64,000 nt of DNA, from contig OY969807.1 in NCBI GenBank assembly GCA_963703285.1, forward strand, positions 864,001 through 928,000, given 5' to 3'. The stretch comes from an uncultured Nitrososphaerota archaeon (GTDB taxonomy: Archaea > Thermoproteota > Nitrososphaeria > Nitrososphaerales > Gagatemarchaeaceae). The notes beneath the pieces were generated by a model, which was not told where the DNA came from, searched no databases, and saw only the letters and a list, made by a program, of their open reading frames with translations. Shown piece after piece: positions 1-64,000 of the stretch (position 1 is the stretch's first letter; every line of letters begins with the position of its first letter). The translations under genes and the position numbers were made by a program.

Positions 1-977
1 TTCCTCTTGCAGTGATCCTGATACTTCCTCGTGAGGGACTTCCTGACGAGCCTAGCCAGCGCGTCGAGGTGGTGCGTCTTGAGCAGGAGGCCCATGGAGA
101 GGAGGTACCTCTCGGTGTACAGGCCCGACCCCTGATAGGCCGAGACCGTCGGGACACCGATCAGCGCGGCCTCCGTCGTCATGGTCCCTCCCATGCCGAT
201 GAAGACGTCTGACTGTCTGATCAGTCCGGCCCCGTCGACGACCTTCTCGGGGACGTAGAAGGTGTCGCCGAACGTGCTCTTCACCATCTCGAGCTGATCC
301 TGGTACCGGCACAGGGCTATGAGGTTGCAATCCTTGAATTCATCCGAGAGGCGCTGGAGGACCTTGCCCGTCCACCCCTGGTCGGTCCCGATCATGTAGG
401 GGGCGTACGACTCCTCCAGCCGGACGAGGATGGTCGGCTTTCCCGGCTCCACCTTGATCTCGGGCCCCTTGGACCTCGCCTCCCTCTTCAGCCAGGCGGC
501 AGGGTCCAGGGCGTGGTACTTGGTTATCTCGCTCCTCTGGAGCCCGAAGCGGTACCAGGCGATGTACGGGATGACCCAGGGCGTGAGGAGGTGCTGCGAG
601 AACGGGAGCGACAGCTTGCCGGCTATGACCGAGTGAGGGGAGTCGCTGACCGCGACGTGCTTTACCCTTATGCCGAACGAGATCCGGGCGCAGTCGGCAG
701 AGGCGACGGAGACCGAGGCGTCCGGCTGGAAATCGGCCACGAGGGGTAGCATGGAGTTCATTCGTTCGAGGCTCGCCCTGAGCTGGTCGTAGGTCCCCTT
801 CCCCCCGCGCGACCCGACGAACTTCAGCTCCACCCCGAGCATCGCTGCGAGCTGCTCGACCTCCCGATAGTGCCGCGAGGTGGCGAGCACCTGGTGGTCC
901 CTGGCCTTCAGCTCTTGGATGACAGGGTTGAAGAGCAGGAGCTGCTTCGGAGTCAGGACGTCGAACCAGAAACGCAA
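1..977 (-). CDS. DUF354 family glycosyltransferase-like protein, 3' end outside the window
   Basis: Manual translation from TTG at 977: LRFWFDVLTPKQLLLF...SDVFIGMGGTMTTEAALIGVPTVS, typical of DUF354. Absent from the ORF track because it runs off the edge. Confidence 0.8.
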   Translation of the reverse strand, partial: MRFWFDVLTPKQLLLFNPVIQELKARDHQVLATSRHYREVEQLAAMLGVELKFVGSRGGKGTYDQLRASLERMNSMLPLVADFQPDASVSVASADCARISFGIRVKHVAVSDSPHSVIAGKLSLPFSQHLLTPWVIPYIAWYRFGLQRSEITKYHALDPAAWLKREARSKGPEIKVEPGKPTILVRLEESYAPYMIGTDQGWTGKVLQRLSDEFKDCNLIALCRYQDQLEMVKSTFGDTFYVPEKVVDGAGLIRQSDVFIGMGGTMTTEAALIGVPTVSAYQGSGLYTERYLLSMGLLLKTHHLDALARLVRKSLTRKYQDHCKR

Positions 978-1103
978 GGGAGGCTTGTTGCACCTCGAGG
1001 CTTAAAAATCGTTCCGAATTGCCTCCCATGAGTTCGTCGCGCGCCACGTGAGGTTGAAAGCTATATCACCTTCGGGCCGTGATGGTGCGCCGAGCTCATA
1101 GAG

Positions 1104-2228
1104 TTGCAGAAGATCAAGGTCGCGGTCTACGGTCTCACCACCGAGGGGTACAACATCGCGTCTCAGGTGGTCGAGAGGGCCTCGGTCACGATCGTCGACG
1201 ATACGCTGCAGATGGCGATGGACCTCAACGCCCAGACGGTGAGGGACAACCCCACGCTCCAGGAGCTCGTGGGAGGGGAGTCGCTCATGGGCCTGAAGCC
1301 GGTGTCTCAGGTCCTCACTGAGGCGAGCGTCATCTTCTTCACGCCCAAGCTCAGGAAGACGGGCGACGAGTCAGTCATAGAGGCCAACGCCAAGATGCGC
1401 GAGGTCGCAAAGAATGTGACGAAGGGCGCGACCGTCGTGAACGCCCTCCCGGTCGGGATAGGAGGGAACGACGACAACATCGCTCTGATCGAGAAGCAGA
1501 CGGGGCTGAAGATAGGCGAGGGACTGAACTACGGCTACTCCCCCATGAGGCCGGGGGGCGCGGCGACGACGGTCGCCGTCTCGGCAATGACGAGGAGTCA
1601 GGGCGGAGTCGAGGACCTGGGCCTGCGGGCCACCTACGGGAACATCACCTCAGCCGAGCTCGAGTACGCGTCGCTCGTCCTGAACGAGAGCACCTCGGTG
1701 GCGACCGAGATCGAGCTCATGAGGAAGGCCAAGGGCCTGAAGCCCATAGGAGGAAAGACGGCGGAGAGGTACATCGACGACCTGGCCGCCCACGTCTACG
1801 ACCTCACAGCCATACAGTCGAGCGAGGACGTGGGGGAGCCCCTCACCTACCTGGCGGGCGCCGCGATAAAGAGCCTCGAGAACCACGTCCGCTACATCGT
1901 GGACGAGACCAGGGAGCTCCTGAGGGAGCTCCAGCTCAAGGCTAGCAGGACCAGGGTACTGGTTGCGTGGACCGTCGACAGGTACGAGATGCGGGCGGAC
2001 AGAATGAAGACGGCCGAGTCGCTGGTGGAGAGGCTGAGAGACTACGTCACGGACGTAAAGCAGGCGCAGATGGGAGTAGGTCGTGAGGAGGTAGTCGACT
2101 CGTACAAGCACAACATCGCCATTGTCTGCTCCGCGGCGGACCTCGAGTGGATGAAGAGCCTGAGGACGGGTTCAAGGTCGTCCGAGCTCTCGCTGCTGAG
2201 GGCGACGGCGGCGCTCCAGAGAGGATAA
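1104..2228 (+). CDS. Divergent nucleotide-sugar (UDP-ManNAc/UDP-Glc) dehydrogenase-like protein
   Basis: N-terminal KVAVYGL Rossmann start, VVNALPVG and YGYSP segments; the GxGxxG motif is degenerate. Confidence 0.6.
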   Translation: MQKIKVAVYGLTTEGYNIASQVVERASVTIVDDTLQMAMDLNAQTVRDNPTLQELVGGESLMGLKPVSQVLTEASVIFFTPKLRKTGDESVIEANAKMREVAKNVTKGATVVNALPVGIGGNDDNIALIEKQTGLKIGEGLNYGYSPMRPGGAATTVAVSAMTRSQGGVEDLGLRATYGNITSAELEYASLVLNESTSVATEIELMRKAKGLKPIGGKTAERYIDDLAAHVYDLTAIQSSEDVGEPLTYLAGAAIKSLENHVRYIVDETRELLRELQLKASRTRVLVAWTVDRYEMRADRMKTAESLVERLRDYVTDVKQAQMGVGREEVVDSYKHNIAIVCSAADLEWMKSLRTGSRSSELSLLRATAALQRG

Positions 2229-2286
2229 ATTTCTAAATCGTTAAGAGGGCTCGAACGGGGAGGGCGGTCAGGTTCGTGAGGAACAG

Positions 2287-3222
2287 TTGACAAGCATAGC
2301 CGTCATCGGGACTGGAGGCTGGGGGAAGAACCACGTCAGGGTGCTTAGCGAGCTAGGTGTGCTCTCGGCAGTCTGCGACATCGACAGGTCCAGGGCCGAA
2401 TCTTACGCCAGGAAGCACGGCGTCACAGCCTACGGCGACGTCGACGAGATGATCCAGAACGAGAGGCTGGACGGGGTCACGATAGCGACCCCGGCTACCA
2501 CCCACTTTGCTGTCGCCTCGAAGACCCTGCGGGCCGGCATCAACTCCTTCGTCGAGAAGCCGATGACGAGCTCTCTGAAGGAGGGCGAGGAGCTCATCGA
2601 GGTCGCAAAACAATCCGGGAAGATCCTCACGGTGGGGTTCATCGAGAGGTTCAACCCCGCGATATCCGAGCTGAAGAAGATAATCAACGAGGGGAAGCTC
2701 GGAAGCCCGATACTCTTCCAGTACCACAGGGAGAACAGGCGCGGCGACAACATCACGGACGTCGGGGTGGTGAAGGACGCCTCGGTCCACGACATCGATA
2801 CCGCCCGGTGGCTCTTCGGGGAGGAGCCGAAGACGGTCTACGCACGCGTCGGCTCCGTGATGGGGAAGAACGAGGACATCGCGACGATCCTGCTCGGTTT
2901 CGGCGGCGAGAGGACCGCCTTCATCACCACCAACTGGGTCACTCCGATGCGAGTCAGGGAGCTCAACGCCGTCTTCACGAAGGGAGAGGTTACGGTCGAT
3001 TTCATAACCCAGGAGATGCAGATCCACGAGGAGGAGGAAACGCGGGTCCCGAAGCACGTCTTCACGGAGCCCCTGGTCCTCGAGCTCAAGGAGTTCATCT
3101 CGGCGATCGAGGAGAAGAGGCAGCCTCTCGTGACGGGAAGGGACGGACTGAGCGTGATCAGGATCGCTGAGGCGGTGCTCGCATCGAGCAAGAGCGGAAG
3201 CCCGATCTACCTGCCCCCGTAG
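2287..3222 (+). CDS. Gfo/Idh/MocA family oxidoreductase
   Basis: IAVIGTGGWG, FVEKP, VGFIERFNP, DASVHDID motifs. Confidence 0.9.
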   Translation: MTSIAVIGTGGWGKNHVRVLSELGVLSAVCDIDRSRAESYARKHGVTAYGDVDEMIQNERLDGVTIATPATTHFAVASKTLRAGINSFVEKPMTSSLKEGEELIEVAKQSGKILTVGFIERFNPAISELKKIINEGKLGSPILFQYHRENRRGDNITDVGVVKDASVHDIDTARWLFGEEPKTVYARVGSVMGKNEDIATILLGFGGERTAFITTNWVTPMRVRELNAVFTKGEVTVDFITQEMQIHEEEETRVPKHVFTEPLVLELKEFISAIEEKRQPLVTGRDGLSVIRIAEAVLASSKSGSPIYLPP

Positions 3223-3380
3223 TCCGTCTCGGGGCTGGGCGCGTCCGAACTGGCACCGCTAACTCGTCGGGACTTGTACTCGTTTCCGGGTCGAAGTCTC
3301 GTCTTGAGCTCTGAGTGAGGAGCTGACGGGCTAACGGTTCCTCCGGCTCCCGGAAAGGGTTAAAGCGGAGAAGCACCTCT

Positions 3381-4484
3381 TTGCGATTCATGCCAGAGCT
3401 GAGATCCAGGCTGGAGGTCGCCTCGGGAAAGCCTGCGGATCTCTACTCGACGCTACCGAACGGACGGGTCCAGTGCACAGCCTGCGCCAGGAGGTGCCAG
3501 ATAGGGGAGGGCCAGATCGGTCTGTGCGGGATAAGGGGCGTGGTGGGCGGACGGCTGTACCTCCTCAACTATGGAAGGATCATAGCCGGGCACGTCGACC
3601 CCATAGAGAAGAAGCCGGTAATCCACTATCACCCGGGGTCAAAGATCTTCTCGATCGCGACGACGGGATGTTCCTGGCTCTGCCGATTCTGCCAGAACTC
3701 TGACATAAGCCAGAGGAGGAAGATAGAGGGCGTAGAGACCACCCCCAGGCGCGTGGTCGAGCTCGCGGTCGAGAACGGGTGTGAGGGCATCGCCTACACC
3801 TACAACGAGCCGTCGATATTCATCGAGTACGCCCGCGACGTCGGGAAGTTGGCGCACAGCAAGGGCATCTTCAACATTTTCGTCTCGAACGGATACGATA
3901 CCCCCGAGACCGTGGGGGCGATGAGCGAGTTCCTGGATTGCCTGACGGTGGACTTCAAGGGGAGCGGTGAGACGGGCTTCGTCAGGAGCGTGATACACAT
4001 ACCAGACGCCGAGCCGATCTTCCAGACCCTCCTCGAGGTGAAGCAGAGGACGAAGATACACCTGGAGGTGACCGACCTCATCGTCCCGGGCATCGGTGAC
4101 AACCTGGACAGCGCGCGCAAGCTCGCCAGGTGGATCTACGACAACCTCGGGCCGGACACCCCGATCCACTTTCTGAGGTTCCATCCCGACTACAACATGA
4201 TGGACACGCCCATCACCCCGGTCAGAACCCTCGAGAAACACTACGAGGTCGCCAAGAAGGAGGGCCTCAGGTACGTCTACATCGGTAACGTCCCGGGCCA
4301 CCCCGCGGAGAACACCTACTGCCCTGGCTGCAACGCTCTACTCATCGAGCGGACGGGCTACGACATAGGAGCGTACACGCTGGACGATGAGGGGAGGTGC
4401 CGGTCCTGCGGATACCAGACGCCGATCGTGGGTCCCCTTTCCAAGTCCGCCGGCGAGTTCAGGTTCCTGCCTGTAATCGGATAG
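3381..4484 (+). CDS. amrS: AmmeMemoRadiSam system radical SAM enzyme
   Basis: CTACARRC, DPIEKKP, GCSWLCRFCQN (CxxxCxxC), AYTYNEP, C-terminal CPGC/CRSC. Confidence 0.9.
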   Translation: MRFMPELRSRLEVASGKPADLYSTLPNGRVQCTACARRCQIGEGQIGLCGIRGVVGGRLYLLNYGRIIAGHVDPIEKKPVIHYHPGSKIFSIATTGCSWLCRFCQNSDISQRRKIEGVETTPRRVVELAVENGCEGIAYTYNEPSIFIEYARDVGKLAHSKGIFNIFVSNGYDTPETVGAMSEFLDCLTVDFKGSGETGFVRSVIHIPDAEPIFQTLLEVKQRTKIHLEVTDLIVPGIGDNLDSARKLARWIYDNLGPDTPIHFLRFHPDYNMMDTPITPVRTLEKHYEVAKKEGLRYVYIGNVPGHPAENTYCPGCNALLIERTGYDIGAYTLDDEGRCRSCGYQTPIVGPLSKSAGEFRFLPVIG

Positions 4485-5412
4485 GCACTTGGGATTCCTT
4501 TAGGAACCGGTCCGCGTCGAGAGCGGCCTTGCACCCGTCGGCGGCGGCGGTGACGGCCTGCCGATAGCGGAAGTCGCGGACGTCTCCCGCCACGAAGACA
4601 CCCTTGATGTTCGTCTCGGTCTCGCGCCTTGCGACGATGTACCCGTTGCCGTCCATGTCCAGCTGCCCCTTGAAGATCGCCGTGTTCGGGTCGTAGCCTA
4701 TCGCGACGAAGAGGCCGTCGAACTGCTGCCAGCTCTCCGCCCCCGTCTTGACGTTCCTGATTCTCAGCCCGTCGACCCTCTTCTCGCCCGTGACCTCGAT
4801 TACCGTGGAGTCCCAGAGGAAGCTGAGCTTCGGATCGGAGAAGGCCTCCTTCTGGAGGGCGTCCGAAGCCCGGAGGGCGTCCCTCCGGTGAATCACCGTC
4901 ACGCTGCTCGCCAGCGGACTCAGATAGGTCGCCTCCTCCAGAGCAGTATCTCCTCCGCCTACCACGGCCAGCTTCTTCCCCTTGAAGAAGAACCCGTCGC
5001 AGACGGCGCAGTTTGAGACGCCCTTCCCCATCAGCCGCGCCTCCGACTCGAGGTTGAGTCTCCGGGGGTTCGCTCCGCTCGCAACTATGACGCTGAGGGC
5101 GCGCCTCTCCTCCTGCGGCGTCTTGACGACGAAGGGGTAGGTCAGGAGATTCACCTCGATGACGTCATCCTGTATGAGCTCCGCCCCCACCCTCTCGGCC
5201 TGGGCCCGCATCTGGTCCATGAGGTCGGGGCCCGTGATGGGTTCCTTGAAGCCCGGATAGTTCTCTACGTCGCTCGTCACCATGAGCTGGCCCCCGTACT
5301 TCGACCCCATGTAGAGGACGGGGGACAGTCCGGCCCTCGCCGCGTAAATCGCCGCGGTCAGGCCCGCCGGGCCCGAACCAATTATCACTACCTTGCTATC
5401 TCCGCTCTCCAT
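4459..5412 (-). CDS. trxB: Thioredoxin-disulfide reductase
   Basis: IIGSGPAG, CAVCD active site, VVGGGDTA, FVAGDV. Confidence 0.95.
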   Translation of the reverse strand: MESGDSKVVIIGSGPAGLTAAIYAARAGLSPVLYMGSKYGGQLMVTSDVENYPGFKEPITGPDLMDQMRAQAERVGAELIQDDVIEVNLLTYPFVVKTPQEERRALSVIVASGANPRRLNLESEARLMGKGVSNCAVCDGFFFKGKKLAVVGGGDTALEEATYLSPLASSVTVIHRRDALRASDALQKEAFSDPKLSFLWDSTVIEVTGEKRVDGLRIRNVKTGAESWQQFDGLFVAIGYDPNTAIFKGQLDMDGNGYIVARRETETNIKGVFVAGDVRDFRYRQAVTAAADGCKAALDADRFLKESQVPIRLQAGT

Positions 5413-5489
5413 AGAAGACGCCTTGAACTCGGCAACCCACCGTAGGTCTTGATAAACCTATTCGGACAGCCGCGACGGCGTCCGCCCTG

Positions 5490-7172
5490 CTAGGCCTGCT
5501 TCCCTTCCCTCTGCGCGACGTTCAGCAGGTCGGAGAGGTGGTTGGTGGCACCGTCCCACCGCTTCCTGTAGTTAGGAAGGAGCCTGCGGAAGGTCTCCTC
5601 TCTCATCCTCCTGCTGTGGTACTGGTCGTAGAGGTTGAGCAGATCCTTGGCAGACCTGTCCTCTTCCCTCTCGGCGTCCTGGATCTGGCTCATCAGGTCG
5701 ACGAACCGCTTGCTCCCCGCAGACTGTCTCAGCTCGTTCAGCCTGTTTGTCGACCGCGACTTCAGGGCGTCTATCTCGTTGCGTATCTTCGCGAAATCGG
5801 CCCTCGTCACGGTTCCCTGCGACTTGGCGGCCGACTGCGTCAGGAACTGCCCGAAGACGCCCACCTTGTCCTCGAGGCCCTTGATGAGGTCGGGGAGCAT
5901 TTCGGTGACCTTCCCCTCCTCTTCCTCACCCTCCTCCTTCTGTTCTCTCTTGGGCCGCCTCAGGGCAAGAACGACGAACGAGGCGACGAAGAGGAGCGCG
6001 GCGAGCGGGACCGCGCCACCGGCCGCCCACCCAACGCTGACGGAGTAGCTCAGGTCAACCGTTCCCTGGTTGAATGGCGTCGCGTTGGTGACTCTCGTCT
6101 CACCCTGCCCGACGGAGTGCATGCCGGGGGGTAGCTGGGTCGTCACGACGTAGCTCCCGACGACCGCCTGGATTGGGAGGGTGTAGGGGAGCGAGACGGA
6201 GACCGTGCTCCCTGAGGTCTTGACCAGCGAGCTGGGGGCGTTGTAAAGCATCGCGAAGGTGAAGTTGGCCCCCGCCGGTATCGATTCCGAGAAGGGCGGG
6301 TTCGTCAAGGTCAGGGAACCGTCGGTCAGGGAGACGATCGTCGGATCGACCAACGGTGGGTTGCTCCACGGGACTATTGTGATGGTGCCGATGCTGCTAG
6401 AGAGGAGCGTTAGAGGGAGGTCGCTGACGGTGTAGGATGCGAGGTTCCTCAGGCTGACCAGGTCCTCGACCTGGGGGTAGCCGTTCCCGCTCGGGACAAT
6501 CGTTCTTGTGACGCTGAACACCTGGACGGGGAGGAAGGTGGCCTCGTCCGTCGCGTTGAGGACCTCGGTCTTGGTCAGGATCGCGGAAGTCACGTTGCTC
6601 TTTACCTCCGAGTAGCTCGGTGGCGAGCTGGTCGGAGAGGAGACCCACCCGCTCGGGAGCGAGGGCGTGAGCGTTCCACCCGACGGGACCTCGACTATCA
6701 GGTTCAGTGTGTTGACCACGATGTTGACGGATGGGCTGAGGAGGACGACAGCCCCGAACTTCTTCGTGGATCCCGCTGTTATGTTAAGAACGTTGTTCAG
6801 GTAGGCCTCCACAGAAACCTTGGTCGTGGTCCCCGCGGAGAGAGAGGGCGAACTCGGGGTGACCGTGATAGTCGTAACGGTCCCGTTGTCCGAAGGCGAC
6901 CCGGTGAACCCGGACTGGGGGACGACGAACGAGACTGCGTGCGAGGCGACGCTGTCGGGAATCCCGAGCTGGAACGAAGGTATCTGGACGGTCGACGTCC
7001 CGTTGTTGTGGAAGGTGACCGTGTCGTTCAGAACCCCGAAGCCGAACTCGTTGATCTGGTACGTGTGCGTCAGCGTGATGATGGGTGACCCGCTCGACTG
7101 GGCCGCTGCTGGGGCTGCGAGGGGCAGGAGGAGCAGGATTGCCACGCACACCAGCAGAAGTCTCCTAATCAA
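5490..7172 (-). CDS. Ribophorin I (OST1)-like type I membrane glycoprotein
   Basis: Signal peptide, two beta-rich repeats (FLPVQVFSVTRTIVPSGNGYPQVEDLVSLRN), one TM helix, C-terminal helical domain, many N-x-S/T sequons. Confidence 0.6.
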   Translation of the reverse strand: MIRRLLLVCVAILLLLPLAAPAAAQSSGSPIITLTHTYQINEFGFGVLNDTVTFHNNGTSTVQIPSFQLGIPDSVASHAVSFVVPQSGFTGSPSDNGTVTTITVTPSSPSLSAGTTTKVSVEAYLNNVLNITAGSTKKFGAVVLLSPSVNIVVNTLNLIVEVPSGGTLTPSLPSGWVSSPTSSPPSYSEVKSNVTSAILTKTEVLNATDEATFLPVQVFSVTRTIVPSGNGYPQVEDLVSLRNLASYTVSDLPLTLLSSSIGTITIVPWSNPPLVDPTIVSLTDGSLTLTNPPFSESIPAGANFTFAMLYNAPSSLVKTSGSTVSVSLPYTLPIQAVVGSYVVTTQLPPGMHSVGQGETRVTNATPFNQGTVDLSYSVSVGWAAGGAVPLAALLFVASFVVLALRRPKREQKEEGEEEEGKVTEMLPDLIKGLEDKVGVFGQFLTQSAAKSQGTVTRADFAKIRNEIDALKSRSTNRLNELRQSAGSKRFVDLMSQIQDAEREEDRSAKDLLNLYDQYHSRRMREETFRRLLPNYRKRWDGATNHLSDLLNVAQREGKQA

Positions 7173-7228
7173 CGGGGTTCATAGCCCCAGTGAATACGTA
7201 TTTTAACCATTTTTCTCGGAGCGGGGAC

Positions 7229-8611
7229 ATGCCCTCGCAGGTACGGCACCCCTTCCTCCCCAACCTCGATGACGAAATCGTGAAGGACATGCTGAGGCGG
7301 GTAGGGGCCTCATCAGTCTCTGAGCTCTTCTCCGACATCCCGCCCGAGCTCGCCCTCAAGCGCCGACTGGCGATACCCGAGGGCCAGCCAGAGGCTTCCG
7401 TCAGGAGAGAGGTGACCAGGAGGCTGGCGGCGGACGTCACCCCGCCCGATGCTCTCTGCTTTCTGGGCGGAGGAGTCTGGCCGCACTACATACCTGCAGC
7501 GGTCGAGTCGATCATCTCGAGGCAGGAGTTTTACACGAGCTACACGCCGTACCAGCCCGAGATAAGCCAGGGAATCCTGCAGGCGCTCTTCGAGTACCAG
7601 AGCCTGATGTGCGACCTCCTGGGCATGCAGGCGTGCAACAGCTCGATGTACGACTGGGCGTCGGGCGCCGCGGAGGCGGTGAGGATGGCCGCGAGGGCGA
7701 GGAACCGGTCCACCTTCCTGATAGCTGAGAGCGTTGGGCCGCAGAGGAGGGAGGTCATCAGGACCTACGTCGAGCCGATGGGGCTCGCGCTGAGGACGGT
7801 CGGGTTCGACCGCACGACGGGCGAGCTGGACCAGAAGTCGCTCGAGGGGAGCCTCGGGCCGGACGTCGCCGGAATCTACTTCGAGAACCCGAACTTCTTC
7901 GGTGTCATCGAAGAGGAGGCGGAGCAGACCGTCGAGAAGGTCCACCGGGCGGGAGGCCTCGGAGTGGTGGGGGTCGACCCTGTCTCGCTCTCGGTGCTCA
8001 AGGAGCCGGGGAGCTACGGGGCCGACGTCGTCGTGGGTGAGGGGCAGCCCCTCGGAATCCCGATGAACTTCGGGGGACCCCACCTTGGGATATTCGCGGT
8101 GCGCGACATGAGCCTCGCGAGGTCGATGCCCGGCAGGATGATAGGGATGACGACGACGAAGGACGAGGGCGAGAGGGCGTTCTGCATGGTGCTCCAGACG
8201 AGGGAGCAGCACATCAGGAGGGAGCGTGCGTCCTCCAACATATGCACCAACCAGGCCCTGCTGGCCCTCGCGGCCGCGAGCTACCTCTCCCTCCTGGGGA
8301 AGAACGGCTTCGCACAGCTCGGCGAGGTCGTCGCCGGAAACTCTCACTACGCCGCCGAGATGATAGGAAGGATCGAGGGGGTCGATTCGCCCCTCTTCGA
8401 AGGTCCCTTCTTCAAGGAGTTCGCCGTCGGTTACAGGGAGGCGAAGGCCGAGGACGTGTACAGCGGGCTCTCCCGCAAGGGCATACTGGGCGGGTACCCC
8501 CTGACCCGTGACTTCACTGGGATAGGCGAAGCCGGCGGCTACTGCGTCACCGAGGTCCACTCCTCGGACGACGTTTCGAGGCTGGTCGACGCCCTGGGGG
8601 AGGTGCTCTGA
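7229..8611 (+). CDS. gcvPA: Glycine dehydrogenase (decarboxylating) subunit 1
   Basis: YTSYTPYQPEISQG, LQTREQHIRRERASSNICTNQ; ATG at 7229 is the likely start. Confidence 0.95.
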   Translation: MPSQVRHPFLPNLDDEIVKDMLRRVGASSVSELFSDIPPELALKRRLAIPEGQPEASVRREVTRRLAADVTPPDALCFLGGGVWPHYIPAAVESIISRQEFYTSYTPYQPEISQGILQALFEYQSLMCDLLGMQACNSSMYDWASGAAEAVRMAARARNRSTFLIAESVGPQRREVIRTYVEPMGLALRTVGFDRTTGELDQKSLEGSLGPDVAGIYFENPNFFGVIEEEAEQTVEKVHRAGGLGVVGVDPVSLSVLKEPGSYGADVVVGEGQPLGIPMNFGGPHLGIFAVRDMSLARSMPGRMIGMTTTKDEGERAFCMVLQTREQHIRRERASSNICTNQALLALAAASYLSLLGKNGFAQLGEVVAGNSHYAAEMIGRIEGVDSPLFEGPFFKEFAVGYREAKAEDVYSGLSRKGILGGYPLTRDFTGIGEAGGYCVTEVHSSDDVSRLVDALGEVL

Positions 8612-10087
8612 TTGCCGAGGAAGTACAGGCAGGCGCGATGGGACGAGCCCCTGATATCGGAGCTCAGCCGTAGGGGGAGGACGGGGTTCATCCCTCCAAC
8701 GGACCCCAAGATCGAGTCCTGGAAGGAGGGGAGGGAGATAATCCCGCCCGGCCTCAGGAGGGGCGAGCTGAGACTGCCCGAGGTGGCCGAGCTGCAGGTC
8801 CTGAGGCACTTCAACAGGCTCTCGCAGATGAACTTCTCGGTGGAGACGGGGACCTACCCGCTCGGGAGCTGCACCATGAAGTACAACCCGAAGGTATCCG
8901 AGTACATCGCCGCGAGCCCCGGCATGAGGGAGGCACACCCCCTCCAGCCCGATGACACCGTGCAGGGACTCCTCGGGATATTCTACGACCTTTCCCAGAT
9001 GCTCTGCGAGATAACAGGGATGGAGAGCTTCTCGCTGACCCCGGCCGCCGGCGCGCAGGGCGAGTTCGCGGGGGTGCTGATGATCGGAAGCTACCTCCGG
9101 AACAACGGCGGGGCGCAGAGGGACGAGATACTCGTCCCGGACTCCGCGCACGGGACAAACCCGGCGAGCGCGGCGATGGGGGGCTTCAGGGTCGTCAACG
9201 TCGCTTCGGACGAGAGAGGTCTCGTCAGGGCCAGCGAGGTCTCGAAGCTCGTCTCGGGCAGAACCGCCGGCATGATGCTCACGGTCCCCAACACGCTCGG
9301 GCTCTTCGAGAGCGAGGTGAGCGACGTCTCTAGGGTCGTCCACGACGCCGGTGGGCTGATGTACTACGATGGGGCCAACATGAACGCCCTCCTCGGGAAG
9401 GCACGCCCCGGCGACATGGGGTTCGACGTTGTCCACCTCAACCTCCACAAGACGTTCGCGACTCCGCACGGGGGCGGAGGGCCGGGCGCCGGGCCGGTCG
9501 GCGTCAACGCCCGCCTGCGCGACTACCTGCCCGTCCCCGTGGTGACAAAGGGACAGGGTGGCTATCGTCTGGACTACGGGGTCCCGCGCTCCATCGGGAG
9601 GCTCAAGGGGAGCTTCGCAAACTCGGCGATACTCCTCAGGGCCTACTGCTACATCAGGCTCCTGGGCGCGGGTGGCCTCGACGACGTCTCGAGCATGTCC
9701 GTGCTGGCGGCAAACTACCTCCTCTCCAGGCTCGATCCGAACGCCTACGTCCTGCTTCAGGGCAAGGGGCTGAGGAGGAAGCACGAGGCGATAGTCTCTG
9801 TGAACGGGAGCCTCTCCGGAGGCGCGATGAAGGTGGCGAAGGCGCTTCTGGACTACGGGGTACACTCCCCGACGGTGTACTTCCCTCTCACCGTCGAGGA
9901 GGCGCTCATGATAGAGCCCACCGAGACGGAGGCTGTCGAGGCTCTCGACGAGTACGCCGACCTGCTCAACGACCTCTACGTGAAGCTCGAGCGGGGCGAA
10001 CTCGAGCACGAGCCCAAGAACACGAGCGTGGGGAGAATCGACGAGGTGAAAGCGTCGCATCCCTTATCCCTTAAGGTTAAGTGGTGA
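8612..10087 (+). CDS. gcvPB: Glycine dehydrogenase (decarboxylating) subunit 2
   Basis: YPLGSCTMKYNP, HGTNPASA, LNLHKTFATPHGGGGPG. Confidence 0.95.
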   Translation: MPRKYRQARWDEPLISELSRRGRTGFIPPTDPKIESWKEGREIIPPGLRRGELRLPEVAELQVLRHFNRLSQMNFSVETGTYPLGSCTMKYNPKVSEYIAASPGMREAHPLQPDDTVQGLLGIFYDLSQMLCEITGMESFSLTPAAGAQGEFAGVLMIGSYLRNNGGAQRDEILVPDSAHGTNPASAAMGGFRVVNVASDERGLVRASEVSKLVSGRTAGMMLTVPNTLGLFESEVSDVSRVVHDAGGLMYYDGANMNALLGKARPGDMGFDVVHLNLHKTFATPHGGGGPGAGPVGVNARLRDYLPVPVVTKGQGGYRLDYGVPRSIGRLKGSFANSAILLRAYCYIRLLGAGGLDDVSSMSVLAANYLLSRLDPNAYVLLQGKGLRRKHEAIVSVNGSLSGGAMKVAKALLDYGVHSPTVYFPLTVEEALMIEPTETEAVEALDEYADLLNDLYVKLERGELEHEPKNTSVGRIDEVKASHPLSLKVKW

Positions 10088-10106
10088 GACCGAGGCAAGA
10101 GTGCGC

Positions 10107-10406
10107 ATGTCCGAAGATCTGGGGACCGCGGCGAAAGGAGCCATCTACGGGCTCGTCGAGGAGGAGACGGGAAGGAAGCTCGGGGAGCTCACCGTCGTGA
10201 CCGAGGTCGCAGAGGTCACGCCGGGAGTGATCAAGGTAAGGTTTACGCCCCTCTCGGCCTACAGCCCGACGGCCGTCGACCTGGGGAAGAGAATCAGGGA
10301 CGCCGCGGGGAAGGTGCAGGGGGTGACGAAGGTGGTGGTCGAATGCGACGGCCACATGCAGGACGACCTCGTCAACACGCTCGTGAATGGCCTCAAGGAA
10401 TCTTAG
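10107..10406 (+). CDS. DUF59/MIP18-SufT-like Fe-S assembly domain protein
   Basis: Small alpha/beta protein with FTPLSAYSP, where the usual CP is SP; family call by pattern. Confidence 0.6.
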   Translation: MSEDLGTAAKGAIYGLVEEETGRKLGELTVVTEVAEVTPGVIKVRFTPLSAYSPTAVDLGKRIRDAAGKVQGVTKVVVECDGHMQDDLVNTLVNGLKES

Positions 10407-10486
10407 TGAACATTCCTAAACCAATTGTGCAAGGTTTGGACTCCGAGGCTGATTAATCCGGAGGCCGTTGTAGAAAGGCTCGCAAG

Positions 10487-11503
10487 ATGTCAACCGATGG
10501 TTACGGTCAGGTTTTGGCTCTCGGCATAGGAAGCGCGGGAGCAAAGATTGTGTGCGCGCTAAGCAAGGAGACCACCCTTGTCGACAGGTTCGGTTATCTC
10601 TCCTGCGACCCCGCCGACCTGGATTCCGTGGAGGGCGGTCAGAAGATCCTCATCGACTGCCCAATCGACCAGAAGCTGACGCCTTCGATGGTGCGTGGCC
10701 TCTCGATTCCGTATCAGGACCAGATGCGCGCGATGGTGAGGGGAGCAAGGGTAGTGTTCATAGTGGCGGGCCTCGGGCGCGCCACCGGGAGCGGCCTGGC
10801 GCCCGTCGTGGCGGCGCTAGCGAGGGAGAGCGGTGCGGACACGGTGAGCATCGCGGTGATGCCGTTCGGGTTCGAGGAGAAGCTCAGGTTCTACGCGGGT
10901 CTGTCCCTCCGGAGGCTGAGGGGCGTCTCGAGGGGTGTCGTGGTCGTCGACAACGATGCGCTCCTGAAGAGCACCTCCGACGCAACACTGAAGGAGATCT
11001 ATGAGCTCGCCAACGCCGAGGCGGTCACCGCTCTGGGGTCGCTGCTCTCAAGCCGGAACGAGGACTCCATCCCGGTGGGGCTCAACAAGATCCTCGGGAC
11101 GGTCTTCCAGGACGGCTACTCCTTCCTCGGCTCGGCGACGTCCGGGTCGATCGACAAGACGGAGGAGGCCCTCTCGAGGGCCATCATCGGGATAAGCAAG
11201 AGGGCCGAGGCCAGCGAGGCGAACCACGCAGTGGTGGTCCTCACGGGAGACGCCAACCTCAAGGCGAGCGAGACGGCGATGGCGGTCAAGCGGTTGGGGT
11301 CCATGTTCGGCAACGACTCCATAGACGTGGAGTACAGCGTGAACTACGGCGGCGGGTCGCAGCTTCAGGTGAGCGTGCTCGCCTCGGGGTTCAAGGGAAC
11401 CAGGTACGATGAGTACGATCCGCTGGCGTCGCTGACGGCCATCGACGACAGCATGGACTACTCGCTCCCCTCGGGACTCGAGGGGCTGGCAACCTGCGAG
11501 TGA
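10487..11503 (+). CDS. Divergent FtsZ/tubulin family protein
   Basis: ALGIGSAG, AGLGRATGSG (tubulin signature variant), VMPFGFE, VVDND, VSVLASG. Confidence 0.85.
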   Translation: MSTDGYGQVLALGIGSAGAKIVCALSKETTLVDRFGYLSCDPADLDSVEGGQKILIDCPIDQKLTPSMVRGLSIPYQDQMRAMVRGARVVFIVAGLGRATGSGLAPVVAALARESGADTVSIAVMPFGFEEKLRFYAGLSLRRLRGVSRGVVVVDNDALLKSTSDATLKEIYELANAEAVTALGSLLSSRNEDSIPVGLNKILGTVFQDGYSFLGSATSGSIDKTEEALSRAIIGISKRAEASEANHAVVVLTGDANLKASETAMAVKRLGSMFGNDSIDVEYSVNYGGGSQLQVSVLASGFKGTRYDEYDPLASLTAIDDSMDYSLPSGLEGLATCE

Positions 11504-11515
11504 GCCGTATCGCCG

Positions 11516-13213
11516 CTACCTGAAGTAGTCCTTCGCATCCGTACTGCGCGTAACTACCGACCTGATCCTCTCGATCTCGGGCTTCTCGAGCTTCCGGAAG
11601 AGGATCTCCGGCTTCTCTATCTGGACGCGGGGGAGGGGCGAGCGGATGGAATCCCAGGTGGGGGTCCCCGGGATCTTCAGGAAGGCGAGGATTCTCTGCG
11701 ACGCGGAGGGGAGGTAGGGGTTCAGGACGACGGCGAGGGTCCTGCAGACGCTCACGCAGGAGTAGATCACGCGCTTGCACCTTTCGGGGTCCTGCTTGAT
11801 CAGCACCCACGGCTGGGTGCGCTGGAAGTACTCGTTCCCGAGGGTCGATATCTGGAGGATGCTCTTCATGGCGTCGCGTAGCCTGACCTCCCGCAGCGCC
11901 TCGTCCGCCTTCTCGACCTCTGCGAGGACCTCCCGCTGGAGCTCGGTCTCCTCGTCCCCGAGGTCCGTTGGCTCGATGGTCCCGCCGAGGAAGTTCGCGG
12001 CGAAGGTGAGCGTCCTGTGGACGAAGTTCCCGATGTTGGCGACGAGTTCGTTGTTGACCCTGCTCTCGAACTCGTCCCACTTGAATTCTGTGTCCTTCGT
12101 CTCAGGGATGAGGTAGGTTAGGTAGTACCGCCAGATGTCGGGATCGAGTCCCGACTCGATGACCTTCTCGCAGAATATCCCCCAGTTCCTGGACTTTGAG
12201 ATCTTGTCGCCTTCGTAGTTGCAGTACTGGAGCCCGACGACGTCGTAGGGCAGGTTCAAGCCCCCGTGGGCCATCAGCATCCCCGGCCAGAAGATGGTGT
12301 GGAAGGGGATGTTGTCCTTCCCGAGGAAGTTGTAGACCTGCGTGTCCGGGTCGAGCCAGTAGGGCTTCCAGCCCTCTGAATCTCCAGACCTCTCCGCCCA
12401 CTCCTTCGTCGACGAGATGTAGCCGATCGGGGCGTCGAACCAGACGTAGAAGATCTTGTCCCTGTAGCCGTCGAGCGGGACGGGGACCCCCCACTTCAGG
12501 TCCCTCGTGATGGACCGCTTCCTGAGCCCCTCCTTGATCCACGCCAGAGCGAGCGAGGTGACCTGCCTCCTCCAGTACTCCTTGGAGGCGATCCAGCTCT
12601 CGAGGCCGCCCTCCAGCTTCTCCAGCTCGAGGAAGAGGTTCTCGCTGTCCCTGAAGACCGGCGTGCTCCCGTCGATCTTGCACCTGGGGTTGATGAGCTG
12701 GTTAGGTTCCAGGAGCGTCGCGCAGTTCTCGCACTGATCGCCGCGGGCGAACTCGTATCCGCAGACGGGGCAGGTCCCCACGACGTACCTGTCCGCGAGG
12801 AAGAGCTTGTCGTTCTCGCAGTAGGGGAGCCTCATCGTCCCGGACGTGATGAACCCCTTCTCGTAGATCTTCAGGAAGAAGTCCTGGGTCGTCCTGTGGT
12901 GGACCGGGAGGGAGGTCCTCGAGAAGTTGTCGTAGGATATCTCGAACCAGTCGTAGATGCGCTTGTGGACCGCGTAGAAGACGTCGGTGAGCCTCCTGGT
13001 CGAGACCTTCAGCTCCAGGGCCGCCACCTCCGTCGGGGTCCCGTTCTCGTCGGCGCCGCCTATAAGCAGGGTCTCGTAGTCCTTCAACCTGCAGTACCTT
13101 GCGAAGATGTCCGCCGGGAGGTGCGAACCGACTATGTTTCCGACGTGGGGCACCGCGTTGGTGTACGGCAGGGCGCAGAGGACAAGGACGCGCCTCCGCT
13201 TCTCGTCAGGCAA
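11516..13213 (-). CDS. metG: Methionine--tRNA ligase
   Basis: ALPYTNAVPHVGN (HIGH), zinc knuckle, YVWFDAPIGY, KISKS. Confidence 0.97.
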   Translation of the reverse strand: MPDEKRRRVLVLCALPYTNAVPHVGNIVGSHLPADIFARYCRLKDYETLLIGGADENGTPTEVAALELKVSTRRLTDVFYAVHKRIYDWFEISYDNFSRTSLPVHHRTTQDFFLKIYEKGFITSGTMRLPYCENDKLFLADRYVVGTCPVCGYEFARGDQCENCATLLEPNQLINPRCKIDGSTPVFRDSENLFLELEKLEGGLESWIASKEYWRRQVTSLALAWIKEGLRKRSITRDLKWGVPVPLDGYRDKIFYVWFDAPIGYISSTKEWAERSGDSEGWKPYWLDPDTQVYNFLGKDNIPFHTIFWPGMLMAHGGLNLPYDVVGLQYCNYEGDKISKSRNWGIFCEKVIESGLDPDIWRYYLTYLIPETKDTEFKWDEFESRVNNELVANIGNFVHRTLTFAANFLGGTIEPTDLGDEETELQREVLAEVEKADEALREVRLRDAMKSILQISTLGNEYFQRTQPWVLIKQDPERCKRVIYSCVSVCRTLAVVLNPYLPSASQRILAFLKIPGTPTWDSIRSPLPRVQIEKPEILFRKLEKPEIERIRSVVTRSTDAKDYFR

Positions 13214-13228
13214 TCGTTATCCTCCGGC

Positions 13229-14491
13229 CTATATCTTCCAGCTCTCCGCATACTTGAGCTGCGCCCTCGTCTGCTTGTCAATCGTGATTCCGAGAGACTC
13301 TAGGGTCGCGGCGGCCACCTGCGCCTCGATCTCCGGAGGGACGTCCAGTACCCTGCTGGGAAGGCTCGAGTGGTTCTTCAGGACGTAGAGCGCGGACATG
13401 AACTGGTTGGCGAAGGACATCTGCATCACCTCAGGGGGGTGGCCTTCGGCCGCGACCAGGTTTACGATTCTGCCCTTGGCGAGGAGGTAGACCTTCCTTC
13501 CGCTGGGCAGGACCACTTCGTCAACGTTCGGCCTCACCTCCCGCACCGACTTGGCCATGCTCAGGAGCGTCTTCACGTCTATCTCCACGTCGAAGTGGCC
13601 GGCGTTGCAGAGTATCGCGCCTTCGTTCATGAGTTCGATCGAGGAGTACGGGATGACGTCCTTCATCCCCGTGCACGTCACGAAGATCTCGCCTCGTGCG
13701 GCGGCCTCGTGTATGGGAAGCACTTCGAAGCCGTCGAGGTGGGCCTCGAGCGCCTTTATGGGGTCCGTCTCGACGACGATGACCCGCCCGCCGAGTCCCG
13801 CCGCCCTCCTCGCGACGCCCTTGCCGACCCAGCCGTAGCCGACCACGACGATCTTCTTTCCCGCTATGAGCAGCGCCGTCGCCCTGAGTATCCCGTCGAA
13901 GGTGCTCTGCCCCGTCCCGTAGCGGTTGTCGAAGAGGTGCTTTGTCTTGGCGTTGTTGATGGCAATGATGGGATAGCCCAGCTTGCCCTCCTTCTCGAGC
14001 GCCATGATCCTCACAACGCCCGTGGTAGTCTCCTCGCATCCACCGAGGGCACCGTCGAACCCGGCGTTCATCGCCGCGACGTGGAGGTCTGCGCCGTCGT
14101 CGATCAGGATCTCTGGTTTCTTCGAGAGGACCTGCTTTATGCACCACTCGTACTCCTTGGCGGTCTCTCCCTTCCAGGCCCAGACCTCGGCCTCCCGCGA
14201 GAGGTAGGCGGCGATGTCATCCTGGGTGGAGAGAGGGTTGGCGGCCGCGAGTTTGACGTCGGCACCGGCCCTCACCAGCGCGTCAATCAGCACGGACGTC
14301 TCCTTCGTTACGTGGAGGCAGACGCCCAGGGTGATGCCCTGCAGCGGTCTTCCCCTGCCGTACTTTCCGGAGAGGGTCTCGAGAGCGACCATGTGGTCCC
14401 TCGCCCAGAGGAAGTTCTTCTCCCCCGCCTGGGCGAGTCTAGGGTCGGCGATTTTTCCCATTGCGATTCGGGCCTCCGGAGCGTCGACCAC
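13229..14491 (-). CDS. ahcY: Adenosylhomocysteinase
   Basis: NPLSTQD, EETTTG, KHLFDNRYGTGQS, GHPPEVM. Confidence 0.97.
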   Translation of the reverse strand: MVDAPEARIAMGKIADPRLAQAGEKNFLWARDHMVALETLSGKYGRGRPLQGITLGVCLHVTKETSVLIDALVRAGADVKLAAANPLSTQDDIAAYLSREAEVWAWKGETAKEYEWCIKQVLSKKPEILIDDGADLHVAAMNAGFDGALGGCEETTTGVVRIMALEKEGKLGYPIIAINNAKTKHLFDNRYGTGQSTFDGILRATALLIAGKKIVVVGYGWVGKGVARRAAGLGGRVIVVETDPIKALEAHLDGFEVLPIHEAAARGEIFVTCTGMKDVIPYSSIELMNEGAILCNAGHFDVEIDVKTLLSMAKSVREVRPNVDEVVLPSGRKVYLLAKGRIVNLVAAEGHPPEVMQMSFANQFMSALYVLKNHSSLPSRVLDVPPEIEAQVAAATLESLGITIDKQTRAQLKYAESWKI

Positions 14492-14493
14492 TA

Positions 14494-15243
14494 TTAAAAG
14501 CGATTAGACGCTACAGCACGCTCGATTATCCTCTCGACTCTCGGGGCGGCGAGCGCCATCAGGGCGACGACCTCTTCGTGGGATACCCTCTCCTGCATCC
14601 CGGCGGCCCAGTTGGTCGCGATGACGATGGACGCGTATCGGATCCCGAGCTCGTTGGCGAGTATCGCTTCTGGCGCTCCGGTCATGCCGACGACGTCTGC
14701 TCCAAGAAGGCCGAACATCCGTATCTCGGCTGCCGTCTCGTAGCGCGGACCGTCGACGGACGCGTAGACGAGGCCGGTCGTGAGCCGCTCCCCCACCTTG
14801 TCGGCTGCGGAGAGGATGGCGCGCTGCAGGCCGCCGTCGTAGGGGTTGGTCATGTCGACGTGCACCGGCCGCTCTTCGAAGAAGGTGACGTGGCGTTTCG
14901 AGAGGTCGATGAACTGGTCCAGCAGCCCCATCTCCCCAAGGATCAGCCTCCCGCTGATCGAGCCCACCGCTGAGGTGGCGATGATGGCGCCGACGCCGAG
15001 CGCCTTCAGAGCCTGGAGGTTGGCCTTGAAGTTGACGAGGTGAGGCGGGACGGAGTGGTCGGTGCCGTGCCGTGGCATGAAGAAGAACGTGCGGCCCTTC
15101 GTCGCGATTCCGTAGACGGTCGCCGAACCGTACGGTGTCGCGATGTCAGACTTCTCCTCGAGCGGAAAGAGGCGCTCCATGCCGCTGCCGGCGATGACTG
15201 CGATGGGAGCCTCTGGGCGCGCTCGAGCGCGACCGCCCTTCAG
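14494..15243 (-). CDS. MTAP/purine nucleoside phosphorylase family paralogue (MTI phosphorylase-like)
   Basis: PRHG, GPRYET, VGMT, TNWAAG. The conserved IAVIAGSG lies upstream of the annotated ATG; the only in-frame start candidate is CTG at 15243. Confidence 0.85.
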   Translation of the reverse strand: MKGGRARARPEAPIAVIAGSGMERLFPLEEKSDIATPYGSATVYGIATKGRTFFFMPRHGTDHSVPPHLVNFKANLQALKALGVGAIIATSAVGSISGRLILGEMGLLDQFIDLSKRHVTFFEERPVHVDMTNPYDGGLQRAILSAADKVGERLTTGLVYASVDGPRYETAAEIRMFGLLGADVVGMTGAPEAILANELGIRYASIVIATNWAAGMQERVSHEEVVALMALAAPRVERIIERAVASNRF

Positions 15244-15246
15244 GGT

Positions 15247-15792
15247 TCACTCAGCCTCGGAGGCGTACCGTACCAGCGAGAATACCTCGTGGCCGGCCAG
15301 CTTCTCCCGCCCATGAAGGAACTCGAGCTCGACGACGAAGGCGAGCCCCACGACCTTTCCGCCCAGCCTCTCGACCATCTTGGAGACGGCCAGCGCAGTC
15401 CCGGCGGTCGCCATCAGGTCGTCCACGATCAGGACCCGTTCCCCCGGGCTCACCGAGTCCTTGTGCATCTCCAGGCCGTCGGTTCGGTATTCGAGCAGGT
15501 ACTCCTCCGAGACCGTCTCCCCGGGCAGCTTGCCCAGCTTCCGCGCTGGTATGAAGCCGACCCCGAACCGCTCGGCCAAGAGCGCCCCGAAGACGAAGCC
15601 CCGGGCCTCGATTCCGAGGACCTTGTCGACCTGCCTGTCCTTGAAGTGGGCGTAGATGGCGTCGACGGACAATCTCAGGAGGACCGGGTCCTTCCACAGC
15701 GTCGTGATGTCGCGGAAGATTATGCCCTTGGTGGGGAAGTCCGGAATCCTCCGGATGGAGCTCTTCATCCTGCTCTCGAGGGCCTCGTCCAT
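15247..15792 (-). CDS. apt: Adenine phosphoribosyltransferase
   Basis: IPDFPTKGIIFRDIT, GIEARGF, IVDDLMATAGT; ATG 15792 overlaps the mtnP stop (TGATG). Confidence 0.95.
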   Translation of the reverse strand: MDEALESRMKSSIRRIPDFPTKGIIFRDITTLWKDPVLLRLSVDAIYAHFKDRQVDKVLGIEARGFVFGALLAERFGVGFIPARKLGKLPGETVSEEYLLEYRTDGLEMHKDSVSPGERVLIVDDLMATAGTALAVSKMVERLGGKVVGLAFVVELEFLHGREKLAGHEVFSLVRYASEAE

Positions 15793-16595
15793 CAGGCGCT
15801 CAGCCTCGCGTGCTCCAGCGACGACCCGCATCCGCACGAGCGCTTCTCGGGGATGCGGGGTATCATCTCCATTATGAGGCTCCTGAGGCTCTCCAGGTTC
15901 TGATTGAAGATCTTGATGACGTCCTCGTGGGAGACGGGCCTGACGCTCGGGTCGCCCTCCAGGCCCGAGTCGTAGTCCGTGACGAGGGAGATGTTGACGT
16001 AGCACATCTCGAGTTCCCTGGCGAGGACCACCTCCGGGTACTGCGTCATGTTGATGACGTCCCACCCCTGCTTCCTGAAGAACCGGCTCTCGGACCTGGT
16101 GGAGAAGCGAGGTCCCTGTATCACGACGACCGTCCCTCTGGGGTGGAAGGCAATCCCGAGCTTCTCGGCGGCCTCTATGGCTATGCTCCTGAGCTCCGGA
16201 CAGTAGGGGTCCGCCGCGCTGATGTGCGTCGTCTCGGGTCCGTCGTAGTAGGTGTCCCTCCTGCCAGTCGTGAAGTTCACGAACTGGTCGCAGATCACGA
16301 ACTCCCCCGGCTTCTTCTCGGGGTCGAGGCCCCCCACCGCGCAGGGGCCGATCACCCGCTCCACGCCCACCTGCTTGAAAGCCGCGAGGTTGGCCCTGTA
16401 GGGGACCATGTGGGGCGGGTACTGGTGGTTTTCACCGTGCCTCGGGATGAACGCGATACCCCGTGACCCGATCGTCGAGAACTTCAGGGAGGAGCTAGGA
16501 TTCCCGTAGGGTGTCTCCACCTCGATTTCCTCGTAATCCTTGAGGAATTTGTAGAATCCGGACCCTCCGAAGACACCCAGACTCGCCCGTCTCAC
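15792..16595 (-). CDS. mtnP: S-methyl-5'-thioadenosine phosphorylase
   Basis: GVFGGSG, PRHG, GPRFST, INMT, VTDYD, C-terminal CGC. Confidence 0.92.
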   Translation of the reverse strand: MRRASLGVFGGSGFYKFLKDYEEIEVETPYGNPSSSLKFSTIGSRGIAFIPRHGENHQYPPHMVPYRANLAAFKQVGVERVIGPCAVGGLDPEKKPGEFVICDQFVNFTTGRRDTYYDGPETTHISAADPYCPELRSIAIEAAEKLGIAFHPRGTVVVIQGPRFSTRSESRFFRKQGWDVINMTQYPEVVLARELEMCYVNISLVTDYDSGLEGDPSVRPVSHEDVIKIFNQNLESLRSLIMEMIPRIPEKRSCGCGSSLEHARLSA

Positions 16596-16750
16596 AATCG
16601 GGCCTCCGAGAGCCAGTGCTTAAAATCTTTGAATGCCCGAGGCGGTCAGAGAAACCGAGCAATCCTACAGCAGAAGCCCCGAAGTCACCTCTCAGTCCAA
16701 CGGGGATGTAACAGAACTTTGAAATAGTCGCAGGGGAGGCGAAAAAACGG

Positions 16751-17167
16751 ATGAGCAGACAGTACGACGAGCTCCTTTCACGGGCGCAGGCCGGCTTGGA
16801 GAAGATCTCGACGAAGTCTTCGTTGAACAGGCTGGAACTCCCCGAGCCGCAGGTGATATGGGTGGGCAAGAAGACCATCCTAAGGAACTACTCGGAGTTC
16901 CCGAAGCTCTTCAGGAGGGACCCCGACAGGGTCCTGATGTACCTCGCGAAGGAGCTTGCGACCGCGGCGTCCATCGACGGGGAGAGGGCGATTTTCATCG
17001 GAAGGAAGGACAAGCAATCGTTCATGCAGCTCTTCCAGAAGTACATGTCCGACAACGTCACTTGCCCCGTCTGCGGCAGCCCGGACACCCGAATCGAGAC
17101 GGTCAGCAGGCTCCACTTCCGCGTCTGCGAGGCCTGCGGCGCAAGGTCTTCAGCCAAGGTAAACTAA
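16751..17167 (+). CDS. eif2b: Translation initiation factor aIF-2 beta subunit
   Basis: KTILRN, LAKELAT, CPVCGSPDT...CEACGA zinc finger. Confidence 0.93.
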   Translation: MSRQYDELLSRAQAGLEKISTKSSLNRLELPEPQVIWVGKKTILRNYSEFPKLFRRDPDRVLMYLAKELATAASIDGERAIFIGRKDKQSFMQLFQKYMSDNVTCPVCGSPDTRIETVSRLHFRVCEACGARSSAKVN

Positions 17168-17168
17168 G

Positions 17169-17480
17169 ATGTCTGAGGGGGGCCTCTCGGTCAGGAGCAT
17201 AAGCTGGAAGGACACGACCCTGATCAACATCTGCGACGTCGACCTGATCGGGAAGACGCTGAGCGAGGGGAAGCTACAGATGCACATCTCCCGGGACTAC
17301 TTCGGCGGGCAGGTCGTCGACAGCGAGGAGGCGCTCCAGATGATGAAGCAGTCGTCGATAATCAGCCTGGCGGGCCAGAGGGCGGTGGAGATCGCGCTGG
17401 CCAACAAGCTCGGCGCGGAGCAGGCCGTGAGGCGCATAGCAGGCGTCCCCTTCCTTATGATCTACAAGTTCTCTTACTGA
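17169..17480 (+). CDS. DUF424 family protein
   Basis: [10 protein letters not shown]...YFGG pattern; usual neighbour of aIF-2beta. Confidence 0.85.
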
Positions 17481-18568
17481 AGCTTGCCTTCCTGCTGGAC
17501 CTTCCGCAAGAGGTCCTTCTGCTTCCCGTTCAGGCTCTTGGGGACGAAGACGTCGGCGACCACGTACTCGTCGCCTGACCCGCGCTGCCCCAGCTTCGGC
17601 ATGCCCTTGCCCTTGATCCGGAAGGTCGCGCCTGGCTGGGTGCCTGAGGGCACCTCAAGATTGACGTCGCCGTAGAGGGTCGGCACCCGGACGCTCGTCC
17701 CGAGCATCGCGTCGACGGCGCTCAAGCGGGTACGTGTGTAGAGGTCGGCATCCCTCCTCTTGTAGACCGGGTGCTCCGGTATCTGGATCACGACGTAGAG
17801 GTCGCCGGGAGGCGTCCCCCTCGGGCCCGCTTCCCCCTCACCCCTGAGGCGGAGCGTGTGCCCGTCCTCCACCCCTGCGGGTATCTCGATGCGGAGCTTC
17901 CTCGTCCGGTTCACGATGCCCTTCCCCCTGCACTCCTTGCACGGGGAGTCGATTATCGACCCCCTTCCGCCGCACTTCCCGCAGGTCTCGAGGCGGATGA
18001 AGCGGGCGAAGCCCGCGTTCTGGGTCCGCTGAACCTGCCCGGATCCGCCGCACTGGGGGCAGGTTCGAGGCGAGGTCCCGGGGGAGGCCCCGCTCCCGCC
18101 GCAGACGGGACACACCTCGCTCCTGGGTATCTCGACCTCCCGGTAGGAATCCTTGACGGCGTCCTCGAGGCGCATCTGGACGCGGAGCGAGAGGTCGTTG
18201 CCCTTCCGTGGAGCTCGCCTGCCTCCGCCGCCGAAGAACTGACTGAAGATGTCGTCGAAACCGCCGAAGCCCGTTCCCCTGAACACGTCCGAGAAGTCGG
18301 TTCCCCTGAAGATGTCCTCCTCTGAGCCATACCGCTGGTAGACGCCCTCCTTGCCGTAGGCGTCGTACTGCTTCCGCTTGTCGTCGTCCGAGAGGACCGC
18401 GTAGGCCTCGGATATCTGCTTGAACCTCTCCTCGGCGCCCGGGTCCTTGTTCCTGTCCGGGTGGTACTGCAGGGCGAGCTTCCTGTAGGCGGCCTTGATC
18501 TCGTCCTTTGAGGAGCTCCTCTGGACCCCTAGGATCTGATAGAAATCCTGGGAGGAGGAGCTACTCAT
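17474..18568 (-). CDS. dnaJ: Chaperone DnaJ
   Basis: J domain HPD, four CxxCxGxG repeats. Confidence 0.97.
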
Positions 18569-18580
18569 GCAGTCCGGCGC

Positions 18581-20458
18581 CTATTTCTTCTCTTCGTCGA
18601 CTACCTTGTACTGGGCGTCGGTGACGTTACCGTCGCCCGGTGGGCCCCCGGCCCCGCCGGAGGGCGCCCCTCCCTGTTGCGAGCCCTGGGACTGCTGTGA
18701 GGCCTGCTCGTAGACGGACGTGCCCACGTCCTGAAGGATCTTCCTCAGAGCCTCGGACTTGGACTTTATCTCGGCGGTGTCCTTGGTGTCGATGGCCTTC
18801 CTGAGGTCCCTGGCGGCCGAGTCTATCTTTCCGACGTCGTCCTGGCTGATCTTGCCTGCGAGGTCCGTCTTGGTCTTCTCGGTGGTGTAGAGTAGGGAGT
18901 CGGCTTCGTTGAGAAGCTGGGCCTCCTCCATCTTCTTCTTGTCCTGGTCGGCGTACTGCTCGGCGTCCTTGACCATCTTCTCCTTGGCTTCCTTGGAGAG
19001 CTTGGACGAGGCCGTGATCGTTATCTTCGCCTCCTTCCCGGTTCCCAGGTCCTTTGCGGAGACGTTCAGGATCCCGCTCGCGTCGATCTCGAAGGTCACC
19101 TCGACCTGGGGAACGCCCCTCGGCGCGGGGGGAATGCCCCCTAGGTTGAACATGCCGAGCGAGATGTTGTCGGACGCCATCGCGCGCTCGCCCTGGAGCA
19201 CGTGGATGGTGACCGCGGTCTGGAAGTCCGCCGCGGTGGAGAAGACCTGCGTCCTCTTGGTGGGGATGGTCGTGTTCTTCTCGACCACCTTTGTCATTAT
19301 CCCGCCCAGGGTCTCCACGCCCAGCGACAGTGGCGTCACGTCGAGCAGGAGGATGTCCTTCACCTCGCCGGCGAGGACCCCACCCTGGATCGCCGCGCCT
19401 ATGGCTACCGCCTCCATCGGGTCTACCCCCCTCTCGGCGGTCTTGCCCATCACGTCCTCGACCGTCTTCCTCACGAGGGGCATCCTTGTCATTCCGCCGA
19501 TGAGGATCACCTTCTGGATGTCCTTGATCTCGAGCTTCGCGTCCTGGACGACCCTCTTGATGGGCGACTCTATCTTCTCGACGATGGGGCGGGCGAGCTC
19601 CTCCAGCTTGGCCCGCGTGAGGGTGTAGTGCAGGTTCTTCGCGCCAGTCGAATCGCTGGCGATGAACGGGAGGTCGATGTCCGTCGTTATGACGTTGGAG
19701 AGCTCGATCTTGGCCCTCTCCGCGGCCTCCTTGAGCCGCGCCATCGCCGTGCTGTCCTTCCTCAGGTCGATGCCCATCTTCGCCTTGAAGTCGTCGACGA
19801 GGAGGTTCACTATGGCGTAGTCGATGTCCGCCCCTCCGGTCTGGGTATCGCCGCTGGTCGCCAGGACCTGGAAGACACCCCCGCCGAACTCCATCACGGT
19901 GACGTCGTGGGTACCGCCCCCGAAGCTGAAGACGAGCACCTTCATCTCCTTCTCCGCCTTGTCGAGGCCGAAGGCGAGGCACGCGGCGGTGGGCTCGTTG
20001 ATTATCCGGACCACCTCGAGACCCGCTATCTCGCCGGCGTCCTTCGTCGCCTGCCTCTGGTTGTCGTTGAAGTGCGCTGGGACGGTGATGACCGCCTTCT
20101 TCACCGGGTAGCCGAGGAACGTCTCGGAGTCCTTCTTGATCTTCTGGAGTATGAAGGAGCTTATTTGCTGCGGGTTGAAGACCTTCCCCTGCAGCCGGAT
20201 GGTGTAGTCCGTTCCCATCTTTCGCTTGATCTCGAAGACGGTGTTCTCAGGGTTGGCGACGACCTGCCTCTTTGCGGGCTCGCCCACAAGCAGGGTGCCG
20301 TCCGAGGTGAAAGCGACGACCGATGGGAACATCTTCCCCGCGGCCGTCGGTCCTTCGGCGCTCGGTATCACCACCGGGCGTCCTGCTTCCAAGACCGCGG
20401 CGGCCGAGTTGGTCGTCCCGAGGTCTATTCCTATTATCTTCTCTCGCGGTGTGCTCAT
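18581..20458 (-). CDS. dnaK: Chaperone DnaK (Hsp70)
   Basis: [27 protein letters not shown]. Confidence 0.98.
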
Positions 20459-21132
20459 TCTATTTCACCATTAGTCTTCACGGCTGACTCGACCTTCACC
20501 ATGCTGGGCCGAATCACCTTGTTCTTGAAGATGTAGCCCTTCCGTATCTCGCCCACGACTGTGTCCTCCTTGAGACCCGTCCCGTCGACCCTCTCGGCCG
20601 CCTCGTGGAAGACGGGGTTGAACGGCTTCCCCACAGCGTCGATGCTCCTGAGACCCACGCTCTGGAGGACGGAGACGAGGTTCTTGCGAACCATGCCGAC
20701 GCCCTCGAGCAGTCCCTTCGACTCCTCGTTGGTCTCGGCCGAGGCCACGGCCAGGTCGAGGTCGTCTAGGACGGGGAGGAGCCTCTTCATCAGGCCGCTG
20801 ATCGACAGGTCCTCCGCCTCGAGCATCTCCCTGTCCACGCGCTTCCTGTAGTTCTCGAAGTCCGCCTGGAGGTACTTCAGTCGCTTCAGGTAGTCCTCGC
20901 TTCTGCGATTCTCCTCCTCTATGAACTTCTGGGCCTCGTCCAGGTCGACCTTGAGCTCAGTCCCCTGCAGTGACTCGAGCTTCGCCTTCAGCTCGCGTAT
21001 CTCTTCGTCCCTCTCGTTCAGCTCACGCTTGCTCTTCTCGGCTCCGCCCTCTTCTTTCTCTGGAGGCCGCTCATCTTCCAAGTGAGTCACCCTGGCCCGT
21101 CTTTCGGGGACCTGCGATAAAGCAGAAGGCAT
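20455..21132 (-). CDS. grpE: Nucleotide exchange factor GrpE (start uncertain)
   Basis: [22 protein letters not shown]...VIRPSMVKV. Confidence 0.95.
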
Positions 21133-21138
21133 TCAACA

Positions 21139-21163
21139 AGTATACAACGCAACGTTGTATACT
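21139..21163. promoter_or_regulatory. Perfect inverted repeat AGTATACAACG-CAA-CGTTGTATACT, putative operator of grpE-dnaK-dnaJ
   Basis: 11-bp arms with a 3-nt spacer, directly downstream of a minus-strand TATA-like TTTATTA (21169-21163). Confidence 0.7.
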
Positions 21164-21238
21164 AATAAATTTTCTGCTAGCCGGAGCGACCCGGGTGTGC
21201 AGAAGCCTTAACCGCAGGTCCGGCCTCCGGCACCAGTC

Positions 21239-22000
21239 TTGAAGGAGGAACAGCTCAGAGAGAGGTTGCTCAGGTTCGAGCGGGAGGGCAGACACCTGAC
21301 CAAGGACTCGGACGAGAGGAAGGTCATAGAGGAGGTCTTCGACAGGGCGACGCTCTGGGCGCTGAACCGTCTGCTCAGCAACGGTCAGCTCGACTATCTG
21401 AACGGGGTGGTGAACGCCGGGAAGGAGGCGCGCGTCTACTGGGGCGTGGCCAGGGACGGCTCCCCCAGGGCCGTGAAGATCTACTTCACCGCCTCGGCCG
21501 AGTTCAAGAAGAGAATGAGGTACGTCGCCGGGGACAGGAGGTTCGAGAAGATCCCTGGCTCTACGAGGGGCATGATCGACCTCTGGGTGCAGAAGGAGTA
21601 CAAGAATCTGCAGCTCGCCGAGGCCGCCGGAATACGCGTCCCGAAGCCCTACTCGTTCTACGAGAACGTCCTGGTCACCGAGTACATCGGGACTCCCCCC
21701 GGCCACGCGCCATCCTTCGCCGAGGCCAAGGTGTACAAGTCAGACCTCGACTGGACCATCCGGACGGTGAGGAGGCTCTACGAGAGGGCCGGGCTGGTGC
21801 ACGCCGACCTCTCGGAGTACAACATCTTCAAGCTCGGGGGGTACAGGGTGCTCTTCGACATGGGATCGGCGGTCCTGACGACCCATCCCGAGTCCAGGGA
21901 GCTGCTGCAGAGGGACGTGGCCAACGTCGTCAGGTTCTTCGAGAGGCGGGGGATTTATGAGAAGGCCGCCGAGGAGATAGTGGGGTCGATTTTGGGTTGA
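21239..22000 (+). CDS. rio1: RIO1 family Ser/Thr kinase
   Basis: GKEARVY, AVKIY, LVHADLSEYN, LFDMG. Confidence 0.93.
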   Translation: MKEEQLRERLLRFEREGRHLTKDSDERKVIEEVFDRATLWALNRLLSNGQLDYLNGVVNAGKEARVYWGVARDGSPRAVKIYFTASAEFKKRMRYVAGDRRFEKIPGSTRGMIDLWVQKEYKNLQLAEAAGIRVPKPYSFYENVLVTEYIGTPPGHAPSFAEAKVYKSDLDWTIRTVRRLYERAGLVHADLSEYNIFKLGGYRVLFDMGSAVLTTHPESRELLQRDVANVVRFFERRGIYEKAAEEIVGSILG

Positions 22001-22575
22001 GCTTCGAACAGGTCCTGCGCGTGCCGCTGGACAGGGTAGCAGCCATCATAGGCAAGAAGGGCGAAACAAAGAAGCATCTCGAGGAGGCGCTCCACGTCGA
22101 ACTGGAGATCGACGGCCAGAGCGGCGAGGTGAAGGTCAAGAGCACCTCGATCGAGGAGGGTGACCCGTTCAGGGCGATGGCCATCGTTGAGGCGGTCGCG
22201 AGGGGCTTCTCCCCCCAGCGGGCGCTGAAGCTCATGGACCCCGAGACGGTGCTTGAGGTTCTGGACCTGAGGGAGTTCGCAGGGAAGAGCGAGAACAGCC
22301 TCGACAGGATAAGGGGGAGGATCATCGGCCTCAACGGCAAGTCGAGGAGGGTCATAGAGGAGCTGACGAAGTGCCAGATATCCGTCTACGGCCGGACGGT
22401 CGCAATCATCGGGGAGATCACGGAGGTCAAGCTGACGAAGGAGGCGATCGTGATGCTCGCCAAGGGAAGCCGCCACAGGTCCGTCTACAACATGCTCCAG
22501 CGCGCGAGGTCGAAGCGGAAGATGGACAGGGTGCTGCTCTGGGAGGACCAGTCGCCCGAGGCCGAGCCTCAGTAG
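21997..22575 (+). CDS. KH-domain pre-rRNA processing protein (Dim2/Pno1)
   Basis: IIGKKG, RGFSP, RGRIIGLNG; adjacent to rio1. Confidence 0.92.
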   Translation: MSFEQVLRVPLDRVAAIIGKKGETKKHLEEALHVELEIDGQSGEVKVKSTSIEEGDPFRAMAIVEAVARGFSPQRALKLMDPETVLEVLDLREFAGKSENSLDRIRGRIIGLNGKSRRVIEELTKCQISVYGRTVAIIGEITEVKLTKEAIVMLAKGSRHRSVYNMLQRARSKRKMDRVLLWEDQSPEAEPQ

Positions 22576-23666
22576 GACTTCAGGAGCTGCAGCTTCTCTG
22601 GCAGGTACGTGTCGACTATGTAGCTCAGGCCGTACCTCGAGAAGGCCTCCTGCTCCGACTTCTTCTTGATCCTCAGGAACGTGTCGAGCTCCTCGTGCCA
22701 CATCTTGTCCTTGTAGCGCGGGTCTGCCTTCAGCTCGTAGAGCCTCTTGATGTCGACCTCGGTCAGCGGGTCGGACGGCAGCTTGTACTTTATGATATCT
22801 GAGGCCCAAACGCCTAACCAGACCCCGTCAGGGGTGGTGAGGTCCCGCAGGTGGGCCGCGGCCGCCGAGCCTGATTTTATCACCATCGCGATGTGAGCCC
22901 CCCATGGGTCGGCGTCGCAGAGTATCCCGATGGGGAGCTTCAGCTCCTGGTGTAGCCTCCTGAGCAGATAGCGGGTCGAACGGGGAGGCTGCCCGGCGGT
23001 GTTGACGAGTATCGCCTTGTACTTCTCGTGGACCTTCTCCTCGATGAACCTGGTGAAGAGGCCCCCCTTCTCTATGGCCAGGACCATCTCGGCGTCGGTG
23101 TCCCTGAACTCAGCGGTGGTGAGCGCCGGCCCGATCATCATCCCGTCGGGGTGCGCCGAGAGGTCGAGGCGCTTCCCCTCGTACCCTCTGACGGTGTACT
23201 CCACGGTCAGATTGCCGAAGATCGCGCTCCTCTCTTCGGGGAAGACGTTGAACTCCTCCCTGGCGGACTCGAGGACGACCTCGAGGTCGGTGATGAGCTC
23301 GTCCGACTCGGCCTGGTCCATGAACTCGACGTTGAAGGCCTGGGCGGAGTAGTAGACGTCCCTCAGCGTGGAGGTCCTCCCCTCGGCGACGAGCTTGTTG
23401 GAGAAGTATGCGAGCCAGAGCAGCTGCGTGAAGGGTCGGATGTGCTTTATGTTGCCAGCCGACCGCTTGACGGAGCTCGAGCCGAGGATGAACTGCTGCA
23501 GCTTCTTGTCGTAGACGATGTTGCGCACCGACCTGCTGGCGAACGAGACGCTGGGGAACTTCCCGTTGTCGAGGTCCTGGTAGACGTTCTGGCCGAGGGT
23601 CTTCAGGGCCCTCTCGACCTTGTCCTTCCTCTGCTCAGCGGTAGTCTTCGATCGTGGTCTGCTCAA
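22569..23666 (-). CDS. top6A: DNA topoisomerase VI subunit A
   Basis: STLRDVYY (catalytic Tyr), IEKGG, DADPWG, KSEQEA. Confidence 0.97.
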   Translation of the reverse strand: MSRPRSKTTAEQRKDKVERALKTLGQNVYQDLDNGKFPSVSFASRSVRNIVYDKKLQQFILGSSSVKRSAGNIKHIRPFTQLLWLAYFSNKLVAEGRTSTLRDVYYSAQAFNVEFMDQAESDELITDLEVVLESAREEFNVFPEERSAIFGNLTVEYTVRGYEGKRLDLSAHPDGMMIGPALTTAEFRDTDAEMVLAIEKGGLFTRFIEEKVHEKYKAILVNTAGQPPRSTRYLLRRLHQELKLPIGILCDADPWGAHIAMVIKSGSAAAAHLRDLTTPDGVWLGVWASDIIKYKLPSDPLTEVDIKRLYELKADPRYKDKMWHEELDTFLRIKKKSEQEAFSRYGLSYIVDTYLPEKLQLLKSY

Positions 23667-26600
23667 TTATCTTCTCACCGTCAGCCCCGGCGCCCGGCTC
23701 GCCTGACTCCTGGGCCATCTCCTCCTTGACCTGCTCGACCTCCGACTCCTCCTCCTTCAGCAGCTGGTGGTATCTCGGCTCCTTCTTCTGACCGGCGAGC
23801 TCGGTGGAGAAACGTGCAATGAGGGGAAGGTACTTCCCGTAGATGTTCATCTTCCGCTGCACGGCCGCCATCGAGCCCTTCTTCGAGAGGAAGAGGGACA
23901 GGCGCCTGAGGGCCTCCCTCACGGCGTTGCGGATCTCCGACTGGATCTCGGGCCTGTCCGCGATGTACTCCTTGCCCACCGTCTTGTACGGCACCTTGGT
24001 GGAGCAGATGTGGGTGATGATCCCGATGGGAGCGTCCTCGGGGACGTGGTAGCGCCTCCAATCGATCTCCTCGTTGAGGACCTCGAACGACACGTCGTTG
24101 CCCTCGTCGTACAACAGGGGAATGCGGTTCGCGAACCTGAAGAGCTTGCGCCCGGGCTCGAGGACCTTCCCCCCGTAGGCCAGGCCCACCTCGACCAGGA
24201 ACGGGAACCCGGAGTAGGAGGACGGGGGCCGCACCACGACCGTACAGAACTCGGGCTGGAGCTCCTTGGTGATCCCAGTCTGGAGGATCGACTCGCCGAC
24301 GGGCGAGAGGCAGGACGCGTCGGGCGGGAGGAACTCGGGGTACCTCTGGAGAGCGTCGACGATCTTGACGGTCTGCTCGTTGGAGAGCTTCTCGGGCGAG
24401 AGCTTCGGTTCTATCCCTGCGAAGTTGAGGAACTTCTTCGCGTTCGTCTCTCCCACGCGGTGGAAGTGCTTGTTGCCCATGAACTTCTCCATCGTCTTCT
24501 CGTCGGTCAGCTTAATCATCCGCTTCAGCGCCTCCACGTCCACCCCGTAGGGATGCGGGAGGGTCTCCTTCGGCGGCGGGGGCATGGATTCCGTCGCCCT
24601 CTCGAAGGTCGTTATCCTGCCGATCGGGTCGACGAAGGTGAGGTTGGCGTAGGACCCGACGAGGGCAGTCTGCTTGAAGTACTCGTTGATCTTCTGCGCC
24701 GCCCGGGTGAAGTCGCCCTCCAGGATGACGTCGACCCTCGTCCCCGTCTTCCCGGCGCCGTCCTCCGTGTCCTTGCGAAGTATGATGGGCTTGTTCTCGG
24801 AGATGTCTATCAGCATCTCGAAGATGTGACGGGACTTGCCGTCGGTCGAGGTCGTGATCTTCACCGGCTTGTTTGTGGTGATCTGCCCGTAGAGGATGGC
24901 CATCGTCCCCCCCATCCCGAACATCCCCCTCGACTGCCTGAGGACGTACTTGGAGCCGTAGAAGACCTTCCCGAAGGCCCTCGGCACGTGGTGGGGGTCG
25001 ACCCCCGGGCCGTTGTCTGCCACGGTCAGCCGGTAGGCCTTCGGCTCCTGGTTGGCGGTCTCTGCCGAAGGGTCGTCGGCGACTATGCGGACGTATACGT
25101 CGGGGAGCATCCCGGCGAGCTCGGTCGCGTCAAGGGAGTTGTGGAGGAGAGCTACCGCGCCACCGCCGATGAAGCGCTCAACATCTTGCACGGCTATGTC
25201 GTAGACCCACTCCTCCGACGACGGGAATTCCTCGACACTCCTGATGGCCAGTGCGCCCGCATCGGATTCCGTTATCATCCGGAGAGGACCTGGAAGTTGT
25301 TCGGGCGAGAAGTTGTCCCTCAGCCACCCCTTTTGGACGGATGACCGGTAAATGTTCGATTTACGACCCGGGAACGGCAGTAGCGCGCTCTTGAATTGTG
25401 ATATTGGGAGGGAGCACTCCTCCGGGGCTTTACCCTGTCTAATGTAGATTAGATAGGTACCTCTGAAGCGTGTGTCGACCCCTGAAACTACCCTCTCTTC
25501 GGCTTCTTGGAAGGAAGTCGTGTAGTGCCGACCTAGAGTCGTAAGAAGGAACTTGAGTTCAGTGAACATCCTCTCGCTAGATGTCGCGATCGTTATCTTC
25601 CGATTCCGTTTGGCTGTCTGTACATAACCGTCCCCGCGAATGTAGGCGTTCAGATACTCTTCCGCATGTTGCTTGCTTACGTTGAAGACGACCCAGGGTA
25701 CCCGCTTATCAGATGAGCACGTTCCAGTCTCCAGGATAGATTGCATGAATAGGGCGAGCACGGCATCATTCACCACCACGTTAACAGCTGACCTGTGCTC
25801 GATTGTGATTATCGGTTTGATGTCGAAGACCTTGTCCAAACAACGGACCAGGTCTGCCACATAGGTTTCCATCTCGTCCCTTGCAAATGAGAAGGTCACC
25901 TTGCAACCGGCATGAATCGACCCCTCGCTTGCGTAGTAACCAAGAATCCTCATGAACTCGGGTGTAATCTCTATTTTCCGCGGCAGCGACCTCTTCCCTT
26001 GCTTTACTGAGAATCTGATGTCTGCGCTCTCCAACCCCGGTGGGGGGCTCGAACGGATATGCCCAAGTGGAACAGCGTCACACCTCACCCAGTCTTTGGG
26101 AATGCTATACACGCGCTTGAACCCGTGCTTCTCTGCCGGTTTGTACTCACCCCTTGACTCCGTGGATAGGGCTCCTCGTCGGCGAAGAGAATGTAGGATA
26201 TTGTCAGGATTGTGGATTCCGATTCGGGAAGCAGCGGCATGCACTTCTCTCCGCGACATCGTGGAGCCGTCTGCGGCAAGCAGGAGGAGTTCGGACTTCG
26301 AGCGAACCAGTGGATAGAGCCCAGCAACGCCCCTAACAACTATTCTACTCATGTCTCGAGTGTCCAAACGCGAGAACTCAGACAGGAGGTCAATTTCTTC
26401 GCATCTTCCTGTCACGAACTCGCCTGACGGTACTACCACTCTATCTCCAGGTATGAGATGCCTCGTCTCTCTCCCCACAACCCGAAGGTCATCGCCCATC
26501 ACGAAGACGTTGTGAACGGATGTAGTGGTGACTTCTTTACCGCTTTGAAGCCGAATCTTCCACAACGTCTTAGGGCTGGGGTGCTTGAAGACAGCTGTTA

Positions 26601-26911
26601 CGCGCTTGAAGGAGAACTTGAGGTCCTGGTCAAGCGTTAAGACCTCCAGCTGGTCTTCTAGGTGTTTGTACCACCGGTTGTCTGCCGAGATTGCGCCACC
26701 TGTAGCCAGCCTCCGCTCAACCACCTCGCCTATCGTCGTAACTCTGATTCGTCCATCTTCCCGAATCAGTAAAGGCTCACCGTAAGGGAAGGAGTTCTCG
26801 ACGAGCTCGCGGACGGCCATGTAGAGCGCCCTCGCAGGGTTGGTGAACCCCGCCAGGTCTCTGTTACGATAGAAAGAATTCAGACGGACTTATCTCAGAG
26901 AAAGTAACCAA
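23635..26911 (-). CDS. top6B: DNA topoisomerase VI subunit B, intein-containing, with an apparent +1 frameshift at about 26874
   Basis: TTG 26911 gives MVTFSEISPSEF; the frame then shifts into YRNRDLAGFTNPARALYMAVRELVEN. DNGPG, QSRGMFGMG and RFANRIPL follow the intein. Confidence 0.93.
25138..26793 (-). mobile_element. Intein (552 aa) with LAGLIDADG homing endonuclease in Top6B
   Basis: RELVEN|SFPYGEP...VALLHN|SLDAT; block B TTSVHNVF; LAGLIDADG-like ILGYYASEG and YLNAYIRGDG; block F WVYDIAV; more AT-rich than the exteins. Confidence 0.95.
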
Positions 26912-27079
26912 TCTGGACTCTCACCTCCGCCCCAGGCCTAGACCCACATGAAGAGACGTCAAAGCGATACTCTTAGCCCCAATCATCTTCCCGCAGCAAG
27001 GGTTCTATTAAAACAGGATATAATCAGTCCTGTCAACTGTTCGGCCCACAGGGGCAGTTCGGGGCTTGGAGCGCTGCGC

Positions 27080-27460
27080 CTATTTGATGTTCGCCCTGTC
27101 GGCCAGCTTCACTATCAGGAAGATGACCAGCGCCACGATGATGAAAGTGATTACGTTGTTGATGAAGTCGCCGTATGCGAACGTCTGCCCGCGGAACACC
27201 GCCGTGGCCGTAGTCAGGTTACTGCTGGGGTTGACGAGTCCGATGATGGGTAGTATGAGGTCTCCTACGAGCGCCTTGACCAAGGCACCGAGGTAGACAC
27301 CGAGGATGAACGCGACGGCTAGTCCCAGAACCTTATAGGATTCCAGGAACCCCTTGAACTCATTCGCAAAGCCCTTCGGAGCTGGAGGAGTAGGAGCAGG
27401 GGTGAGCAGCTTCTTTATCTCACGGAGCTCGGCGAGAATCGGGTCATCGGTCGTTGACAT
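27080..27460 (-). CDS. mscL: Large-conductance mechanosensitive channel
   Basis: EFKGFL...VLGLAVAFILG...LVGDLILP...YGDFINNVITFIIVA. Confidence 0.9.
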   Translation of the reverse strand: MSTTDDPILAELREIKKLLTPAPTPPAPKGFANEFKGFLESYKVLGLAVAFILGVYLGALVKALVGDLILPIIGLVNPSSNLTTATAVFRGQTFAYGDFINNVITFIIVALVIFLIVKLADRANIK

Positions 27461-27572
27461 GCGCGGAGCGCCTTCCTAAATCTGATTTAAATCTAGGTCG
27501 TCGTTGCGCTCTGGGCCTCTTGAGGGCCAACAGACAACTTAATTACTCGCCGCAGTCGCGCCGGTCAGGAAA

Positions 27573-27782
27573 ATGACCCTCGACGCGCCTGGCTCCAGGG
27601 TGAGCATGATAATCCGCCTCGTCGGATTGATGTTGCTCGCTCTTGGGGTGGTCCTGACGTACGAGACCTACAGCACGGCTGCGGCGGCTGACCTGGTCCC
27701 CCAGATCGTTCCGGTGTTCTACCTCGGTGCGGCGCTGCTGATGATCGTCGGCTTCGTGGCCGTAATCGCGGACTACAAGTAG
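27573..27782 (+). CDS. Small two-TM membrane protein
   Basis: Two hydrophobic helices, host-like codons, upstream TTAATT box. Confidence 0.65.
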   Translation: MTLDAPGSRVSMIIRLVGLMLLALGVVLTYETYSTAAAADLVPQIVPVFYLGAALLMIVGFVAVIADYK

Positions 27783-27933
27783 GACTTGCGTTAAACGGGG
27801 TCCGGCGTTGAGCCGCAGACCCTAGAGAACGCTGGGAGCGGTGCGGGTCGCGAAGATGTCTTGCGATTGGAAGCACTTCTGGGGGTTATATATCAGCACG
27901 TTGCGATCGACGCAGAAAAGGTGAAGCTTCGGA

Positions 27934-28431
27934 TTGGAATCGAAGCCAGTTCGTGACCAGGGAACGCACGCTATCAGAGGGGTCATCATCGTCACGATTG
28001 CGGTCCTGATAATCGCTGCGGGGATTGCGTTCGTCTACGCCAACCCGTCAACGGCCGCCTCCGTGTCGACCCTTCCTGCCCACCTCACCAGCAGCGGCAG
28101 CTCAGGTTCCGTAACCGCGGCCTCGACGTCCAGCGTCAATGACACCGGTGTGGTCTACGTGTACCTTCCATATGGGGGAGGGGAGAACTATGACGGAGCC
28201 ACCCAGCCCCAACCTCAGGTAATCACCGTCCTCATCGGGGTGAACAACACTGTGACCTGGATCAACCAGGACCTCATCACTCACGACGTCATCAGCACGA
28301 CGGGCACCTTCGCTTCGCCGGACCTGTCGCCGGGACAGAGCTACACCTTCACGTTCACGGAGGCGGGAACATATCCATACTACGATTCCTACACCCCCAT
28401 GCAGGGCTGGGTCATAGTCGAGAATCCGTAA
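27934..28431 (+). CDS. Membrane-anchored cupredoxin-fold protein with degenerate type-1 Cu ligands
   Basis: TM anchor, S/T linker, VTWINQD..HDV, PGQSYTFTFTEAGTYPYYDSYTPMQG. Confidence 0.85.
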   Translation: MESKPVRDQGTHAIRGVIIVTIAVLIIAAGIAFVYANPSTAASVSTLPAHLTSSGSSGSVTAASTSSVNDTGVVYVYLPYGGGENYDGATQPQPQVITVLIGVNNTVTWINQDLITHDVISTTGTFASPDLSPGQSYTFTFTEAGTYPYYDSYTPMQGWVIVENP

Positions 28432-28485
28432 CGCTCAAGGGGAGCACGAAACGAAGGGATAGCCACTTGTTGGGATTGTGGTGGA

Positions 28486-28633
28486 CGGCGCCGGGCCGAC
28501 TCGAACGGCCGACCAACAGGTGTTTGCAGCGAGTTTTCGCTTTAACAGCCTGCTGCTTTCCGGGCCCCTTATCGGGGCTCTACCATGCTCCTCGGACGAG
28601 TCGATAGCGACACGGCCTCTGAGCTACGGCGCC
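28486..28633 (-). tRNA. tRNA-Asn(GTT) with three introns (31, 22, 21 nt)
   Basis: Removing 28618-28588, about 28579-28558 and 28542-28522 gives a 74-nt cloverleaf: GGCGCCG TA GCTC AGCATGGTA GAGC A GCAGG CTGTTAA CCTGT TGGTC GGCCG TTCGAGT CGGCC CGGCGCC G. Confidence 0.9.
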
Positions 28634-28827
28634 ATGCAGCGCCCGTCTCGATTTCTTCCTTATTTGGCCTTTGCTCTGAGCCCGTGCGCTTTCAGGCCGA
28701 GAGTTTTGACCAGGAATGCAAAAGGCAACCCGCGAGGGCCTAATCCGGCTTCAATCCCAAATGAACAGGCCAGGCTTCCAGTCCGATATGAGTGGGTGCT
28801 TAAGTTCCCAGAGCACCTCTAGATTCA

Positions 28828-29379
28828 TTGATAAAGAAGACCGCCCTTGTCGACTTGCTACAGCAACATCTGTCGACTGAAAGAATTGCGAAGAAACTCA
28901 ACTGCAGTCCCGGCAACGTCCTCTACTGGGAGCGGAAGTATGGACTTCGGCCGGCCTTCGCCTCCTTCGGAAACGGACGAAGAATGAGATCACCCGAAGA
29001 AATGGCCGCATATATGACTAGCAACCCAACACTTCGCCGCAGGAAATTGAAGGCAAAGGCAATCGCCTTCAAGGGTGGGAAATGCGTGTTGTGCGGGTAC
29101 GACAGATGCAACGCCGCTTTGGAGTTTCACCACGTTGATAGGAGAACGAAGACCTTCGGTCTTTCCAGAAAAGGCATCATCAGGTCATGGGATTCGATCA
29201 AGAAGGAAATCGACAAATGCCTGCTGGTCTGCTCGAATTGCCACCGGGAGGTGGAAGCAGGCGCCAGGCCCATCCTGAAGGAATTGCTTAATCCTTGGAC
29301 AAGATTTGAAAATGACCTCGCCTCTTCAGAAGATACAGTTTCGGTTACGGACGTTGTGAGCAGTCGGGAAGCGGGCTGA
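28828..29379 (+). CDS. Free-standing HTH-HNH endonuclease
   Basis: N-terminal HTH (STERIAKKLNCSPGNVLYW); KGGKCVLCGY..C..ALEFHH...CLLVCSNCHRE zinc-HNH; AT-richer codons. Confidence 0.9.
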   Translation: MIKKTALVDLLQQHLSTERIAKKLNCSPGNVLYWERKYGLRPAFASFGNGRRMRSPEEMAAYMTSNPTLRRRKLKAKAIAFKGGKCVLCGYDRCNAALEFHHVDRRTKTFGLSRKGIIRSWDSIKKEIDKCLLVCSNCHREVEAGARPILKELLNPWTRFENDLASSEDTVSVTDVVSSREAG

Positions 29380-29439
29380 GTCGGGATTGGCAACGCCTGA
29401 ACAATCTTCCTCCGCACCAACAAGAACATCATGAATCGA

Positions 29440-29725
29440 CTCTGCTTGTGGGGAGCCCTGTTGCCCGTGATGGTGTAGGCGACCGACTCGCCCACGTCCT
29501 CAGCGTGGTCGGCTATCCTCTCCAGGTAGCGCAGGACCAGGGTTCCGGAGATGTAGCACTTCATGTCCCCGGTGTTATCCTTCGTGACCCTCCTGAGATA
29601 GCTCCGATATCTCGTCGACCGCGTTGTCCATTGTCTTCAGCTTCCCGGCGGAGAAGACGTCCCGCTCTGTGAATGCCTTGATGCTCAGGTGGATCATGTC
29701 CTGGGCCTGCTTCCCCGCCCTCTCT
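29440..29725 (-). pseudogene. phoU: 5'-truncated, frameshifted phoU remnant
   Basis: AGKQAQDMIHLSIKAFTERD..MDNAVDE, then in another frame KCYISGTLVLRYLERIADHAEDVGESVAYT; near-identical to the C-half of phoU at 41358-42002. Confidence 0.88.
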
Positions 29726-29921
29726 AGTGGGCTTTCGTGATTTGATCCTTCCTTCAAATTTCTCTCAGATTCTCTTTCGCACACCGTGGGACCATGCGGT
29801 TCTCCCCGTTCTAGGAATTTCTCCGATTATCCTCGCGGTCGGCCCGAATGATTTGGGGGCAACACGTAAGAGATGCAAGACTTGGACCATTCCTTGAGGC
29901 GCCAAAACACCGGCGATTGAT

Positions 29922-30488
29922 ATGGCAAAGGAATCGGTCGCTCGAACGGTCGTCGTCTTCGGAGTCGTGATTCTGATAGCAGCGAGCTTGGGCGTCTACG
30001 GGATGGACATGAGAATCAGCGCTGCGACGTCGGCACCACCCACCACTTCCAGCATTCTCACCAGCTCCGCGACCGAGTCCACGACAACGACCAGCACAAG
30101 CGAGCCTAGCTCAACGTCGAGCACGACAGAGACTACGACAACGTCGAGCACTGCGGCGTCCAGCACAACGTCCACGGCGACGGGCGCGATAACGTTCTCG
30201 AGCCCCGCGTCGGGCGCATACATCATGCAGGGCCAGAGCCTCAACATCTCAGGAACCATCAACCCAACACCGACGTTACCTGATAGCGTCCTCATCCAGG
30301 TGCAGGAACAGAGCACCGTGGGCGACATCGACTCGGGGACGGCGGCCGTCCAAACTGGCGGTATGTTCTCCTACTCGATAGTGATAGGCTCCACCTGGGA
30401 CAACGCGATTTACATCATAACGGTCACCGACTCTTACGGCGCTTCCGGGAGCGAGAACATCGTGGTAAACTCGATGCCGTTTCCATGA
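29922..30488 (+). CDS. Membrane-anchored Ser/Thr-rich surface protein with Ig-like C-terminal domain
   Basis: N-terminal TM, S/T tract, beta-sandwich-like tail; paralogue at 40064-40597. Confidence 0.8.
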   Translation: MAKESVARTVVVFGVVILIAASLGVYGMDMRISAATSAPPTTSSILTSSATESTTTTSTSEPSSTSSTTETTTTSSTAASSTTSTATGAITFSSPASGAYIMQGQSLNISGTINPTPTLPDSVLIQVQEQSTVGDIDSGTAAVQTGGMFSYSIVIGSTWDNAIYIITVTDSYGASGSENIVVNSMPFP

Positions 30489-30879
30489 GTTGAAAGAACG
30501 ACTGGACGATTTCGCTGCGGGACCAGCTCCCCTAACTCTTCAATGGCGCCGGTACACCCAACATGACCTTGGTAAACTCCTCGACCAAGTCCTCCGACCT
30601 GTCGGCGTCCCTGGTGAAAGGGCATTTGTTCCTGGTGAGGCCAACTCCCTTCGGAGTCCACCCCCTTCTCGTGAATCTCGATGCGGTCTGACCGCTTCTT
30701 TGGCTCTCTCTCGAGCTGATCTTTCTAATGCCGCACAACCTTGTTATCCTGTCTCCTCACAGAACGTTCTCGATTGCTTACGTGGTTCGTCCCCACGGTC
30801 TACAGGCCAGGAGCAAGACCCTAACTATCTTGCGCCAGAACGGGAGAGATTCCTCATGACTAGCGGGCTGCCGCTCGAA

Positions 30880-31070
30880 TAGTCCTCGCCTGCCCCACTG
30901 GCACGGGACAATGCGATTCTTCAGCAACGTGAGGCAACTCAGCCGAGGTCGACGCGAGCCAGCGGCACATCGTCCACTGCCACAGGCGCGATAACGTTCT
31001 CGAGCCCAGGGGCGGGCACGACGTTCGTCGCGGTCAGACTTTGACCGTCTCGGGAGCCACAAACCCGTCT
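30880..31070 (+). pseudogene. Decayed copy of the Ser/Thr-rich surface protein gene
   Basis: cgtccactgccacaggcgcgataacgttctcgagccc (about 30971-31007) matches cgtccacggcgacgggcgcgataacgttctcgagccc at about 30169-30205; boundaries approximate. Confidence 0.6.
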
Positions 31071-31268
31071 GAAAGACCGCGAGGCAGCAGACCGGCGAAA
31101 CTATGAGCTAGCGGTGCTCAAATCCCCAGTAGAACACCCGAACTCGGGCAATCGGGCGTGAAAGACGGTGCAGATCGACCGGATGCTCTGAAACAAGTTC
31201 GTTCAATGCAGATTCGACAGTGTTGACCGGGGCAATCAACTCTCGGCCCAGCAATTCTGGCTGAAGGG

Positions 31269-32040
31269 CTATAGGGGTATCAGCTTCAAGATCAACTGGA
31301 GCGCGAAGGCCCACATTACGAGTCCGAATCCCACTTTGACCCAGTTTGCGCGCGTCCGCACCATGAGTCTGGCGCCCAGAGTTCCGCCGACGGCTACGGC
31401 TAGGAGGGTTGGAAGGATTAGGGAGTAGTCTAGGTGCCCGAAAGCAGAATGGCCCAAGACGCCGAACAGGGATGAAAAGATCACGACAAACCCCGCAGTT
31501 CCTGCCGACAACTTCGTTGGAACCTTGTATGCGAATATCAGGAAGGGAACGATAAGGATTCCGCCGCCTACGCCCAAGAGTCCTGAGATAACTCCGACCC
31601 CAAGACTGAAGAGTACTATGATTGCGTAGGTCAGTCGCGATGGCCGCTTCTGACCAACTTCGGCCACTTGCGTCTTCTCCCAGTGCGTGTACACCATCCT
31701 GCTCCCTGCTCCTCCGAGGAAGACGACGAAAATCCACAATAGCAAGGTAGTACTGACGAAGTTTCCGGCCGCACCGCCGAGGAACGACCCCACTACAATT
31801 CCTGGAATGAAACGCGAGAGCAAGACGGAGGTCGACAAGCCTAGAGCGATAGTACACGATGGTAGCGAACAACGCCGTAATCAGGTTGAGGACGAGTGAC
31901 GCGGAGACGGATACGAGGGTCGCATAGCCCAGGATGAAGAGGATAGGAGTGTAGAGCGACCCTCCACCCTGACCGAACATGGAGAAGACAAACGAAACGA
32001 GAAAGACCGAAACGATCGCGACTCCCAACAGGAGGTCCAT
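31269..32040 (-). CDS. TauE/SafE (TSUP) family exporter, split by a +1 frameshift at about 31811
   Basis: SMFGQGGG in one frame and GLLGVGGGILIVP in another; the frames join if one T of GCG TTT CAT is removed. Confidence 0.85.
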
Positions 32041-32052
32041 TCATGCGTCATC

Positions 32053-32766
32053 TCACTGCCCGCCCCTCAGGACGTCCGATCGCGCCTCCGTGAATCCTGA
32101 GCAGGCTATGCAGAGTGGCTTCCCTTCTACCAGCCGGACGTATCGCTCGAAGACGTATTCTCCGCATCGACTGCACTTGATCTTAGCGAACGAGCCCTTC
32201 GGCCTGCTGAACGTGAAGTCGGGCAGGCGCTCGATCTTGAACATCTGATTGTCGGGAGTCAAGAGGACAATGTCGACAGCTCTTTGCGTGACCTCTTTGG
32301 GTATGTCCGAGGGTTCGATACCCCGCTTTCGGTAGGCGAAGAACTCCTGCTTGCCGAGCTCGTCTTGGAAATCCGACTGAAGGTAGACACGCACAGCTCC
32401 CTTGCCTGGTGCGAAGAGGATTGTGGCCATCTTTCCGTACCCAAGCCGTTCAATCATCAGCTTACCGTAGGTGCATCCTGTCGCCGACATGACACCATCC
32501 GCCATACAAGTCTCCGGATGGCCGACCCCGATCTCGACGAGAGCGTAGACACCGTGATCCTTGACGCGCTCAACCCCGAGCTCGCGCATCGCGACCACCC
32601 CCATCCTGTGCCCTATCGGCATGAAGGGACATCTGTGACCATGAAACTCCCAAGTCCAATCGGGCAAAATTCCGCCAGTTACCAACTCCAATTTCTGACG
32701 CCCGATAGACGCCTGCCTCGTGGGGCTATTTATTCCCGGAACACGATTTTCAATATTGAGAATCAA
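32053..32766 (-). CDS. FmdE-like protein with C-terminal zinc finger (true start probably about 32680)
   Basis: EFHGHRCP, TCMADG..TGCTYGK, CSRCGE...CIAC. Confidence 0.88.
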   Translation of the reverse strand: MILNIENRVPGINSPTRQASIGRQKLELVTGGILPDWTWEFHGHRCPFMPIGHRMGVVAMRELGVERVKDHGVYALVEIGVGHPETCMADGVMSATGCTYGKLMIERLGYGKMATILFAPGKGAVRVYLQSDFQDELGKQEFFAYRKRGIEPSDIPKEVTQRAVDIVLLTPDNQMFKIERLPDFTFSRPKGSFAKIKCSRCGEYVFERYVRLVEGKPLCIACSGFTEARSDVLRGGQ

Positions 32767-32768
32767 TT

Positions 32769-32791
32769 ATCATACATTAATATATGTTGAT
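32769..32791. promoter_or_regulatory. Putative ArsR operator 1 (imperfect palindrome ATCATACATTAATATATGTTGAT)
   Basis: AT-rich dyad between the divergent fmdE-like gene and arsR; related sequence upstream of arsR2. Confidence 0.55.
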
Positions 32792-32817
32792 GGATGACCA
32801 GTTGCTAGGGCGAGACG

Positions 32818-33192
32818 TTGCCAGGACAGAGCAAGTCGGTCCAGAAGCTGATTCAGCTTGGAATCTGCCACCCGTCGGAGATCAGACGGGCCAAGGCTGA
32901 CGCTGAGAAACTCGAATCTCCAAAGAGTGCGGTAAAGATTCGGCGGGCAGAGAAGCTCCTTGGAATCATAGGCGAGGCCAACAGAATCAAGATTCTTCTA
33001 CTTCTCTCCAAGCGAGAAATGTGCGTCTGTGAGCTTGAATCTGCCCTTGGATTGCCTCAACCGACCGTGTCACATCATCTCGGCCTCTTGGAGCAGGCCG
33101 ACTTGGTCCAAAGGAGCAAGAAGGAGAGGTGGGTGTTCTACAGAGCGCGCGACTCGCCCGCCTTTGACCTTGTGAAAGGACTAGTTTCGTAG
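32818..33192 (+). CDS. arsR: ArsR/SmtB family repressor
   Basis: NRIKIL...EMCVCEL...QPTVSHHL, with the CVC As(III) site. Confidence 0.93.
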   Translation: MPGQSKSVQKLIQLGICHPSEIRRAKADAEKLESPKSAVKIRRAEKLLGIIGEANRIKILLLLSKREMCVCELESALGLPQPTVSHHLGLLEQADLVQRSKKERWVFYRARDSPAFDLVKGLVS

Positions 33193-33193
33193 G

Positions 33194-33627
33194 TGATTGG
33201 TTTGTCTGAAGAAAGTCACAAGACACTGTTCCTCAATGTGGAGAACACCGGGCCCAGCCAGATGGTTGGGGCTTTCGCTAGGAGGAAAGGACTCCAAGCA
33301 TCGAGCGGCGCGACTCAGCCTGCCCAGTCGGTCAATTCGGCTCTGGTAAGGGGGATGGCTGAAAGGGCGTTCGAGTTTTCTCTCAAGAGGCCGAAGGTGT
33401 TCACCACCGCGATGATCGACGAAGCCGACCTTGTCATCGCCATGGGCCATTCAATCGAGAAGGCCTGCCCGAGGCCGATGCTCGACACAATGCAGAAGAT
33501 GGTTATCGACTGGAATCTCGACGACCCGAAAGGGGAATCAATCCTTGAGGGGAGGAAGATTTGGAATGAGATTGAGAGGAGGTTCGAGGAGCCTGCGAAG
33601 AACCGAGACTTGGTTTCCTCACTTTGA
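33194..33627 (+). CDS. arsC: ArsC/LMW-PTP arsenate reductase homologue lacking catalytic residues (start uncertain)
   Basis: FLNVENTGPSQM in place of FxCxxNxxRSQM; ADLVIAMG, ACP, DWNLDDP retained. Confidence 0.8.
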
Positions 33628-33662
33628 CCGGGGAACAGAAGTAGGCAAGGGACAAGCTAATC

Positions 33663-34781
33663 ATGGCATATAGACCAACGGGCCGTCTGAAGTCCCTCGA
33701 CAGATTCCTCACTGTTTGGATATTCCTGGCGATGGCCGTCGGGGTTGGCCTGGGTTACGTGTTTCCGTCGATTTCCAGTTCCATAAACTCCTTGAGCGTC
33801 GGGACCACATCAATCCCAATAGCGCTGGGACTGATCTGGATGATGTATCCTCCCCTGGCGCGGGTTCGGTATGAGGATCTGGGGAAGATAGTCCGGATGA
33901 AGGGCTCCAAAACCATGCTTTCCATGTCTCTAATCCTCAATTGGCTGGTTGGTCCCCTTCTAATGTTCACATTGGCTTGGGTGTTCCTGGCCAACTACCC
34001 CGGCTTGAGGGACGGGGTCATCGTGATTGGGGTAGCTAGATGCATCGCCATGGTAATCGTGTGGAATGGCCTGGCCGACGGGGATAGCGAATGGGCTGCG
34101 ATCCTTGTGGCCTTGAACTCCGTCTTCCAGATCGTGTTCTTTAGTGTCCTGACCTATTTCTATGTGACCCTGGCAAGCTCTTGGATTTCTGGACAGGGGA
34201 CGGTAGTCAACATCTCTCTTCTTGAAGTCGCCCAGTCGGTCGTAATCTACCTGGGAATCCCATTCTTTGGCGGGATTGGGACAAGGTTCTTTTTCCTGAG
34301 GATGAAGGGAAAGTCGTGGTATGACCGGGTCCTGATGCGGAGACTGGCGCCGACGTCTCTCGTCGCACTGCTGTTCACAATAATCGTCATGTTCTCGCTC
34401 AAGGGGCAGTATATCGTCAACCTTCCACTCGATGTAATCCGGGTCGCCATCCCTCTGCTGCTCTATTTCGTAATCATGTTCTTCACCTCGTTCGGCCTCG
34501 GTCTTTACTCGAAGATGGACTACAGGAGGACCACCACTCTCGCGTTTACTGCCGCCAGCAACAACTTTGAGCTGGCCATTGCTGTCGCGGTCTCCGTCTT
34601 TGGCCTGGCCTCCCAAGAAGCTTTTGCTACCGTGATAGGGCCACTAATCGAGGTGCCGGTCATGATTAGCCTTGTGAATGTTGCTTTTTTGCTTCGGAAG
34701 AGATTTTTCACTCCCCCGAAAGTCCTAGACGAGAGAGAAATTACTGCGGCAGGCGCAGGAAGTCCGGCATTGAAAGGCTAA
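33663..34781 (+). CDS. acr3: Acr3 arsenite efflux transporter
   Basis: [46 protein letters not shown]. Confidence 0.96.
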
Positions 34782-34880
34782 AGGCTCAGGCGTGCAAGAC
34801 CATGCAAGGAAATCCGAAGTCGTTGTTTTCGGAACCTAACTTCCTAGAGCTCGATTCCGGGGAGCGAGTTGCGAAGTAGA

Positions 34881-35108
34881 ATGAGCACCCCTGATCTTGG
34901 TATGATATCCAGGCGTCTGAGGCTATTGGGTTTTGAAATACTCGCAGGGTCTCTTTTCGTGCTTGCTTTGGTTGTCTACATCTGGGCATTGAACGAAGGG
35001 TCAGCGCTGCAGACTGTGTTTCTCTGGATGGCAATCGTCCTGGTCGTGCTGTCCATAGCGGGAGTTCTAATCCTGGTGGATGCCAGAAGGCTCTCAAAAT
35101 CGGACTGA
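34881..35108 (+). CDS. Small two-TM membrane protein
   Basis: Two hydrophobic helices; ATG at 34881. Confidence 0.55.
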   Translation: MSTPDLGMISRRLRLLGFEILAGSLFVLALVVYIWALNEGSALQTVFLWMAIVLVVLSIAGVLILVDARRLSKSD

Positions 35109-35251
35109 TGACTGGAATACTTACGTGCGAGTAAACAGGGATGAAGTCGAGGAGCGAGTTACTGAGATTTCGACGAATTATCAGAGAGTTTCTTCGCCGT
35201 GGCGAGTTTACTTTCAGGTGTAGTGTGGTTATCATTTTTGAGAATGGCCTA

Positions 35252-35283
35252 CGATGTATTAATACACATCGATATAACGATGC
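35252..35283. promoter_or_regulatory. Putative ArsR operator 2 (CGATGT-ATTAATAC-ACATCG)
   Basis: 6-bp inverted repeat around a TATA-like core just upstream of arsR2. Confidence 0.55.
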
Positions 35284-35295
35284 GACGATTCAAAA

Positions 35296-35673
35296 TTGTC
35301 CTCGAGTTCTTCGAGGTCCGTTCAGAGGCTGATTCAGTTTGGAATCTGTGGAATTGAGGATATCAGAGAGGCCAAGGCCGACGCCAAGACGCTTTCGTCA
35401 CGAGAGTGCTCGGAGAGGATTCGACGGGCGGAAAGGCTCTTTGCAGCCGTGAGCGAGCCCAACAGGATCAAGATTCTCCTGCTTCTGTCCAAAAAGGAGA
35501 TGTGCGTCTGTGCGCTCGAATCGGCGCTCGGGCTGCGCCAGCCGACCCTCTCGCACCACCTGGGGCTCTTGGAACAGGCCGAATTGCTGCAGAGGACCAA
35601 GAGAGAGAGGTGGGTGTTCTACAAGCTGCGCGACTCGCCGGTGACGGACCTCCTCAGGGCCCTGGTGTTGTAG
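35296..35673 (+). CDS. arsR: Second ArsR/SmtB family repressor
   Basis: Close paralogue of 32818-33192 (SVQRLIQFGIC, EMCVCAL, ERWVFY). Confidence 0.92.
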   Translation: MSSSSSRSVQRLIQFGICGIEDIREAKADAKTLSSRECSERIRRAERLFAAVSEPNRIKILLLLSKKEMCVCALESALGLRQPTLSHHLGLLEQAELLQRTKRERWVFYKLRDSPVTDLLRALVL

Positions 35674-36009
35674 GTGATTCGCTTTTGATTCCCCGTCGGA
35701 AACTCTTCGGGACGAAAGAGGGAAGCACGCAGCGGGTGGAAAACCTAGAGGAGAGAGTGGAGGCTTATCGCCATTACGCAATGCATCCCTCGAAAATCCG
35801 AAGTTCGTCTCGTGGAGATGGCAAGAGTGGGAACCCAACGGCGTTGGAGGGCAGCTGTTAGCGTGAAGGTAGCGACCCCCAATGCCGTCCCATCCCCGCC
35901 CTCGAACGTCGCTTCCAGAGAAAGCGCCGAAGACGTTTCAGACTTCAGGAAGCTGCCCAGGGCCGGCTGACCCAGCCGTCCGAATATCCGCTCCACACCT
36001 CTCGACTCC

Positions 36010-37659
36010 TTGGAGGTCGTCCCGTTGAGCGCCGCTGTCGTCCTCGCAATCGTTCTTTACGAGTCTTTCATGGGTATCCTGCTGATCGCGGTAGGCGGGA
36101 GCGTCATCGTCTCCGTCACCGCCCTGTTCGCGCGTCTGCTGCGGGACGAGAGATACTCCGACTGCCTCGCGGTCTACTCGAAAGCGTCAGCTGCGCTGCT
36201 TGCGGCAGCTTGCGCTCTCCTGATCCTGGCGATCGAGGTCGCTGGCCAACTGAGCCCAACTCCATCCATGCTCCTCACGTTCCTCGCCCCCGTCTGGGCA
36301 GTCCCGCTGACGATTACCGCCGTATTGCTGTTCGTCTCCACTGGCCTGATGTTCCAGTACCACAGGGTGCAGGGCGGACTCGGGGGTAACTACGACCCTT
36401 CTGTCCTCCGGACGAACCTCCTGGCCGGTTCTGCCGCCTTCACGGGGTGCCTCTCGCTCCTCTTCTTCAACCTCGTCAACTCCTACACGATCACGCCTTC
36501 CTTGCCCTCGAGCCTGCCCGTCGTAGTCCAGGCAGGGAGCCTCGCCTCTCTGACCCAGTTGGGGCTCATGGTCAACACGAGCTGGATTCCGCTCACGATC
36601 AAGCTGCTCCTGATCGGCTGCGTCGCGTTCTCGGTCCTCTTCTCGGGCGCTGCGGCCCTGCGCAAGATGAGGAGCAGGGGAGGAGAGGGGGAGGCGAAGC
36701 TCGCCTTCGTGGTCTCGTGGGGTTTCAAGACGGCGATTGTCTTCGGCGCATCTTTGGGTATCATAGGATACTGGTGCGCGGCGATATTACACTCGGAAGA
36801 ACCGACCCTAGCGAGCGCGCTCATGGGCGTCGCCATGAAGGGCACGAGCGCAGCCCTGGTGGGGAGCATGAGCGTTCTTTGGGACGTGGGGACGGCGGGG
36901 GCGATGAGTCTTGGGGCGCTCGCTGGCGTCTATTATCTGTCCAGGGGGAGGGGCGTCATAGTGCGAGGAAGCAGCGAGCAGAGGGTGCTGAGGATGTTCC
37001 TCCCCCTGTTGCTCGTCTTGCTCGCTGTCGGAACGTACGGGGTTCTCTTTGCCGGCGTATCGTACCCGCAGCAGTTCGTCCTTGCCATAGGGGTCATTCT
37101 CGGAGGATACCTCATTCTGGAGGCGCTCAGGCGATACGATCTGGGGCAGGCAAGGCTCTACGTCCCGGCGCTGGTCTTCACCGCCTCGTGCTACGCGCTG
37201 CTGCTCTACCAGGCGCCCAACACCCTCTGGTATGACGCCGCGGCCTATGGTGGAATCTCCTGGCCGCTCATAGGCTTCCCGCTCCTCGCGGTGACCGTCT
37301 ACTACTTCGCAACCCGCTGGAGGGATGTGAAGTACTGGATTCCGGTCACTGTCGCTGCCATGGTCCTTCTGATTATCACGGTGAAGCTAGCGGACGTGGC
37401 GATGCTCAGGGGGTCAACGATCGTGGCATTGGACCCGACGTTGGCGTCCGTCGTGCAGAGCTGGGCGCTTCAGACCGGCAACGGCCTAACCTTCCTGTAC
37501 CAGCAGTACCCCATCCCCACCGATTCAGACCTTTTTGTTGGCCTGCTCTTCTCGCTTCTCATCTTCCTAGGCGTGTATTACTGCTTCGTGAGGGCAGTGT
37601 CGCCAAGAAATCTTACGACTTTCGACGGGACAAAGAGGGCTGCGGAGGTGCGCCAGTAG
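36010..37659 (+). CDS. Polytopic membrane protein with a cytochrome bd subunit I (CydA)-like N-half, heme ligands absent
   Basis: By-eye alignment: RDERY..VYSK, VPLTITAV, LVNSYTITP, MVNTSWIPLTIK, IGYW..ILHSEEPT correspond to CydA helices 1-6. Confidence 0.6.
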   Translation: MEVVPLSAAVVLAIVLYESFMGILLIAVGGSVIVSVTALFARLLRDERYSDCLAVYSKASAALLAAACALLILAIEVAGQLSPTPSMLLTFLAPVWAVPLTITAVLLFVSTGLMFQYHRVQGGLGGNYDPSVLRTNLLAGSAAFTGCLSLLFFNLVNSYTITPSLPSSLPVVVQAGSLASLTQLGLMVNTSWIPLTIKLLLIGCVAFSVLFSGAAALRKMRSRGGEGEAKLAFVVSWGFKTAIVFGASLGIIGYWCAAILHSEEPTLASALMGVAMKGTSAALVGSMSVLWDVGTAGAMSLGALAGVYYLSRGRGVIVRGSSEQRVLRMFLPLLLVLLAVGTYGVLFAGVSYPQQFVLAIGVILGGYLILEALRRYDLGQARLYVPALVFTASCYALLLYQAPNTLWYDAAAYGGISWPLIGFPLLAVTVYYFATRWRDVKYWIPVTVAAMVLLIITVKLADVAMLRGSTIVALDPTLASVVQSWALQTGNGLTFLYQQYPIPTDSDLFVGLLFSLLIFLGVYYCFVRAVSPRNLTTFDGTKRAAEVRQ

Positions 37660-37661
37660 AG

Positions 37662-38195
37662 TTGCCAGACGTAAGCAGGAGGTCAGTCCTCAAGCTGCTG
37701 ATGGTCATATCGACCGTGCTGGTCATCGCTCCCCTCGCTACCTTGGTCCGCTACCTGAACATCCCCTACGTCTTCCAGCCCGTGAAAGCGCAGATAGAGG
37801 GAGCGTCAACCATGTCGAACGACTCGTCCTTGGACTTTCAGTGGCCCACCCCGACACGGCCCTTCGACACGAACCTGCTGATCAGGGACGACACGGGTAA
37901 CTACTACGCCTACAACCGTGTGTGCACCCACCTGCAGTGCTTTGTGAACTACGACCCGGTCTCCGAAACAATCCAGTGCCCATGTCACGGGAGCAGGTAC
38001 GACGCCCACACCGGCGAGGTAATCAGCGGGCCGGCGCCGAGAGCGCTCCCGCAGATAGTCCTCGAGATCGACGCTAACGGCAACGTCTACGCCGTGAACG
38101 CCATCGGGAGCTTCGGAGTCGGAAGAACGGCGACGGCGGACCAGGAGTCGAAGAAGGACCCGCCGCGTGGGCGCCTCTCAGACCTCGGTGATTGA
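37662..38195 (+). CDS. Tat-exported Rieske 2Fe-2S protein (SoxL/PetA-like)
   Basis: SRRSVLK Tat signal, CTHLQC and CPCHGSRYD, GPAPRALP. Confidence 0.95.
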   Translation: MPDVSRRSVLKLLMVISTVLVIAPLATLVRYLNIPYVFQPVKAQIEGASTMSNDSSLDFQWPTPTRPFDTNLLIRDDTGNYYAYNRVCTHLQCFVNYDPVSETIQCPCHGSRYDAHTGEVISGPAPRALPQIVLEIDANGNVYAVNAIGSFGVGRTATADQESKKDPPRGRLSDLGD

Positions 38196-38515
38196 AGATG
38201 AAGTTCATGGCCTACGCGGACGACACGATCTGGCTTCTCTTCGGATTGGGGCTGGCAATCATTATTGGAGTCGCGGTCGTCTATGTCTTCTTCGGGGTGT
38301 CCGGCTGGGCCTCCCTTGGGTTCCTGATTACCGGCGCCCTCGTGTCGGCTTCGTACTACCTAGTGGGGACGCATCCCCCGGTAGCCGCAGCGGGAGACAG
38401 CGCGAATGCGATGCTCCCACCACCAGACGAGGCGGAAGCGGCCGATGTTCCGAACGGGGACGTGCCTCTCGGAGAGGTCTCTTCTCAGACCAAGGAAAGG
38501 CGAGTCGTCGAATGA
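38192..38515 (+). CDS. Small two-TM membrane protein of the Rieske/cyt b cluster
   Basis: Overlaps the Rieske stop; two TM helices and an acidic tail. Confidence 0.7.
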   Translation: MKMKFMAYADDTIWLLFGLGLAIIIGVAVVYVFFGVSGWASLGFLITGALVSASYYLVGTHPPVAAAGDSANAMLPPPDEAEAADVPNGDVPLGEVSSQTKERRVVE

Positions 38516-38531
38516 GGAAGCGATACTCCGA

Positions 38532-39917
38532 ATGGTGAAACGAGAGGAGCCTCGTCAGAAAGGAACCGGTCCGGTCGACTGGCTGACCGACAGGGTACGG
38601 CGCACGATCATTCCCAGCTACAACCTTCTCTTCCCGAGGAATCGGAGCAACCCGCTGACCTACCTCGGGTTCCTCACCTTCGTGGCCTTCGGCATCCTCG
38701 GTGTCTCCGGGATCGGCCTGATGGTCTACTACTCCCCCGACTTCACGAACAGCTACACCAGCGTCTCGCAGATCAACAACACGGTCCCCTTCGGCTTCGA
38801 GCTCAGGAACATCCACTACTACGCCTCGGACTTCATGGTCATCCTGGCGCTGGCGCACTGCTTCTACCTGTACTTCGCCGGGAGGTACAGATTCCACAAC
38901 GAAGTGCTCTGGGTTACGGGAATACTCTTCGGCGTTCTGACGGTGCTCGACGCCTACACGGGCTACGTCCTAATCATGAACGACCGTGCCATGATGGCGG
39001 CTAACATCGGCGGGGGCGTCCTGAGCAGCATATCGCCCGGCCTGCAGGTCCTCTTCTTCGGCAACAGCTATTCGGACCTGCTCCTCAGGGTGTACACCCT
39101 GCACATCGCCATACTCCCTGTCTTGATGATACTGCTGGTATTCATCCACTTTCCCCGGACGCTTCAGATCGATGTGCCAATCATCGCGTGGGTCACGGGC
39201 GCGATCGCCGTCGTCGGGGGAATCTGGCCCGTGGCGCTAGGCGCGGCGTTCGTGCCGAACACCACCACCCCCATCACCGTCCCGGAATGGTACCTGAGCG
39301 GCATCTACGCGTTCCTTCGGACGGGGCTTCCCGTCTTCGTGGCGGGGGTCTTCCTTCCCTTCCTGCTTCTCTTCCTCCTTACGCTCGTACCGTTCTACGA
39401 CCCGGCCGTTTCCAAACAGAGTCGCGTGCGGAAGCTCATCGTAGGCTTCGGCGTCGCCGTCATCGCCGACACGACGCTGGTGACAATCTGGGGGTTGAGA
39501 AGCGCCGACCTGACTTCGGCGTTGGCAAGCGTGGCACAGCTCCCAATCACCCCCGTCACTTTCTGGGCGGCCTTCCTCCTGACGGGGGCCCTCGCCATGT
39601 TGGCGACCTGGCTGTTGTATCCTAGCAGGCGAATCGGCGCATCGAATACGATGGTGGGGGGCGGTTACAGGCTCGGACTCGACGATTCAATCATAGCGCT
39701 AGCGGGCATCGCCCTAGGCCAGGCTATCCTTCTCGCCGGGGCGTACCTGGTGAGTGCCGCCTCGCCAGCGGCAGCGCTCGCCCAGGCCGGAGTGGCGGTA
39801 ATCCTCTTCGGAGTGGGGTTGAGGATCTACTCGAACTACAATGTCGAAGACCCGGATGCGTTGAGGACGCTCGATGCAGGGGAGAATGGGGGAGGCATGA
39901 AGGGGGTCCCGACCTAG
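38532..39917 (+). CDS. Cytochrome b (fused b/subunit IV, SoxN/PetB-like)
   Basis: Four His ligands (RNIHYY, LAHCF, TLHIA, FIHFP), PEWY Qo motif, extra C-terminal TMs. Confidence 0.93.
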   Translation: MVKREEPRQKGTGPVDWLTDRVRRTIIPSYNLLFPRNRSNPLTYLGFLTFVAFGILGVSGIGLMVYYSPDFTNSYTSVSQINNTVPFGFELRNIHYYASDFMVILALAHCFYLYFAGRYRFHNEVLWVTGILFGVLTVLDAYTGYVLIMNDRAMMAANIGGGVLSSISPGLQVLFFGNSYSDLLLRVYTLHIAILPVLMILLVFIHFPRTLQIDVPIIAWVTGAIAVVGGIWPVALGAAFVPNTTTPITVPEWYLSGIYAFLRTGLPVFVAGVFLPFLLLFLLTLVPFYDPAVSKQSRVRKLIVGFGVAVIADTTLVTIWGLRSADLTSALASVAQLPITPVTFWAAFLLTGALAMLATWLLYPSRRIGASNTMVGGGYRLGLDDSIIALAGIALGQAILLAGAYLVSAASPAAALAQAGVAVILFGVGLRIYSNYNVEDPDALRTLDAGENGGGMKGVPT

Positions 39918-40063
39918 GATGCCATTCATGTCGAGGTGGACGACGGAAGGCAGGATGCTCATCCTCGCAGAGCCGGCGTGGGGAGATGCGTTCTCAGAAA
40001 GAGGGGCCCGCTGCACCGATGGAACACCCCACCGCTCGAGCCAAGATGGCAGAGGTGATTGAT

Positions 40064-40597
40064 GTGCCAGGGAAAAATGTCACCCGAACGCTCGCGATGG
40101 TCGCAGTCGTGCTACTGATTGGGGTGAGCGTAGATGTCTTCGCGACGGTGATGAACACGCCCTCGCCTTCGTCCACCTCCTCTAGCGAGTCTGCCACCTC
40201 TTCAGCCAACACCCCGACGTTGAGCACCACCGCTTCTGCGACGAGCACATCTCCATCCACCTCAACTGCGACGGCTAGCAGCGCAACCTCATCCATAGGC
40301 TCCATAGACATAACGAGCCCCGCCTATGCACTATCGGTGATGATGGGCCAGAACTACAAAATCTCGGGAACCATCGCCCCCATGCCGAAGCTTCCAGACT
40401 ACGTCCTCATCCAAGTGTCAGAGCAGGGCGTGCCAGACGACCTCGACGCGGAGACCGCGACCGTCCAACCGAACGGTTACTTCTATTACAACGCGACGGT
40501 AGGCCCCTCCTGGACATCGGGAACGTACTTGATAACCGCCATCGACACTTACGGCGCGACCGGGAATGTGACCATCCAGGTGGGCTGCCACTACTGA
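40064..40597 (+). CDS. Membrane-anchored Ser/Thr-rich surface protein, paralogue of 29922-30488
   Basis: ISGTIAPMPKLPDYVLIQV vs ISGTINPTPTLPDSVLIQV; similar GATTGAT before the GTG start. Confidence 0.8.
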   Translation: MPGKNVTRTLAMVAVVLLIGVSVDVFATVMNTPSPSSTSSSESATSSANTPTLSTTASATSTSPSTSTATASSATSSIGSIDITSPAYALSVMMGQNYKISGTIAPMPKLPDYVLIQVSEQGVPDDLDAETATVQPNGYFYYNATVGPSWTSGTYLITAIDTYGATGNVTIQVGCHY

Positions 40598-40905
40598 GTC
40601 TGCCTGTCAAGCAGGTACCCTGAGGAGCCGCCGCCCAAATTTCCTGGTTTGTCCCCCTCCTTGTGGGTACGGCCATCGACCTAGATTTGACAGTTGAACC
40701 GGCCCTCCTGTCATCCCCGTCGTAGCAATCCAACCGCTGGATCCTCAGACATAGCGAAAAGATGCGGCCTATTCGACGTTTCGTGTGGAAAGATTGAGAG
40801 GATCCACGGGGCGGAAAGGGCAAGCGAGCCAACCGGAAGAATCCGAGGAATCGAGTGATACACTGAGGCAGAAGCCTTATTACGCTTGCGACTCGCACTA
40901 AAGCC

Positions 40906-41166
40906 ATGCCTACCTTCCTCATGAAATGCCCGAGCTGCGGAAAGCACTTCGACGTCGAGCGGACAGGGGATCGGGTGGAGAAGGAGATCGTGATGGAAGA
41001 CAAGAGCCGAGAGTTGATGACCGAGAAGATCGGCCCAGTCTACTCCCCAAGCGTGACGGATGACATAGACGAGACGGTTGATGAGCAGGTCCCGGTCGAG
41101 GTCAAGACCTACAAAGAGACATACACCTGCAAGCATTGCGGGTACACCTGGACAGAGGAGAGATAG
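40906..41166 (+). CDS. Small zinc-ribbon protein
   Basis: CPSC at the N-terminus and CKHC at the C-terminus around an acidic loop. Confidence 0.75.
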   Translation: MPTFLMKCPSCGKHFDVERTGDRVEKEIVMEDKSRELMTEKIGPVYSPSVTDDIDETVDEQVPVEVKTYKETYTCKHCGYTWTEER

Positions 41167-41357
41167 GGCTCGAGGCTCGAGATTGTCCCCTTCGGTACGG
41201 AAGAGTTCAGTCTACTACACTGAACGCGGGCGCCGCCATTTCGTGCTAAGGGGATGCATGACGTGAGTCTCCCTTTTGCTACGCATCTGTTGCGCCAACG
41301 AGCTGCGACACGTTAGGTACTCTAGGAGCATTTTGAGAAGGGGAGCCGGCTATATCG

Positions 41358-42002
41358 TCAGGACCTGCTGACGTTTTGCATGCGCTTTCCCGTGACCGTG
41401 TACGCAACAGACTCCCCCACGTCCTCCGCATGGTCGGCTATCCTCTCGATGTACCGAAGTATCAGAGTCTCGATGAAGTAACACTTCAAGTCAACACCGT
41501 CCTCTTGGTTGATTCTCCGAAGACTGTTCCGATACAGCTCGTCGACCACGTTGTCCATGGCGCCTAGCCGTCCGGCGAGTATCACGTCTCGCTCCGTGAA
41601 GGCTTTGAGGCTGATTCGAATCATCTCGGAGGCCTGCTTTCCGGCCGCCTCTATATCGGCCTTCTCGCAGTTTGCAACGCCAGTGAAGATGGAGAGGACA
41701 TCCGCAATGTCGTAGGCGTACCGTCCGAAGCGGGAGAACCCGTAGGCGATTTCCATGCTCGAGGTGATGAACCGGAGATCGATTGCGACGGGCTGGTACC
41801 TCGCTATCAGCTCCGTGGCCAGGTCGTTGACCTCCTCCTGCTTCACACGGAGCTCCTCCGAGTTGTCGTACACCTGCGTGCGTACGTTCGTTCCCTTGGT
41901 GTAGGCCTCTATCGCGATTGCGACGGTCTTCTCGGATAGTTCACCCATCTGGATCAGGAGGTTCTTCAGTTTCTCCAGACCCATGTCCATTAGTCTAGCC
42001 AT
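41358..42002 (-). CDS. phoU: Phosphate transport regulator PhoU
   Basis: LIARYQPVAIDLR, ERIADHA; follows pstB. Confidence 0.93.
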   Translation of the reverse strand: MARLMDMGLEKLKNLLIQMGELSEKTVAIAIEAYTKGTNVRTQVYDNSEELRVKQEEVNDLATELIARYQPVAIDLRFITSSMEIAYGFSRFGRYAYDIADVLSIFTGVANCEKADIEAAGKQASEMIRISLKAFTERDVILAGRLGAMDNVVDELYRNSLRRINQEDGVDLKCYFIETLILRYIERIADHAEDVGESVAYTVTGKRMQNVSRS

Positions 42003-42015
42003 CTTTACGATGCAC

Positions 42016-42840
42016 CTAACCGAACTTCCCAGTGATGTACCGCTCCGTCAGTTCCTTGCTCGGCGCCTCGAACATCTTCTTCGTCGTGTCGTACTCCACG
42101 AGTTCGCCGAGGTAGAAGAACGCGGTGTAATCCGCCACTCTTGCGGCCTGCTGCATGTTGTGCGTGACGATTATGATCGTGAACTCCCGCTTCAGCTCTG
42201 CCATGGCCTCTTCGATCTTGGTGGTCGCCGTGGGGTCAAGGGCCGAGGCTGGCTCGTCCATCAGGATGATCTCGGGCTCCACCGCGATGGCTCGGGCGAT
42301 GCACAGTCTCTGCTGTTGTCCACCGGACAGCGCCGCCCCGGACTTCTTCAGTTCGTTCTTGACCTCGTCCCAGAGGAAAGCAAGCCGGAGGCTCCTCTCG
42401 ACAACCTCATCCAGCAGCTTCTTGTTACGCACTCCGTTGAGCTTCAGGCCAGCCGCCACGTTGTCGTAGACAGACATGGTGGGGAACGGGTTGGGCTTCT
42501 GGAAGACCATCCCTATCCGGCGCCGGATTCTATCGGCGTTGACGCGCTGACCGTAGATGTTCTCCCCGTCGAGGGTGACCTCCCCTTCCACGTAGGCGCC
42601 TGGGGTCAGTTCGTGAAGCCTGTTGAGGCACCTGATGAAGGTCGTCTTCCCGCAACCGGAAGGGCCCATCAGGGCCGTGATGCTTCGGTTGTTGAACGAG
42701 AGGCTGATACCCCTCAGCACCTGCACCGCCCCGAAGCCTGCTATCAGATTCTTGGTCTCCATCTTGGCGCCTCCGTTGTTGACTTGGCTCATAATCGGCA
42801 GGTCTGCGTCATTCTTGACGTCTTCGCTCTGAGATTCCAT
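42016..42840 (-). CDS. pstB: Phosphate ABC transporter ATPase
   Basis: [30 protein letters not shown]. Confidence 0.97.
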
Positions 42841-42852
42841 CTTCGAGGTCTC

Positions 42853-43728
42853 CTATATCTCCGCCCGGACGTTCGCAAGCTTCCTCCCGAGGATAAACTT
42901 AACGCTGAGGTTAAGGAGGAGCATGAAACCTATCAGGACCAGGGCGGCGCCCCACGCGATGGCGTGCCACTGTGGGTAGGACGAAATGCCGTATGAGTAG
43001 ATGAGCAGCGGTAGCGCGCCGGCCGGTTCGAGCAGCCCCTTCAAGAAGAAGTTGCTGCCCAGTGCCGTCAGCAGGAGCGGCGCAGTCTCTCCAGCGGCAC
43101 GGGCGATGGCGAGCAGGATGCCCGTTGCGAGACCCAGCTTACCAGTGCTTATGACCACTCGCATGACTGTCCTCCATCTAGGGACGCCGAGAGCAATCGA
43201 AGCCTCTCTGAGGCTGCGGGGGACCAGCTTCAGCGATTCTTCGGTCGTCCTCGCGACTATCGGAAGCATGATGATGCTGAGAGAAACGGCGCCCGCGACG
43301 GCCGAGAAGGTCTTTGTCGTCAGGACGATTAGTATGTAGACGAATATGCCGATCACGATGGAAGGGAACTCCGCCAGGACGTCGTTCATGAAGCTGGAGA
43401 CAAAGGAGAGCCTGGATTCGGGCCATTCGGAGAAGAAGATCCCTGCGGCCACACCGAGCGGGACGGAGATGGCCGTAGCAATCCCGACCATGATTATCGT
43501 CCCCTCTATGGCCGGCCCAACCCCTCCCCCCGCGACTCCGACCGGCGTCGGAATGTTGGTGAGAAATGACAGGCTCATCAGGGGGAGGCCCTGGACCAGT
43601 GTCTCGCCCAGAATCAGCACCAGGGGAACCAGGGCAAGGCAGACTGCCAGAAGGATGAGGCCCGTCATCAACCTGTCGAGCACCGTTCGCCTGCGCGCTA
43701 CCATCGAGGAAACTTCTATCTTTGTCAA
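42853..43728 (-). CDS. pstA: Phosphate ABC transporter permease
   Basis: PSIVIG, LREASIALG, ARAAGETAP. Confidence 0.95.
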   Translation of the reverse strand: MTKIEVSSMVARRRTVLDRLMTGLILLAVCLALVPLVLILGETLVQGLPLMSLSFLTNIPTPVGVAGGGVGPAIEGTIIMVGIATAISVPLGVAAGIFFSEWPESRLSFVSSFMNDVLAEFPSIVIGIFVYILIVLTTKTFSAVAGAVSLSIIMLPIVARTTEESLKLVPRSLREASIALGVPRWRTVMRVVISTGKLGLATGILLAIARAAGETAPLLLTALGSNFFLKGLLEPAGALPLLIYSYGISSYPQWHAIAWGAALVLIGFMLLLNLSVKFILGRKLANVRAEI

Positions 43729-43739
43729 CCGACTATCAC

Positions 43740-44711
43740 TCAGATCCTGTACCGAGCCCCGCGAGTCATCCTGTACAGCAGGAACCTCGCGATGATGTTG
43801 ATGACCAGAGCTGTGCCGAAGAGGATCAGACCGATCTCAACGATGGCAGAGTTGTACAGGGGGTAGGTTGTATCGGTAAACTCGTTGGCTATGACCGCGG
43901 AGAGCGTGTATCCACCAGAGAAGAGGTCGGCCGTTATTCTGGGCGTGTTCCCAATTATCATCGTTACCGCCATGGTCTCGCCAACCGCTCTTCCAAGCCC
44001 GAGGATCGTAGCCCCGAAGAGCCCCGACCTTGCGTACGGAAGGACGCTCTTCTGGATTACCTCCCAGTCTGTCGCCCCCAGGGAGTACATGGCTTCCCTC
44101 TGGCTGTTTGGGACGGCGTTGAGGACAGACCTCGATATCGCCGAGATCGTGGGGATGATCATTATCGCCAGAAGGATTCCCGCCGTGAAGAAGTCCAGAC
44201 CGAAAGGCGTTCCGGAGAAGAGAGGGACGAATCCCAGATAGGTGTGCAGGGGAGTCTCGACGTAATGCTTGAGGAGCGGACTAAGATAGAACAACCCCCA
44301 CAACCCGTAGATTACGCTCGGTACGGCGGCCAAGAGCTCGATGACCGTGCCGATGGCATAGGCCAACCCCGTCCTCGCCTTCAGTTTCTCGGTGAGGAAC
44401 ACGGCAACCCCTATGCTTATGGGCAGTCCTATCAGAAGCGCAAGCATAGAGGTAACGACGGTGCCATAGATGAAGGGGAGTGCGCCGAATATCTCGTGGA
44501 CCGGGTCCCAGTTGTTTGTCCAGAGGTACGCGATTCCGAACTTTGAGAAGCTCAACTCGGAGTGGATAGTCAGTTCGTAGGCAAGCGCCATCAGAAGGAC
44601 GATTATAGCGACGGCGGCCGCGCCCACGACCACTTTCAGGACCGCGTCTCCTTTCAGTCGTCCTGAGTTCATTCCGGAATCCTGACCAGAACCTTTACCG
44701 TTCTTATCCAA
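43740..44711 (-). CDS. pstC: Phosphate ABC transporter permease
   Basis: ELLAAVPSVIYGLWG, GRAVGETMAV. Confidence 0.95.
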   Translation of the reverse strand: MDKNGKGSGQDSGMNSGRLKGDAVLKVVVGAAAVAIIVLLMALAYELTIHSELSFSKFGIAYLWTNNWDPVHEIFGALPFIYGTVVTSMLALLIGLPISIGVAVFLTEKLKARTGLAYAIGTVIELLAAVPSVIYGLWGLFYLSPLLKHYVETPLHTYLGFVPLFSGTPFGLDFFTAGILLAIMIIPTISAISRSVLNAVPNSQREAMYSLGATDWEVIQKSVLPYARSGLFGATILGLGRAVGETMAVTMIIGNTPRITADLFSGGYTLSAVIANEFTDTTYPLYNSAIVEIGLILFGTALVINIIARFLLYRMTRGARYRI

Positions 44712-44758
44712 AATGGGTACTCCGTAGAAGAATAAAGAGGGGGTGTGGATCCAAGCCG

Positions 44759-46057
44759 TTAGCAGGATCCACCGCAGAGAGACACTCCGTTGTACGTGAT
44801 GGCGTTGATGGATGCGTCGTCGATCGTGATGACGTTCGCTGGCAGCGGTATGTAGCCGAGGTTAGTGCCCGCGTTTTGCGCGTCGTTCACGATCCACCAG
44901 AGGTAGCTGACGATATCGGTTCCAAGCTGCTGGTTTGTCTGTGCCTGGTAGACGAGGAGGTAGGTGAAGGTCGTGATTGGGTAGGCCTGCGTTGCCGCGG
45001 TGTCGTTGTAGATCGCATCGGCGATGGACACACTGGACCACTGCGCCGTTCCGGCCGGGAGGCCGGCGGAGGCGCCTGCCTGGACGGCGTTGGAGATTGT
45101 TGTGTCGGTGGCTGAGATGTAGTTACCTGCAGCGTTTGCGACCACTCCGACCGAGAGCAGAGTCGGGTTCTGGAGTGCGTATGCGATCTCAAGTGGGCCT
45201 ATGGCGTAGGGGGTGTTCTCGATGCAGCCGGCGACGCCCTCGTTGCCCTTGCAGCCGAGGCCGGTGGGCCACTTCACCGATGTTGCGAAACCTACTTGGC
45301 TCGCCCACTGTTTGCTAGCGTCTGACAGGTATTGGGTGAATGCGTACATCGTCCCGCTCCCGTCAGAGCGGTGGACGACGGTGATTGCGTGGGCTGGCAG
45401 GGTGACGCCTGGGTTGAGTGCTTGGATAGCCGGGTCGTTCCACATCGTGATGTTCCCGAGGAAGATCCCAGCTAGTACTGCGCCTGAGAACTGGAGGCCG
45501 TTATCGCCCGTGGCGGGAATGGAGGTGGAGGTAGATGACGAGCTTGAAGATGTCGGAATGTTCAGGCCCGGTATGTTGTACGCTGGCACAACCGCGCTGA
45601 TGGATTCGGGGATGGTGATGATGGGCGCTGTGAATGCAGCGTATTGAGAGGCGGTCGGTGGAGCGTCCGTGGCCCCGAGGTTGACCGTCCCCGCCGTGAT
45701 GTCAGCGATTCCCGTTCCGCTGCCGACGCTCGCGTAGTTGACTTCGATGTTCGGCTGGACCTGGGTGTAGGCGAAGGTCCACGCCGACATGAGCGGCTGG
45801 ACCAGGGTCGAGCCCGCGGAGTTGATTGTGGCTGAGGGTTCTTTGCTCGGGGTCGCTGTCGCCGTTGAGATTGAGACCGACCCTGAAACTGATGTGGAGA
45901 CTGACACCGAGACTGATGTGGTGGTTACGGTCGTCTTTCCGCCGGCAGAGACCGCGTAGGCGGCGACGCCCGCTATTACGACCACTACGATGACGATGGC
46001 TGCGATGATTGCTGTTCCTATTGCTGCTTTTTGTTTGTTCTTGGTTACTTGAACCAT
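44759..46057 (-). CDS. pstS: Phosphate-binding protein, membrane-anchored
   Basis: AGST, VGSGTG, GATD, HRSDGSGT, GNEGV; ATG at 46057. Confidence 0.95.
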   Translation of the reverse strand: MVQVTKNKQKAAIGTAIIAAIVIVVVVIAGVAAYAVSAGGKTTVTTTSVSVSVSTSVSGSVSISTATATPSKEPSATINSAGSTLVQPLMSAWTFAYTQVQPNIEVNYASVGSGTGIADITAGTVNLGATDAPPTASQYAAFTAPIITIPESISAVVPAYNIPGLNIPTSSSSSSTSTSIPATGDNGLQFSGAVLAGIFLGNITMWNDPAIQALNPGVTLPAHAITVVHRSDGSGTMYAFTQYLSDASKQWASQVGFATSVKWPTGLGCKGNEGVAGCIENTPYAIGPLEIAYALQNPTLLSVGVVANAAGNYISATDTTISNAVQAGASAGLPAGTAQWSSVSIADAIYNDTAATQAYPITTFTYLLVYQAQTNQQLGTDIVSYLWWIVNDAQNAGTNLGYIPLPANVITIDDASINAITYNGVSLCGGSC

Positions 46058-46162
46058 GAATTTTTCAAGCAAAGCGGCAGATTTCAGTGTATAAGTGAAG
46101 AGCGCAAGGGAAATATATGGAACTCGTGACCCATATTGCCACCCATTTTTCAAGTGTTGATT

Positions 46163-47239
46163 ATGTCCACAGAGCACCAAAAAGCCGAAGTCAGGAAGAT
46201 TCAGTTCTCCGGCAAGTCCTCGTACATGCTGGCGCTCCCGAAGAAGTGGGTGGAAGAGATGGGGCTCGACAGGGGCGACTCCGTAGCGGTGGAGAAGCAG
46301 GGAGACTCGTCGCTCATCATAACGCCGCGGGTCGGCAAGATATCGAGCGGCAAGTCCGAGACCGTGGTGGAGGTGTCCCCGAAGAGCAGGACCGACACCA
46401 TCGTCAGGCGCCTGATAGCGATCTACCTCCTCGGTTACAGCACGATACACATCAAGGCCAGGGAGGGTCCCCTGACCTCGGCCCAGAGGGACGCCGTCAA
46501 GGAGGCCTCACGCCGCCACCTCATCGGGACCGAGATAATCGCCGACTCCAGGGAGGGGATAACGCTCCAGGTCCTCCTGAGCTATCCGGAGCTGTCCGTC
46601 AAGAACGTCCTGAAGAGGATGTTCCTGATCGCGGAGTCGATGCACAGGGATTCGGTGCGGGCCTTCGTCCGTGTGGACAAGGACTCAGCCGCGGCGGTGA
46701 CCAAGTCTGACGATGAAGTGGACAGGTTCAGCCTCTACGCGATACGGCAGCTGAACATGGCGGTGCAGAACGACCTCATCCTCCGGGAGATCGAGCTGAA
46801 GAACAGGAGGGACTGCCTGGACCACAGGCTCATAGTGAAGTCCGTCGAGCGCGTCGCCGACCACGCGAACAAGATTGCCGAAGCGGTGCTCCGCATGGAC
46901 GGGCAGGTCAGTCAGTCGTTGCTTGACAAGATTCAGAAGATGAGCGACTACGCCGTCGGCCTCTTCGAGCAGGCGGGGCTCGCGCTGTTCAAGGGCGACT
47001 ACGAGTCGGCGGACAACGTCGTCGAACAGGCGAAGGACGCGGCTGCGATGCAGGAGGAGCTCCTCAACCTCCTCGAGAAAACCAAGGAGACAGAGACGGA
47101 TCAGGTGTTCCCCCTAGTCGTCGAGGACATCAGGCGGACGGCAGAGTACGCCGCGGACATCGCGGAGATAGTCATCAACATGAACACGGAGGCCTCGACG
47201 GCGACGGCTGAGGCAGCGGCCCTGCTCAAGAGCGCCTGA
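46163..47239 (+). CDS. AbrB-PhoU phosphate uptake regulator
   Basis: RKIQFSGKSSYMLALPKKW AbrB domain plus two PhoU domains; divergent from pstS. Confidence 0.93.
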   Translation: MSTEHQKAEVRKIQFSGKSSYMLALPKKWVEEMGLDRGDSVAVEKQGDSSLIITPRVGKISSGKSETVVEVSPKSRTDTIVRRLIAIYLLGYSTIHIKAREGPLTSAQRDAVKEASRRHLIGTEIIADSREGITLQVLLSYPELSVKNVLKRMFLIAESMHRDSVRAFVRVDKDSAAAVTKSDDEVDRFSLYAIRQLNMAVQNDLILREIELKNRRDCLDHRLIVKSVERVADHANKIAEAVLRMDGQVSQSLLDKIQKMSDYAVGLFEQAGLALFKGDYESADNVVEQAKDAAAMQEELLNLLEKTKETETDQVFPLVVEDIRRTAEYAADIAEIVINMNTEASTATAEAAALLKSA

Positions 47240-47256
47240 CAGACCGGAAGCTTCGA

Positions 47257-47517
47257 TTACTGGCTGCGTTCGGAGAGCCAGGGCAGGAGCAGGTGACTGG
47301 ACTCGAAGTCCGTATCGCTGCACTCGGATGTGCGAACCGCCAGCCCCGCGAGGAAGAAGAAGTGCTTCTCGCCAGCCTTGTAGATGATGCTCGGCCGTTC
47401 GACGTGGACGATCTCAAGGAACTCGGGCCTCCCGAAGTCAACTGCGCTCTTGCTTCCATGGACGCGACCGACCTCCTCTTCCGTCATCGTAGATGCTATT
47501 GCCATTTCTCTTTTCAC
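47257..47517 (-). CDS. Hypothetical small protein
   Basis: Host-like codon usage and an AT-rich promoter-like region upstream. Confidence 0.5.
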   Translation of the reverse strand: MKREMAIASTMTEEEVGRVHGSKSAVDFGRPEFLEIVHVERPSIIYKAGEKHFFFLAGLAVRTSECSDTDFESSHLLLPWLSERSQ

Positions 47518-48063
47518 TCGAGACCATGTGATTATCGGGATTTATATACGTTGGCTAATGAAAACATATGGCTATTATAGAAGATTTTGGGCAGGCTAGC
47601 TATCCGTGTTAGTTGGCGAATCCTCAGAGACATCTTATCTCAAACTCTCTTTGATGCTTTCTCGCAAGTGGACGGGAGCCGCCGGCTTCCCAGGGCCCCC
47701 TCCTCCGCGGGCCCTTGGTCCTCATCCTGGATATACATCCTGGCGGCTCGTGCCACTTCGCTCCTCGTCTGGCAAGGTCCTTGAAGCGGTACTCGGCCGC
47801 TTCGTAAGGGAGCGGAGAACCCGTCTTGGTTATCTCTAGCTCTTCAGCGACGAAGTCCTTACCCTTCGAGGGCCCGATAACAGCCTTCCAGGTGCCCCCC
47901 TCGTTGACGGTCTTCCAAGTGCCGCCCTCGGCTTTCCGATAGGCGCCTTGGTGGCGAACTCCGGCGGGGCTCCCACCTTTAGGAGGGAGGCGGGGTGAGC
48001 GTGATGGTTATGGGCTGGGAGTCACCGTCCTAGTTTATCTATCCAAGGTCATCCCTGGTTCCC

Positions 48064-48511
48064 ATGTCTGGCGCCGCCGAGACGAAGGCCGAGGTCATGG
48101 CCTTCGTCCGCTCCTTCTTCGAGGTCGGAAAGACCAAGGACCTTTACCTCTCTGATGGACTTCCACTCCGCGCCGTCTCTCTTCACCAAGTTCGACGAGA
48201 GGCCCCCGTACACCAGGCAGTCGTCGGACGAGGCCTTCATGTACGAGCAGGCGACCTTCGCCAACATCTCCGACTACGAGTACGAGATCGGCGAGGAGCG
48301 GGTGGACCTGGTCGGGGATGTGGCGATAGCGACGTTCTACCTGACCTTCACGGGGGTCTTCGTCAACGACTACTCGTTCGAGGGGATGACCGTCGGGTCG
48401 AAGTCGAGGGTGACGATGGTGGTCGCGAGGTTCAACGACAGATGGAAGCTCGTGCACTCACACTTCAGCCACTTCCCCGACGTCACGAAGACAGAAGTTC
48501 CCCACAGGTAA
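48064..48511 (+). CDS. NTF2/SnoaL-like protein, split by a +1 frameshift at about 48144
   Basis: MSGAAETKAEVMAFVRSFFEVGKTKDL joins TSLMDFH...GDVAIATF...RWKLVHSHFS if one T of CTTTACC is removed. Confidence 0.8.
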
Positions 48512-48517
48512 GGTCGT

Positions 48518-50092
48518 CTATCCCAAGCTGTGCCTGAGGCGCGCCGCCTGGTTGAAGGCATCGCGGGCTTCTGCGTCCTCTCCTTCGGCGTAGGAGATCA
48601 GGAAGTTGTTTGTGAAGTTATCGTGCTTCTTGCTCTCGTTGTTACGAGGACCAAGCTTCACGGAGAAGCGCTCCTCGACCATCGAGAGGTCTGCCATGAG
48701 CCTGCCCAGTGAGTCCCTGAACGTCTCGACCGGTATCCCCGCTTTCTTGGCGACCTTCGCGTGCATCTCCATCAGCAGGTTGATGGTCTGCCAGGAGACG
48801 AGGTTGCCCACCGAACGGAAGTCCTTGCGCACGTTCACGTAGGTGCGCTCGAGTGCGCTCCACTCCTCCCCGCGCAGGTCGGCCAGAGCGCTCGCACCGA
48901 TGAACTCGGGAGGGATGCCTATCGAGTAGAATGCCGCGGCGAATGGTATTGCCCTTGGCATCGTCTTCCCTTTGACGTTCCTGCTGTAGCCGAACAGTCC
49001 GATGTGGAGCTTCCTCGCCCTCCTGCGGGGGACAAAGCGCGCGATGCTGTTGATGAACGGAGCGAGCTCCTCAATCCTGGATTGGTAGGACGAGATCAGG
49101 CGGTACATCGCCGTCCTGAGGGTCTTCTCCGTTGACTCGTCTATCTCGAGGGGCTGCTCGTTGGGGAGCCTGGAGTTCAGGAGCGAGATGGCGGACCGAA
49201 CCTTCGCCAGGGGGTAGTCGTACCTGAACGCCGACTGCACGGTGACGGTGCTCAGGCCCCTGTACTCCTCGAGGAACCCTTCGACGTTTGTGGGGGAGAG
49301 GTGTCCCCTGAATGGCATCGACCCCACGCCTATCATGGGGTGCACCTTCACCCCGGTCGCGCTCTCGACCGAGTGGAGCCTCGACAGGGCTATCTTGGCC
49401 AGCAGGACCGCAGGGATGAGCCCGTAGTTCAACGCTGGATCGGAGCGGGCTATGAACACACGCATGTCCGTCGTCTTGACGAGGGAGAGGTACTCCTTGA
49501 TCAGGTCGTCTATGAGGAGGAGGTGCTCCATGTCCTCGACCAGAGGTATGACGTTGATCTCCTTGGGCCTGAACTCGCCCACCCAGCCCTTGACCGTCAT
49601 CGCGTTCGACAGGCTCAGGCTCTGGACGCCGGCAATCGCCTTCACGTAATAGTCGTGCAACCAGGCCAGCTCCCTCCCGCTCGTCGTGAAGGGCAGTATG
49701 ACCTCGAAGACGGGGACGGCCTCCCTCTTGTGGAAGACGGTCGCTACGTCCGAGCTGAGCGGGATCGTGTCCAGTGTGGTCGTCAGTATCTTCCTCTCAG
49801 CGATCTCGATCTGAGGGTTGGGGATGCGGTAGGTCAGGAAGACGTCCTCGCCGATCACCTTCTTCTGGAAGTAGTCCGGGTAGGAGCTGAAGAGCTTCCT
49901 CACGACGTTGGTGTCGACGTCCTTGCCCTCGGAGTCCCACATTACCTCGTCGCAACCGAGATCCTTGTAGGCGAAGTAGGCCTCTCTCAGTTCCGCCTCG
50001 CCCTCGATGACCTCATCCTCGGCCCATGGCGGAGGAGAGACGTTGTCCGGGTGCTGCGTCGACATCGTTCGAGGGATTTTGCGCTCTTTCAA
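48518..50092 (-). CDS. ppcA: Archaeal-type phosphoenolpyruvate carboxylase
   Basis: IPRTMSTQHPDN, WDSEGK, ARSDPALNYG, PFRG, PRAI. Confidence 0.95.
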   Translation of the reverse strand: MKERKIPRTMSTQHPDNVSPPPWAEDEVIEGEAELREAYFAYKDLGCDEVMWDSEGKDVDTNVVRKLFSSYPDYFQKKVIGEDVFLTYRIPNPQIEIAERKILTTTLDTIPLSSDVATVFHKREAVPVFEVILPFTTSGRELAWLHDYYVKAIAGVQSLSLSNAMTVKGWVGEFRPKEINVIPLVEDMEHLLLIDDLIKEYLSLVKTTDMRVFIARSDPALNYGLIPAVLLAKIALSRLHSVESATGVKVHPMIGVGSMPFRGHLSPTNVEGFLEEYRGLSTVTVQSAFRYDYPLAKVRSAISLLNSRLPNEQPLEIDESTEKTLRTAMYRLISSYQSRIEELAPFINSIARFVPRRRARKLHIGLFGYSRNVKGKTMPRAIPFAAAFYSIGIPPEFIGASALADLRGEEWSALERTYVNVRKDFRSVGNLVSWQTINLLMEMHAKVAKKAGIPVETFRDSLGRLMADLSMVEERFSVKLGPRNNESKKHDNFTNNFLISYAEGEDAEARDAFNQAARLRHSLG

Positions 50093-50211
50093 TCTGCGCG
50101 GAACGGGACCACCCTTTCAGGCCGACGGTAGATTAACTAATCGTCCCGCAGGCCTGGGACGCAGACTTAAAGACAGACTCGTCTGTGATCGGGCCAAGGT
50201 CGTGATTCGAG

Positions 50212-50865
50212 GTGATCGTTCCGCGGCTAGGAATCTCTCGCAGGCGTCACCTTCCGGTCCTGAAGATTCTGGACCACTCGGTCAGCCTGTTCTCCGGCCC
50301 CGCCATAGTTCGCCGGTTCAGGAGATGGAGTCTGGATGGGGTCGCGGGCTCTGACCTGGTGCAGGTCGCAACTCCTCTCGACAAGCTCGTGATGAGCAGG
50401 GACCGGGCCGGCATGATGCTGTACGAGTGGGGGAGCTGGACGAGATTCTACGTCCCAGCCGAGTTTGACTTCCACGGGAAGACGGTCCTCGACGTGGGCG
50501 CGGGCGAAGGGGAGACGGTCGAGTTGTACAGGTTTCATGGCGCCAGGAGATTCGTGTGCGTCGAGCCCGACGCCCAGAGAGCCGCAAGGTTGCGGGAGAA
50601 CGCAGGGCGGAACGGGTGGGACGCAGACATCCACGAGGAGCCGTTCTCATTGAAGTTCCTTCAGAGCGGGTTTGACTTCATGAAGATGGACTGCGAAGGG
50701 TGCGAGAGGACCTTGATAGGTACGAGGCTGGATTTTCCCTGCGTGCTGGAGACGCACGGGACCTCGACTGAGGAGTTCCTCAAGATGGACGGCTTCTCTG
50801 CGGTCATGATGGGGACGAAGACGGCGCTGGTGAGCAACGCAGGCGCCTTTCGTCGCGCTGGATGA
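50212..50865 (+). CDS. Class I SAM-dependent methyltransferase (FkbM-like), start uncertain
   Basis: VLDVGAGEG, CVEPD, FMKMDCEGCE. Confidence 0.8.
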   Translation: MIVPRLGISRRRHLPVLKILDHSVSLFSGPAIVRRFRRWSLDGVAGSDLVQVATPLDKLVMSRDRAGMMLYEWGSWTRFYVPAEFDFHGKTVLDVGAGEGETVELYRFHGARRFVCVEPDAQRAARLRENAGRNGWDADIHEEPFSLKFLQSGFDFMKMDCEGCERTLIGTRLDFPCVLETHGTSTEEFLKMDGFSAVMMGTKTALVSNAGAFRRAG

Positions 50866-50904
50866 GGGCGACGGAACGTCTTCTGGTCGTCGGCACTCTG
50901 ACCG

Positions 50905-52779
50905 TCAAGATACCATGAAGTTGTCCGCGATGTGCAGCCTGCGCAGCATGGCGCTCTTCTTCTCCTTGTGGGAGGCCATGCGCCTCAGTATGTCGTCGAG
51001 GGCCTTCACGGCGTCCACGACGTGCGGACCCTTGTTCAGCATGACGCACTCCGCGCCCTCCGAGAAGGCTGCGTCAGTTATCTCGGCGCGGGACGGGACC
51101 CCCGTCTTGGTCAGCGACTCGAGCACCTGGGTCGCCCAGATGACGGGCAGCTGAGCTGCCTCGCTGAACCAGAGTATCTCTTCCTGGATCTCGGCCAGCC
51201 TCTCCCAACCGCATTCGACCGCCAGGTCGCCCCGGGCTATCATCACTCCAGACCTGCGCGAGTTCATCGCAGCGAAGAGGAGGCTCGGGAGGTTGTCAAA
51301 GGCCTGCTTGGTCTCGATCTTGAGGACAATTCCGAGGTTCTCCGCTTCGAGCTCCTTGAGCCGGGCCTGCAGGGCCAAGACGTCTCGCGGGTGGCGGACG
51401 AACGACTGGCCGACCAGGTCGGCGTTCTTGGCAATGAACTTGAGGGCGTCGTCGTCCTCCTTGGAGATCGCGGGGAGGCGCAGGTCGGTCTCGGGCAGGT
51501 TTATTCCCTTATCGGGTCCCAGCCTCGCCCCTTCTGGCGGCGCGGAGGAGATCTCGACCAGAGCTCCATCCTGGTCGACCTTGATGACAACGCCGCCTAT
51601 CCTGCCGTCGTCAAACCAGATGCTCTCCCCGGGTTTCACAGACGCTATGACCTGCGGCACGGTGCAAGAGATCCGTGCTGACCGTTCGATGGAGCCGTCA
51701 ACCCTGCGTGTCGCCGGTCGACCAAGCTCTGGGGAGCGCGGGATGAGTAGGCGGTCTCCCATCTTGAGCAACAGCGGCACCGACATCGGCGCCATCTCGC
51801 CGATCGAGCCAATCAGAAGCTCCTCATCATCCCCCCTCCTGAGCGTCACGGCCTGACCCGTCTCGAAGTAGGCGGTCTTTCGCAACTCCGCAGTGATGCT
51901 CGTCTCCCCGACATCGACAACCGTGAGGGACCTTCCCGCGTCGCGAGCGTCCCTGAATCTCAACCGGTCTCCGGGCTTGACCGTACCCCTTAGTCTTACT
52001 CTTGCCTCGAGAGGGATCAGCTCGCCAATCCGCTGACTCGATGCGCCCTCAGAGCCTGTGCTCAGGACGACTAGCGCGGGCGCGACGACGGCACCCGTCT
52101 GGGACCGGCCAGGGCGCACCTTCTTCACCTTTGGACCAGGCTCTATCGGTCCCGTCCTCAGCTTCGGGCCCGGTATGTCCATTATCAGCCGGCACTCGCG
52201 CCCCGTAGCCGACCTCGCTCGCTTCAGGTTCTCTATCATTCCCGTCCACGTCGGCGGGTCGTCGTGGGCGCAGTTGATCCTCATGAGGTTCATCCCTGCT
52301 GTCAGGAGGCCTTCGACCAGGCCGTAGTCGCGGGCTGCCTCGGTGGGCATGGTGACCATTATGCGGACCGTCCGGTGCTTCGGAGAGGCGCCCAAGAGCT
52401 CGTCTGCGTTCTTCTTCAGGAGGGTCCGCCCCGCCTCATAGCTCAAGGAAGCGGGTCTGCGTGCTGGGACCGGCCCGTGGACCAGCTCGGCCAGGATGCC
52501 CGCGACTTCGTCGACGGTGGCGAGGACGTGCGCCTCCGACCTTCCCAGCGAGGAGAGTCCGACTGACGCCAGTCTCTCCTGGAGGTTTCTCAGGTCGGCG
52601 CGCCTGAGGGCCATGTAGTGTGAGAGGTTTCGTGCGCTCTCGAGGTTGCCTGGTTTTACCTCCCCCACTCGAGGCAGCGTCTCTGACTCGAGCTTCAGCA
52701 TCGATGCCCTGAGTGCGGAGACCTGGGCGAGGAGGTCGCGATAGAGCGGCTCCCGCAGGGCAGGGTCAGCTGTGGACAA
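50905..52779 (-). CDS. pyk: Pyruvate kinase, long form
   Basis: RINCAHD, GPKLRTG, KIET, MIARGDL, WATQVLES, ECVMLNKG. Confidence 0.93.
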   Translation of the reverse strand: MSTADPALREPLYRDLLAQVSALRASMLKLESETLPRVGEVKPGNLESARNLSHYMALRRADLRNLQERLASVGLSSLGRSEAHVLATVDEVAGILAELVHGPVPARRPASLSYEAGRTLLKKNADELLGASPKHRTVRIMVTMPTEAARDYGLVEGLLTAGMNLMRINCAHDDPPTWTGMIENLKRARSATGRECRLIMDIPGPKLRTGPIEPGPKVKKVRPGRSQTGAVVAPALVVLSTGSEGASSQRIGELIPLEARVRLRGTVKPGDRLRFRDARDAGRSLTVVDVGETSITAELRKTAYFETGQAVTLRRGDDEELLIGSIGEMAPMSVPLLLKMGDRLLIPRSPELGRPATRRVDGSIERSARISCTVPQVIASVKPGESIWFDDGRIGGVVIKVDQDGALVEISSAPPEGARLGPDKGINLPETDLRLPAISKEDDDALKFIAKNADLVGQSFVRHPRDVLALQARLKELEAENLGIVLKIETKQAFDNLPSLLFAAMNSRRSGVMIARGDLAVECGWERLAEIQEEILWFSEAAQLPVIWATQVLESLTKTGVPSRAEITDAAFSEGAECVMLNKGPHVVDAVKALDDILRRMASHKEKKSAMLRRLHIADNFMVS

Positions 52780-52996
52780 TCCGAGAAGTCACCCCGTTCC
52801 CGTGCTCGGTCTGTGCCAGCATCAGCTGCCCCCGACGAACCCTCGCTATATTAGCGGCTCGTATATGTTACTGGTTCGAGCGTGTTTCCATATGGCGGGG
52901 CTCTATGCAAGCTACATGGTTGGAAGGAGATGAGCCCGGAGCGATTTGATTTTAGAGTTTGCTTGGTAATCGGCCAGATAAGCCCGGTCCAATGGG

Positions 52997-53337
52997 TCAG
53001 TCCCGATATACGATTCGGTACATCATTGGCACAAGATCGTGAATGAGTTGTTAGGATGGCCTAAGAACTTGCCCCTGTCTTTTGAACTCCATGAAGTAGC
53101 CTCTACCCTTCTTCACACCGATTCGATCGCAAACAACAGTAGGAGAGAATACGGTCCAGCCTTGTCTTCTGAGTTCGTTTGCAATCCCTTCTTCATATTC
53201 CATTTGGGCATAGCGTCTCACTCTTTGTGCCTCGGAATCATGGGTTAAGCTGCGAGCGTGTATCTTCCGAAGCTCAGGATGTTTGATGTAGGAGTTCCTC
53301 CCTCGATTCTCTCCTTAGCAGTGAACTCGTGTCCCAT
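52997..53337 (-). pseudogene. Degraded PD-(D/E)xK endonuclease gene (HJR/VRR-NUC-like)
   Basis: Manual translation from 53203: MEYEEGIANELRRQGWTVFSPTVVCDRIGVKKGRGYFMEFKRQGQVLRPS*QLIHD...; internal TAA at 53053-53051 and an upstream frameshift; AT-rich. Confidence 0.7.
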
Positions 53338-53425
53338 CAACTTTGACTTGGCTTGCCGTTATAACCCCCAAGGAGTCTATCCCGCTTACCACTGTACCCT
53401 GCAAGGAATCTCTGGGACGAGATGA

Positions 53426-53547
53426 TGGGCCCGGCCGGATTTGAACCGGCGACCGACCGGTGTCTCCCGAACCTGGTATGAGCCGGTCGCTATGGTCGGT
53501 CGCTCTAACCGAACTTCCCGCTAGCTTTAGCTCTGAGCTACGGGCCC
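53426..53547 (-). tRNA. tRNA with CAT anticodon, most likely tRNA-Ile2, with three introns (19, 13, 15 nt)
   Basis: Removing 53532-53514, about 53504-53492 and 53476-53462 gives GGGCCCG TA GCTC AGTTCGGTTA GAGC G ACCGG CTCATAA CCGGT CGGTC GCCGG TTCAAAT CCGGC CGGGCCC A; the GGGCCC acceptor is Ile-type. Confidence 0.88.
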
Positions 53548-53716
53548 TGTGCCATCAGGGGCGGAGACGACCGTTTTAAGTCGTTGCGAGACGCCCTCCC
53601 TCCCCCAAGATGCTTCTGCTACAGGGAGGCGTCACGGCAATACAGGTATGTTCTCTAGAGAATAGCAAGGTCGAATGTTGCTTCCCTGAGTTAAGGATGG
53701 GCCGGGGGAGACTCGC

Positions 53717-54022
53717 ATGTCGAACCAAGGGATGCAGGAGGTTGCCAAGATCCTGCTACTGGTCGGGGGCGTGATAGCGCTCGTCGGAGGGGTTCTGGGC
53801 CTTGTCGGAGGATTCGTCACTGCCGGCCCGGTCTTGGCCCTCGTAGTCGGGATCATCTCTCTGTTGTACTACGGACACCTCGGGTCAGGGGGAGTCGTCG
53901 TGGTTCTCCTTATCCTTGGTCTGCTGCTCGCATTCCTGACCGGAGGAATAGCGAGCGTAGGGGGCATCCTGGTCGGCGTGGGCGCGCTCGTCGCTCTGGT
54001 CGTCCGCGACTTCAGGATCTGA
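53717..54022 (+). CDS. Gly-rich small multi-TM membrane protein
   Basis: Hydrophobic with GxxxG repeats; GGGGGAG RBS upstream. Confidence 0.7.
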   Translation: MSNQGMQEVAKILLLVGGVIALVGGVLGLVGGFVTAGPVLALVVGIISLLYYGHLGSGGVVVVLLILGLLLAFLTGGIASVGGILVGVGALVALVVRDFRI

Positions 54023-54099
54023 TCCTGTGCTTCTGGTTTCGAGGAGACTCTAGGCAGCGAGACTAGCAGAAGCCAAATACCGCGGACTGTTCTTAGTGC

Positions 54100-54354
54100 C
54101 TAGCCTTCCCTCGTCGTGCTCTTTACGCTCTTCACTTTCTTGAAGTCGCTGACATCTATTCCGTACTTCTTGGCCGCCGCGAGTATTCGGCGTCTGGCCG
54201 TGGCGGGATGACAGAACTTCGATTCGACCTGGTTGAACCTCGCCATGGCATTACGCACGTGCGCGGCATCGTTTATGGGAAGCTTGCGGTCCCTCGGGCA
54301 GGCGAACGACTGGCTCTCGAGCCTGTTCCTCTTCTTCGTAGTCAGGTCAGCCAT
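54100..54354 (-). CDS. DUF6582-like small basic protein
   Basis: SFACPRDRKLPINDAAHVRNAMARFNQV...ILAAAKKYGI. Confidence 0.7.
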   Translation of the reverse strand: MADLTTKKRNRLESQSFACPRDRKLPINDAAHVRNAMARFNQVESKFCHPATARRRILAAAKKYGIDVSDFKKVKSVKSTTREG

Positions 54355-54460
54355 GTTGATGTATCAGCGTCCGGGGACAAAGTAGTTGTGCATGACTCTT
54401 CTGATGGAGCGAGTCGGGCCCCGAAGGCTCTTGACCAACCCCTAAGCCTAAATATTATAT

Positions 54461-54784
54461 GTGAAGGGCCCCAAAGTAGTAGCAGTGAGCAGCAGAGACC
54501 CCGAAGAGGGATTCGACGACATCCTGGCCGAACTCGACAAGGAAGAAGCGCGAATCAGGGTAAGGATGGAGATGAGGAGGTTCGGGAAGCCCACGACCGT
54601 CGTCGAGGGGCTCAAGATGAGCGAGAAGGACCTGCAGGAGCTTGGCACGAGGATGAAGAAGATACTCGCCACCGGGGGCACGGTGAAGGACGGGGTGATA
54701 ATCCTGCAGGGAGACCACAGGGATCGTTCCGTCGAGATACTCGTGAAGCAGGGTTTCTCCGAGAGCTCGATCGAAGTCATCTAA
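54461..54784 (+). CDS. Translation initiation factor SUI1 (aIF-1)
   Basis: RRFGKPTTVVEG, ATGGTVKDG, LQGDHR. Confidence 0.92.
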   Translation: MKGPKVVAVSSRDPEEGFDDILAELDKEEARIRVRMEMRRFGKPTTVVEGLKMSEKDLQELGTRMKKILATGGTVKDGVIILQGDHRDRSVEILVKQGFSESSIEVI

Positions 54785-54870
54785 AGCGGGAGCGCGCACC
54801 GCGGCGCTAGGAGGCGCGTCATGCCCGGCACCCTTAATTCATGAGGCTCGAAGAGGAGGCTCTGTCAGGC

Positions 54871-55737
54871 ATGACCGGAATCTTCGACTACATCTTGGTG
54901 ATGCTCCTGGTCTCGGTCGTCGCCGGGCTCATCGGCTCGCTGGTCGGGATAGGCGGAGGCATACTCGTGGTTCCCGCCCTCACGCTCCTCTTTGGCGTCC
55001 CGATCCAGTACGCGATCGGGGCCAGCATCGTCTCGGTGATAGCAACCTCGAGCGGGTCGGCCTCGGCCTACGTCCGCGACCACCTCACCAACCTCCGAAT
55101 AGGCATGTTCCTCGAGATAGGATCCACGGTTGGGGCGATTGTGGGCGCGGTAGCCAGCATAGCCCTTGTCAGGAGCGGCTACTCGTGGGTCGTCTTCCTC
55201 ACGTTCGGAGCTCTCCTAATGGTCTCCGCCTACAGCACGGCGATTAGGATCAGGAACGAGTGGAGGAGGGGCGCCGAGGTGGTCAACCACACGCCTAACA
55301 GGATCTCTGAGAGGCTAAGGTTGACTGGAGACTACTACGACTCGGCCACAAGGACGAGGGTGACGTACATAGCCGACAAGGTCTTCCCGGCCTTCGGGGT
55401 GATGTTCACAGCGGGAATCCTCTCCGCCCTGCTTGGTGTCGGGGGCGGTATACTCAAGGTCGTGGGATTGGACAGTTTCATGAAGCTCCCGTTCAAGGTG
55501 TCCACGACCACGAGCAACTTCATGATAGGCGTGACCGCGGCCGCCAGCACGGCCATTTACTATATCGGCGGCTTCGTGAACCCGGTGCTCGCTGCCCCAG
55601 TCGCGCTGGGGGTCGTCGCAGGATCCTACGTCGGAACCAAGATTCTAGTCCGCACGAAGGCGAGCGCGCTCCGCTGGGTCTTCATAGTCGCACTGGTGAT
55701 CATCGGCGTCGAGATGATTCACGAGGGCCTGCCTTGA
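54871..55737 (+). CDS. TauE/SafE family exporter
   Basis: GSLVGIGGG, SVIATSSG, STTTSNFMIGVTAA. Confidence 0.9.
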   Translation: MTGIFDYILVMLLVSVVAGLIGSLVGIGGGILVVPALTLLFGVPIQYAIGASIVSVIATSSGSASAYVRDHLTNLRIGMFLEIGSTVGAIVGAVASIALVRSGYSWVVFLTFGALLMVSAYSTAIRIRNEWRRGAEVVNHTPNRISERLRLTGDYYDSATRTRVTYIADKVFPAFGVMFTAGILSALLGVGGGILKVVGLDSFMKLPFKVSTTTSNFMIGVTAAASTAIYYIGGFVNPVLAAPVALGVVAGSYVGTKILVRTKASALRWVFIVALVIIGVEMIHEGLP

Positions 55738-56144
55738 GCGCTGGCGCTGACACTCCCAAGGGGGACATGAATGCGATAATAAGCGGGGTGCTTCTGTATG
55801 GGGTCATCGTCAGCACGATTCTGGTGCTGGCAGGCGTGGTAATCCTCTTCGTGAGCACCCCGCAGTCATTTCCCGGCACCCTCGGGCAGCTGACCTCATC
55901 AAACTACGGAAAACCGACACTGGATCTGTCGCAGCTGCTGAGCGGGGTGGCGGCCGCGAACCCAATCTACATGATCCAGCTTGGGCTCATAGTGCTCCTT
56001 GCGACGCCCGTCGCAAGAGTCGCGGCTTCGGTAATCATGTTCGCCGTGGAGAGGGATAGGACGTATGTCGTCATCACCCTCGTCGTGCTGGGCGTGCTTC
56101 TCTTTGGACTGTTTGTTATCGGACCCATCGAAGCGGCGGCCTAG
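55734..56144 (+). CDS. DUF1634 membrane protein
   Basis: LGLIVLLATPVARV...ERDRTY; typical partner of TauE. Confidence 0.85.
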   Translation: MSAGADTPKGDMNAIISGVLLYGVIVSTILVLAGVVILFVSTPQSFPGTLGQLTSSNYGKPTLDLSQLLSGVAAANPIYMIQLGLIVLLATPVARVAASVIMFAVERDRTYVVITLVVLGVLLFGLFVIGPIEAAA

Positions 56145-56170
56145 GGAGGCCGGTCCTCAAGCGAGCGCAG

Positions 56171-56641
56171 TCATCTGACTATCATGACAGAGCATGGGGC
56201 GTGCGAGACTACGCCCGTCGAGACGCTTCCGAGGAGGAGCTTCTTGAAGCCTCCGAGCCCCCTTGTGCCCATTACGATGAGGTCGACGTCCTCCTTCTCC
56301 GCGTACTCGATGATCGCGCCGACGGTAGAAGAGACGGGCTCAATCACCTCGCCCCTCGCGTCGACGCCCTGGTCCTTCGCCAGCGCGACGGCTGACTCCA
56401 CAGCGCGCTTGGACTCCGCGCTCCCGAGCTGATAGTACTCCGTCAGATCAGCCGGCGCCCCCGCCGGTCCGGTGAACGAGAAACCGGGAGCCGCGACGAC
56501 GCTGAGGACCAGGGCCTTCGCGCCGTAGGTCTTTGCTAGCTCGAAAGCGACCTTCGCCGACCTCTCTGCGGACTCGGAACCGTCGACCGGGACGAGTATC
56601 GTCCTTATCAGCGTCCCGTCCGTCTTGGTGCTGGCCTGCAT
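56171..56641 (-). CDS. Universal stress protein
   Basis: ILVPVDGS, DLIVMGTRG, LLGSVS, APCSVMIVR. Confidence 0.93.
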   Translation of the reverse strand: MQASTKTDGTLIRTILVPVDGSESAERSAKVAFELAKTYGAKALVLSVVAAPGFSFTGPAGAPADLTEYYQLGSAESKRAVESAVALAKDQGVDARGEVIEPVSSTVGAIIEYAEKEDVDLIVMGTRGLGGFKKLLLGSVSTGVVSHAPCSVMIVR

Positions 56642-56769
56642 CTTGGGTTCGAGGTGGGGCGCCTGTCGGACGTATTTAAGCGAAGACGACCCGCACGCGA
56701 AATCGCTCCGGTCCGCTGGCCCGCCGGCAAGGCGCTGGCGCGTCCCGGTCCCCGGTCAGGGAAGCGTTG

Positions 56770-58305
56770 CTACCCTGCGATTGGCTGGGGGGAGCTCATC
56801 GCCTGCGCCTCTGCCGAATCCGAGCGGGTGGGTTCCCGCGCCGGGGGCTGAAGGTGCCTGCTGAGGTTCATCGACTTCAACGTGAAGATGCCGAATCCGA
56901 CCAAAGATACAGAGAGGAACCACACGCCATCAAAGAAGACCTCGACCGCCAGGAGGATCGCAGCGACCGCCAGCACGCCCTCGACGATCGCGTTCTTGTC
57001 GTTCGTGAGGTGGCGGAAGTACCCCTTCTTCGTCGCCTCCCCCGAACCGCCATGAGGGGTCCTGTAGGGGAAGAAGCCCGTCCGATTGAATATTCCGTAG
57101 AAGAACGCGACCGACCCAAGACTCAGCATGGCGCCCGTCGCGTAACCTAGCAAGGGGATCATGACGACGTTTCGGACCGTCATCAGGCCCTGCACCCAAA
57201 GTGCCCAGATTCCCGAGGCCATGGATATCGCGAAGGGGACGGCGACGAAGCCGATGTAGAACGGGTTGTTGAAAATCGAGTATGCGGGCTGGACCACGCC
57301 GAGGATCACCGCGATTGCGGAGAGGAAGGTCACCAGAATCCAGCTGAAGCCGGAGAACGGACCGAGCAGCATCAGCAGCAGCCCGGCCTTCGTCCTCGTG
57401 CTGACGTTCCGGGCCGTAAGGATGCTCCTCCAGTACTTTGCGATGCACCTCCACCAGCCTTGGGAGGTCCTCGCGACCTGCTTCTTCCAGGCCTCGAGGG
57501 TGGACGGGTCCTCGCTCATTATCTTGACACTGCTTAGATAGATCCCGCGCTTTCCTGCGAGGTACATCTTGATGGAGACGTCCCCGTCGTCGGCGATCCT
57601 CTCGTTGGACCACTGTCCCACACCCCTGAGGTCCTTGGACCTCACCAGGGCGAACCCTCCCTGGAATGAGAAGGGCACGTCAATCCGGTAGGCGCCCATC
57701 TTGGAGAGCGTGTCTCCGATGTCCTGGTAGAGAGCGAAGAGGCGCGTTATCAGGTTGTAGTTCCTGTTGTAGTGCCCGTACCTGAACGAGACGAAGGAGG
57801 CCCGCGGGTGGCTCTCCATCGCGTCGATGCCCTTGTTGAGGACGTCAGGGGGTACGATGGAGTCGGCGTCGAGGAGGAGCACGAAGTCGCCTGCGACCTG
57901 ATCCATGGCCTTGTTCAGCGCACCGCATTTGAAGTTCTCCCGGCTCGTCCGTCTCGAGACGACGGCTCTGATCCCGAATTCGTTCAGCTCTCGCACCTTC
58001 TCGTCGACTATCCCGACCGTCTGGTCGTTGGAGTCGTCGGCTATCACAACCTGGAGCCTATCGTGGGGGTAGTCGATGTTCTTCAGCGCATCGAGGGAGC
58101 GCGCTATGACGTACCTCTCGTTGTAGGACGCGATCAGGACGGAGACCATCGGGTGGTCCAAAAGCATTACGGCCCGGGTTTCGAGGTCTCTGGGGTATTT
58201 GGTCGAGGTTCCTAGGAGAAGAAGCCAGTAGTACTCCAAGCCCAACACTGGGACGGTGATGACGAGCGTGAGAATCTCGATGAGGAACCAGATCTGGATT
58301 GTCAA
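56770..58305 (-). CDS. Membrane GT2 glycosyltransferase (cellulose synthase-like)
   Basis: DDS, KCGALN, LLDAD, ADD, QVART (QxxRW variant), multiple TMs. Confidence 0.88.
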   Translation of the reverse strand: MTIQIWFLIEILTLVITVPVLGLEYYWLLLLGTSTKYPRDLETRAVMLLDHPMVSVLIASYNERYVIARSLDALKNIDYPHDRLQVVIADDSNDQTVGIVDEKVRELNEFGIRAVVSRRTSRENFKCGALNKAMDQVAGDFVLLLDADSIVPPDVLNKGIDAMESHPRASFVSFRYGHYNRNYNLITRLFALYQDIGDTLSKMGAYRIDVPFSFQGGFALVRSKDLRGVGQWSNERIADDGDVSIKMYLAGKRGIYLSSVKIMSEDPSTLEAWKKQVARTSQGWWRCIAKYWRSILTARNVSTRTKAGLLLMLLGPFSGFSWILVTFLSAIAVILGVVQPAYSIFNNPFYIGFVAVPFAISMASGIWALWVQGLMTVRNVVMIPLLGYATGAMLSLGSVAFFYGIFNRTGFFPYRTPHGGSGEATKKGYFRHLTNDKNAIVEGVLAVAAILLAVEVFFDGVWFLSVSLVGFGIFTLKSMNLSRHLQPPAREPTRSDSAEAQAMSSPQPIAG

Positions 58306-58590
58306 TTGTCCGACGCCCCGTCGGTGACACTCCAGTCTTTGGGGTAGTTATGTAAGCCTTTGCTCGGTTTCCTAGTTACTTTTGGAGCATTCGCCCAGGT
58401 TTCAATGAGTTTTCAGCCAGCCGCCAGAGACGTCGCGCCCCTTGGCCAAGCCTTCGGGCAAAACACCCGGAATCAATCTATCTTCCCCAGCTGGGAAGAG
58501 GCCTGCAGCACCCGTCCACCCAACAGAGATATAGCCGCTCCAGGGGCGGTCTCCAGTAGACAGGGCTAGCGTCATCAGAGTATAGTCGAA

Positions 58591-59769
58591 ATGGTCCCAC
58601 GTAGAGTTTACTTCGCCGTCTTCGGGTCTGGGCTCGGACACGTCAGCCGTATCCTCGACCTAGCGACGCTCCTTGAGCGGCAGGGGGACGAGTTCCGGTT
58701 CTCGTGCTCAGACCAAGCGCTAGGATACCTCAGGATGAGCGGGAGGGGCGGTGACGCGATAAAATGCCCCTCCCTCGACGTCGAGTGGACAGAGGCTGGC
58801 AGCGTCTCCTCGAAGGACTTCATCCCGAGGTTCCCGTTCATGTTCAACACCTTCCTCCGACAGGTCGCCTTCGAGCGTGAGAACATTGAAAGGTTCGACC
58901 CGGGGGTCGTGGTCTCCGACTCGAGACTCTCTCCGATCCTCGCCGCGAGGGCGAAGTCCTATCCAGTGATCACGATGCTGAACCAGTTCAAGGTGAGCTT
59001 TCCCCCCAGGTTCGGTGGGAACCAGATGGGGAGGTTCTACGAAAGGGTCGCGGGGGATGTACTCGGCCTCCTCTGGTCCCTGAGCGACGAGGTCCTGATG
59101 ACGGACCTCCCTCCGCCTTACACCATCGGTGAGGCGAACCTCGCGGGTACCGACGTCTCGAGAATCGTGAAGTACGTCGGTTTCACATCCCCGGATACGC
59201 CGCCCGACCCCGAGAAAATCAGATCGGTCAGGTCGGCCCTCGACATCGACGACAGGCCTCTCGCGTTCTTCCAGATCAGCGGACCAGACGTCACCAAGAG
59301 GAGCTTCGTGAACACGGTCATCCAGTCGAGCGACGAGTTGGCGCGCAGGTACAACATCGTCATCTCGATGGGTTTCCCCAGCGGCTCGGGAGAGCCGCGC
59401 AGGCTCGCGAACGGGTCCTGGGTCTACGACTGGTGTCCCGTCAAGGATGAGCTCTTCGAGCTGTCGAGCCTGGTCGTGGCGAGGGCTGGCCACAGGACCA
59501 TAGGCCAGTGCATAGATGCGGGCAAGCCGGCGGTCCTCGTACCGATACACAACCACTCGGAACAGATCGGAAACTCAAACAAGTTCAGCGAACTCGGGCT
59601 GGGGATCAGCATACGCTCGGAGAGGCTGACGGTCCAGAGCCTGACAGAGTCTGTCGAGACCTGCCTCACCGATCCGAGCTACAGCGACAACGTCGAAAAG
59701 CTGAGGCGCATATCCAAGAGGTACAACGGAATCCAGCGGTGCGCCGAGGTCGTGGACTCCTACCTCTAA
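58591..59769 (+). CDS. GT-B glycosyltransferase (GT28/MurG-like)
   Basis: GSGLGH, VVSD, ARAGH, HSEQ..N. Confidence 0.85.
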   Translation: MVPRRVYFAVFGSGLGHVSRILDLATLLERQGDEFRFSCSDQALGYLRMSGRGGDAIKCPSLDVEWTEAGSVSSKDFIPRFPFMFNTFLRQVAFERENIERFDPGVVVSDSRLSPILAARAKSYPVITMLNQFKVSFPPRFGGNQMGRFYERVAGDVLGLLWSLSDEVLMTDLPPPYTIGEANLAGTDVSRIVKYVGFTSPDTPPDPEKIRSVRSALDIDDRPLAFFQISGPDVTKRSFVNTVIQSSDELARRYNIVISMGFPSGSGEPRRLANGSWVYDWCPVKDELFELSSLVVARAGHRTIGQCIDAGKPAVLVPIHNHSEQIGNSNKFSELGLGISIRSERLTVQSLTESVETCLTDPSYSDNVEKLRRISKRYNGIQRCAEVVDSYL

Positions 59770-59792
59770 ACGCGTGCCGCCCAGCCCCAGGG

Positions 59793-60773
59793 TCAGATGT
59801 TGTAGATGACCTTGCTTCCCTCGAAGTCGAATTTGAACCTGAATTCGACGAGGCCTTCCTTCGAGAGTGCAGCCCTGACCTTCTGCCTCCCCTCTTCGCA
59901 GTAGAGCATGAGGAAACCCCCGCCGCCGGCTCCCACTAGCTTCCCGCCGAGAGCGCCGTTTTGCCTAGCGGTCGAGTACCAAGAGTCGATGGCGTCGCTC
60001 GAGATGCTGCTCGTAACGTCGCGCTTTATCGACCAGTGCTCGTGGAGCAGCTCTCCGAACCTCCTAAGGTCGCCAGACTCGAGGCTCTTCTTGCTCTCGA
60101 CCCCTATGGCCTTGATCCGGTGCATCTTCTCGACGGCGTCTCCGCTCTGGGATACCATCTCCTGCTGCTTGCCCAGGATGTCGCTCGCACGCCTCGTGAT
60201 CCCTGTGTAGAACATCATGATGCCGAACTCGAGCTCGGCGAGCGTGTCGTCGGCTATGCGAAGATCCCTGGCGGTGACCCTGCCGCTCCTGTCGATTTCG
60301 TAGTACTTGAGCCCCCCCAGGCTTGCGACGTACTCGTCCTGCTTACCGGATGGCTCGTGGAGCCGGTTCTGGGCTATGTCGCATGACTCTTCTGCGATCT
60401 CTTCGGGCGTCTTCACTATCCGCTCGTGCGCGTAGAGGGCGTTCAGCAGCCCCACAGTGAAGCTGCCCGACGAGCCGAGGCCCGTCGCCGCAGGGACGTC
60501 GGCCAACGAGACTATCTCTATCCTGCCCTTGAAGTTCAGCATCTTCAGGGCCTCCCGGACCAGGGGGTGCCTGATCGACTCCGGAACGTCGACTATCTCG
60601 GTCTGCGAGTAGCTCACCCTTATGCCCGGCTCGAAGCGGTCGTTGAGCACGATGTGCATGTATTTGGCGACAGCCCCGGAGAGGAAGAACCCCCCGTGTT
60701 CCTTGTAGTAGGCGGGAAGGTCCGTTCCTCCTCCGCCGAGAGGCAGTCTGAAGGGCGTCCTAGAGACGATCAA
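59793..60773 (-). CDS. hddA: GHMP sugar kinase, D-glycero-alpha-D-manno-heptose-7-phosphate kinase-like
   Basis: TTG start, RTPFRLPLGGGGTD, GLGSSG, GKQD, GGKLVGAGGGGF. Confidence 0.85.
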   Translation of the reverse strand: MIVSRTPFRLPLGGGGTDLPAYYKEHGGFFLSGAVAKYMHIVLNDRFEPGIRVSYSQTEIVDVPESIRHPLVREALKMLNFKGRIEIVSLADVPAATGLGSSGSFTVGLLNALYAHERIVKTPEEIAEESCDIAQNRLHEPSGKQDEYVASLGGLKYYEIDRSGRVTARDLRIADDTLAELEFGIMMFYTGITRRASDILGKQQEMVSQSGDAVEKMHRIKAIGVESKKSLESGDLRRFGELLHEHWSIKRDVTSSISSDAIDSWYSTARQNGALGGKLVGAGGGGFLMLYCEEGRQKVRAALSKEGLVEFRFKFDFEGSKVIYNI

Positions 60774-60905
60774 TTGTGACCGGTTCGCTCCACACCTGCG
60801 CTCCGGTGCCTGGATATAACACATAGCCATGTGTGGTCCGGCCTCGCAGGGGTGCCCTTCGCTGGCAAAGGTAATTAACGAACCCGGTGGGAGCGGGAAT
60901 CAGGC

Positions 60906-61523
60906 TTGCCGCGAACCGATGAGTACCTGGACGAGGTCGCCGAGATAGCAGAGAAGCTGGACAGGAGCTCGATAGACGGCGCGATCGGGATCCTGTACGA
61001 CGCCTGGAAGAACGACCGGCAGGTGTTCGTGATAGGCAACGGCGGAAGTGCCTCGACTAGTACACACTTTGCCTGCGACCTCAACAAGTGGGTTTCGGAC
61101 AAGGCAGAGAGGAAGTTCAGGGCGTTCTCTCTCGTCGACAACATTCCCCTCGTCAGCGCTCTCACGAACGACAACGGGTGGAGCGACGTCTACTACGAGC
61201 AGCTGCGCAACTTCTTCAGGAGGGGCGACGTCCTAGTCGCGATAAGCGTCCACGGCGGGTCCGGAAGCGATAAGGCGGGGCCGTGGTCCCAGAACCTCCT
61301 CAAGGCCGTAAAGTACGCCAAGGACAACGGGGGCAAGGTCATCGGGCTCTCGGGGTTTGACGGCGGCGTCCTGAAGACGGCTTCAGATGCCTGCATCGTG
61401 GTGCCAGCCGACTCGACGCCACACGTGGAAGGGATGCACCTCGTCCTTACGCACCTGATTTGCGAGCAGCTCAGGGATAAGATCTCGGTCGGCGGAGGAA
61501 GGCCAGCCACACCTGGCTACTGA
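60906..61523 (+). CDS. gmhA: SIS-domain phosphoheptose isomerase
   Basis: IGNGGSAS..SHF..D, ALTND, GFDGG, VEGMH. Confidence 0.85.
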   Translation: MPRTDEYLDEVAEIAEKLDRSSIDGAIGILYDAWKNDRQVFVIGNGGSASTSTHFACDLNKWVSDKAERKFRAFSLVDNIPLVSALTNDNGWSDVYYEQLRNFFRRGDVLVAISVHGGSGSDKAGPWSQNLLKAVKYAKDNGGKVIGLSGFDGGVLKTASDACIVVPADSTPHVEGMHLVLTHLICEQLRDKISVGGGRPATPGY

Positions 61524-61620
61524 CGCGCCCTGGACCGGTGAGTGAGGATTGAGCCCCCGAGCCCGAATTCAGCAAGTCTTATAGTCGCGGGGTTGAAACC
61601 CGGGGCAGAAGTGTCCAGAG

Positions 61621-62298
61621 TTGGTGCTGATATTCCTAGATACGGCGTCGCTCACTGAGATAGAGGAGTTCACGAGATGGGGGATCGCCGACGGCGTGAC
61701 GACGAACCAGCGAATATTCCTCAACGAGGGGGGGGTGGACTTCAAGAAGCGCGTGCTCGACATCTGCAGCCTCGTCAACGGCCCGGTCAGCGTGGAGACG
61801 ACGAAGAGCACCGTCCCGGAGCTCATCGCCGAGGGGAAGGAGTACGCCTCGTGGCACGCCAACGTGGTGGTGAAGGTCGCGATGTTCGGGGACGGGAGGG
61901 GGCTCGAGGCTGCGAACCAGCTGGCGAGATCGGGCATCAAGATCAACATGACCGTCATGATGACGTTCAACCAGCTGATGCTGGCGGCCAAGGCGGGGGC
62001 CACCTACGTCTCGCTCTTCTACAACAGGTCGAAGGAGGCCGGCGAGAACCCGGTTCAGATAATCAGGGATTACGTCTCGGCGGCCAAGGAGCAGGGCATA
62101 CCTGCGAAGCTCATCGTCGGGAGCATCCGGACGCCGGAGGACGTGGCCACAGCGATGGCTGCGGGCGCTCACGTGATGACGATTCCGTCGAAGATTCTCA
62201 AACAGATGCCCTTCAACAAGAGGAGTGAGGAGACCATAGCGGAGTTCGACAAGGCCTGGCAGGACTTCCTCGCTGCCAGAGCGGCGAAGCCTTCCTAG
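61621..62298 (+). CDS. tal: Transaldolase / fructose-6-phosphate aldolase family
   Basis: IFLDTA, GVTTN, GPVSVE, NVVVK, AGATYVS. Confidence 0.88.
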   Translation: MVLIFLDTASLTEIEEFTRWGIADGVTTNQRIFLNEGGVDFKKRVLDICSLVNGPVSVETTKSTVPELIAEGKEYASWHANVVVKVAMFGDGRGLEAANQLARSGIKINMTVMMTFNQLMLAAKAGATYVSLFYNRSKEAGENPVQIIRDYVSAAKEQGIPAKLIVGSIRTPEDVATAMAAGAHVMTIPSKILKQMPFNKRSEETIAEFDKAWQDFLAARAAKPS

Positions 62299-62359
62299 GC
62301 CCCGGCACGTCCTCGCCGCTTCTGACTTCTTAATAGGACGAGGTGGGTGCCCCGAACCG

Positions 62360-63334
62360 ATGAGGAGGGCTCTGGTCACGGGCGGGCTGGGATTCATCGG
62401 GAGCCACCTGGTCGATCGGCTACTGCTGGACGGCTGGGAGGTCGTCGTGCTCGACAACCTCCTAACCGGGCGAAGGTCCAACCTCGCCCAGCACGCGGGC
62501 GACCCGAGGCTCCTCGTCAAGGAGGGCGACATCAGGGACCTCCCGACGGTCGTCGACGCGTCGTCGGGGTGCAGCGCGGTCTTCCACCTGGCGGCGCACG
62601 CCCTGATGCGCGTCAGCGTGAGCGACCACAGGGCCGACCTCGACTACAACGTCGTTGGGACTCTGAACGTGCTGGAGGGCATGGTCGCCAACAAGGTCCC
62701 CGACCTCGTCTTCGCCTCGACCTCGGCGCTCTACGGGGAGGCCGAGGTGGTGCCGACGCCCGAAGACTACTCCGGAATACAGACGTCCCTCTATGGAGCC
62801 GCGAAGCTCGCGGGGGAGGCGTACGCTTCCGCGTTCGTCCAGCTCGCCCCGATGAGGTTCTGGGCCTTCAGGTTCGGGACGGTTCTCGGGGAGAGGTGCA
62901 GGAGGGGAGCGATCTGGGACTTCGCGCACAAGCTGCTGAAGAACCCGTCCGAACTCGAGATACTGGGCGACGGAAGGCAGAGGAAGGACTACCTCTCGGT
63001 CGGCGATTGCGTCGACGGAATCGTCCTGGGATACGAGAGAAGCTCGAAGCCCGTCAACATCTTCAACCTCGGATTGCAGGAGCAGACGACGGTGGACCAG
63101 CTGGCCGACGTCGTCATCCAGGAGATGGGGCTGACCGGCGTCAGGAAGAGGTACAGCGGGGGGAAGAGGGGGTGGATCGGCGACAACCCCGTCGTCTACC
63201 TCTCGGTGGAGCGAATCAAGGCCCTCGGGTGGCAGCCCAAGGTGTCCCCCCTCGAGGCGATCAGGCAGACCGCCAGATGGACGATCGGGGAGATCGAGGG
63301 CGAGGGCAGGGCGGCCGTGAACGAGGAGGCCTAG
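62360..63334 (+). CDS. NAD-dependent epimerase/dehydratase
   Basis: TGGLGFIG, HLAA, YGAAK. Confidence 0.92.
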   Translation: MRRALVTGGLGFIGSHLVDRLLLDGWEVVVLDNLLTGRRSNLAQHAGDPRLLVKEGDIRDLPTVVDASSGCSAVFHLAAHALMRVSVSDHRADLDYNVVGTLNVLEGMVANKVPDLVFASTSALYGEAEVVPTPEDYSGIQTSLYGAAKLAGEAYASAFVQLAPMRFWAFRFGTVLGERCRRGAIWDFAHKLLKNPSELEILGDGRQRKDYLSVGDCVDGIVLGYERSSKPVNIFNLGLQEQTTVDQLADVVIQEMGLTGVRKRYSGGKRGWIGDNPVVYLSVERIKALGWQPKVSPLEAIRQTARWTIGEIEGEGRAAVNEEA

Positions 63335-63338
63335 GCAC

Positions 63339-64000
63339 CTGAGGGTAGCGATCACCGGGGGCGCCGGATTCCTCGGGAGCAACCTCGCCAGGCGCCTGGT
63401 GGACGACGGCCACGAGGTCTCGATCGTCGACGACCTGTCTTCGGGGTCCCTCGAGAACCTGCGGGGCCTCGGGCTGAGCGGGGAATGCCGCAGGGGGGAC
63501 CTGAAGGGATACGACTTCGCGAAAGAGTCGCTGAAGGGAGCCGAGGCGGTCTTCCACCTCGCAGCCGAGGTCGGCAGCGTGGCTTACCTTCATGGTTCCG
63601 AGGCCAGCGAGCTCGCGACCCTCCAGGCCAACCTGGTCATCGATGCCAACGTTTTCAGGTCCTGCCTCGAGAATGGCGTCGCGAGCGTGCTCTACGCCTC
63701 GAGCGTCTCGGTCTACCCCTTCGACCAGCAACTCGGCTCCCACGTTCGGTTCAAGGAGGAGGACTCGGAGCGGGTCAACCCCGAGGGAGGGTATGGTTGG
63801 TCCAAGTACATCGGAGAGAAGCAGTTGGAGTTCATGTCTGGCACCTCGCGCGGGATAGCGAGGATCTTCCACGCCTACGGTCGGAACATCTACCTCAAGC
63901 CAGACAGGAGCCAGGTCATAGCCTCGCTCGTCAGGAAGGCCGTCAGGTACCCGCAGGAGGACTTCCTGGTTTGGGGGGACGGGAGCCAGAGAAGGTGCTT
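63339..64000 (+). CDS. NAD-dependent epimerase (GDP-mannose 3,5-epimerase-like), partial, CTG start
   Basis: Manual translation: LRVAITGGAGFLGS...HLAA...YGWSK; runs off the window end. Confidence 0.85.
   Translation, partial: MRVAITGGAGFLGSNLARRLVDDGHEVSIVDDLSSGSLENLRGLGLSGECRRGDLKGYDFAKESLKGAEAVFHLAAEVGSVAYLHGSEASELATLQANLVIDANVFRSCLENGVASVLYASSVSVYPFDQQLGSHVRFKEEDSERVNPEGGYGWSKYIGEKQLEFMSGTSRGIARIFHAYGRNIYLKPDRSQVIASLVRKAVRYPQEDFLVWGDGSQRRC

Follow-up and report, generated by a model that had tools for sequence, protein, structure and literature searches.

On the minus strand of the window, at 53547..53426, lies a gene of 122 nt that very probably encodes a functional tRNA(CAU), most likely tRNA-Ile2, with three bulge-helix-bulge (BHB) introns of 19, 13 and 15 nt that would be spliced by the standard EndA/RtcB mechanism. 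The window, a stretch of 64,000 nucleotides (G000:C1:864001-928000), belongs to the genome of an uncultured Nitrososphaerota archaeon, which consists of a single contig (2,252,123 bp, 60.6% G+C). The evidence comes from the cloverleaf obtained after removal of the inserts, from the comparison with orthologous genes, and from a census of the tRNA genes of the genome.

Anatomy and detection of the tRNA(CAU) gene

The gene was parsed with a purpose-written solver, which combines a cloverleaf template with up to three, later four, inserts and filters each insert by a relaxed BHB rule. The best parse places the inserts at tRNA positions 16-34, 44-56 and 72-86, corresponding to the sites 15/16 (after GCTCAG), 22/23 (after the ...AG of the D-loop) and 37/38; these are the sites and lengths that an earlier note had read directly from the DNA. 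On the reverse complement, an acceptor strand of 7 nt opens the gene, and a perfect T-arm is followed at its end by the complementary acceptor strand and A73. Once the three inserts are taken out, a 75-nt cloverleaf remains that has no mismatch in its D, anticodon and T stems and evaluates at -35.9 kcal/mol; ARAGORN with the intron option switched off recognises it as a 75-nt tRNA (cat). The features of the gene are as follows.

53426..53547, minus strand: tRNA(CAU), most likely tRNA-Ile2; 122-nt precursor body, 75 nt when spliced; CCA not encoded; identified by Rfam, the solver, ARAGORN and 18 orthologues
53533..53547, minus strand: exon 1; acceptor 5' strand, positions 8-9, D-stem 5' strand, A14 and G15
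53514..53532, minus strand: intron 1, 19 nt, at 15/16; relaxed BHB with 3/4 central pairs and a 4-bp inner helix
53505..53513, minus strand: exon 2; remaining D-loop (with G18 and G19) and G22
53492..53504, minus strand: intron 2, 13 nt, AGCGACCGACCAT, at 22/23; 4-pair central helix with the D-loop GGTT
53477..53491, minus strand: exon 3; D-stem 3' strand, G26, anticodon-stem 5' strand, anticodon loop through A37 (anticodon CAT)
53462..53476, minus strand: intron 3, 15 nt, at the canonical site 37/38; 3/4 central pairs, outer helix formed by the anticodon stem
53426..53461, minus strand: exon 4; A38, anticodon-stem 3' strand, 5-nt variable loop, T-arm, acceptor 3' strand, discriminator A73
53574..53579, minus strand: TTAAAA box, 27-32 nt upstream of the mature 5' end

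The TTAAAA box is likely an archaeal TATA/promoter element; a pattern search located an A/T-rich box in 15 of the 19 orthologous genes, at -31 to -34, and the remaining four have TTATTAA in the same place. The gene is situated in a gap of about 940 nt (window 52780-53716) without any ORF of at least 80 aa, flanked by a pyruvate-kinase-like ORF (50905-52779, minus strand) and by a 101-aa ORF without a Pfam match.

The warning that standard annotation could miss such a gene was borne out. On the window, ARAGORN with default settings reported 0 genes, and the Rfam search of the whole window gave 0 tRNAs at the gathering threshold and 0 at E 0.01. With its intron option ARAGORN detects both tRNA genes of the window, but it fuses the inserts into one false intron. 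When the Rfam tRNA model was applied to a 401-nt region alone, it gave window 53426-53547 (-) with 43.6 bits (gathering score 29), and the whole-genome Rfam search returned the gene at identical coordinates, again with 43.6 bits.

Conservation of the exons and variation of the inserts

Orthologues were searched for with a pattern of 35 nt from the 3' exon, allowing at most 3 mismatches. This pattern had matches in 16 of the 151 genomes that were sampled within the order and in 6 of 21 genomes of the genus, with this genome counted in both cases, and a degenerate form of it gave 15 stretches in the named genome collection. The resulting orthologue table contains 19 genes, taken from 16 genome handles and 3 named loci; L044-L051 and L053-L056 were left out of it, either for having the same or nearly the same parses as genomes already entered or for giving no parse. 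Four of the 16 matches within the order came from another family (L039-L042) and were dropped: L039, L041 and L042 parse as tRNA-Trp, and L040 gave no parse.

The mature length is 75 nt in all 19 orthologous genes, and the other 18 differ from the gene in the window by 1-7 bases, whereas the sequences and lengths of the inserts vary widely. An insert at 37/38 is present in 19/19 genes (12-22 nt) and one at 15/16 in 16/19 (15-22 nt); an insert at 22/23 was found in two, this genome and G126. The inserts have 3-4 of the 4 central pairs in 16/16 cases at 15/16 and in 17/19 cases at 37/38, and compensatory changes can be observed in their inner helices. Orthologues that lack an insert read straight across the predicted junction, by which the mature sequence is fixed independently of any motif, with the limit that this read-through does not fix the cut site within the 8-nt repeat of intron 2 described below. 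The splice assignment, for which the earlier note had asked whether a functional tRNA would result, thus yields a tRNA both in the ARAGORN call on the spliced form and in the sequences of the relatives.

The triple-intron form is common in environmental relatives. A scan of metagenomes for an 11-20-nt insert at 22/23 of orthologues of the gene gave 29 contigs, 24 of which also have inserts at 15/16 and 37/38. One metagenome contig (L077, 1174 nt) carries a 140-nt orthologue that parses with four inserts of 16, 13, 15 and 21 nt, at 15/16, 22/23, 37/38 and 43/44; for archaea outside the Asgard group, the available text of the cited reviews gives three introns per tRNA gene as the maximum.

We also observed that the mature sequence of the gene is nearer to its orthologues in a neighbouring genus (1-3 differences) than to those of the five congeners found (5-7 differences; L027, L064-L067 and L031-L037 were compared). 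Transfer, recombination or a coarse genus boundary are possible explanations.

Splicing motifs and proposed processing

A BHB has two bulges of 3 nt at the exon-intron junctions with a 4-bp helix between them. With the register taken from the canonical intron, intron 2 forms 4/4 central pairs and has a strict BHB, and introns 1 and 3 fit relaxed BHB forms (HBh'/hBH) with 3/4 central pairs each. The central helix at 22/23 is paired in all four columns in 23/23 distinct exon/intron combinations from 30 loci, and its variation includes TA/TG and CG/TG/TA. It is important to mention that BHB counts on solver calls are partly circular, because the solver filters candidate introns by a BHB-like rule. 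Moreover, the MFE fold of the whole precursor shows none of the three BHB motifs and pairs the first repeat copy and intron 2 with positions 90-97, and relaxed BHB motifs are described as frequent by chance in the available text of a recent preprint (bioRxiv 10.64898/2026.10.13.758758). For both reasons the structure scores alone are insufficient for the claim; the relaxed BHB score adds little, and it is therefore the orthologue comparison that bears its weight.

These same observations bear on whether the gene could be a decaying or unspliceable pseudogene, or have true exon/intron boundaries that differ from the three-insert parse. The absence of BHB motifs from the MFE fold would be in keeping with such a reading, as would the lower-scoring solver parses, which place the D-arm boundaries differently. 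Against it, every stem is perfect once the gene is spliced, relatives without a given insert show exactly the predicted joined sequence at each junction, and, in a census with one copy per anticodon, no other gene is available for one of the two elongator CAU functions. We therefore regard a pseudogene or another set of boundaries as highly improbable and retain the functional three-intron gene.

The genome encodes two tRNA_int_endo (EndA) genes, each with N- and C-terminal domains (PF01974/PF02778), and RtcB (565.6 bits). A broad-specificity heterotetrameric splicing endonuclease has been described for intron-rich lineages (PMC4090602 and PMC4033280, in their available text), and the presence of two paralogues suggests that a heterotetrameric arrangement may also apply here.

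On this basis, the following processing is proposed. The primary transcript would contain three short intervening sequences at 15/16, 22/23 and 37/38, and each pair of junctions would be able to form a BHB, strict at 22/23 and relaxed at 15/16 and 37/38. The splicing endonuclease, presumably composed of the two EndA paralogues, would cut within the two 3-nt bulges, and RtcB would ligate the exons to the 75-nt cloverleaf. Finally, TiaS would convert C34 to agmatidine, so that the tRNA would read AUA. The splicing itself, the order in which the introns are removed, the agmatidine modification and the isoleucine identity are what we infer from the sequences.

Identity of the tRNA

The census described below contains three CAT tRNAs, namely an initiator-like one, a second elongator and the gene in the window. 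The initiator-like tRNA (G000:C1:1365863) has A1:T72. The second elongator (G000:C1:1626489, minus strand), which also has three introns, differs from the gene in the window in its acceptor stem and D-stem and is 0.62 identical to it; its acceptor start is one that we take to be usual for archaeal elongator tRNA-Met. Compared with tRNA-Ile(GAT), the gene in the window has an identity of 0.72 and has in common 6/7 acceptor pairs, the D-stem and A73. The tRNAs most similar to it overall are Lys and Arg species with a common acceptor stem (0.73-0.79).

The inventory supports the Ile2 identity. No TAT (UAU) tRNA was found among the 45 genes of the census, and among 205 ORFs with 500 codons or more, 27.7% of the Ile codons are ATA. 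A check for TiaS had been suggested as support for the Ile2 identity, and a full-length TiaS (457 aa) with TCKD, FLD, OB fold and zinc ribbon is indeed encoded; its role in the formation of agmatidine in tRNA-Ile2 is described in the available text of PMC11947777. The CAT inventory, TiaS, the use of AUA and the lack of a TAT tRNA are the reasons for which the gene is read as tRNA-Ile2.

The two non-initiator CAU tRNAs could also be assigned the other way round, with the gene in the window as the elongator tRNA-Met and the gene at G000:C1:1626489 (minus strand) as tRNA-Ile2. Both have CAT, A37 and A73, and ARAGORN labels both as Met because it cannot tell them apart. The resemblance to tRNA-Ile(GAT) and the different acceptor stem and D-stem of the other CAU tRNA speak against this exchange, which we consider improbable. 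By the logic of the inventory together with the resemblance to tRNA-Ile(GAT), the identity as tRNA-Ile2 is thus strongly favored.

tRNA introns throughout the genome

Candidate tRNA genes were collected from Rfam hits, from a scan for a T-arm with an acceptor stem, and from searches with an nhmmer profile of solved tRNAs, and were then parsed with the solver. For iMet, Arg CCG, Pro TGG and Ile GAT, where the top parse of the solver looked wrong, the parse was set by hand. A simple CTCATA-loop scan recovered just 2/3 of the CAU tRNAs. The census comprises 45 genes that fill 45 anticodon slots; of the usual 46 anticodons, Ser CGA was not found in it. ARAGORN without the intron option called all 45 spliced census sequences with the expected anticodon and made only 16 calls on the raw genome.

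The earlier note had suspected an unusually high density of tRNA introns and had proposed counting them across the genome. The count agrees with this suspicion: 39 of the 45 genes are interrupted, by a total of 68 introns (1.51 per gene), with no intron in 6 genes, one in 16, two in 17 and three in 6. The genes with three introns are those of Ile2, Asn, Phe GAA, Ala GGC, elongator Met and Ser TGA. The sites used are 37/38 (23 introns), 15/16 (10), 59/60 (6), 29/30 (5), the second base of the variable loop (4) and 22/23 (3).

Related genomes were compared by a crude measure of intron load, the lengths of Rfam hits at E 0.001 or better. By this measure the relatives of the same family also look intron-rich: four genomes with 22-34 Rfam hits each had hits of intron-less length in 9/22, 8/27, 2/32 and 6/34 cases, and a genome of another family in 18/33.

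Two genes of the census are the only ones located in the window, the tRNA(CAU) gene and a tRNA-Asn gene, and both carry three inserts at identical sites, as had been noticed earlier from the sequence. The tRNA-Asn gene was recognised by the solver and by ARAGORN on its spliced form.

28486..28633, minus strand: tRNA-Asn (GTT), 148 nt
28618..28588, minus strand: insert of 31 nt at 15/16
28579..28558, minus strand: insert of 22 nt at 22/23, which can be slid to 25/26
28542..28522, minus strand: insert of 21 nt at 37/38

The introns of the tRNA(CAU) gene had been described as unrelated in sequence to those of tRNA-Asn, and this holds for the genome as a whole, in which their best identity to any other intron is 0.62-0.69, within the shuffled range.

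Several other elements were observed during the census. The tRNA-Arg(CCT) gene (L010:1501-1596, i.e. G000:C1:999287-999382) and the tRNA-Gly(TCC) gene (G000:C1:1420064-1420185) parse only with C33 in place of the near-universal U, and for tRNA-Ile(GAT) (L003, G000:C1:1085654-1085750) the parse with the best BHB, which has a 22-nt intron at 15/16, gives a D-loop that lacks the usual GG. The longest intron of the census, of 67 nt, lies at 37/38 of tRNA-Trp (G000:C1:1332185-1332325). The tRNA-Lys(CTT) gene, with introns at 37/38 and 53/54, spans the contig ends (G000:C1:2252013 to 2), which agrees with a circular, closed assembly. A Leu-like element at G000:C1:597234-597339 lacks a matching 5' acceptor strand, and neither for it nor for several weak nhmmer hits was a credible parse obtained. 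Orphan tRNA 3' fragments were found by nhmmer at G000:C1:598098-598124 and 598925-598947, and also at 2148852, 963762, 956124 and 197155. The Leu-like element and these fragments may be attachment-site remnants of integrated elements.

Gain, loss and copying of introns

The occupation of the same three sites in both genes of the window had led to the suggestion of position-specific intron gain. The high density and a hot spot at 15/16, with its 10 introns, support part of this suggestion; gain by itself is too simple, and the orthologues fit shared descent with frequent loss. In tRNA-Asn of seven congeners the three inserts occur in all combinations, and those that occupy one site are visibly homologous, which argues for shared descent with repeated loss and not for repeated site-specific gain.

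Copying between genes occurs as well. In the congener G159 (L067, L074), the 15/16 introns of tRNA-Ile2 and tRNA-Asn are identical at 21 of 22 positions, which is a clear case of an intron copied between two tRNA genes with common flanking exon sequence. Within the genome studied here, no intron families between tRNA types were found beyond noise and none above an identity of 0.80; pairs with an identity of at least 0.70 number 13, versus 3-7 in shuffles.

A different arrangement was observed on the metagenome contig L076. A 5' gene fragment that ends in the anticodon loop (L076:993-1061) contains a 13-nt intron that is the same as the one in the window, and a full copy about 1.4 kb downstream (L076:2449-2579), from which the 13-nt intron is absent, instead carries one at 43/44. 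The arrangement resembles an integration border at which the 5' part of the gene was duplicated.

Origin of the 13-nt intron

The 13-nt intron repeats the adjacent exon, as previously noticed: its first 8 nt, AGCGACCG, are also the first 8 nt of exon 3. The resulting slide of 8 nt is the largest among the 68 introns, the next being 4. Compared with the 13 nt downstream, the intron is identical at 9/13 positions, the first 8 of them contiguous, a value that no null window reached and that is the extreme of 113 intron-exon tests. The proposed comparison of introns with their flanking exons therefore singled out this one intron, but no general excess of intron-exon similarity exists among all introns, with p<0.05 in 7% of the tests.

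An exact copy of the exon in the place of the intron, AGCGACCGGCTCA, would already form all 4 central pairs, three as G-T, together with a single inner and a single outer pair. The present intron departs from this copy at four bases, namely positions 9 and 11, where the changes turn G-T into Watson-Crick pairs, and two bulge bases. At 30 loci with a 13-nt insert, 22 distinct 13-mers were found; their consensus retains the exon bases at positions 1-8 and 10. The variant AGCGACCGGCCAT, present on two contigs, also retains the exon base at position 9 and is identical to the exon at 10/13 positions, and the G126 variant CGTAACCGACCAA matches it at only 7/13.

These data are consistent with the 13-nt intron being a tandem duplication of exon positions 23-35, which could have been spliced at once because bases 8-11 of the upstream duplicate pair with the D-loop GGTT, and which was later tuned and lost repeatedly. 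In favor of a duplication are the contiguous match and the record slide, the four central pairs of the exact copy, the nature of the four differences (two improve pairs, two lie in a bulge), and the exon-like consensus of the variants, with AGCGACCGGCCAT closest to the exon. On the other hand, this is a single case picked post hoc from a set of introns that shows no excess as a whole, the motif itself constrains positions 2, 7 and 8-11, no exact or near-exact duplicate exists among the 22 variants from 30 loci, and the G126 variant is poorly matched. We consider that this account comes close to an even chance of being correct.

The intron could instead have been inserted or copied like other archaeal tRNA introns, by gene-to-gene transposition or as the relic of a mobile element, with its likeness to the exon arising from motif constraints, chance, slippage or gene conversion. 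Copying between genes occurs in the genus, as judged from the G159 introns, and the L076 fragment with the 13-nt insert beside an insert-less full copy looks like an integration border; intron transposition and an integration model are, moreover, published routes according to the available literature. Such an origin is opposed by the lack of any intron in the genome that resembles the 13-mer (best 0.69, in the shuffled range) and by the exon match at positions 1 and 3-6 in 50-91% of the distinct variants, although the motif does not demand it. An insertion or copying event is accordingly a real possibility, somewhat under an even chance.

The suggestion of a tandem-duplication origin has thus gained support, from the outlying 9/13 match and from the 22 variants, and remains a suggestion. 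A tandem duplication in the ancestor of the clade is plausible from the sequences and fits the data, though unproven. In its complete form, the duplication account would hold, tentatively and with less than even confidence, that the intron arose de novo by a 13-bp tandem duplication that was BHB-ready, was improved by two changes from G-T to Watson-Crick pairs, and carries an 8-bp repeat prone to precise loss by slippage. As the 8-bp repeat permits a precise slippage deletion, it could explain the patchy distribution of the 22/23 intron. If the duplication is true, an archaeal tRNA intron would have been born without a donor intron and without a mobile element. In our literature search we found no paper that proposes the birth of archaeal tRNA introns by tandem duplication.

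For spliceosomal introns, gain by tandem genomic duplication has been proposed. The two cases are alike in that removal of the duplicated exon segment restores the original sequence; they differ in the splicing signals, which are duplicated AGGT splice sites in the spliceosomal case and a protein-cut RNA structure (the BHB) here.

Comparison with known systems

Multi-intron tRNA genes of this kind have already been published, and tRNAscan-SE 2.0 handles them with a dedicated routine. According to the available text of the cited papers, archaeal tRNA genes contain up to three introns, with the Thermoproteales as the extreme (PMC4090602, PMC4033280, PMC8450103); in Pyrobaculum islandicum, tRNA-Pro UGG has introns at 25/26, 37/38 and 56/57, and Pyrobaculum calidifontis holds the record with 71 introns in 46 tRNA genes (1.54 per gene). 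Multiple noncanonical introns have already been described in Crenarchaeota and Thaumarchaeota, and 22/23 is a known noncanonical site. The gene thus belongs to an already known class.

As in the Thermoproteales, the genome studied here has at most three short BHB-type introns per gene at canonical and noncanonical positions, introns in over half of its tRNA genes, and two endonuclease paralogues. Its 1.51 introns per gene, against 1.54 in P. calidifontis, equals the published non-Asgard record, in a family of the Nitrososphaerota; an intron load at the level of the Thermoproteales record is therefore also found in this phylum. The differences are the lineage itself and the intron families, since 28% of the introns of the Thermoproteales are reported to fall in families of at least 80% identity, in the published part available, and none such occur here.

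The noncanonical introns of Thaumarchaeota treated in tRNAscan-SE 2.0 are alike in the broad lineage and in the presence of multiple noncanonical introns; this program applies BHB models iteratively, including a clade-specific one for which Thaumarchaeota served as the training set. The number given for them in the available text, 107 over the genomes analysed, is a total rather than a density per gene.

The Asgard archaea, as described in the available text of the preprint bioRxiv 10.64898/2026.10.13.758758, are similar in having D-arm inserts missed by standard tools, many separate gains and losses, and few shared families; they differ in belonging to another phylum and in having 2.2 introns per gene in some lineages and up to five in a gene. 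The text of this preprint nowhere uses the words tandem, slippage or de novo, and in its available parts, as in the reviews, the mechanism by which introns arrive in archaeal tRNA genes is stated to be unknown.

With respect to the tRNA-Ile2(CAU)/TiaS system of Archaea, the gene shows no difference in kind. An extra CAU tRNA, a complete TiaS, no UAU tRNA and the use of AUA are all present, and the three introns are its only extra.

The practical consequence of such intron loads is that ARAGORN with default settings and Rfam with filters miss over half of the tRNA genes of this genome, and missed tRNA genes affect completeness estimates and the inference of codon usage in MAG-rich lineages. The 13-nt intron, in turn, offers a small test case for the entry of introns, being exon-like, known in 22 natural variants, and present or absent among very close relatives. 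Set beside the known systems, the genome is extreme while the gene itself is nothing out of the ordinary for its known class, and its exon-like 13-nt intron is the notable detail.
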